From a virus (taxonomy: Duplodnaviria > Caudoviricetes): 33,767 nt of DNA. A model generated the notes under the pieces. That model was not told the DNA's origin. It was given only the letters and a program-made list of their open reading frames with translations, and did not search any database. Every line of letters starts with the position of its first letter. Position 1 is the first letter of the stretch. Position numbers and translations under genes: made by a program. This document shows positions 1 through 33,767 of this stretch, piece after piece. The DNA is taken from positions 1-33,767 of IMG/VR virus record IMGVR_UViG_3300017766_001539; one strand, 5' to 3'.

Positions 1-123
1 TGGAGTCTATAATTCATTTAAAGTACAACCACTTAAGACTTGAGGGTGAGTGGTTTGAAATTACAGAAGAACAAGCTATTAAAGAAATTGATTTTTATTC
101 TAAATTAGAGGATATTAAAGCAA
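1..123. repeat. Terminal direct repeat, copy 1 (circular assembly overlap)
   Basis: 1-123 is identical to 33645-33767 (tggagtctataattc...gatattaaagcaa). Confidence 0.97.
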
Positions 124-344
124 GGAATGATTTTCAAATAGAATGGGCTAAAAAAATAAATGGTGATTTAGAAAAGAATAACCAAGTAAAAAAAGAGATT
201 GTTCAAAATAGCAATACGTTTAATGAATTTAAAAAGTTGTTTTTACAAGATAGAGAATTAAACAAATCTATTGTAGCAACAAAATTAAATGTTTCAAGAG
301 TAACAATTTATAGTTGGATTAATAAAATAGAAAACGAATTATGA
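3..344 (+). CDS. 3' part of T5orf172/GIY-YIG-like nuclease with C-terminal HTH (starts at 33473, 171 aa across the join)
   Basis: Open frame ESIIHLKYNHLRLEGEWFEIT...LNKSIVATKLNVSRVTIYSWINKIENEL*; stop overlaps primase start (ATGA 341-344). Missing from the ORF track because it spans the join. Confidence 0.88.
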   Translation, partial: ESIIHLKYNHLRLEGEWFEITEEQAIKEIDFYSKLEDIKARNDFQIEWAKKINGDLEKNNQVKKEIVQNSNTFNEFKKLFLQDRELNKSIVATKLNVSRVTIYSWINKIENEL

Positions 345-2548
345 TTACAAAAGACTATTTAAAGAAACTTTCATCAATTGGATATAGCATTATCCCATGT
401 GACGATGAAAAAGTTCCAATAGGTAAATGGAAGAAATACCAAACAGACAAACGTTCAAGTGATGAAATAGAATTATTAAACTGCACTAAATACGGACTTG
501 TAACAGGATTTAATGATTTGGAGGTTATAGACATTGACCTTAAAGTTTTAAGTACTGTAAGCGAGAAAAAAGAGTGGTGGGATGAATACCTTGCTTTTCT
601 TTGTGATAACATTGTTGACTTCATGGATAAGGTTGTAATATCCAAAACTCAAAAAGGTGGGTATCACATTATGTACAAGTCCAAAACTATTGTTGGAAAT
701 ACAAAGATAGCAAAGCTTGAAGGTATGACAGAGGCAATAATTGAAACAAGGGGTACAGGTGGATTTGTAATTATTTATGATAACTTTCTAACTAAAAATG
801 AATACCATCAAATTGATTATATTACAGAAGAAGAAAGAAATATAATTTGGTCAATTTCAAAAACTTATGATTATAAGAACCCTATTACTGCTGAAGTTAA
901 GCTTACAAATGAATATGTAGGTAGTGATGTGACACCATGGGAGGATTATAATAATAAGCATAGCTGTGTTGACTTAATAGGTTCAGACTTTACCATAGTT
1001 AAAAACACTTCTAAAAGCTACGTTATAAAAAGACATGGCGCAGAAAGTCAACACTCTGGTTATATTTTTAAAGATAGTGGTTGTATGTTCTTGTTTTCAA
1101 CGGGTACAATATACCCGAATGAAACACTACTAAACCCATTCACAATGTATGCTCATAAAAATCATATGGGTGATTTTAACAGAGCAGCTAAAGAACTATA
1201 CAAAGATGGTTATGGTACAAGGCAAATAAAAAAAATTGAGATAACTAAAAATGAACCTATAATTAGGTCAAGTTTTCCAATTGAAATATTTCCCTTAGAA
1301 ATTCAACACTTTATTACTGAAAGTTCAAATACGTTAGGTTTATCAACTGATTATATGGGATGTTCATTTATGTGGATGTTATCATTAATTGTTGGAAATA
1401 CTATGGTTATGGAAGTAAAGTCAGGATGGCGTGAAGTAGCTACATTATGGATTGCTTTGGTTGGTAAACCTGGGATTGGTAAAACGCCTTCCATTAATCA
1501 AATGATTTCACCTTTAAGGTCTTTAAATGCAAAAGAACAAAAGGAATATCAAAGACAATACCAAAAATGGATGGAGTATGAAGCGAAGGATAAAAAGGAA
1601 AAGGAACGAAGCGAAGAAATAAGAAAACCTAAAAACAAACAATTTATTGTAAATGATATTACTATTGAAGCTTTAGTTGATTTGCATGAAGAAAACCCAA
1701 ATGCAGTAGGTATATTTAAAGACGAATTAGCAGGATGGTTTAAAGACATGAATAAATACAGAGCTGGATCAGATTTAGAGTTTTGGTTATCTTCATGGAG
1801 TGGTTCACCTATTTCATTAAACAGAAAGACAGCAAAAAACGCCTTTGTAGATAAACCATTTATTCCTGTTATTGGAGGTATACAACCAAGTATTTTTGAG
1901 GAGTATAGTAATGGAGCAAATAAGGATAATGGATTTGTAGATAGGATTCTTATTAGTTACCCTGATTTAAAAGTTAACAAGTACAATAATAATTATATAA
2001 GTGCTGAAGCTTTGCTTTGGTTTAATGATTTTGTAGTTAACATGAAGAGTGTAATTAATTCAAAGTTTTTAAATTTTGATGAAAACGATGAAATTGTACC
2101 TTTAATTGTAAAGTTTAATGAAGAAAGCGGAAAAGAATGGGTAAGAATACATGATAAAATTACTAATATTCAAAACTCAGATGATGAAAATGAGTACATG
2201 AAAAGTATGTTACCAAAACAAAAATCTTATATTCCGCGCTTTGCACTATTATTAAATACCTTATGGAGCTTTATAGATGAAAAATACCCTTATCAACAAG
2301 TCCAAAAAGATTCTATTTTAAGAGCTGAAAAACTATCAGAGTATTTTGTGAATATGGCTAAATTAGTTAAGCAAGATGCACGAGAGAAAACAGATTTAAA
2401 AAATGTCTCTAAGGATAAAATGAGCAGTTTTGATAAATTTAAAGCAATGTATGAAGCTGATAAAGATTTGAATAAAAGCGTTGTTGCTGAAATGCTAGAC
2501 GTATCAAGAAGAACTGTTTATGATTGGGTTAAAAAATTAGATAAATGA
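341..2548 (+). CDS. Primase-polymerase fused to DUF3987-like P-loop helicase domain, C-terminal HTH
   Basis: N-terminal prim-pol motifs (GLVTG, VIDID, GGYH, ETRGTGG); Walker A GKPGIGKT, Walker B FKDEL, IGGIQP, GFVDR. Confidence 0.88.
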   Translation: MITKDYLKKLSSIGYSIIPCDDEKVPIGKWKKYQTDKRSSDEIELLNCTKYGLVTGFNDLEVIDIDLKVLSTVSEKKEWWDEYLAFLCDNIVDFMDKVVISKTQKGGYHIMYKSKTIVGNTKIAKLEGMTEAIIETRGTGGFVIIYDNFLTKNEYHQIDYITEEERNIIWSISKTYDYKNPITAEVKLTNEYVGSDVTPWEDYNNKHSCVDLIGSDFTIVKNTSKSYVIKRHGAESQHSGYIFKDSGCMFLFSTGTIYPNETLLNPFTMYAHKNHMGDFNRAAKELYKDGYGTRQIKKIEITKNEPIIRSSFPIEIFPLEIQHFITESSNTLGLSTDYMGCSFMWMLSLIVGNTMVMEVKSGWREVATLWIALVGKPGIGKTPSINQMISPLRSLNAKEQKEYQRQYQKWMEYEAKDKKEKERSEEIRKPKNKQFIVNDITIEALVDLHEENPNAVGIFKDELAGWFKDMNKYRAGSDLEFWLSSWSGSPISLNRKTAKNAFVDKPFIPVIGGIQPSIFEEYSNGANKDNGFVDRILISYPDLKVNKYNNNYISAEALLWFNDFVVNMKSVINSKFLNFDENDEIVPLIVKFNEESGKEWVRIHDKITNIQNSDDENEYMKSMLPKQKSYIPRFALLLNTLWSFIDEKYPYQQVQKDSILRAEKLSEYFVNMAKLVKQDAREKTDLKNVSKDKMSSFDKFKAMYEADKDLNKSVVAEMLDVSRRTVYDWVKKLDK

Positions 2549-3765
2549 AAACACTAAGAGATTATCAAATTGACCTATCTAAAAAAGCGGTCGATATACT
2601 TAAAGAAAAGAAAATAGTTTACCTTCAGTTCAGCGTCCGTGTTGGAAAAACTGCAACGGCACTTGAAACATGTAGACTATACGGCGCTAAAAAAGTGCTA
2701 TTCTTAACAAAGAAAAAAGCAATTGGGTCAATTGAAAGTGATTATAATGATTTTGGCTTTACATTCGATTTAACGGTAATAAATAATGAGTCATTACAAA
2801 AGGTAACAGATAATGATTTTGATATCGTTATACAGGACGAGGCGCATTCTATGGGTGCGTTTCCAAAGCCAAGTAACAGAACGAAAGATTTTAAGTTACG
2901 TTTTTCACGTGTGCCAATGATATTGCTTTCGGGTACACCTTCAGCAGAATCGTACTCGCAATGGTATCACCAATTTTGGCTTAGTGCATACAACCCGTTT
3001 GCACAATACAAAAACTTTTATCAATGGTCAAAGACTTTCGTAAATGTTAAGCAAAGGCAGTTAGGTCACGGATTGATTAACGACTACTCAGATGCAAAGA
3101 TTGATTTAATAGATGCAGTTATACAACCTTACATATTGAAATTTACTCAAGAAGAGTCAGGATTTGAATCTAAGGTAAACGAACACGTGATCTATTACCC
3201 TACTTTATGTCGTAACTTAATAGAGCGATTAGAAAAAGACTTAATCATTGAAGGTAAAGAAAACGTAATATTAGCAGATACGGGAGCAAAGTTAATGCAA
3301 AAGGTACATCAATTGGAGTCGGGAACTATTAAGTTTGAATGTGGCAAATCAATGATATTAAACACACGCAAAGCTGAATTTATTAGAGATTACTTTGAAG
3401 GTAAAAAGCTTGCAATACTTTACTACTTTGTTGAGGAGTTTGAACTATTGAAACTTGTTTTTCCTAACTTTACAAGTGACTTAGACGAATTCAATAGAAC
3501 CGATAAACATTACATTGGACAACAATACAGTAGCGCAATGGGTGTAAACCTATCAAAGGCGCATTGCTTAGTGTTCTATAACTTTGGATATTCAGGCACA
3601 AATTTTATCCAAGCTCGTGACCGCATGACCGTAAAAGAAAGACCCGTTAACAATGTATACTTTGTTTATGGCAAAGGTTCGTTAAGCGAGAAAATACATA
3701 AGACAGTTTCACAGAAAAAAAACTTTACCTTAAAGATGTATGAGCGAACAAAGGATTCAAAGTAG
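2545..3765 (+). CDS. Superfamily 2 helicase
   Basis: LRDYQ Q-motif, VGKT, DEAH, LSGTP, GVNL, QARDR. Confidence 0.9.
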   Translation: MKTLRDYQIDLSKKAVDILKEKKIVYLQFSVRVGKTATALETCRLYGAKKVLFLTKKKAIGSIESDYNDFGFTFDLTVINNESLQKVTDNDFDIVIQDEAHSMGAFPKPSNRTKDFKLRFSRVPMILLSGTPSAESYSQWYHQFWLSAYNPFAQYKNFYQWSKTFVNVKQRQLGHGLINDYSDAKIDLIDAVIQPYILKFTQEESGFESKVNEHVIYYPTLCRNLIERLEKDLIIEGKENVILADTGAKLMQKVHQLESGTIKFECGKSMILNTRKAEFIRDYFEGKKLAILYYFVEEFELLKLVFPNFTSDLDEFNRTDKHYIGQQYSSAMGVNLSKAHCLVFYNFGYSGTNFIQARDRMTVKERPVNNVYFVYGKGSLSEKIHKTVSQKKNFTLKMYERTKDSK

Positions 3766-4006
3766 TTGTATAAAACATGCTAAGGCAAAAGGCTGGATTT
3801 GTTGTAAGATAATTAAATGTTCAATAAATGGATGGCCTGACCTTTGTATGTACAAAGACGGTAAAACGATATTTGTTGAGTTTAAATCGTTGATTGGCAA
3901 ACAATCAGAGCTTCAGAAGTACCAACAAAAACAACTTGAGGCGCAAGGTTTCAAATATTATTTAATAAATAATTTAAAAAACTTTCAAGAAATAGTTGCA
4001 GATTAA
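3740..4006 (+). CDS. VRR-NUC domain nuclease
   Basis: E..IQ, GWPDL, FVEFKS, SELQ motifs; typical position next to helicase. Confidence 0.9.
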   Translation: MSEQRIQSSCIKHAKAKGWICCKIIKCSINGWPDLCMYKDGKTIFVEFKSLIGKQSELQKYQQKQLEAQGFKYYLINNLKNFQEIVAD

Positions 4007-4025
4007 TAATTAATGTGTATATTTG
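3996..4025 (+). promoter_or_regulatory. Bacteroidota-type housekeeping promoter (early promoter A)
   Basis: TTG 3996-3998, 19-nt spacer, TATATTTG 4018-4025; near-duplicate of the promoter at 30583-30614. Confidence 0.8.
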
Positions 4026-4048
4026 TTGTATAATTAAAACACACACAC

Positions 4049-4216
4049 ATGAAAACAACAGCGAACAAATCAGCAAGAACGTACACCATTAGAAAAGATG
4101 GTAACAAGTACAGAACAATCAGAATGTCTAAACAAGAGTTTGACAGCGCTTACTATTGGAGCGCGAATGATTGGAATCAGTTTTTAAAAACCGATGAATA
4201 TTACGTTGTAAAATGA
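4049..4216 (+). CDS. Small early hypothetical protein (55 aa)
   Basis: MKTTANKSARTYTIRKDG...EYYVVK*; first ORF after the promoter, ATGA overlap with next gene. Confidence 0.75.
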   Translation: MKTTANKSARTYTIRKDGNKYRTIRMSKQEFDSAYYWSANDWNQFLKTDEYYVVK

Positions 4217-4425
4217 AAACTAACCTTAGAAAATTAGCGTTGATACTTCAGAAGGTAGACGCTTCATTGTTCTTTTCAATTAGCATTTACAACGGGTCAA
4301 TCGTTTTAGGAGCATTTGAACAAGACATACTAATTGACGATTTAAATATAAATTGGGATTCAGTAGAGTTCGATTTAGAAATGACAATATTCAAGAAAAA
4401 CAACGTTAAACTAATTGTATCATGA
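4213..4425 (+). CDS. Hypothetical protein
   Basis: 70 aa ORF with ATGA overlaps on both sides. Confidence 0.7.
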   Translation: MKTNLRKLALILQKVDASLFFSISIYNGSIVLGAFEQDILIDDLNINWDSVEFDLEMTIFKKNNVKLIVS

Positions 4426-4931
4426 AAAACTTAATTAAAATACAAGCAGAGTTGAAATGTCCGAAGGGTTCTTTCAACGAATTTGGAAAGTACAAGTATA
4501 GAAGTGCTGAACAAATATTAGAGGCTTTAAAACCTTTACTTAACAAGTACGACTCATTATTATTGATGTCAGATTCAATAATTGAAATAGGTAACAAGTT
4601 GTTTTTAAAAGCAACAGCAACATTTAAACACGAAGGAGAGTCTATTGAGGTATTTGGTTTTGCTGAAATGGGAGAACACAAAGGAATGAGTTCAGAACAG
4701 ACAACAGGGACTGCATCAAGTTACGCTCGAAAGTATGCTTTGAATGGTTTATTCTTAATCGATGAAACAGAAAGCGACCCTGACTCGAAAGCGCCAACAC
4801 AGAAACGCAAAGAGACAATAACCGATGAACGTTTACACGCTGCGCTTGAGAAAATCAAAAAAGGTGAGTATACGATGGAAAAATTAAAAGAGAAATTTGA
4901 ATTAACATCTAAACAATTAGAGCTATGTTAG
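4422..4931 (+). CDS. erf: ERF-family single-strand annealing protein
   Basis: FGKYKYRSAEQI, QTTGTASSYARKYALNGLF, DPD motifs. Confidence 0.92.
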   Translation: MKNLIKIQAELKCPKGSFNEFGKYKYRSAEQILEALKPLLNKYDSLLLMSDSIIEIGNKLFLKATATFKHEGESIEVFGFAEMGEHKGMSSEQTTGTASSYARKYALNGLFLIDETESDPDSKAPTQKRKETITDERLHAALEKIKKGEYTMEKLKEKFELTSKQLELC

Positions 4932-5209
4932 TAACTTATGAGCTATACGACAAAGAAGGTGAACCATTAATGGATTTAGAAGGTAAAGAATACATTGCCC
5001 CAATTGGTTCAAATGTTATTTTTTCTGATGATGCACAAGAAGGTAAAGAGTTTGTAGCAGTTGAGTTTGTTGGAAAAGTACTATCTCACCTATATAATGT
5101 TACATCAGACACACTTTATATTGATTGCGAAATAAACCAAGATTTAACTGAGCATGACGACTTACGTTTTGTTAAGTACCACGAACTTAAATTTAAACAA
5201 TCATGTTAA
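4925..5209 (+). CDS. Hypothetical protein
   Basis: 94 aa ORF overlapping neighbours in the operon. Confidence 0.7.
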   Translation: MLVTYELYDKEGEPLMDLEGKEYIAPIGSNVIFSDDAQEGKEFVAVEFVGKVLSHLYNVTSDTLYIDCEINQDLTEHDDLRFVKYHELKFKQSC

Positions 5210-5430
5210 CAGCTATCCAAGAGCTAATCCAATCGTTTGAAAATGATAGGATGCAAAAAAGCTACACCAAAGAACAAATGATTGAGTTGTTGACCTATAA
5301 ACTTGAAGCAGAAAAACAACAGATAATCGAAGCACACGGAAGTAAGTTAAAATTATCATCAGGAACAACTAATCATGAGTATTGGTTTACTGGGGAAGAT
5401 TATTACACTAAAAAATTTAAGACATGTTAA
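5203..5430 (+). CDS. Hypothetical protein
   Basis: 75 aa; TA...EKQQIIEAH...EDYY pattern seen in small Bacteroidota phage proteins. Confidence 0.7.
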   Translation: MLTAIQELIQSFENDRMQKSYTKEQMIELLTYKLEAEKQQIIEAHGSKLKLSSGTTNHEYWFTGEDYYTKKFKTC

Positions 5431-5801
5431 AAATTATGAGTACCAAGGTAAAAGAACAGCGAGCGCAAAGACTTTTGAAGGTGTTAAAAAACGTACATGA
5501 TGAAACAAAAGATGATTTTGTACAGATATACATTTCAAAAAAATATAACGTATCTCAGCAAACTGAGCTAAAAATAAGAAGTGAATTTTTGCAACACAAA
5601 AGAGATGGTAAAAAACATCTTTACAAGTGGAAAAGCATTAAGCCAAACATACACATGGCTCGTAAATTGTACGATTTTTTATATAAACAAGGTCAATCAA
5701 AAAACAAGAACCAAATTTATCAAAAGCCAATTGAAGTAAAACAAGAAACATTAAAAAAAGAAATCAGTTTATTTTGGGGTTTAATTAAAATCAAATACTA
5801 A
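5424..5801 (+). CDS. Basic hypothetical protein, possibly DNA-binding
   Basis: Lys-rich 125 aa ORF ending SLFWGLIKIKY. Confidence 0.65.
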   Translation: MLKIMSTKVKEQRAQRLLKVLKNVHDETKDDFVQIYISKKYNVSQQTELKIRSEFLQHKRDGKKHLYKWKSIKPNIHMARKLYDFLYKQGQSKNKNQIYQKPIEVKQETLKKEISLFWGLIKIKY

Positions 5802-6424
5802 TGTTAATCAGATGCAGTTCACTACCGAAAATAATGACAGCGTCCCGAACGAAAGGGGCGCTATCAGAGACAGCGAAAAGCTACATAAAGTCAATCGCTA
5901 AACAAGACTACTTCGGCTACGATGTAGAGCTAAACAATAAGTATGTAACTAAGGGAATACAATGTGAAGAGCATTCAATTGCACTACTTAACGATGTACT
6001 ATTTACTAACTACGCAAAGAACACCGAACGCAAGTCAACGGATATTCTTACAGGAGAATGCGATTTATACACACCTGAGTTAATAATCGAGATTAAAACG
6101 TCCTGGTCCTTTGAAACGTTTCCTGCAACACCCGACGATATTAACATTAAAGATTACGAATATCAGTTAAGAGGTTATATGTATCTTTACAACGTTGATA
6201 AAGCTGCATTGGCATATTGCATGGTCGATACTCCGAGTGAGCTTATAGGCTACGAAAACGAGCAATTGCACCGAGTAGGTAACACAACGAGTGAGTCACT
6301 TGTAACCATATTAACTATTGACCGTGACTTAGAGCTTGAACAAAAAATGCTTGAAACGTGTAAGCAAGCAATTGAATTTTATAACGAATACAGAAATCAA
6401 TTCCATGCGAAAAAGTATAATTAA
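5801..6424 (+). CDS. YqaJ/lambda-exonuclease-like PD-(D/E)xK nuclease
   Basis: IRCSSL, KGIQCE, GECDL..IIEIKTSW, YEYQLRGYM; next to ERF and SSB. Confidence 0.85.
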   Translation: MLIRCSSLPKIMTASRTKGALSETAKSYIKSIAKQDYFGYDVELNNKYVTKGIQCEEHSIALLNDVLFTNYAKNTERKSTDILTGECDLYTPELIIEIKTSWSFETFPATPDDINIKDYEYQLRGYMYLYNVDKAALAYCMVDTPSELIGYENEQLHRVGNTTSESLVTILTIDRDLELEQKMLETCKQAIEFYNEYRNQFHAKKYN

Positions 6425-6566
6425 TTTTCAGGACATACCAATCGACACGATTCGTATGCGACTAAAATACCAAAAGAAAAAGTACAGTGTAACCGAATGT
6501 GTGAAGGAAGCATTTAGAATAGCTAACAATAAAATAAAAGAAGATGAAAAACGAGATGAAATTTAA
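6405..6566 (+). CDS. Small hypothetical protein (53 aa)
   Basis: MRKSIINFQDIP...; ATG at 6405 gives a more normal overlap than the track start at 6336. Confidence 0.6.
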   Translation: MRKSIINFQDIPIDTIRMRLKYQKKKYSVTECVKEAFRIANNKIKEDEKRDEI

Positions 6567-6840
6567 TGGAACAATCACTAACGTGTTGGAAGTGATTGAG
6601 GTAGGAGCAAACAAAAAGATTGAGTTTGTAGTTAAGGAAAATGTGGAGCAATATCCTCAGAGTGCGAAATTTAGTATCTTTGGTACTGAGAAGGTAGATA
6701 AGTTCTTGCAGTACAACAAGGTAGACCAAGAGGTTGAGGTGCATTTTAACTTTAAAACAACCGAATGGCAGGGTAAGTATTTCACGAATAATGAAGCGTG
6801 GAGAGTAAACAAAGTACAATCAGAAGAAACACCGTTTTAA
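6544..6840 (+). CDS. DUF3127-like single-stranded DNA-binding protein
   Basis: OB-fold-like, EQYPQ, EWQGKYFTN..AWRV, acidic tail EETPF. Confidence 0.85.
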   Translation: MKNEMKFNGTITNVLEVIEVGANKKIEFVVKENVEQYPQSAKFSIFGTEKVDKFLQYNKVDQEVEVHFNFKTTEWQGKYFTNNEAWRVNKVQSEETPF

Positions 6841-6841
6841 T

Positions 6842-7039
6842 ATGAAAAGACCTTTAAGAAAAAGCAATGTAGATATAAAACTACTTATACAATCATGCGA
6901 GGATTTTATTGATTTTTTAGATAGCGAGGAGTATCATGAAGACAAAATAGTAAACTATGAAAACGATATATTTGTACAAGCAATGGAAGCAATATACGGA
7001 AAAGAAGTTTTTAATTTTATAAACAATAGAATAGAATGA
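6842..7039 (+). CDS. Hypothetical protein
   Basis: 65 aa ORF in operon. Confidence 0.65.
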   Translation: MKRPLRKSNVDIKLLIQSCEDFIDFLDSEEYHEDKIVNYENDIFVQAMEAIYGKEVFNFINNRIE

Positions 7040-7344
7040 AAAAAAAAGTAACAAGCCTCAGCGATTTGACTGAGGCTAAGCGCCAGCAGGCAATCGAATA
7101 TTACAAACACATAGCTCATGCAACAATGCTTTGCCAATCAGCTTTGCATTCCTTAGATGATGTTAGCGACAACATGTTTCACAAGCGAGAAATCAAGCAA
7201 ACAATAAATGCTTTTATCACAGGTGTCGAAAGATTTGCAGCTACCTTTGTAGAAAATAATAATGAGACAATGGCACAGACCTACTCAAATGTTATCAAAC
7301 AAATAGATGCGTTCAAAGAAAACATTAATATCGAGATACAATGA
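7036..7344 (+). CDS. Hypothetical protein
   Basis: 102 aa ORF with ATGA overlaps. Confidence 0.7.
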   Translation: MKKKVTSLSDLTEAKRQQAIEYYKHIAHATMLCQSALHSLDDVSDNMFHKREIKQTINAFITGVERFAATFVENNNETMAQTYSNVIKQIDAFKENINIEIQ

Positions 7345-7493
7345 AAAAGGACAATAAGAACCGAAACCGTTGGATGATAGCGATATCATTCGACATCGAT
7401 AGGTGGAAGAGACGAGAGAATAGGAAGGGGGTTATTAACGTAGGAAGATTAATTTGTAAAGCATACTATAATAAATACGATGATGGAAATTGA
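7341..7493 (+). CDS. Small basic hypothetical protein (50 aa)
   Basis: MKKDNKNRNRWMIAISF...YDDGN*; fills the gap with an ATGA overlap. Confidence 0.55.
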   Translation: MKKDNKNRNRWMIAISFDIDRWKRRENRKGVINVGRLICKAYYNKYDDGN

Positions 7494-7659
7494 AGAACAA
7501 ATAGAACAGCTTAAGGCTAAATTAACAGGGAATATCTTTGAGGATGGTGAGTTGATGCAAAAGATATACGAGTTGAAGAAACAACTTAATCCCGAGATTG
7601 AAAGCAATCCAGAGTTGGACGACGACGATTTGGAAGAGTGCCTGTATTGCGGGTCGTAA
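7480..7659 (+). CDS. Small acidic protein with terminal CxxC (59 aa)
   Basis: MMEIEEQIEQLKAKLTGNIFEDGELMQKIYELKKQLNPEIESNPELDDDDLEECLYCGS*. Confidence 0.75.
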   Translation: MMEIEEQIEQLKAKLTGNIFEDGELMQKIYELKKQLNPEIESNPELDDDDLEECLYCGS

Positions 7660-7680
7660 CTAATTAAAAAACAAAACATT

Positions 7681-8325
7681 ATGAGTAAAATAGAGTTATT
7701 AAATGTATTCGGGTCGGACACTATGGTTTTAGATGTTGCGAGAGCTTCTTTTGATAAGAAATCGGATAATTATACAACAGAACAAAACAATAGATTAATA
7801 AGCTATTTAGCTAAGAATAATCATTGGAGCTGCTACGCTCATGCAAGAGTACAATTCCGGTTGCAAGTTCCTATCTATGTAGAGCGACAATTAATTAAAA
7901 CGCAGATAGGTGTTGAATACAATTCAATCAGTGGCAGGTACGTGGATTTTAGTGATACATACACACTAATAAACGAATGGCGAACACAATCAAAAGATAG
8001 TAAGCAAGGCAGCGCGGAACCTTTGGACATGTACGGTCAGGAGGCTTGTAACGTTATTGAATACGAAGTAAAAGAGTTTTGTCAGAATGCTTATAAGAAT
8101 CTAATTGATTTAGGTGTAAGCAAAGAACAAGCACGCACTATCTTACCGTTGAATCTTAATACTACAATGATTTGGACAGGATCACTTTACGCATTCATCA
8201 GGCTATGTAAGCAACGTTTGAAACCCGATGCACAAGCCGAAACACGAGAAATTGTTTCCGAAATGTTACGACAATTAAAAGAAAATGGTAAATTTGCTGA
8301 GTCATTAAAAGTGTTTGATTTATGA
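7681..8325 (+). CDS. thyX: Flavin-dependent thymidylate synthase (variant motif)
   Basis: ARASF, LISYL..HWS, RQ...YNSISGRY, KEQARTILP, R..PDAQAETR. Confidence 0.9.
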   Translation: MSKIELLNVFGSDTMVLDVARASFDKKSDNYTTEQNNRLISYLAKNNHWSCYAHARVQFRLQVPIYVERQLIKTQIGVEYNSISGRYVDFSDTYTLINEWRTQSKDSKQGSAEPLDMYGQEACNVIEYEVKEFCQNAYKNLIDLGVSKEQARTILPLNLNTTMIWTGSLYAFIRLCKQRLKPDAQAETREIVSEMLRQLKENGKFAESLKVFDL

Positions 8326-8684
8326 AGATAAAAGTTAGTACAAGAGTTGTATTCATATTCAAAGATTACGTTGTTAAGGTACCCATTAGTTTACGTGGGT
8401 ACTTGCAATGCATACAAGAACGCAACGTGTGGGAAAAGTACAAGCATTTAAATATATTAGGTGAACTGTATAGTTATAAGCGTGGAATCATTAAGATGAA
8501 ACGTTATGACCCTATCGCATACGTGGACTACAACGATATAGCAAATGTAAAAGAATCGATTCAAGAGCTTAATATCGACAACTGCGACCTTTACAATAAA
8601 GCAAACTGGGGTCAATTGAATGGTAAAAGATATTTAATTGACTACGGAGTTAATGAAGAGATAGCTAAAATGTATAATTTATGA
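8322..8684 (+). CDS. Minimal protein-kinase-like fold protein
   Basis: STRVV, VVKVP, helix-C Glu (IQERNVW), DLYNKANW catalytic loop, IDYG. Confidence 0.7.
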   Translation: MKIKVSTRVVFIFKDYVVKVPISLRGYLQCIQERNVWEKYKHLNILGELYSYKRGIIKMKRYDPIAYVDYNDIANVKESIQELNIDNCDLYNKANWGQLNGKRYLIDYGVNEEIAKMYNL

Positions 8685-8854
8685 AGACACTACTGAAAGC
8701 AATTAAGATGTTAGAGGCAGAAAACAAAGACCTCGAATATCAATTAGAAAGAGCGGAACTATTACTAAAAGTAACAATGGAACAAAACACAATGTTACGA
8801 AATGATTTAAAACTATTATCAGATGCACACAGGAACAAAACTAAGATGTATTGA
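8681..8854 (+). CDS. Small coiled-coil protein (57 aa)
   Basis: MKTLLKAIKMLEAENKDLEYQLERAELLLK... heptad pattern; ATGA overlap. Confidence 0.6.
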   Translation: MKTLLKAIKMLEAENKDLEYQLERAELLLKVTMEQNTMLRNDLKLLSDAHRNKTKMY

Positions 8855-9185
8855 AAAACACTTTGCCAATGTTACTTATGGTAAAGTGTACGACGTTGTA
8901 AAACAAGATAAGAACTACACGTGGATAGTTAACGACAAAGGACATGAGCAATCATTTGACAATATCGAATCATACTTTGAAGTAGTGACCGATAACGCAC
9001 CTTCGCATTACAACAATGAAAAAGGCTCGCTTTACAAATTTGCAGAAGACCATGGACTAAATGCATACGAATTTGATTTAGTAAAACGCCTGGTAAGATG
9101 CAGAAAGAAAGGTAACTTTGTTCAAGACCTTGAGAAAACAAAATTTTTAATTGATTTATATTTGAAAGAATGGAAAGAGAAATAA
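8823..9185 (+). CDS. DUF3310-like protein with extra N-terminal beta domain
   Basis: NAPSHY...VKRLVRCRKKG...QDLEKTKFLID. Confidence 0.75.
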   Translation: MHTGTKLRCIEKHFANVTYGKVYDVVKQDKNYTWIVNDKGHEQSFDNIESYFEVVTDNAPSHYNNEKGSLYKFAEDHGLNAYEFDLVKRLVRCRKKGNFVQDLEKTKFLIDLYLKEWKEK

Positions 9186-9454
9186 TCAACTGGGCGAAGG
9201 CTCGTAACTTAGACAACCCCGATAATAAGTTCCAACAACTTGCAAAGGTTATGGAGGAGTTAGGTGAATTATCTTCAGCAATACTAAAAAAAGATATAAC
9301 CGAGTCAATAGATGCCCTTGGAGATACTTATGTAACACTTGTTATATTAGCACATCAAATGGGTTATTCATTAGAAGATTGCGCTAAAAGAGCTTTTAAA
9401 GTGATTGAATATCGAACGGGTAGGACGGAATCAGGAACATTTATCAAAGACTAA
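9170..9454 (+). CDS. MazG-like nucleotide pyrophosphohydrolase
   Basis: WAKARNL, QLAKVMEELGEL, DALGD, R.G....GTFIK. Confidence 0.9.
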   Translation: MEREIINWAKARNLDNPDNKFQQLAKVMEELGELSSAILKKDITESIDALGDTYVTLVILAHQMGYSLEDCAKRAFKVIEYRTGRTESGTFIKD

Positions 9455-9460
9455 CTTAAT

Positions 9461-9493
9461 ACCCTTGCATCTAATTGGTGTAAGGGTTTTTTT
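9461..9493 (+). terminator. Intrinsic terminator directly upstream of the sigma gene
   Basis: acccttgcatc-taatt-ggtgtaagggt followed by a T run. Confidence 0.8.
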
Positions 9494-9496
9494 ATT

Positions 9497-9979
9497 ATGA
9501 ATCTAACAGAAATAGCACAGCACCACGATGAATGGGTGCGAATAGTTAAGCGGTTCGGAGCAAAGACCGAAGCGGAAGACATTGTACAAGACATGTACAT
9601 TCGTTTTCATAAGTACGGCAAAGGGCAGGTGATCACCAAATCATTCATTTGGATAATGCTGCGTAACATATTCTTTGACTACTGCAAGCGTGAAATATCA
9701 ATGGTTGACATCGACCTTATGGTTGACCTCTCCGAAGACGAAAACAACAAAACATACGAAATAGAGTTATATTATCAAAGCGTCGAAGAACAAATAAAAA
9801 CATGGGAGTGGTTCGACCAACAATTATTTTTATTATATTTGCGTAGCGGTAAAAGTATGCGTGAACTTGAGAAGGAAACTAAAATTAGTTTGACCTCTAT
9901 TTTTCACACAATAAAAAAATGTAAAAGAAAACTTAAAATATGGCAAAAAGAGTATCAAAGGGATTTGGCGATACAGTAG
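9497..9979 (+). CDS. ECF-like (sigma-70 family) RNA polymerase sigma factor
   Basis: Region 2 AEDIVQDMYIRF...FIWIMLRNIFFD; region 4 HTH KSMRELEKETKISLTSIFHTIKKCKRKLK. Confidence 0.85.
   Translation: MNLTEIAQHHDEWVRIVKRFGAKTEAEDIVQDMYIRFHKYGKGQVITKSFIWIMLRNIFFDYCKREISMVDIDLMVDLSEDENNKTYEIELYYQSVEEQIKTWEWFDQQLFLLYLRSGKSMRELEKETKISLTSIFHTIKKCKRKLKIWQKEYQRDLAIQ
9744..9770 (+). promoter_or_regulatory. Putative phage late promoter RCAACA-N15-AGTTA (inside sigma gene)
   Basis: CAACA 9745-9749, AGTTA 9765-9769. Confidence 0.65.
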
Positions 9980-10317
9980 CTAAATTTACAGAAGCAACAG
10001 GAATAGATAAGCTTGTTAACTTCATTGCAGGAGAGGATTGTGGCTGTAAAGAACGTAAAGAGAAACTAAATAAAATGTTCCCTTACAAAACACCTGAATG
10101 TCTTACAGAAGTAGAGCACGATCAACTTACTTTCTTACTTCCTAAAATGACGGTAAGAGTTAGACCTTCAGAACAATTACAATTCTTAAAGGTTTACAAT
10201 AGGGTATTTAAAACCAATGAGCAACCTACTTCATGTGCGTCTTGTTTGAACGATATGCTTCGTAAAATGAAACAAGTATACAATGCTTATGAAAATGAGG
10301 GAGCGTATTTAGGATGA
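9940..10317 (+). CDS. Cys-rich hypothetical protein, probably metal-binding
   Basis: KGFGDTVAKFTEATGI, DCGC..R...LN, SCASC. Confidence 0.8.
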   Translation: MAKRVSKGFGDTVAKFTEATGIDKLVNFIAGEDCGCKERKEKLNKMFPYKTPECLTEVEHDQLTFLLPKMTVRVRPSEQLQFLKVYNRVFKTNEQPTSCASCLNDMLRKMKQVYNAYENEGAYLG

Positions 10318-10402
10318 TAATAATATTAATTATTGTTTCAATTTTATCGATTTACAGGTTAATAAGAGACGAGATAATTTAATTAATTAATTTTTATTAA
10401 TA

Positions 10403-10702
10403 GTGGATAAAAGGAAAAACAACGGTGGACATTCAACAGCAGGTAAGGCAGGAAGAAAGCCTTTGTCCGACGAAGTTAAAGGTTTTACTTTAGCACAACC
10501 ACATGTAGAAGATGCTTTTAGAGTATTAGCCGAGATAATGATTGATGAGGCTAAAAGACCATCAGATAGGATAGCAAGCGCAAAGATTCTAATTGAATAT
10601 GGTTGTGGTAAACCTAAAGAACATGTAGAACAAGATATTAACGTTACTACAATGAATCTAAAAGATATTATAAGTTTTGGTAGTACTGAATCCGAAATAT
10701 AA
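10403..10702 (+). CDS. terS: Terminase small subunit (putative)
   Basis: DKRKNNGG..AGRKP N-terminus, helical core; overlaps terminase large subunit; GTG start. Confidence 0.75.
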   Translation: MDKRKNNGGHSTAGKAGRKPLSDEVKGFTLAQPHVEDAFRVLAEIMIDEAKRPSDRIASAKILIEYGCGKPKEHVEQDINVTTMNLKDIISFGSTESEI

Positions 10703-11882
10703 AGCCTTTGCAAACGATAGTAGATATTTCATTATTACAGGTGGTAGGGGTAGTGGTAAGTCATATTCTATTAATTTACTATTACTACTCCTTACATACG
10801 AAACCAACCATGTTATCTTATTTACAAGGTACACTCTTACTTCTGCTCACGTCTCTATTATACCTGAATTTATTGATAAGATTGATATATTAGATAAACA
10901 TAAAGATTTTCATATTACCAAAGATGAAATAATCAATCTAAGGACGGGAAGTAAGATATTATTCAAAGGAATTAAAACATCGAGCGGAACACAAACAGCT
11001 AACTTAAAATCTTTGGCTGGTGTTACTACATGGGTTCTTGATGAAGCGGAAGAGTTGACCGATGAAGATACATTCGATAAGATTGATTACTCTATAAGAC
11101 ATAAAGAGAAACAAAACAGGGTAATACTTATACTTAACCCTGCCACGAAAGAGCATTTCATTTATCAGAAGTTCTTTGAGAGTAGAGGTGTTGAGGCTGG
11201 AGTCAATACAATTAAAGGCGATACAACTTATATTCACACAACCTACCAAGATAATATATCAAACCTTTCAGAAAGCTTCTTAAATCAAATAAAAACGATA
11301 AAAGAACGACGTCCCGATAAGTATAAACATACTATACTTGGTGGATGGTTAGACAAAGCTGAAGGTGTTATCTTTACCAATTGGAGGATTGGACCATATA
11401 ACAAAGATAATGGTAGTGTATTCGGTCAAGATTACGGGTTTAGTACAGACCCATCAACATTGGTAGAAACGTCGATTGATAAGACAAACAAAATAATTTA
11501 TGTTAGACTTCATATTTATCAAACAGGGTTGACTACATCGCAATTAGCACAACTAAATAGGCAATTTGCAGGTCGTGACTTAATAGTTGCGGATAATGCA
11601 GAACCACGTTTGATCAACGAATTAAAGGCGCAAGGTTTAAATATTGTACCAACAATCAAAGGAGCTGACTCAGTAAAATATGGGATAAGTTTATTACAAG
11701 ACTATGACTTAATTATTGACGATAATTCCGTAGATTTGATAAAAGAATTAAATAACTATTGCTGGTTAGAAAAGAAGTCAGAAACTCCGATTGATAAGTT
11801 CAATCATGGATTAGATGCTTTACGCTATGCAGTTAGTTATCAGTTAGCAAACCCAAACAAAGGAAAATATGGAATCAGGTAA
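10677..11882 (+). CDS. terL: Terminase large subunit, PBSX-like
   Basis: GGRGSGKS, LDEAEE, LNP, nuclease motifs GQDYG, ADNAEP, NHGLDALRY. Confidence 0.96.
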   Translation: MVVLNPKYKAFANDSRYFIITGGRGSGKSYSINLLLLLLTYETNHVILFTRYTLTSAHVSIIPEFIDKIDILDKHKDFHITKDEIINLRTGSKILFKGIKTSSGTQTANLKSLAGVTTWVLDEAEELTDEDTFDKIDYSIRHKEKQNRVILILNPATKEHFIYQKFFESRGVEAGVNTIKGDTTYIHTTYQDNISNLSESFLNQIKTIKERRPDKYKHTILGGWLDKAEGVIFTNWRIGPYNKDNGSVFGQDYGFSTDPSTLVETSIDKTNKIIYVRLHIYQTGLTTSQLAQLNRQFAGRDLIVADNAEPRLINELKAQGLNIVPTIKGADSVKYGISLLQDYDLIIDDNSVDLIKELNNYCWLEKKSETPIDKFNHGLDALRYAVSYQLANPNKGKYGIR

Positions 11883-12060
11883 ATCACTAAGGCAAATGAT
11901 TAACGAAAGCGCGGTAAAGGTTGCCGATGCTTTTAAAGAAGAACATGGGGACGAATGGAAGTTTTTATGTATAAACTCAATCGACAACGAGGTAGCGAAA
12001 GCAGAAGCAACGTTGAAGTATTGGAAGGGTGTTAAATCGAAAGTAATGCAAGTAAGATGA
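11869..12060 (+). CDS. Hypothetical protein
   Basis: 63 aa ORF overlapping the terL end. Confidence 0.6.
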   Translation: MESGKSLRQMINESAVKVADAFKEEHGDEWKFLCINSIDNEVAKAEATLKYWKGVKSKVMQVR

Positions 12061-12179
12061 GTTGTGGATTGACACCAGGTTTATATAGAGATTGCTACGG
12101 CTATCAAAATATAAATGATTTTATAATACATGAAGTATTGTATAAAATAAGAAATTACAATAGTATACTATGCAAGTAG
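12057..12179 (+). CDS. Small hypothetical protein (40 aa)
   Basis: MSCGLTPGLYRDCYGYQ...ILCK*; ATGA overlap, fills gap. Confidence 0.45.
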   Translation: MSCGLTPGLYRDCYGYQNINDFIIHEVLYKIRNYNSILCK

Positions 12180-12361
12180 ACATAAAGCTTGATGAATATG
12201 GGTATAGATGCCCTGAAGGTTGCTGCTATAACTACGGGATGAGAACAACGGTTAACGGTGAGGAACTTGCATTCAGGAATACGGACACTGAAACAATCGT
12301 TAAGGGTATTCTTGAAAAGTTAGGTTATAATGTTACAATAGAGAGTACTTATGAAGATTGA
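12170..12361 (+). CDS. Hypothetical protein
   Basis: 63 aa with YRCPEGCC motif. Confidence 0.65.
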   Translation: MQVDIKLDEYGYRCPEGCCYNYGMRTTVNGEELAFRNTDTETIVKGILEKLGYNVTIESTYED

Positions 12362-13028
12362 AATTGAAATCCCTTCCAACCTATCCGAAATATCTTTAGA
12401 TAGGTATCAAAAGTACATGCTTACTCTTAATAATTCCGACGACAAAGAGTTTGTATTTCAGAAAATGATTGAAATCTTTTGCGGTCTTGAATTGAAGGAA
12501 GTTGTTAAGATGAAAGCGTCAACCGTTATCGAATTGGTGCAACATTTCAATAAAATATTCAACGAAAAAACAGCGTTCAAACATAGATTTAAATTGAATG
12601 GTGTGGAGTTTGGTTTTATTCCTGACTTAGAAGAAATATCATGGGGGGAGTACATCGACATTGAAGCTAACATTGGGGATTTTCAAAACATACACAAAGC
12701 GTTGGCGGTAATGTATAGACCGATTGTAAAAGACGTTAAGGGCAAATATGAAATAGAACCTTACAAGGGAGATTTAAGTTATTCAGAGGTGTTAAGATAC
12801 GCACCGTTGGACGTTGTACTACCTGCTTCGGTTTTTTTTTGGACTTTAGGAATCGCGTTAATAAGCAGTACGCTATCCTCTTTGGAGCAGATGAAGAACA
12901 AAACCCGTATTCAGAAAATGTTCAATTCTCAAAACAATGGGGATGGTATAGCTCAATCTATCACGTCGCTCAAGGAGATATTAGAAGATTTGACGAAGTT
13001 ACAGCGTTGGGACTTCATCAGTGCTTAA
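12351..13028 (+). CDS. Putative tail assembly chaperone (unshifted product)
   Basis: FGFIPDLEEISWGEYID, AVMYRP; contains T9 slippery tract at 12832-12840. Confidence 0.7.
   Translation: MKIEIEIPSNLSEISLDRYQKYMLTLNNSDDKEFVFQKMIEIFCGLELKEVVKMKASTVIELVQHFNKIFNEKTAFKHRFKLNGVEFGFIPDLEEISWGEYIDIEANIGDFQNIHKALAVMYRPIVKDVKGKYEIEPYKGDLSYSEVLRYAPLDVVLPASVFFWTLGIALISSTLSSLEQMKNKTRIQKMFNSQNNGDGIAQSITSLKEILEDLTKLQRWDFISA
12831..12841 (+). other. Putative programmed -1 frameshift site (GTT TTT TTT TGG)
   Basis: T TTT TTT heptamer in the correct phase; -1 frame is open from here to 13105. Confidence 0.75.
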
Positions 13029-13105
13029 CATTTTTAACCTTCGAACAACAAAAAAGTAGAATTGAAGTTAATCAATTAAAGAAGTCCCATGAAAAACTAC
13101 TATAA
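12839..13105 (+). CDS. -1 frame extension of the chaperone (alternative C-terminus, 88 aa)
   Basis: LDFRNRV...QFSKQWGWYSSIYHVAQGDIRRFDEVT...; starts exactly at the T tract with only a TTG. Confidence 0.7.
   Translation: MDFRNRVNKQYAILFGADEEQNPYSENVQFSKQWGWYSSIYHVAQGDIRRFDEVTALGLHQCLTFLTFEQQKSRIEVNQLKKSHEKLL
13045..13071 (+). promoter_or_regulatory. Putative phage late promoter RCAACA-N15-AGTTA
   Basis: CAACA 13046-13050, AGTTA 13066-13070; ATG at 13089. Confidence 0.7.
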
Positions 13106-13547
13106 TTTATCAACTTTATTACATGATAGTATACTTGCTGACCCATTAGTTAACCGAGTTACTAAGGGAAGCTTGGATAAGATTACGAATGCTAAACAGG
13201 ATATGTACCCATTGTGCCACATTATATTCAATGATGTAGCATTTAGAGGTAATACAACGGTTTATAACATATCTTTAGTTATGATGTCGATAGTTGATAT
13301 AAGTAAAGACGACGTAACGGATATATTCAAGGGTAACGACAATGAGGACGACGTGTTAAATACAACGTTAAGTATACTTAATAGAATCTTTGAGAGGGTA
13401 AGGCGTGGGGACATTAGTGATTTAGGTTACGAAGTGTTGGACGACACGGCAAGTTGTGAGCCTTTTGTTGATCGATTTACAGATGCGGTTGCAGGTTGGA
13501 CAATGACCTTTGATGTGTTAGCACCTAATGAAATGACTATATGTTAG
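13089..13547 (+). CDS. Putative tail completion/terminator protein
   Basis: 152 aa, acidic, YPLCHI and CEPFVDRF...AGW; structural context. Confidence 0.65.
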   Translation: MKNYYNLSTLLHDSILADPLVNRVTKGSLDKITNAKQDMYPLCHIIFNDVAFRGNTTVYNISLVMMSIVDISKDDVTDIFKGNDNEDDVLNTTLSILNRIFERVRRGDISDLGYEVLDDTASCEPFVDRFTDAVAGWTMTFDVLAPNEMTIC

Positions 13548-14119
13548 CAGATTTAAGGGAGTCGGGGTTACAGGATGCGTTGGATAAGTTCAAAGCGTCG
13601 GTAATTAAACAAGCCCGTACTAATCTAACGAAAGGTCGTGCGCCTTTTGGCTCGCATAACAACACACGAAAGCTTTACAACTCTTTAAAAGGACAAGCGA
13701 AGGTTTACGCTAAGGGTTACTCACTCAGCTTTGAGATGGAAGAGTATGGTTTTTACCAAGACAAAGGGGTAAGGGGTAAACGTTCTAATTCACGTGCGCC
13801 AAAATCACCATATAAGTTCGGTAGTGGAACGGGAGCAAAGGGAGGATTAACGGAAGGAATACAAAGATGGGTTAAGGCTCGAAAGTTTCAGTTCAGACAA
13901 CTTGACCCAGAAACAAAGAAGTCAACAGGTAAATTTTTATCGTACGATGCGACAGCATGGATTATAACAAAGTCTATTTACGCTAAAGGGTTAAGACCTA
14001 CTTTGTTTTTTATCAAACCATTTGAGGCAGCTTACAAACGACTCCCTCAAGAATTAGTAAATGATTTAAGAATAGATTTAGAAAAGATATTTAATTATTC
14101 AATTAAACAGCCAAAATGA
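13541..14119 (+). CDS. Putative neck/tail completion protein (HK97 gp10-like)
   Basis: Basic protein; T.KLYNSL, YGFYQDKG, GLRPTLFF.KPF. Confidence 0.65.
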   Translation: MLADLRESGLQDALDKFKASVIKQARTNLTKGRAPFGSHNNTRKLYNSLKGQAKVYAKGYSLSFEMEEYGFYQDKGVRGKRSNSRAPKSPYKFGSGTGAKGGLTEGIQRWVKARKFQFRQLDPETKKSTGKFLSYDATAWIITKSIYAKGLRPTLFFIKPFEAAYKRLPQELVNDLRIDLEKIFNYSIKQPK

Positions 14120-15135
14120 TAAGAGCAAGGTCACCGTATATTATTACTATCAACGAAGCGAGTCAAGTTAGTACACGAATAGAGTTGTTTATCAGTGCTA
14201 CGACGTTTAGTGCTACACCGCAATATAACTTAAGTAAGGCTATTCCTGCATCGAATGCACCGACAACTTACTATGATATTTCACCGTATATTCGTGAATA
14301 CTTTGACCACAATTACTACTCAAATATCACATCTTTAACATCTACATACCTTAGTGTTCAAAAGCTAAATGTAAGAGTAAAGAGATATAAGACCGTAGGA
14401 GCTACTGAGTCATTAATTGATACAATAGACGAAATTGCAACGGATGGTTATTCAGAGTTTTCAAATGGCACTAACTATAATGGAGGCGATTACTTATTAG
14501 ATGAAAAAACATACTACTATCATAGTGGTTCGAACCCAGGTTTTATATTAGCACGTGTTCAAACTGGCGATAAAGTAAGATGGACTGACCCTGAAGGGGT
14601 GACTTATTTAAGTGCGTCGCTAACTCAAGGGTTCTATTATTTTCCCCGTGCGTATAATAGTAGGTTTACGGAGCAATGGTTGACACAAATAATTGATTCG
14701 GGCAGTTCAGTTCAAGCATCATGGACATTTAAACCAATTGAAGAGTGTTTGTATACGCCAGTTAAGGTTGACTTCATAAATAAATATGGTGCGTTCCAAC
14801 GTGAATTCTTTTTCAAAGCTTCGAGCGATAATATCGAGGTGACAAATAAAGATTATAACTTAATGCAACCATATGATTATAGTTTGACAGGCGGTCAAAG
14901 AACGACGTACAACCAAAACGGAATGCAAAGTATTAAGGTCAATTCAGGATGGGTAGAGGAGGACTTTAAAGACAACTTAAAGCAATTAATGTTAAGCGAA
15001 AAAGTGTTAGTAGATGAAAAACCTGCAATACTTAAAACAAAGTCGATTGAACTAAACAAGTCGATAAACACGAAGCAAATCAATTATAGTTTGGAGTTTG
15101 AATTTGCGTATGATTTAATTAATAGTATTGTATAG
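14116..15135 (+). CDS. Virion structural protein (distal tail-like)
   Basis: ARSPY N-terminus, FINKYGA, VNSGW, QLMLSE; precedes large tail gene. Confidence 0.65.
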   Translation: MIRARSPYIITINEASQVSTRIELFISATTFSATPQYNLSKAIPASNAPTTYYDISPYIREYFDHNYYSNITSLTSTYLSVQKLNVRVKRYKTVGATESLIDTIDEIATDGYSEFSNGTNYNGGDYLLDEKTYYYHSGSNPGFILARVQTGDKVRWTDPEGVTYLSASLTQGFYYFPRAYNSRFTEQWLTQIIDSGSSVQASWTFKPIEECLYTPVKVDFINKYGAFQREFFFKASSDNIEVTNKDYNLMQPYDYSLTGGQRTTYNQNGMQSIKVNSGWVEEDFKDNLKQLMLSEKVLVDEKPAILKTKSIELNKSINTKQINYSLEFEFAYDLINSIV

Positions 15136-17325
15136 ATGAGAAAAGTAGACGTATATATAGAAGTAATTGCGGATTCAAATAACTATGAGAAGTTAGAGTT
15201 ATTTAACGATGAAGAAATTCAGATTAATAGTTCGATTCAAAACGTACAGGACCTTGCAAAGGTTTACACTGATTTTACTCAGTCGTTTACTATTCCTGCA
15301 TCACCACATAACAATAGGTTGTTTGAACATTTTTACCAAACCGACGTAAATGCAAACGACAACCCTAACATAAGACGTAACGCATTTATCGAGATAGGTA
15401 CTATTCCATTTAGGAGTGGGAAAATATCAATTGAAAGTTCAAACGTTGTTAAGGGACGTGTGGAAAGCTATTCAATAACTTTTTATGGGGATTTAACGAG
15501 CTTAAAGGATAAGTTTGGGGATGATAGCTTGAAAGATTTAGATTTGAGTAGTTATGGTATGACTTACAATGGAAGTGCAGTAAGGACAGAGCTTACAACA
15601 AACAATGTTTTTTCTCATATTAGATTTCCTTTGATTTCTGCTAATAGGCTATGGAGTTATGGAGATGGTTCAAATACGGATATTAGTAATAGCAGTTACC
15701 CGATTGTTTACAATGAGTTGTTTCCATCGTTGCGTGTAAAAAAGATATTTGAGACAATACAAACAAAATATAACGTATCATTTAACTCAAATTTTTTCAA
15801 TCAAAAATTATTTACTGAGTTGTTTTTATTGCTTAAAAATAGAAAATCATTTAGGGAAGTATTTTCTGTTGAATTAGATTTTATTAGCGGCACTATGGCA
15901 AGCAATACTGCTACTTATAGTTTAGCAAATAACACAATGGTAAAAGTTGCTGGTCAATTCACGATTAAGATAACTCATTCAACTGTTCAGCAATGTTTTT
16001 TAGATGTTTACTTAGACGGAAAACTTGTAAATACATTTACATTATATACAGCAATAGGTACGAGTGGCGTTCCTTATCAGTTTCCATTATCAAATAGTAC
16101 AGGGAACTACACATTTAGATTACGTTCAAATTCACCGCTAACAAGCGCAGCACCTTTAATTGTAGTTTTAGGAGGTGGTAATATTTCAACAAATACATAT
16201 ATCACATGTGCAAATGTTACAACTACAAATTTTTTAAATCCTACTGACCATGTACCTGACATTAAGATAGCTGATTTTTTAAGTGGAATATTTAAAATGT
16301 TCAATCTAACTTGTTACGCTACATCGGTTGGTAATTTTCAAGTTGAGCCATTGGATGATTGGTATTCAAAAGGTGCAGTTGTAGATATTACAGAATACGT
16401 TGACACGGACGAAATAACAATTGAACGCCACAAACTATACAAAGAGATTTCGTTTAATTATGAGAAGTCAGAAAGTTTTATCAATAAGGAATATGATTCA
16501 AGATTTTCACGTGAGTTTGGAAGTGTAAAAGAATCGTTTCCAAATTATGACGGTGAAGAATATAAAATTGAAGTTCCGTTTGAAAATATATCATTTACAA
16601 AAGAAGATGCAACAAACACTTCAGAACCTCCAAGAGCGTTCTTATTAGATAGTGTAAATTCTGTTGATAGTTATGACAACAAACCAATTTTACTTTATTA
16701 CAATGAAACTTCTGTTGCGACTTCTTTTTATTTTAATACAGGTGTTTCAACTGCAATAGTAAACACATATAAACCGTTAACTAATCAAATAACATATAAC
16801 AACGCATTATATTCAAATCATTTCTCAGTAGAAGGTAGTGCTTTTGATAGTACGTCAATTAACAACTCATTATATTTAAATTATTACAACAATTACTTAC
16901 AAAACCTATACAACCAAAAGAACAGACTAACAAACGTTAAGGCGTTGTTCCCTATTTCATTGCTTACAAGCTTAAAGCTAAATGATAGGTTAATTATTCG
17001 TGACAAACGTTATATTATTAACGAGATGAAAGTTAACCTAACAACAGGCGATGTAGATTTAGCATTGATAAATGATTTTAGAGCTATCGTTAATATTAAT
17101 TTACCTATTCAACCTGCTGCTGGTGGGATAGTGCAATATCCTTTGTTTTTTGAAAACGGAAAAGAATCTGCTAATATTTCAACAGTTATAGGAGGTGATT
17201 TTACAACGTATACACAAGAACAATTGCTGTCTTTTGAGGTTAACGAAAACACAACAGGTGACCCGTTAAGCTTTAATATTTATAGAGATGATGAACTTTA
17301 CTTAACAATTTATCAAGATGCTTAA
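15136..17325 (+). CDS. Tail tip/hub protein
   Basis: 729 aa; DFTQSFTIPAS..N and DFLSGIFKMFNL hub-like motifs, beta-rich insertion. Confidence 0.7.
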   Translation: MRKVDVYIEVIADSNNYEKLELFNDEEIQINSSIQNVQDLAKVYTDFTQSFTIPASPHNNRLFEHFYQTDVNANDNPNIRRNAFIEIGTIPFRSGKISIESSNVVKGRVESYSITFYGDLTSLKDKFGDDSLKDLDLSSYGMTYNGSAVRTELTTNNVFSHIRFPLISANRLWSYGDGSNTDISNSSYPIVYNELFPSLRVKKIFETIQTKYNVSFNSNFFNQKLFTELFLLLKNRKSFREVFSVELDFISGTMASNTATYSLANNTMVKVAGQFTIKITHSTVQQCFLDVYLDGKLVNTFTLYTAIGTSGVPYQFPLSNSTGNYTFRLRSNSPLTSAAPLIVVLGGGNISTNTYITCANVTTTNFLNPTDHVPDIKIADFLSGIFKMFNLTCYATSVGNFQVEPLDDWYSKGAVVDITEYVDTDEITIERHKLYKEISFNYEKSESFINKEYDSRFSREFGSVKESFPNYDGEEYKIEVPFENISFTKEDATNTSEPPRAFLLDSVNSVDSYDNKPILLYYNETSVATSFYFNTGVSTAIVNTYKPLTNQITYNNALYSNHFSVEGSAFDSTSINNSLYLNYYNNYLQNLYNQKNRLTNVKALFPISLLTSLKLNDRLIIRDKRYIINEMKVNLTTGDVDLALINDFRAIVNINLPIQPAAGGIVQYPLFFENGKESANISTVIGGDFTTYTQEQLLSFEVNENTTGDPLSFNIYRDDELYLTIYQDA

Positions 17326-17491
17326 TACAATTATACAACTATTGAAGTCAAACGACTTTTACGGTAAAAGCGAAATTATCGACATCGCTAAGGGCAAATA
17401 TAAACTTACTAATTCCGTGCGTGAAAGCTACAAACAAGCTAAAAGAGAGTTATTATTAAAACAAGCTGAAAGATGGCAGAAAAGAAAATAA
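17318..17491 (+). CDS. Small hypothetical protein (57 aa)
   Basis: MLNTIIQLLKSNDFYGKSEIIDIAKGKYKL...; bridges hub and tape measure with overlaps. Confidence 0.7.
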   Translation: MLNTIIQLLKSNDFYGKSEIIDIAKGKYKLTNSVRESYKQAKRELLLKQAERWQKRK

Positions 17492-19182
17492 TAGAGTTAG
17501 AGGTAAAGAATAATTTAGGCTCGCTTAAATCACAATTACGAGAGGCACAAGCGGAAGTAGCAAAGTTATCGGAGCAGTTTGGCGCAACGTCACGAGAGGC
17601 AGCGAATGCAGCAAAGAAAGCAGCGGAACTAAAAGACCAAATAGAGGATGCGAAAGCGTTAACAGATGCGTTTAATCCTGATGCGAAATTCAAAGCGTTA
17701 TCTTCATCTTTGGGAGGTGTTGCAAGTGGTTTTGCTGCATATCAAGGGGCGCTTGGCTTAGTAGGTGTTGAGAGTAAAAAGGTAGAAGAGCAATTACTGA
17801 AAGTTCAAAGCGCAATGGCTTTAGCTGAGGGGCTACAAGCTTTAGGAGGTGCAAAGGATTCATTTATTCAATTAGCTTCAGTTGTTAAAAACCAAGTTGT
17901 AGCAGCGTTTGCAACGTTAAAAGGTGCGTTAATAGCTACGGGGATAGGTGCTTTGGTAGTGACAATTGGCTTTCTATTACCTAAAATAATGGAGTGGATT
18001 GACGGCACTAAGGAATTAGAACGTAGACAAAACGCTTTGAATAGCGAGATTGACAAAGCAAATATAAAATATCAAAAAAACACTGAGCAAATAGATAAAA
18101 ATATCAATGCTGAGTTACGATTGGCACGTGCAAGAGGTGCAAGTGAACAAGAATTATTGAACATTGAGAAAAAAGGTAACAAAGAACGTGTACAAGTACA
18201 AAAAAGAACGGTTGCAGAGCTTGATAAATTGCTTAAGGATAAGCGAAACATGTACATCGAGGCTTATGTAGATGAAGATTGGGACAGGGCAAAGGCTTTA
18301 AATAAAGAGTTTAAGGACTTACAAGCTCAAAGAAATGCAATTTTAAAGGCTAAAAAAGACCAAAATGATGAGTTAAAGTTAAAACAGGAAGAGCTTAATA
18401 TAACCACACTAACAAAACAAAAAGATAATTTTAAAGAATCACATAACAACTTAAAGGAAAACTTAAAAAAAGAAGTTGAAACTTATGAAGAAAGCTTTAA
18501 TAAGCGATTAAAAATGCAAGAGGAAACAGATGCATTAAGATTAGAACCTATAAACATTGAAGACCAATTCAAAAAAGAAAGAGAAAGAGAGCAAAGAAAA
18601 AAAGATTTGATAATACAAATAAATAAAGAAACAAACGAAGAGTTAATAAAAGACCTAAAAAAAAGAGTTGAAGATGAAGAACAACTCGAAAAACAAGTAA
18701 AAGACCAAAAGATAAGAATGGCGCACAATGCTTTTAGCGTTATTCAAGGTGTAGCTGACTTATTCGCTCAAGGTAATGAAGCTGACCAAAAGAAAGCTTT
18801 TGAATTAAATAAGGCGGTAAACATAGGTCAGGCAATTATGAACACTGCTCAAGGTGTGACCGCTGCGTTAAGTGGAGGGGGAAACCTTGGTAAAGTTGCA
18901 ACAGGTTTGAACTTTGTTGAGGCTGGATTGATTGGAACGATTGGAGCGTTGAACATTGCAAAGATTGCTAACACACAATTTCAAGGTGGTGGTAATAATG
19001 GAGGGGGCAACACACCAACAGCAAGCGCACCTCGTACACCAAGCTTTGATATTATACAAGCACAGCCACAAATGCAGTTAGGAGCGTTACAACAACAACC
19101 CGTTAAAGCATATGTAGTGAGTGGTGAAGTATCAACAGCGCAAGCCTTAGACCGTAATAGGGTAAGAAATGCAACATTTTAA
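17473..19182 (+). CDS. Tape measure protein (putative)
   Basis: Ala/Gly-rich helices, ALIATGIGALVV hydrophobic segment, long charged coiled coil, PVKAYVV C-terminus. Confidence 0.75.
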   Translation: MAEKKIIELEVKNNLGSLKSQLREAQAEVAKLSEQFGATSREAANAAKKAAELKDQIEDAKALTDAFNPDAKFKALSSSLGGVASGFAAYQGALGLVGVESKKVEEQLLKVQSAMALAEGLQALGGAKDSFIQLASVVKNQVVAAFATLKGALIATGIGALVVTIGFLLPKIMEWIDGTKELERRQNALNSEIDKANIKYQKNTEQIDKNINAELRLARARGASEQELLNIEKKGNKERVQVQKRTVAELDKLLKDKRNMYIEAYVDEDWDRAKALNKEFKDLQAQRNAILKAKKDQNDELKLKQEELNITTLTKQKDNFKESHNNLKENLKKEVETYEESFNKRLKMQEETDALRLEPINIEDQFKKEREREQRKKDLIIQINKETNEELIKDLKKRVEDEEQLEKQVKDQKIRMAHNAFSVIQGVADLFAQGNEADQKKAFELNKAVNIGQAIMNTAQGVTAALSGGGNLGKVATGLNFVEAGLIGTIGALNIAKIANTQFQGGGNNGGGNTPTASAPRTPSFDIIQAQPQMQLGALQQQPVKAYVVSGEVSTAQALDRNRVRNATF

Positions 19183-19197
19183 TCAAAGTTAAGTTAT
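19171..19197 (+). promoter_or_regulatory. Putative phage late promoter RCAACA-N15-AGTTA
   Basis: CAACA 19172-19176, AGTTA 19192-19196; ATG at 19204. Confidence 0.78.
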
Positions 19198-19203
19198 AAA
19201 GAT

Positions 19204-19770
19204 ATGCAGAACATAGAGCTAACAATTAAGGACGACGAGCAAGGGGTTTTCGCGATTTCATTAGTCGACAAGCCGGCCATACAAGAAGATTTTATTTTCT
19301 TAAGTGAAATAAGTGTAGAATTAAAAGTAACCAACGACGAAAAACGTGAAGTAGTTGGACTTGCTTTAGTGCCTAATAAACAGATATACAGACGTATACA
19401 AGACAAAGAATTTACGATTTCATTTAGTGAAGAAACTATTGCAAAGGTGCAAGAATTGTATCTTAAAAAGAATTATAATAACAACGTTACGGTTGACCAC
19501 GAACATAGTGTTGAAGGTGTTAGTTTGATTGAAAGTTGGATTGTAGAGGATGAGAAATTCGATAAGTCTAACTTGTATAACTTAAATGCGGTTAAAGGTT
19601 CATGGGTTGTTAAAATGAAGGTGTATAATGAAGAGGTGTGGCAACAAATCAAAGACGGTAAATTCAAAGGGTTTAGCATCGAGGGGAAGTTTGACGGCTT
19701 AGACCAATTACAAGCGGAAAGTCATGAGGACATTATGAATGAAATAAAGGAACTTTTAAAACAAATATAA
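19204..19770 (+). CDS. Prohead protease (XkdF-like serine peptidase)
   Basis: AISLVDKPAI, TVDHE, ESWIVED, GSW, KGFSIEG. Confidence 0.85.
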   Translation: MQNIELTIKDDEQGVFAISLVDKPAIQEDFIFLSEISVELKVTNDEKREVVGLALVPNKQIYRRIQDKEFTISFSEETIAKVQELYLKKNYNNNVTVDHEHSVEGVSLIESWIVEDEKFDKSNLYNLNAVKGSWVVKMKVYNEEVWQQIKDGKFKGFSIEGKFDGLDQLQAESHEDIMNEIKELLKQI

Positions 19771-19772
19771 AA

Positions 19773-20486
19773 ATGGGAGTAACAATAATTGACAACACGC
19801 AAACTATTAATAACGCTACTTGGAGAGTACAAGCGGACGTTATTACAGATGAAAGCGGAATAGTAAAAGAAAACGGAACTATCCACTATATCGATGGAAA
19901 GCTGAAATATCATGCGAATGGTGTGATTAAAGAGGTTGGAGTTGGTACAGATTACGCAATACCTGTGTCAGGTGTTATAACGTCCCTTCCCGGTGCATTT
20001 GCGTTTGAAAACATAAACTATTTGTACGCTGCAGGAGGTGTTGTTTTTTTCAACGGTGATTCATGGGAATATGCTTTGACAAATGCAGATGCTGCTATTG
20101 GTACGCTTGTAAATGATGTTTCAACTAACAAAACTTACAAATGGTCTGGTTCTTCATGGGTACAATACGCCACGCAAAAAGTTCTTGATTTAAGTTTATC
20201 ACGCAAAACAGATTCTTACACTTTAGTAGCTGCTGATAATGGACAAGTAGTTGAAATGAACAAGGCAACGGCTAACACTTTAACAGTACCTCAAAACATT
20301 TTTACAGCAGGTCAACAAGTATTGGTAACACAGTATGGAGCAGGACAAACAACAATCGCAGCTGGATCAGGTGTAACGTTACGAAGTGACGGTGGTAAAT
20401 TAAAAATCAACACTCAGTATTCAAGCGCTACGATTTTATTTATCTCTGCTACTGAGGCGTATGTATTCGGTAATTTAGCATTGTAA
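19773..20486 (+). CDS. Fibre/spike-like virion protein
   Basis: YKWSGSSW and C-terminal SYTLVAADNG...TLTVP...QYGAGQTTIAAGSGVTL domain typical of phage fibres. Confidence 0.7.
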   Translation: MGVTIIDNTQTINNATWRVQADVITDESGIVKENGTIHYIDGKLKYHANGVIKEVGVGTDYAIPVSGVITSLPGAFAFENINYLYAAGGVVFFNGDSWEYALTNADAAIGTLVNDVSTNKTYKWSGSSWVQYATQKVLDLSLSRKTDSYTLVAADNGQVVEMNKATANTLTVPQNIFTAGQQVLVTQYGAGQTTIAAGSGVTLRSDGGKLKINTQYSSATILFISATEAYVFGNLAL

Positions 20487-20725
20487 TGAGCTTAATACCT
20501 TCGTTTATAAGGTTTAGAGAAGTCACTACCGCATTGGATAGTGACTCTTTATTTTTACAACCTATCGATTCAGACATACCTAAAAAAGTATCGTTATCAA
20601 ATTTCACTACGTATTTAGGTGATGAAGACAACGGGATTTTGTTTGGGGGCACGGGTGCAGATGAAGACGTTTATAAGATTATCGGAGGCGTTGGAGCAAG
20701 TATTAATTCAGATAAATATAACTAA
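20486..20725 (+). CDS. Small virion-associated hypothetical protein
   Basis: 79 aa with TAATG overlaps on both sides. Confidence 0.65.
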   Translation: MSLIPSFIRFREVTTALDSDSLFLQPIDSDIPKKVSLSNFTTYLGDEDNGILFGGTGADEDVYKIIGGVGASINSDKYN

Positions 20726-22074
20726 TGAGCGATATAACAAAGAGAATAATAATAAAAAAGGGAGCTGGTGCGCCTACTATACCAAGTAGCTCAGACCATA
20801 GGGACGGCACATGGTTAGCGACGGACATTTACGAGGGTGAATTATACCTTGATACGGTTGCTGGGCTTAATTACACGCGTTATGGTAGTACGATAGTTGA
20901 GTTATTTCCAACGTCGACAGGATTAGCAGGTAATGAGTTTGTATTTGTGTTTTCAATATTAGACTTACCTACTGCTGTTAGTAGTGTAATAACATTAGAA
21001 GATAACATTACATATTTCATTACTAAAACAATTGATTTAGCAGGCGCACGTTTAGTAGGTGGGGTGAATAGTGTAATTATCGGAGGATCTTCTGAAAATT
21101 GTATTTTAAAAAGTACTGGGTTAAGTAGTTCTACTGCATTAATAACGTCGGTTCATTCTTTGCCAATTCGTAATATAACTATCACACACGGCACGGCATT
21201 AAACCTTGATGGTGACGGCACGACAACTGCTTTAGATTGGTTTGGTGTAAACTTTACCGACTGCGCAACGGTGGGAACAATCAAAGACTATACAAACTTT
21301 GTAATGAGTGATAGTGCATTCTTGAATAGTGGCAACTTAACTTTTGACGGTACGATAGGCACGATAGGAGTTAGTAACTCATTATTTGATTGTTCAACAG
21401 GGTCAACGGCTTTAATATTGCCAAGTACATTAACGGTTAGTAGAAGATTTAGAGTAATATATTCGTCCTTTATTGCTTTGAGTGGTGAAACTGCTATAAG
21501 TGTAGATGCGAGCGCAACAATTTCAAGTGAGAGATACATTTTAGACACGGTAAACTTTAGCGGTGGTGGAACGTACATAAGCGGTGTAGGTCACACGGAT
21601 AATAAGTCTTTGTTTGTCAATTGCGTAGGTATAACTAACACTTCTACAAAAGGGTTCATGTATATGCTTAACAATACAACAGATACAGCTATCGGAGTAA
21701 GTAACGTGAACGTGTGGGTTAAAGCTACAGGTACGACAACGAGCGGAACAAACTCAAAATTTACACACACAACCAATAGACTTACTTACAATGGAGCGTT
21801 TACAAACTCTTTTTTAGTTACTCTAAACGTGACTGCCCGAAGTGCCGGTGTCAATCAGATAATCAGTATTGGTGTTGCCAAAAACGGAACGATAATAACA
21901 GAAAGTGAGGGTATAATTAGAACAACAACATCAAACGTTGAGCATGGAGGAAGTACGCAAGCGGTTGTTGAATTAGTAGCGAATGACTATGTAGAATTGT
22001 ACGTACGTAACACTTCCTCAACAGATATAAGGGTTACAGACTTCAATTTTAACGTGGTTAAAATACCCGTGTAA
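20725..22074 (+). CDS. Fibre/spike protein with beta-helix-like middle and C1q/TNF-like C-terminus
   Basis: YEGELYLDT N-terminal motif; Thr/Ser/Gly-rich; end NRLTYNG...AKNGT...VELVANDYVELYVRN. Confidence 0.7.
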   Translation: MSDITKRIIIKKGAGAPTIPSSSDHRDGTWLATDIYEGELYLDTVAGLNYTRYGSTIVELFPTSTGLAGNEFVFVFSILDLPTAVSSVITLEDNITYFITKTIDLAGARLVGGVNSVIIGGSSENCILKSTGLSSSTALITSVHSLPIRNITITHGTALNLDGDGTTTALDWFGVNFTDCATVGTIKDYTNFVMSDSAFLNSGNLTFDGTIGTIGVSNSLFDCSTGSTALILPSTLTVSRRFRVIYSSFIALSGETAISVDASATISSERYILDTVNFSGGGTYISGVGHTDNKSLFVNCVGITNTSTKGFMYMLNNTTDTAIGVSNVNVWVKATGTTTSGTNSKFTHTTNRLTYNGAFTNSFLVTLNVTARSAGVNQIISIGVAKNGTIITESEGIIRTTTSNVEHGGSTQAVVELVANDYVELYVRNTSSTDIRVTDFNFNVVKIPV

Positions 22075-22077
22075 TTT

Positions 22078-22104
22078 ACAACAAACCGACATTTAATAAG
22101 TTAA
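22078..22104 (+). promoter_or_regulatory. Putative phage late promoter RCAACA-N15-AGTTA
   Basis: CAACA 22079-22083, AGTTA 22099-22103; ATG at 22111. Confidence 0.78.
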
Positions 22105-22110
22105 TAAATT

Positions 22111-22725
22111 ATGAATGAAGTCAAGTACATTTTAGAGCAAATCAGGAAGACCAAAACAATAGTGCTAATCATAATCCTACTTGCCTTCATTCTTTTTTAT
22201 TACAAGTCTTTAGTTACTCAAGTAGTAATAACCAAAATAGATAAGGTTGACGAAGTGAAAAAAGACATAACTAATAATGTTTTGATTCAACAAATGTTAA
22301 ATGACTTAATGTTGAAATACAAAGCGGATAGGGCGTATATCTTTCAGTTTCACAACACGATCAAATACTACGACGGGACGCATAGAAACCATCAATCAAT
22401 GAGTTTTGAAGTGTGTAATAATGGTGTAAGCCCTGAAGCACATAATTTACAGAATATTCCAGTTAGTTTATATCCATTGTTCCTACAACAGATAATGTTA
22501 GAACGTATGAACTATTGCGACGTAAACGAAATACAAGAGCATACAACAAAATCGGAGTTATTAAGACAGGGTGTTAAGTCTATTTGCATTGCACCGTACT
22601 TTAAGAATGGAAACTTTGTGGCTTACATTGGTATTGATTACGTAAAAAAAGGAATGTGTAAAGATATAGATTTTAGGGAGTTCAAACAATTTACAAACGA
22701 AATAGGAACAATTTTAATGTTATGA
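22111..22725 (+). CDS. Single-TM protein with GAF-like domain, resembling T4 holin T
   Basis: Amphipathic N-terminus, TM IVLIIILLAFILFYY, then ADRAYIFQFHN, GVKSICIAPYF, VAYIGIDY. Confidence 0.65.
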   Translation: MNEVKYILEQIRKTKTIVLIIILLAFILFYYKSLVTQVVITKIDKVDEVKKDITNNVLIQQMLNDLMLKYKADRAYIFQFHNTIKYYDGTHRNHQSMSFEVCNNGVSPEAHNLQNIPVSLYPLFLQQIMLERMNYCDVNEIQEHTTKSELLRQGVKSICIAPYFKNGNFVAYIGIDYVKKGMCKDIDFREFKQFTNEIGTILML

Positions 22726-22883
22726 GAAAAGGAGGTAAAAAAGGTTGCCAGTGCAAAGATGGCACGTATTCAAAAGAATGTTGTGACGGTCAATCACAAG
22801 GTATTGGAAGTACAGAGCAACAAGTAGTAAGTAACGTAAACCATACTATTCAAGTAAGGGAAATTACAACAGAAAGAGGTTAA
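22722..22883 (+). CDS. Small Cys-rich protein (53 aa)
   Basis: MRKGGKKGCQCKDGTYSKECCDGQSQGIG...; ATGA overlap. Confidence 0.75.
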   Translation: MRKGGKKGCQCKDGTYSKECCDGQSQGIGSTEQQVVSNVNHTIQVREITTERG

Positions 22884-22892
22884 ATAAGTTAT
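22866..22892 (+). promoter_or_regulatory. Putative phage late promoter RCAACA-N15-AGTTA
   Basis: CAACA 22867-22871, AGTTA 22887-22891; ATG at 22899. Confidence 0.78.
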
Positions 22893-22898
22893 ATAGTT

Positions 22899-23216
22899 AT
22901 GAAAGCAAAAATTGTAAGAAAAATAGACAATACTATTGATGTTAGATTAGGCGCAATAGATGATTTGATTAAACGCAGAAGTGAAATTGTTCAAAAAAAC
23001 AATTATTCTGATGAAATAAGCAGGTTAAAGTTAGCTATCGACTCAAGGAGAGCTTCGTTTACAAGGTTAAACAATGACATAGCTCCAGTATTAAAACAAC
23101 TAAGGGATTTGGGCGTTACAGATAAAGCAGCAGAGTTGAAAAAAATAATGGATTTAAATTCTGAATCTATAAAATTAGACGAGTCAAATCTGAAAAACGC
23201 GCAAGCAATTAAATAA
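22899..23216 (+). CDS. Helical hypothetical protein, possibly internal head protein
   Basis: 105 aa coiled-coil-like, first gene of the scaffold/capsid unit. Confidence 0.65.
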   Translation: MKAKIVRKIDNTIDVRLGAIDDLIKRRSEIVQKNNYSDEISRLKLAIDSRRASFTRLNNDIAPVLKQLRDLGVTDKAAELKKIMDLNSESIKLDESNLKNAQAIK

Positions 23217-23224
23217 ATATAAAA

Positions 23225-23812
23225 ATGGAAAAGGATAAAACATTATTAAAAAAAGTCAAAAACTTCCTTGTAGATTTGACAGGTATAGAAGTTAATTTGG
23301 AGGAGCAAACATTGGCAGACGGCAGCACGGTAATTGAAGCGGATTCATTCGAGCCTGGTGCAAGTGTTATGATTGTAGTTCCAGAAGGTGAACCTGTACC
23401 ATTAGAGGTTGGTAAGTACGAACTTGAAGATGGTCGACTATTGGTAGTTGAAGAAAAAGGTATGATTGCTTCAATCGAAGAAATGCCTGCGGAATCAGAA
23501 GAGGAAGAGATGCCTGTTGAGGCTGATATCACTCCTGAAGTTGAAGTTAAGCAACCAAAGAAAGTTGTGCAAATCACCGAGCAACACTTCGCAGAAATGC
23601 AAGCTAAGATTGAGGAGCTTGAAACTAAGTTAGCATCAATGGAACCAATTGTTGAAGAACAACCAACGGATGTAATCGAATTTAGCGCAGAGCCTAAACC
23701 AATTCAGTTCAATCCTGAGAACGTACAACCAATGGAGAGAATAGATTTAGCAATTAATACGCCTAAATCGTTGAGAGATAGAATTTTAGAAGAAGTATAT
23801 AACAACAAATAA
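23225..23812 (+). CDS. Capsid scaffolding protein
   Basis: Very acidic; LADGSTVIEADSFEPG, PLEVGKYELEDG; basic end SLRDRIL; directly upstream of capsid. Confidence 0.75.
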   Translation: MEKDKTLLKKVKNFLVDLTGIEVNLEEQTLADGSTVIEADSFEPGASVMIVVPEGEPVPLEVGKYELEDGRLLVVEEKGMIASIEEMPAESEEEEMPVEADITPEVEVKQPKKVVQITEQHFAEMQAKIEELETKLASMEPIVEEQPTDVIEFSAEPKPIQFNPENVQPMERIDLAINTPKSLRDRILEEVYNNK

Positions 23813-23823
23813 ACAAATAAAAA

Positions 23824-24777
23824 ATGGCTACAACAGTTAACATTTCAACTTCATACGCTGGACAAGATTCTAAGCTATGGGTAAAAGCTGCTTTATTAAG
23901 CGGTAACACATTGGCGAATGGCGGTATGACAATCGTACCAAACATTGCTTACAAGACTACAATGCACAAGCTATCTACGGATTCGCTTTTAAAAGATGCG
24001 ACGTGTGATTTTACAGCACTTTCTACTGTAACACTTTCTGAAAGAAGTTTGACTTTAGAGCCGTTTCAAGTAAATTTACAATTGTGTAAGAAAGATTTTT
24101 ATGCAACTTGGTCTGCTGAAGAAATGGGATTGTCTGCAAACAAAGTTTTAGCTAAATCTTTTGTAGATTATTTTTTAGCTTACATTACCGAGAAAGTTGC
24201 TGAATCAGTTGAGGTTTCTATTTGGAGAGGTGCTAACGGAACAACAGGTCAAATTGATGGTATCGCTACTTTATTAGCTGCTGATGCTGCTTTACCTGCT
24301 GCTCAAGAAATTGCTTCCACTACGGTAACGTCTTCAAATGTCGTTGCTCAATTAGGTTTGATAGTAGATGCAATTCCGGCTGCTTTGTACGGTTCGCCTG
24401 ATTTGAAAATTTACGTTTCTCAAAACATTTTGAAGGCTTATGTTAGAGCGTTGGGTGGTTTCTCAGTTGCAGCTACATCAAATAATGGTGTTGAAAACAA
24501 AGGTACACAATGGTATAACGGTCAAGGTTTGACTTTCGACGGTATTCCAATTTTCGTTGCGAACGGTTTAGCTGCTAACACTGCTATCGCTGCTGAAACT
24601 TCTAACTTGTTCTTCGGTTGCGGTTTATTAAATGACACAAATGAAATCAAGTTATTGGACATGTCGGATATCGACGGTAGCATGAATGTAAGATTTGTAA
24701 TGAGAGCAGGTATGGCAGTAAATTATCATTCAGTTTCCGACATCGTAACATACGGAATCACGAACTCAGCTAACTAA
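23824..24777 (+). CDS. Major capsid protein
   Basis: 317 aa; STSYAG, PNIAYK, QVNLQLCKKDF, IWRG, SNLFFG; follows scaffold and is followed by a terminator. Confidence 0.85.
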   Translation: MATTVNISTSYAGQDSKLWVKAALLSGNTLANGGMTIVPNIAYKTTMHKLSTDSLLKDATCDFTALSTVTLSERSLTLEPFQVNLQLCKKDFYATWSAEEMGLSANKVLAKSFVDYFLAYITEKVAESVEVSIWRGANGTTGQIDGIATLLAADAALPAAQEIASTTVTSSNVVAQLGLIVDAIPAALYGSPDLKIYVSQNILKAYVRALGGFSVAATSNNGVENKGTQWYNGQGLTFDGIPIFVANGLAANTAIAAETSNLFFGCGLLNDTNEIKLLDMSDIDGSMNVRFVMRAGMAVNYHSVSDIVTYGITNSAN

Positions 24778-24799
24778 TTAACTAATTAATAACCAATTA

Positions 24800-24829
24800 A
24801 AGGGAGGGTATATTCCCTCCTTTTTTTTT
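24800..24829 (+). terminator. Intrinsic terminator after capsid gene
   Basis: gggaggg-tatatt-ccctcct followed by a T run. Confidence 0.8.
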
Positions 24830-24843
24830 AAACTTTAAATTTT

Positions 24844-25386
24844 ATGGCTTGCAATTTAACAATAGGAAGAGCAGAAGCATGTAAGGAAGCAATTGGAGGT
24901 TTGAAGGCGGTGTACTTCATCAACTTTCAAATTGTACCTTCTGACGTAACTTTCTCGAATGACTTAATAACAGCAGTAACAAACGTTGACAACTTATACA
25001 AATATGAGTTGAAATCAAACGAAAACGTATTTGACCAAGAGATAGTGACATCACGTGAAAACGGTACTACTTTCTTTCGTCAAACATTGACTATAAAGCT
25101 AAAAAAACAGGACGCTACGACTCACAAAGAAATTAAACTTTTGGCTTATAGTCGTCCACACGTCCTAATTGAAAATAACAATGGGCAGTTTTTCTTAATG
25201 GGATTGTACAGAGGTGCTGATTTAACGGCGGGTAGTATCAATTCTGGTGGATCGCTTTCAGATTTTTCGGGATACAGTTTGACTTTTACCGCTGAAGAGG
25301 CTTTACCGGCACCATTCACGGATATCACAAGTTCTTCTACTATCGTTTCTGATTGTTTCACAGGTGCGACAATTGTAACTGCTTAA
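24844..25386 (+). CDS. Major tail (tube) protein, paralog 1
   Basis: MACNLTIGR..CK..IGGLKAVYF, ENGTTFF.QTL, SGYSLTFTAEE. Confidence 0.75.
   Translation: MACNLTIGRAEACKEAIGGLKAVYFINFQIVPSDVTFSNDLITAVTNVDNLYKYELKSNENVFDQEIVTSRENGTTFFRQTLTIKLKKQDATTHKEIKLLAYSRPHVLIENNNGQFFLMGLYRGADLTAGSINSGGSLSDFSGYSLTFTAEEALPAPFTDITSSSTIVSDCFTGATIVTA
25006..25113 (+). repeat. 108-bp direct repeat, copy 1 (other copy 25599-25706)
   Basis: 101/108 identical by manual alignment. Confidence 0.9.
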
Positions 25387-25388
25387 CC

Positions 25389-25994
25389 ATGGCTTGTTTA
25401 ATAACGGCAGGACGTTTAGAGCCTTGTAAGGATAGTCTTGCAGGGCTTACAAACGTTTATTTTATCAACGAGGACATAACGCCAAACTTTATATATAAAG
25501 AAAATACACCGATGGCTAATCAGTGGGACTACCTATTAGACAATGATTATAATGAGTCAATTGATTATTTAAACGGAATAAATTCTTTATATAAGTTTGA
25601 GTTGAAATCTAACGAAAATGTTTACGACCAAGAGATAGTGACATCACGTGAAAATGGAACTACTTTCTTTCGTCAAACATTGACTATAAAGCTAAAAAAA
25701 CAGGACATTGCAACACATAACGCTGTCAAAACTTTAGCTTATGCAAAACCGAGAATTTTAGTTGAAAACAACGAGGGACAGTTTTTCTTAGTTGGACTAC
25801 TTAGAGGTTGTGATGTAACAGCAGGAAGTATAAATAATGGTGGGGCTTTGGGTGATTTTTCAGGTTATTCCTTGACCTTCCAAGCGGAAGAGCTTTTACC
25901 GTCACAATTCGTGCCTTTGGGAACAAATGCTTTTTACGACAACTTAAACAACGACGATTTTCCAAAAACTTTATCTACTATTGTAACAAGTTAA
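25389..25994 (+). CDS. Major tail (tube) protein, paralog 2 (201 aa)
   Basis: MACLITAGRLEPCK...; collinear with paralog 1, which fixes the start at ATG 25389. Confidence 0.75.
   Translation: MACLITAGRLEPCKDSLAGLTNVYFINEDITPNFIYKENTPMANQWDYLLDNDYNESIDYLNGINSLYKFELKSNENVYDQEIVTSRENGTTFFRQTLTIKLKKQDIATHNAVKTLAYAKPRILVENNEGQFFLVGLLRGCDVTAGSINNGGALGDFSGYSLTFQAEELLPSQFVPLGTNAFYDNLNNDDFPKTLSTIVTS
25599..25706 (+). repeat. 108-bp direct repeat, copy 2
   Basis: Matches 25006-25113, including a perfect 48-nt block. Confidence 0.9.
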
Positions 25995-26000
25995 TTTACG

Positions 26001-26029
26001 GAGGGGTTTAAAACGCCCCTCTTTTTTTT
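26001..26029 (+). terminator. Intrinsic terminator
   Basis: gagggg...cccctc followed by T8. Confidence 0.8.
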
Positions 26030-26056
26030 GCAACAAAAACACTAATTTTTAGTTAT
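26030..26056 (+). promoter_or_regulatory. Putative phage late promoter RCAACA-N15-AGTTA
   Basis: CAACA 26031-26035, AGTTA 26051-26055, immediately after a terminator; ATG at 26064. Confidence 0.82.
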
Positions 26057-26063
26057 ACTATTA

Positions 26064-26381
26064 ATGATAGTATTAACGACATCCACATCACCGCAAACGG
26101 TGTATTTTATCCCTCGTGAAGGTACGGGGAATTCAGATAAGATATTCTTAACAGACGAGCAAACAAACGTCACTACAACTATTAATATTACAACCTACGC
26201 AACGGGTGATTATTACCACATGGCAACGGCTACATTTGCATTAAAAGAAGGTCATACTTATATTTGTAAGATAGGCAAAACAAACGATATTCGCTTTTAC
26301 GGACGTGTATTTTGCACGGATAATCCAAGCTCGAATTTTACTCAAACGGTAACAACAAACGAATTTATTATATATGAATAA
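26064..26381 (+). CDS. Beta-rich structural protein (head closure-like, uncertain)
   Basis: 105 aa; YFIPR, L.DEQTN, LKEG..Y, GRVFCT. Confidence 0.65.
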   Translation: MIVLTTSTSPQTVYFIPREGTGNSDKIFLTDEQTNVTTTINITTYATGDYYHMATATFALKEGHTYICKIGKTNDIRFYGRVFCTDNPSSNFTQTVTTNEFIIYE

Positions 26382-28065
26382 TAACATTATACAACTATCT
26401 TCATACACTGCACCTGTCATTGTTGAGAACAATAAGAATGAGTGGGTAGAATATGGTGAAGATAACAACTACTATCAGTTCTTAATTGACAGATATAGCA
26501 ATTCAGCAACCAACAACGCTGTAATTAATAACATTTGTCGATTAATATTTGGCCAAGGGTTAACAGCTACGGATAGCGCAATGAAGCCAAACGAATGGGC
26601 TCAATTACTATCTATATTAAAGGAAGATGATTTAAGGCGTATTATATTCGATTTGTACGCATTAGGGCAGTGTGCCTTACAGATTCACTATGACAAAGGA
26701 CATAAAGCTATTACAAGGGCTTTTCATACACCTATTCAGTTATTAAGACCTGAGAAGTGTAACCAAGATGGTGACATAGTAGGTTATTATTATTCTGACA
26801 ATTGGAGCGACCCTAAAAAGTACGTACCTAAACGATTTGATGCGTTCGGAACTTCAAAAAAAGAAGTTGAAATTTTGTATTTAGCGCCTTATAGTGCTGG
26901 AATGAAATACTTTTCAAATGTAGATTACCAAGGGGGAATTGATTACGCATATCTTGAAGAAAAAATAGCTGAATACCTTATTAATGAGGTTGAAAACTCC
27001 TTCGCTCCCACCAGTATCGTAAATTTTAACAATGGTACCCCAACCGACGAGATGAAGGATGAGATATCTGCATCTGTTATTGGTAAGCTTACAGGGTCAA
27101 AAGGTAAGAAAGTTGTAATATCATTCAATGAGAATGAAGCTACCAAAACAACAATTGACACTGTACCTTTGCAAGATGCTGCGGACCATTACCAATATTT
27201 AAGTGATGAATCTACCTTCAAAATATTACGTTCTCACAACGTTACTACTCCTTTATTATTTGGGGTATCGGTTGCCACTGGATTTAGTAGCAATGCTGAT
27301 GAAATGAAAACAGGCGCTTTGTTGTTTGAAAACATGGTTATCAAGCCAAAACAGCAAATGATAGTTGAAATGATTAAAAAAATACTTTCGTTTAACGGTG
27401 TTTCACTTAACCTTAGATTTAAAACTTTGAATCCTTTACAAGGTGACGAGCCACAACCCTTACAAGAGGTAAAAATGAGCGCTCAAGACGAATTGGACGT
27501 TGCAAAATATGGTGAGGACATTGATTTAGATGAGTGGGTGTTGATTGATAGTCACGAGGTAGACTATGAGATTGAGGAGGAATTGGATGAGCAATTACGA
27601 AAACTTAACGAGCCTACAAAATTGTCTAAGGTTTTGAACTTAGTTAAAACAGGCACAGCACGACCTAACACAAAGAGCTTACAAGATGGTGAAATCTTTA
27701 AACATCGTTATAGATATGTTGGGGACACTTCGGAAAAGTCAAGATTGTTTTGCAAGAAAATGACTCAAGCTAATAAAGTATACCGTAAAGAAGATATTGT
27801 AAGAATGGAATCGGAAGTTGTAAACGCTGGTTTTGGTCCTAAAGGTGCAGACAATTATTCTATTTGGTTATACAAAGGCGGTGGAGCATGTCACCATAAA
27901 TGGGTTCGTGAAACTTACTTAAGAAAATCAGATGCTAATTCACCTTTGGCAAAGAAGTTTACACCGGCACAAACTCGCAAACTTGGTGAAATCGCGCCGA
28001 CAAACGATAAAAGAGTTTACACGCGTCCGATTGATATGCCTAACAAAGGATTTTTACCTAAATAA
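26374..28065 (+). CDS. Portal protein with C-terminal Cys/His extension
   Basis: WVEYGEDNNY, SATNNAVIN, NFNNG.P, H.VTTPLLFG; tail domain SRLFCKKM...YKGGGACHHKW. Confidence 0.8.
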   Translation: MNNNIIQLSSYTAPVIVENNKNEWVEYGEDNNYYQFLIDRYSNSATNNAVINNICRLIFGQGLTATDSAMKPNEWAQLLSILKEDDLRRIIFDLYALGQCALQIHYDKGHKAITRAFHTPIQLLRPEKCNQDGDIVGYYYSDNWSDPKKYVPKRFDAFGTSKKEVEILYLAPYSAGMKYFSNVDYQGGIDYAYLEEKIAEYLINEVENSFAPTSIVNFNNGTPTDEMKDEISASVIGKLTGSKGKKVVISFNENEATKTTIDTVPLQDAADHYQYLSDESTFKILRSHNVTTPLLFGVSVATGFSSNADEMKTGALLFENMVIKPKQQMIVEMIKKILSFNGVSLNLRFKTLNPLQGDEPQPLQEVKMSAQDELDVAKYGEDIDLDEWVLIDSHEVDYEIEEELDEQLRKLNEPTKLSKVLNLVKTGTARPNTKSLQDGEIFKHRYRYVGDTSEKSRLFCKKMTQANKVYRKEDIVRMESEVVNAGFGPKGADNYSIWLYKGGGACHHKWVRETYLRKSDANSPLAKKFTPAQTRKLGEIAPTNDKRVYTRPIDMPNKGFLPK

Positions 28066-28071
28066 TAAGAC

Positions 28072-28572
28072 ATGGCAGAAGCACTATTAATATCGAAAAA
28101 AGACTTACAAGAATACACTTCTTTAAACGCCAACACGGACGTTGATAAAGTTATTCAATTTGTACTTGTAGCGCAAAACATTTGGATTCAACAATACACA
28201 GGGACCAAGCTATTGGATAAGATTAAAACGGACATTACAAACAATACGCTTTCGGGTAATTATATAACGCTTGTACGCTCGTATTTAAAGCCAATGTTGA
28301 TACATTTTACGATGGTTGAATACTTACCTTTTTGCGCTTACACCATTTCAAATAAAGGTATCTATAAGCACCAATCTGAGAATAGCGAAATCGTATCAAA
28401 AGAGGAAGTTGACTATTTAATCGAAAAAGAAAAACGCATTGCAGAAAGTTACTCTCAAAGGTTTTTAGACTATATTTGCAAGAATAATAGTTTGTTCCCA
28501 GAGTATACAACAAACGAAAACGGCGATGTATATCCGCAACATAATAACTATCTAACAAATTGGTATTTATGA
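28072..28572 (+). CDS. Head-tail adaptor (putative)
   Basis: NANTDVDK, AQNIWIQQYTGTKL, KPMLIH, FPEY; follows portal. Confidence 0.7.
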   Translation: MAEALLISKKDLQEYTSLNANTDVDKVIQFVLVAQNIWIQQYTGTKLLDKIKTDITNNTLSGNYITLVRSYLKPMLIHFTMVEYLPFCAYTISNKGIYKHQSENSEIVSKEEVDYLIEKEKRIAESYSQRFLDYICKNNSLFPEYTTNENGDVYPQHNNYLTNWYL

Positions 28573-28664
28573 AGAAAAAAAAAGAATATAAACCAAAGGA
28601 AGAAAACATAATTAAACTTAAAATCTATTTAAATGATATTAGCAAACCACGGGATAATAAGTAG
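28569..28664 (+). CDS. Very small basic protein (31 aa)
   Basis: MKKKKEYKPKEENIIKLKIYLNDISKPRDNK*; ATGA overlap. Confidence 0.5.
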   Translation: MKKKKEYKPKEENIIKLKIYLNDISKPRDNK

Positions 28665-29442
28665 CAGCAGAGGTGTTTTATACGATGCTGATGCACTTGC
28701 ATTTATGACAGCTGCATCAATTACCGACAACACACAAAAAACAGCAATTAACACGCTTGTAACTGATTTAAAAAGTTATAACATTTGGACTAAAATGAAA
28801 GCTATTTATCCATTTGTTGGTGGTACAGCAACTACACACAAATTCAACTTGAAAGACCCAAGAGACTTAGATGTTGCTTATAGATTGGAGTTTTTCGGGG
28901 GTTGGACACACTCAAGCACAGGATCTTTACCGAATGGGACAACGGCTTATGCTGACACTAAAATAAACGAAAATACTGTGATGACATTAAATAGTCAGCA
29001 TTTATCCTACTATTCAAGGACAGACATACTTGGGGCGTATGCAGATATGGGACTTTGGGATTCCACATTATTAATAGGCTCGCAAATGTTATCAAGGGTT
29101 GTTTATCCAAGTAGTGATTCATTTACTGGTTACGTACAAGATGGAAGCAACACCTATGTTGCTAATACTGATTCAAGAGGTTTATTTGTTATGAACAGAA
29201 TATCCAGTTCTGTTTTAAAATTACAAAAAAACTCAACGATTTCATCTTTCACTTCTAATGTTGGCGCAAAATCAAATTTAAACTTCTTTATAGGAGCAAG
29301 AAATTTAATTGGGGCAGCATCACTCTACACGCCAAGAGAATCATCTTTCGCATCAATCGGTGACGGTTTATCAGATACAGAAGCATCTAATTTTTATACA
29401 GCAGTACAAGCATATCAAACTACTTTAAATAGACAAGTGTAA
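28633..29442 (+). CDS. Virion protein with lectin/LamG-like beta-sandwich (candidate receptor binding)
   Basis: DADALAF, AIYPFVGGT, FNLKDP, FFIGARN, FASIGDGLSDTE. Confidence 0.65.
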   Translation: MILANHGIISSSRGVLYDADALAFMTAASITDNTQKTAINTLVTDLKSYNIWTKMKAIYPFVGGTATTHKFNLKDPRDLDVAYRLEFFGGWTHSSTGSLPNGTTAYADTKINENTVMTLNSQHLSYYSRTDILGAYADMGLWDSTLLIGSQMLSRVVYPSSDSFTGYVQDGSNTYVANTDSRGLFVMNRISSSVLKLQKNSTISSFTSNVGAKSNLNFFIGARNLIGAASLYTPRESSFASIGDGLSDTEASNFYTAVQAYQTTLNRQV

Positions 29443-29648
29443 TGAAAGTAAGACAATTAACAATAGAACAAAAAGACGCATTAGTTGGACAAACATACGA
29501 TGGTGTGCAATATTTCAATCCGACTTTAGATGCAAGCGGAAATTGGTTTATTTCCAATGAGGAATATTTCAACTGCACAACAGCTACTTTATTTGGGTGG
29601 ACTTTGCCAGAGATTGACCATAACCCTGTTGTAGTTGAATTCCCATGA
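29442..29648 (+). CDS. Small partner of preceding virion protein
   Basis: 68 aa; YFNPTLDASGNWFISNEE. Confidence 0.7.
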   Translation: MKVRQLTIEQKDALVGQTYDGVQYFNPTLDASGNWFISNEEYFNCTTATLFGWTLPEIDHNPVVVEFP

Positions 29649-29767
29649 AGCGTAAGTACTACGAAGGGCAACAATTAAACGGTAAGATAGTGCATACAAT
29701 TTGGCACGATTCAAGTAATTATTATATAAAATTTACAGATGGAAGTTTTGAGGAATTTAAAAAATAG
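29645..29767 (+). CDS. Small hypothetical protein (40 aa)
   Basis: MKRKYYEGQQLNGKIVHTIWHDSSNYYIKFTDGSFEEFKK*; ATGA overlap. Confidence 0.5.
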   Translation: MKRKYYEGQQLNGKIVHTIWHDSSNYYIKFTDGSFEEFKK

Positions 29768-29948
29768 ATGGTTAGCACCAACGCCAAATTTTTGGAAGAA
29801 AGTGCAAAGTGTAGGAATAGTTATCGGGGGGTTAGGTGCAGTATTCGTTGCGCCTCCATTCGGGCTTACAGTAGTAGGCGGTTATATGGTTGCCGTTGGT
29901 TCGGTGGCGGGTGTTTTATCTCAACTTACAATAGATGAACAACGTTAA
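29739..29948 (+). CDS. Holin-like two-TM membrane protein
   Basis: R..APTPNFWKK then two hydrophobic segments, SQLT end; overlaps endolysin. Confidence 0.7.
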   Translation: MEVLRNLKNRWLAPTPNFWKKVQSVGIVIGGLGAVFVAPPFGLTVVGGYMVAVGSVAGVLSQLTIDEQR

Positions 29949-30522
29949 GAGCTACACGGATAAACAAATACTCGATAGAGTAAAATCGTTAAAATCCTTC
30001 AAATGTATTCCTTTAGGTTATTGGATAGTTGGTGTTAGAAGTGAGGAAGATGCGCCTAACAAATATGACGATAAGTTCTACCTATTCAACGGTGAGCAAT
30101 TCGTAAAAGTTGTAACAGGTACAACTAACCCAGGTACACCTATATTACAAGGTGGTTATCTTAAATATAATCGAGTAGGAGCTGCGGTTGTTAAGGCTGA
30201 TGAGGTTTACTACGACGTATGGAAGTTTGGCTTACACCAAGGGAAGATGCCTGCCCTAAAACAAGTAGGACCATTCATTGTTTATCGTGATGGTGATAAA
30301 GATGGTAAGAGTGAAGAGATAGGCGCACCAATTACAGGCAGTGGTTATGGTATTAACTTTCATAGTATATCAAATGATTTGTCGGTTAGGTTAGTTGGTG
30401 AGAATGTAGGCAATTATTCTGCTGGTTGTCAAGTTTGTAATAATGTAGAACAGTACCGAATGATAATAAACCTAATCAAGAATCAAAACAGAATAACCTA
30501 TTGTTTATTAAAAGAATTTTAG
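29935..30522 (+). CDS. Putative endolysin with YkuD/L,D-transpeptidase-like catalytic motif
   Basis: GINFH...SAGCQV His/Cys motif, YRDGDKDG, TTNPG; downstream of holin-like gene. Confidence 0.7.
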   Translation: MNNVKSYTDKQILDRVKSLKSFKCIPLGYWIVGVRSEEDAPNKYDDKFYLFNGEQFVKVVTGTTNPGTPILQGGYLKYNRVGAAVVKADEVYYDVWKFGLHQGKMPALKQVGPFIVYRDGDKDGKSEEIGAPITGSGYGINFHSISNDLSVRLVGENVGNYSAGCQVCNNVEQYRMIINLIKNQNRITYCLLKEF

Positions 30523-30542
30523 TACCTTTATACGTGTGTTTT

Positions 30543-30573
30543 AGGCGGTTAAGAAATTAATCGCTTTTTTTTT
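30543..30573 (+). terminator. Intrinsic terminator ending the late region
   Basis: ggcggttaa-gaaa-ttaatcgct followed by a T run. Confidence 0.85.
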
Positions 30574-30582
30574 GCTCTAAAG

Positions 30583-30614
30583 TTTGGTGTATTAATAATT
30601 AATATATATATTTG
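30583..30614 (+). promoter_or_regulatory. Bacteroidota-type housekeeping promoter (early promoter B)
   Basis: TTTG 30583-30586, 20-nt spacer, TATATTTG 30607-30614. Confidence 0.8.
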
Positions 30615-30638
30615 CTATATAATTAAAAACATAAACAC

Positions 30639-30812
30639 ATGAAAACAGCAGATTTAATTGAAAGCCAAATATCAGAAATACGTGAGAACGTTGGCTATGG
30701 TAACAGATTCGATAAAGTAAAATTTTCTGATGAGTTAGTAACCGAAGCGCAAAAGGTAGCAGGTGAAAACTATGAATTCATCTTAAAAATTATGGGACAT
30801 GAAAAACGCTAA
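30639..30812 (+). CDS. Small early hypothetical protein (57 aa)
   Basis: MKTADLIESQISEIRENVGYG...HEKR*; first ORF after promoter. Confidence 0.7.
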   Translation: MKTADLIESQISEIRENVGYGNRFDKVKFSDELVTEAQKVAGENYEFILKIMGHEKR

Positions 30813-30954
30813 GAAATTATTATACGCATTGGTTTGTATTATCATAGTAGGTTTTGTAAATCAGTATTGGAATGCATCCACAGCATTTTGGATTGGATTC
30901 GGGTTATTAGGTTGGACTTTAACAGGATTAAGTTATGAAAAAGATAATAAGTAA
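30799..30954 (+). CDS. Small two-TM membrane protein (51 aa)
   Basis: MKNAKKLLYALVCIIIVGFVNQYWNASTAFWIGFGLLGWTLTGLSYEKDNK*. Confidence 0.7.
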   Translation: MKNAKKLLYALVCIIIVGFVNQYWNASTAFWIGFGLLGWTLTGLSYEKDNK

Positions 30955-31264
30955 AATATTTAACGTTGATACGTTAATCATGCCCTCAGACGTTGAATTC
31001 ATGAAGATTGACAGCGATAGTGTATGGGCAACGTTTGAAGAGCTTAAAGAACGTCTATACATCAACGATGGGCTTGTTTATAGCGAAGAGGGCGACCGCA
31101 TTTGTACTACAATGGAATTAGAGCAATTTGATGAATTTGCAGAACTAAACAAATGCATCACGTGTGGTGGATCAGGTGAATACATGGTTACCGATTACGA
31201 CCAAGAAGGTCCATTTCAAAACATTTTAATCAATTGCTATTGTGAGAAGCCCTACGAGTTATAA
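30935..31264 (+). CDS. Hypothetical protein with DnaJ-type zinc finger
   Basis: CITCGGSG...CYC. Confidence 0.7.
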   Translation: MKKIISKIFNVDTLIMPSDVEFMKIDSDSVWATFEELKERLYINDGLVYSEEGDRICTTMELEQFDEFAELNKCITCGGSGEYMVTDYDQEGPFQNILINCYCEKPYEL

Positions 31265-31541
31265 TTATATCTACGACAGAGTTCGTAATATGATTGAAGC
31301 TGGATGGATTCAGCTTGACATCGCAAAGCATTTAAACGTTCCCGTTGCGACCGTTGGACATGCGATCGCAACTTACGAAGGAAAAAAGTATATAACAAGC
31401 CTATATTTTGGCTACAAAAACGAAGCATATGAACAAGAAGATTACATTTATCAAACCCCTACTTTTGACGAGCTGTCTGATGATGAGCAGTCTATCTATC
31501 GGTCAATTGAGTTTACAGCAAATCAAGGACAAGGGAATTAA
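31242..31541 (+). CDS. HTH DNA-binding protein
   Basis: GWIQLDIAKHLNVPVATVGHAI. Confidence 0.7.
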   Translation: MRSPTSYNYIYDRVRNMIEAGWIQLDIAKHLNVPVATVGHAIATYEGKKYITSLYFGYKNEAYEQEDYIYQTPTFDELSDDEQSIYRSIEFTANQGQGN

Positions 31542-31800
31542 ACACCCTGAGATTGTTTACGCACAATACCGACTTGAAACAGGGAACGGCAAGAGTAGAG
31601 CGTTCAGAGAGTACAACAATGCGTTCGGATTCATCTATAAGCGCAAATTAATGCGATTTAAGAGCGTTGAGGAGTGCGTAGAGTACTACAAGACGTGGCA
31701 AGCGAAAAGATACGTTACAGGCGATTATTTTGAATTCCTTAAAAAGATAGGTTACGCAGAAGAAGAAGGATATATAGAGCTATTAAAAAAAATGTTATGA
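31429..31800 (+). CDS. GH73/glucosaminidase-like peptidoglycan hydrolase with signal peptide
   Basis: AQYRLETG, NNAFG, GYAE...Y; N-terminus MNKKITFIKPLLLTSCLMMSSLSIG. Confidence 0.75.
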   Translation: MNKKITFIKPLLLTSCLMMSSLSIGQLSLQQIKDKGIKHPEIVYAQYRLETGNGKSRAFREYNNAFGFIYKRKLMRFKSVEECVEYYKTWQAKRYVTGDYFEFLKKIGYAEEEGYIELLKKML

Positions 31801-32849
31801 ATTATAATTGGAAATTAAGTGAAGCAACATTCACAAAAGACAAAGGAAAAGTATTTAGTTGCTTTGCTTGTGGTGGAGGGTCTACAATGGGGTACAAGTT
31901 AGCCGGATTTGATGTCATAGGACACAATGACATTGACCCTAAAATGGTAGAAGTTTACAAAGAAAACCATAAGCCAAAATACAGCTATTTAGAAAGTATT
32001 ACAACCTTTGCAAAACGTAAAGATTTACCACAAGAACTTTATAACTTAGATATATTAGACGGTTCGCCTCCTTGTAGCTCATTTAGTATGGCTGGCAATA
32101 GAGAAAAAGACTGGGGGAAAGAAAAGAAGTTTCGTGAAGGTCAGGAATTACAAGTTTTAGATACGTTATTTTTTGACTTTATAGATTTAGCAAATGAATT
32201 AAAACCGAAAGTTGTTGTAGCTGAAAATGTAAAAGGGTTATTATTAGGTGAAGCTAAGCAATATGTAATTAAGATTTACAAAGCATTTGATGAAGCCGGT
32301 TATACTTGTCAACACTTTCTATTAAACGCATCTAAAATGGGTGTGCCACAACGTAGAGAAAGAGTGTTCTTTATCGCTTTACGTAAAGATTTAGCACCGA
32401 AATTTATGGAGTATGTAGATATGTTTACTGAACTTCCAAAACTTGAACTAGAGTTTAATGAAAAGGAAATACCATTTAAAGAGATTGAAAGACCTAATAC
32501 AATACAAGAAAATAAAACTCATATTCCAAAAGGGATATTGCCGTATTGGAAAAAAATAGATGAAGGTAGGAGTTGTGCCGATGTTCATGAAAAAGGTCAT
32601 TTTTTTCAAGAATTAAAATTGGACCGTAATAGAAGTTTACCAACATTAAGAGCCGGTTCAAATTCATATTATCACTATGAGGAGGAGCGGAGATTGTACG
32701 ACATAGAAATAATATTAGGTGGGAGCTATCCAACAGATTATAATTTTCTAAATTTAAAACCTATATATTTAATTGGTATGTCAGTCCCCCCACTAATGAC
32801 AGGCAAAATAGCAGAACAGATTCACAAACAATGGCTATCTAAATTATGA
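31797..32849 (+). CDS. DNA cytosine-5 methyltransferase (orphan)
   Basis: FACGGG, GSPPC, ENVKG, QRRERVF, GMSVPP motifs. Confidence 0.93.
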   Translation: MNYNWKLSEATFTKDKGKVFSCFACGGGSTMGYKLAGFDVIGHNDIDPKMVEVYKENHKPKYSYLESITTFAKRKDLPQELYNLDILDGSPPCSSFSMAGNREKDWGKEKKFREGQELQVLDTLFFDFIDLANELKPKVVVAENVKGLLLGEAKQYVIKIYKAFDEAGYTCQHFLLNASKMGVPQRRERVFFIALRKDLAPKFMEYVDMFTELPKLELEFNEKEIPFKEIERPNTIQENKTHIPKGILPYWKKIDEGRSCADVHEKGHFFQELKLDRNRSLPTLRAGSNSYYHYEEERRLYDIEIILGGSYPTDYNFLNLKPIYLIGMSVPPLMTGKIAEQIHKQWLSKL

Positions 32850-33097
32850 AAAAACTAATAATTGCAGCAGCATTGCTAATGGTAGGATGCCAAAAAGAAG
32901 AAGTGAAAACGTGCGATTGCCTTCGCATAACGGACATTAAACATGATTCGTTGGTATTTTACGAGAACACCGTATACACAGCAGAAATAACAACTATAAG
33001 CGATTGTACGTTTCTGCAAACAAAAAAAATGTTTCATAGTGAAATAGAACCCTATAAACAAAACAAAGTCGGTGAATGCTGGCAACCTCCTTTCTAA
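32846..33097 (+). CDS. Lipoprotein
   Basis: MKKLIIAAALLMVG-C lipobox followed by QKEE. Confidence 0.85.
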   Translation: MKKLIIAAALLMVGCQKEEVKTCDCLRITDIKHDSLVFYENTVYTAEITTISDCTFLQTKKMFHSEIEPYKQNKVGECWQPPF

Positions 33098-33102
33098 ACA
33101 CC

Positions 33103-33131
33103 AAGCCCAATCTTAACGGTTGGGTTTTTTT
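33103..33131 (+). terminator. Intrinsic terminator
   Basis: aagcccaatc-ttaac-ggttgggttt plus T run. Confidence 0.85.
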
Positions 33132-33295
33132 GTGTGTAAAGTGTGTGTGTGTAAAATTAACTTTACACCCAAAATAAAAAAATAAAAAATAAAAAAAAAT
33201 AATAAATCAAAAATTGCACACTTCACACTTTACACCTGCAAACCCTTATAAACATTGAAAAGTTGCTGTGAAGTTACTTCACACTACTTCACACT
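33132..33295. repeat. Iteron-like CTTYACAC array around an A-tract (probable replication origin)
   Basis: Forward copies at 33161, 33221, 33228, 33277, 33287; reverse copies at 33134 (exact), 33149 and 33266 (one mismatch); A-rich core 33171-33213. Confidence 0.7.
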
Positions 33296-33374
33296 AATAG
33301 CAGTATATTATTTAGAACAATTATAAATTAACATTATTTTTTATATAATTATATTTAGTTAAAATAAATAATTG

Positions 33375-33382
33375 TAAATTTG
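33375..33382 (+). promoter_or_regulatory. -7 element TAAATTTG of the replication operon promoter
   Basis: TAnnTTTG match just upstream of the structured leader; no clear -33 TTG. Confidence 0.6.
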
Positions 33383-33387
33383 TACTC

Positions 33388-33467
33388 GTAGAGTGGAAGC
33401 TACAGTAAGAAATTTTTTAAACTCCTCGAGTTGACGTGACTTCCACCACTGATACTCGAGGTTTTTT
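33388..33467 (+). ncRNA. Candidate cis-regulatory leader: two hairpins with complementary loops, second one terminator-like
   Basis: GTAG-AGTGGAAG-CTAC; CCTCGAGT...GTG-ACTTCCAC-CAC...ACTCGAGG then T6; GTGGAAG pairs with CTTCCAC. Confidence 0.7.
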
Positions 33468-33472
33468 ATTTT

Positions 33473-33767
33473 ATGGAAAAAGAAAAAGGTTGTGTTTACT
33501 TTTTTAGACACATTGGTTTAACACCAATTAAAATTGGTTTTTCAAAGAACCCATCTCCTCTTGACAGATTTAATCAATTTAAAACTTATGCTCCTTTTGG
33601 TTCTGAAATAGTTGGCTTTATACAGGTTGAAAACCCAAAGGAATTGGAGTCTATAATTCATTTAAAGTACAACCACTTAAGACTTGAGGGTGAGTGGTTT
33701 GAAATTACAGAAGAACAAGCTATTAAAGAAATTGATTTTTATTCTAAATTAGAGGATATTAAAGCAA
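33473..33767 (+). CDS. 5' part of T5orf172/GIY-YIG-like nuclease (continues through the join to 344)
   Basis: MEKEKGCVYFF...IKIGFS...DRFNQF...LESIIH...GEWF motifs. Confidence 0.88.
   Translation, partial: MEKEKGCVYFFRHIGLTPIKIGFSKNPSPLDRFNQFKTYAPFGSEIVGFIQVENPKELESIIHLKYNHLRLEGEWFEITEEQAIKEIDFYSKLEDIKA
33645..33767. repeat. Terminal direct repeat, copy 2
   Basis: Identical to 1-123. Confidence 0.97.

Follow-up and report, generated by a model that had tools for sequence, protein, structure and literature searches.

A conserved kissing-loop RNA leader with a terminator-like hairpin ahead of replication and DNA-cutting genes in Bacteroidota phages

Described systems and their relation to the leader

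In the rep RNAs of IncI-alpha and IncB plasmids (ColIb-P9 repZ), a target loop is used either by a cis partner, in a pseudoknot, or by the small Inc RNA. Among phages, P4 CI acts through seqA and seqC to terminate replication-gene transcription, and the read-through RNA of Gifsy-1 IsrK is activated by the short IsrK RNA itself, which has been called a structural homologue of P4 SeqA (passages of PMC4825925). The second hairpin of the c4-a1b1 motif is given as a 4-bp stem with a K-U-N-R-N-N-R loop (pages of the PMC2864571 supplement), and in T-even phages RNA hairpins lie just ahead of the starts of the homing endonuclease genes I-TevI/II/III, segB, mobE and seg43(25) (excerpts of PMC2988022).

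Here we describe an RNA leader from the 33,767-nt genome of a tailed phage (Caudoviricetes; IMG/VR record IMGVR_UViG_3300017766_001539), referred to in full as the window, in which a promoter box (TAnnTTTG) precedes, in this order, a hairpin of 4 bp, an A/U linker of 20 nt and a second hairpin that resembles a terminator, and the two loops are complementary to each other (Table 1). A looser detector gave 137 distinct leaders of this kind with 51 address strings on several scaffolds, a few of them probably false and 63 of them bearing the two addresses used as search words. At the gathering score of Rfam 15 neither the window nor nine related loci had a match, those of the window at E<=10 being due to chance, which agrees with the initial annotation in assigning the element to no named family. 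A literature search, mostly without subscription papers, found neither a published description of the leader nor a terminator tuned by a loop-loop contact with both arms free. Six motif strings were absent from six supplementary files of PMC10690425, and the leader may be among the unnamed IMG/VR candidates of that work.

The resemblance to P4 CI and P1 C4 RNA, initially proposed as conceptual, proved closer than that on the target side. Hairpin 1 and the c4-a1b1 target hairpin share a 4-bp stem, a loop of 8-9 nt, a position near the leader 5' end and identical loop words, the 7-mer of the window occurring in 3 of the 80 published c4-a1b1 rows and its commonest sister 7-mer in 1 (counted by eye in pages of the PMC2864571 supplement). 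Among the 74 leaders without the two searched addresses, the c4 loop pattern was found in loop 1 in 37, in loop 2 only in 5 and in neither in 32. Rows NC_001609 and NC_005856 are presumably P4 and P1, respectively. Like the C4/CI systems, the leader would control replication and antirepressor genes. However, the cloverleaf, a second site and a downstream target are missing: C4 is a cloverleaf with two recognition elements, whereas the leader consists of two simple hairpins with one 7-bp match and no further paired couplings, measures about 80 nt in all and belongs to Bacteroidota phages, several of them without a visible integrase. In excerpts of its description the C4 antisense RNA (RF01695) holds the word complementary to the hairpin-1 loop, with a fixed A, in its multiloop junction, whereas in the leader this word lies at the tip of the terminator-like hairpin. 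The Rfam C4 covariance model matched neither the window nor nine related loci, no second (a-type) site was found as an upstream target, and a second downstream target of the a2b2/seqC type was likewise not found, the address recurring within 300 nt in 4.5% of cognate and 7.6% of swapped cases (44 leaders). These comparisons suggest at most a cut-down relative of C4/CI-type control and no member of C4.

A possible full-size relative within the Bacteroidota is the Pedo-repair RNA (RF01715) of Pedobacter, which shares the promoter box followed by a 5' hairpin, and a loop word similar to its own is found in the related locus L004. By our own reading, its loop covaries with a downstream loop in six published rows, and these rows hold two covarying complementary site pairs and two promoter-like boxes that are undrawn in the published structure (pages of the PMC2864571 supplement); to this extent Pedo-repair looks like a c4-type system in Pedobacter. 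It differs from the leader of about 80 nt in its multi-stem fold, its length of about 210 nt, its two matching sites and an additional promoter-like box inside the RNA, and its covariance model had no match in the window genome. The Inc RNA of IncI-alpha/IncB plasmids is a true countertranscript with long complementarity and translational control, whereas antisense promoters were not enriched at the leader (6 of 44 leaders against 6 of 44 in a control window, and none on the minus strand of 33400-33767). IsrK likewise comprises a short terminated and a read-through RNA from one promoter, before an antirepressor-like gene, but differs in a pairing of about 30 nt, translational activation via a uORF and no kiss to a terminator tip (passages of PMC4825925). 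The T-even hairpins, in the excerpts of PMC2988022, are single, bypassed by late promoters and free of loop-loop pairing, whereas the promoter of the leader lies upstream of the whole fold.

Anatomy of the leader and its genomic setting

The window is the whole virus record, complete and circular with direct terminal repeats, its first and last 123 nt being identical. The phage is of Bacteroidota type, and its promoter type and relatives point to a host in the same phylum. It encodes a terminase, portal, ThyX, ERF and C5 methylase; a scan of 40 window proteins revealed neither an integrase nor a repressor. The leader is flanked by a repeat-rich gap on one side and by the T5orf172-HTH gene, of 171 aa, on the other.

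Table 1. Coordinates of the leader and neighbouring features in the window
Feature	Position	Strand	Basis or remark
Terminator-like hairpin ending the upstream methylase unit	33103..33127	+	
Short direct and inverted repeats with A/T-rich core; likely origin of replication	33131..33295	.	Repeat families D1, D3, D4, I7-I9; just upstream of promoter
Bacteroidota sigma-A -7 box TAnnTTTG, TAAATTTG	33375..33382	+	Sequence; predicted transcription start ~33387
Hairpin 1: 4-bp stem 33388-33391/33400-33403, 8-nt loop 33392-33399	33388..33403	+	At predicted 5' end
Loop-1 address, 7 nt, window-subfamily pattern G-U-N-G-N-N-G	33393..33399	+	
Linker rich in A/U; predicted to be a single-stranded tether, with a possible site of nuclease cutting	33404..33423	+	
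Hairpin 2, terminator-like: 8-bp lower stem 33424-33431/33454-33461, 4x4 internal loop (possible tandem G.A), 3-bp top stem 33436-33438/33447-33449	33424..33461	+	
Loop 2, last 7 nt complementary to loop 1	33439..33446	+	
U-tract T6 (33462-33467)-A-T4, 11 nt before ATG at 33473	33462..33472	+	Sequence
First gene: T5orf172/MUG113 nuclease-like domain and C-terminal HTH, 171 aa	33473..33767, wrapping the 123-nt terminal repeat to 344	+	Pfam MUG113 1.4e-13
Prim-Pol/DUF3987 primase-helicase, then SF2 helicase and VRR-NUC-like nuclease	341..2548	+	Likely operon behind the leader

The positions initially assigned to both hairpins, the T6 run and the ATG are correct on the sequence, as are the seven perfect loop-loop pairs, all of them Watson-Crick (33393-33399 with 33440-33446). 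Hairpin 1 is marginally stable alone, at a mean of -0.6 kcal/mol over 44 relatives, and its loop is one that we take to be a U-turn. The linker is 86% A/U over the 137 leaders, and the measured spacer is 19-21 nt in 36 of the 44 window-type leaders; nucleases prefer A/U linkers of this kind. Hairpin 2 folds at -15.4 kcal/mol (z -4.0) with a top that is marginal alone, and the folding of the whole leader is unremarkable (z -1.55). The hallmark of an intrinsic terminator is present, with a G/C-closed stem and a U-tract directly after it; a simple terminator scanner missed hairpin 2, its limits being loops of 3-8 nt and no internal loop. A covariance model built from the leader finds one copy in the window genome. 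By itself the promoter octamer shows no enrichment in the window; a canonical -33 box upstream of the box of the leader was not observed, and the loop address starts most often 9-11 nt past the box (100 of 137 leaders). In a flavobacterium the TAnnTTTG box lies at -12 to -5 of mapped starts (passages of PMC9723704), which would place hairpin 1 at the 5' end of the RNA and give the short RNA a length of about 80 nt.

This placement of hairpin 1 at the predicted 5' end, together with an ATG about 11 nt from the stem base, the commonest U-tract-to-ATG distance (37 of 137 leaders), is what a role in mRNA stability or translation only would draw on, with 5' protection, start-codon masking and the U-run serving as an unstructured initiation region. 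We regard that explanation as very improbable, given that the G/C-closed stem and direct U-run are kept also where the ATG is 16-40 nt away.

The leader had initially been placed ahead of the replication operon, and a primase-helicase does follow, its start overlapping the end of the preceding gene at 344; the gene that opens at 33473, however, is the T5orf172/MUG113 nuclease-HTH gene. The HTH of its product is 45% identical over 40 aa to the C-terminus of the primase (window 150-341 versus 2321-2545). A variant promoter-like octamer lies within this first gene at about window position 215 and possibly supplies the primase separately, as a second promoter. The primase of the window had no relative in the GTDB genome set and only partial relatives in cultured phages (24-31% identity). 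In its three closest relatives, which are 98, 91 and 84% identical, the leader layout is kept with wholly different loop letters. In the closest, L001, homology to the window ends at the promoter end (33383) and picks up again at the primase start, which indicates that the leader and first genes form a swapped module.

Several further observations concern this neighbourhood. Regions homologous to the 33131-33295 repeat gap are present in L001-L003, and the putative-origin repeats co-vary with the C-terminal HTH of the primase (2490-2545) across these loci: the L001 primase, 98% identical overall, differs in the last HTH helix and L001 differs in the repeat word, and L002 has the HTH helix of the window and similar repeats. 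Given its primase-like HTH, the T5orf172 protein may also bind the origin repeats adjoining its own promoter. A small lipoprotein-like ORF (32846-33097) weakly matches the PHROG Cor superinfection exclusion family (8.4e-05), with similar small ORFs directly behind the leader in L003, L012 and L400, and a weak sigma-70 region 2 match at 9497-9979 marks a possible phage transcription factor for late genes.

Comparative support for the loop pairing and distribution of the family

The decisive support for the proposed loop pairing is comparative; within the window genome, a 7-bp partner for loop 2 is found in only 0.65% of 28-nt windows. Two tests were made without selection on loop letters. In the first, covering the window and 80 primase loci, 45 of 1052 promoter octamers came with a terminator (40 distinct), and in 19 of these 40 the 5' part matched the terminator tip over 7 bp or more, against 27 of 1560 swapped pairs. 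The second scanned for the promoter and hairpin-2 scaffold with the loop left as N8 and gave 97 distinct matches: the loop match was perfect in 39 of the 41 with a U-tract, the remaining two being one with a G.U and one that looks like chance, and partners swapped with another address matched in 1.1% of 1430. A further 10 loop matches failed the strict U-tract rule, and 46 had neither feature.

The nature of the pairing is resolved further by a 48-row alignment, the rows of which were chosen for their loop match, so that their 100% loop pairing is no test. Positions 1, 2, 4 and 7 of the loop-1 address are fixed and positions 3, 5 and 6 vary, matched every time in loop 2; both partners of these three variable pairs have changed in 76 cells, and the pairs rank within the top five column couplings. 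All helices covaried (0/500 shuffles; slid controls 37-50% paired), with two-sided changes at all 4 pairs of the hairpin-1 stem, which is 98.4% paired in the 48 sequences, and at 7 of 8 lower and 1 of 3 top pairs of hairpin 2, the internal-loop letters of which were in the search pattern, so that their invariance is not independent evidence. The lower stem contains 43 G.U against 1 A.C, and the folded molecule is thus the plus-strand RNA, whereas the loop helix is almost without G.U (1 of 40 real cases versus 43 of 352 lower-stem cells). A duplex extended beyond the loops is rejected, the positions flanking the loop helix being unpaired in 47 of the 48 rows on each side; pairing ends at the loop edges, as expected for a contact between the tips of two closed hairpins. 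No coupling linked the 5' part to either terminator arm, and a mutually exclusive antiterminator or RBS-opening helix, as in countertranscript-controlled plasmid leaders (IncI, pT181), was not found.

Covariation between the loops of homologous leaders, on which the initial proposal of a kissing-loop leader fused to a terminator hinged, is therefore present on both sides of the variable pairs, and the fused architecture is conserved. Chance complementarity or a DNA-level inverted repeat, to which the modest folding score of the whole leader might point, is next to impossible: it is refuted by the address-blind scan and by two-sided stem and loop changes over many letters, the excess of G.U over A.C runs against it, and both real exceptions to the loop match are G.U wobbles. 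Two further ideas were rejected. Addresses change no faster than the fastest stem pairs, an apparent excess of address change in one analysis having resulted from the use of stem columns in the distance, and a scaling of linker length with hairpin 2 is unsupported (rho -0.33, confounded by subfamily). Together these comparisons indicate a real, widespread and uncatalogued RNA leader, with which many phages of Flavobacterium-like bacteria appear to start replication and DNA-cutting genes.

The gene following the 46 window-type leaders is an HNH/NUMOD/GIY-YIG nuclease in 26, a replication gene in 13, a KilA-N gene in 1, an AntA-KilAC antirepressor in 1 (L386) and a gene without Pfam match in 5; other scaffolds add primases, initiators and many small genes of unknown type (65 of 124 proteins scanned). 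The link first drawn to primase operons holds in so far as primases stand behind some leaders, but it is not specific, about as many leaders preceding homing endonucleases. As to the riboswitch-like element entertained at first, a metabolite-sensing riboswitch is unlikely and was set aside in view of the 51 address strings, the several unrelated scaffolds and the nuclease and replication genes concerned; loop letters turn over freely and no fixed pocket is common to the subfamilies. A geometry that stays constant while the letters vary, and downstream products that bind nucleic acid, would also suit a kissed fold bound by shape, either autogenously by the product of the first gene, as for T4 gene 32 (a precedent cited in the part of PMC10690425 available), or by a host RNA-binding protein. 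Such an operator is improbable, since one scaffold heads unrelated proteins (HNH, GIY-YIG, SF2 helicase, primases and KilA-N).

Cultured phages also carry the leader, namely mumin9-1, tooticki6-1, lillamy9-1, elemoF_6-3D and Cellulophaga phi19:3, and it precedes the replication unit in 5 of 5 checked, these having been picked via related replication proteins. Mumin and tooticki, with listed hosts Flavobacterium sp. LMO9 and LMO6, have near-identical replication leaders with a compensated two-letter address change ahead of different replication modules. In each of the two, an HNH gene is preceded by a further leader, of the window type; at the corresponding position lillamy has neither the gene nor the leader. 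The leaders of vB_FspS_mumin9-1 lie at 11666 and 12701 of MN812224. A DNA search of the cultured phages with the leader gave short A/T-rich matches only. Two extra scans seeded on homing endonucleases gave 5 window-type matches in 99 new loci, a covariance-model scan of 151 genomes of one genus (29 candidates scored per genome) found the leader in 1, the anchor itself, and most of 42 pattern matches in genome contigs failed the leader detector. Where leaders are co-resident, cross-pairing or a shared address was seen in 0 of 27 (P 0.04, from a null inflated by anchor selection), and same-subfamily pairs shared an address in 0 of 11 against 1.44 expected (P 0.21), so that orthogonality of co-resident addresses, the sole hint of the action in trans and superinfection control initially proposed, is not significant and suggestive only. 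The loop pattern is inverted, with the C-rich loop first, in 5 of 137 leaders. Inverted-loop leaders were noted in L501:5886-6000, L067, L281, L304 and L313, phi19:3 included. ORFs of 19-23 codons that are icd/kil- or orf45-like were seen between terminator and next gene in L001:3600-3670 and in L381, about 25 nt past the U-tract. On the minus strand of L204:2729-4072, in a Flavobacterium MAG, a leader immediately precedes an ORF that was judged integrase-like by inspection and lies at the margin of phage genes.

Possible mechanisms and biological meaning

The reading that we favour, tentatively and at somewhat under an even chance, is that the leader is a transcription attenuator with burst-then-off feedback from its own short RNA. 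Host RNA polymerase would start at hairpin 1, and loop 2 would emerge about 15 nt before the lower stem can close, so that the loop-loop helix would form first; hairpin 1 would thus pair with the terminator tip during transcription and the first transcripts would read through, the kiss being the ON state. Terminated RNAs of about 80 nt would accumulate, a cut in the A/U linker would remove their hairpin 1, and the freed terminator hairpin could then bind hairpin 1 of new transcripts with the same address, block cis pairing and favour termination. The predicted outcome is that primase, helicase or nuclease is made in an early burst and then shut off, in a one-site, cut-down form of P4 CI/P1 C4 control.

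Nested nascent folds are consistent with this order of events, the loop-loop helix leading at 33446-33457 and the terminator only at 33461 (the kiss itself is not drawable by the program). Read-through must occur because the primase ATG lies 12-21 nt past the U-tract in several relatives. The kiss as the ON state with subsequent shut-off is favoured by the likeness to c4-a1b1, by the precedent of the IncI plasmids and by the leaders ahead of integrase-like and antirepressor genes; burst-then-off fits the antirepressor of L386 and the integrase-like ORF of L204, whereas accumulation-then-on does not. Loop covariation, 0/27 cross-pairing and the mumin/tooticki address change may also be counted for the attenuator. 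Against it, the loop pairing uses neither arm of the lower stem, so that it is no classical antiterminator, and its geometry allows a fully closed terminator; the scans described above found no second site, downstream target or antisense promoter enrichment, addresses turn over no faster than stem pairs, and orthogonality is weak. Furthermore, a terminated RNA that stays uncut would be inert through self-pairing, the octamer at about 215 could feed the primase separately, and the inverted leaders also count against it.

A purely cis-acting dampener is a tentative possibility that comes close behind the attenuator and is nearly as likely. Here the kiss would lock the weak top of hairpin 2, raising termination and start-codon masking, and expression would depend on a fixed level of leakage, on polymerase speed or Mg2+, or on an antiterminator protein of the phage, with address variety as neutral drift. 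Pairing that ends at the loop edges and covariation of both stems agree with an end state of closed terminator plus kiss; hairpin 1 and the hairpin-2 top are marginal alone, linker length is narrow, address turnover does not exceed stem turnover, and an uncut short RNA would be self-locked. In addition, the 26 of 46 downstream genes that are homing-endonuclease-like recall T-even phages, which restrain such genes with hairpins (excerpts of PMC2988022). A dampener does not account, however, for the resemblance of hairpin 1 to the c4-a1b1 target, for a loop helix almost free of G.U or for the 0/27 cross-pairing, and essential primase genes stand directly behind the leader.

The reverse logic, in which the cis-paired state is OFF and the genes are switched ON once short RNA has built up and binds new transcripts, has a precedent in IsrK, a short RNA activating its own read-through RNA (passages of PMC4825925). 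It is quite improbable for the leader: IsrK pairs over about 30 nt against 7 here, and build-up under a host-type promoter would be expected to activate integrase or antirepressor in a resting prophage (L204, L386).

Returning to the attenuator, we consider it unlikely, though conceivable, that the leader serves Bacteroidota phages and their mobile nuclease cassettes as a minimal RNA lock with a three-letter variable address, being both timer and kin recognition, in which every operon would be shut by the RNA that it releases itself, co-resident cassettes would stay independent and a co-infecting phage would be silenced only if it shares the address.

In general, the leader is likely an RNA gate limiting how much of the replication and DNA-cutting genes is made. 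The family is common, is absent from Rfam and heads the replication unit in each of the five cultured Bacteroidota phages checked; because cultured phages carry it, experiments on the leader are already feasible. It is a candidate means by which these phages set the timing and dose of their primase, helicase, initiator and homing endonuclease genes, which are under host-type promoters, and it connects the P1/P4 immunity RNAs, known for a long time, with a far smaller design from a different phylum. If the leaders are address-specific, they would provide a ready set of orthogonal RNA regulators for Bacteroidota, and if the kin-recognition reading is true, they would represent RNA-only self/non-self control in lytic phages and the smallest relative of C4/CI immunity.
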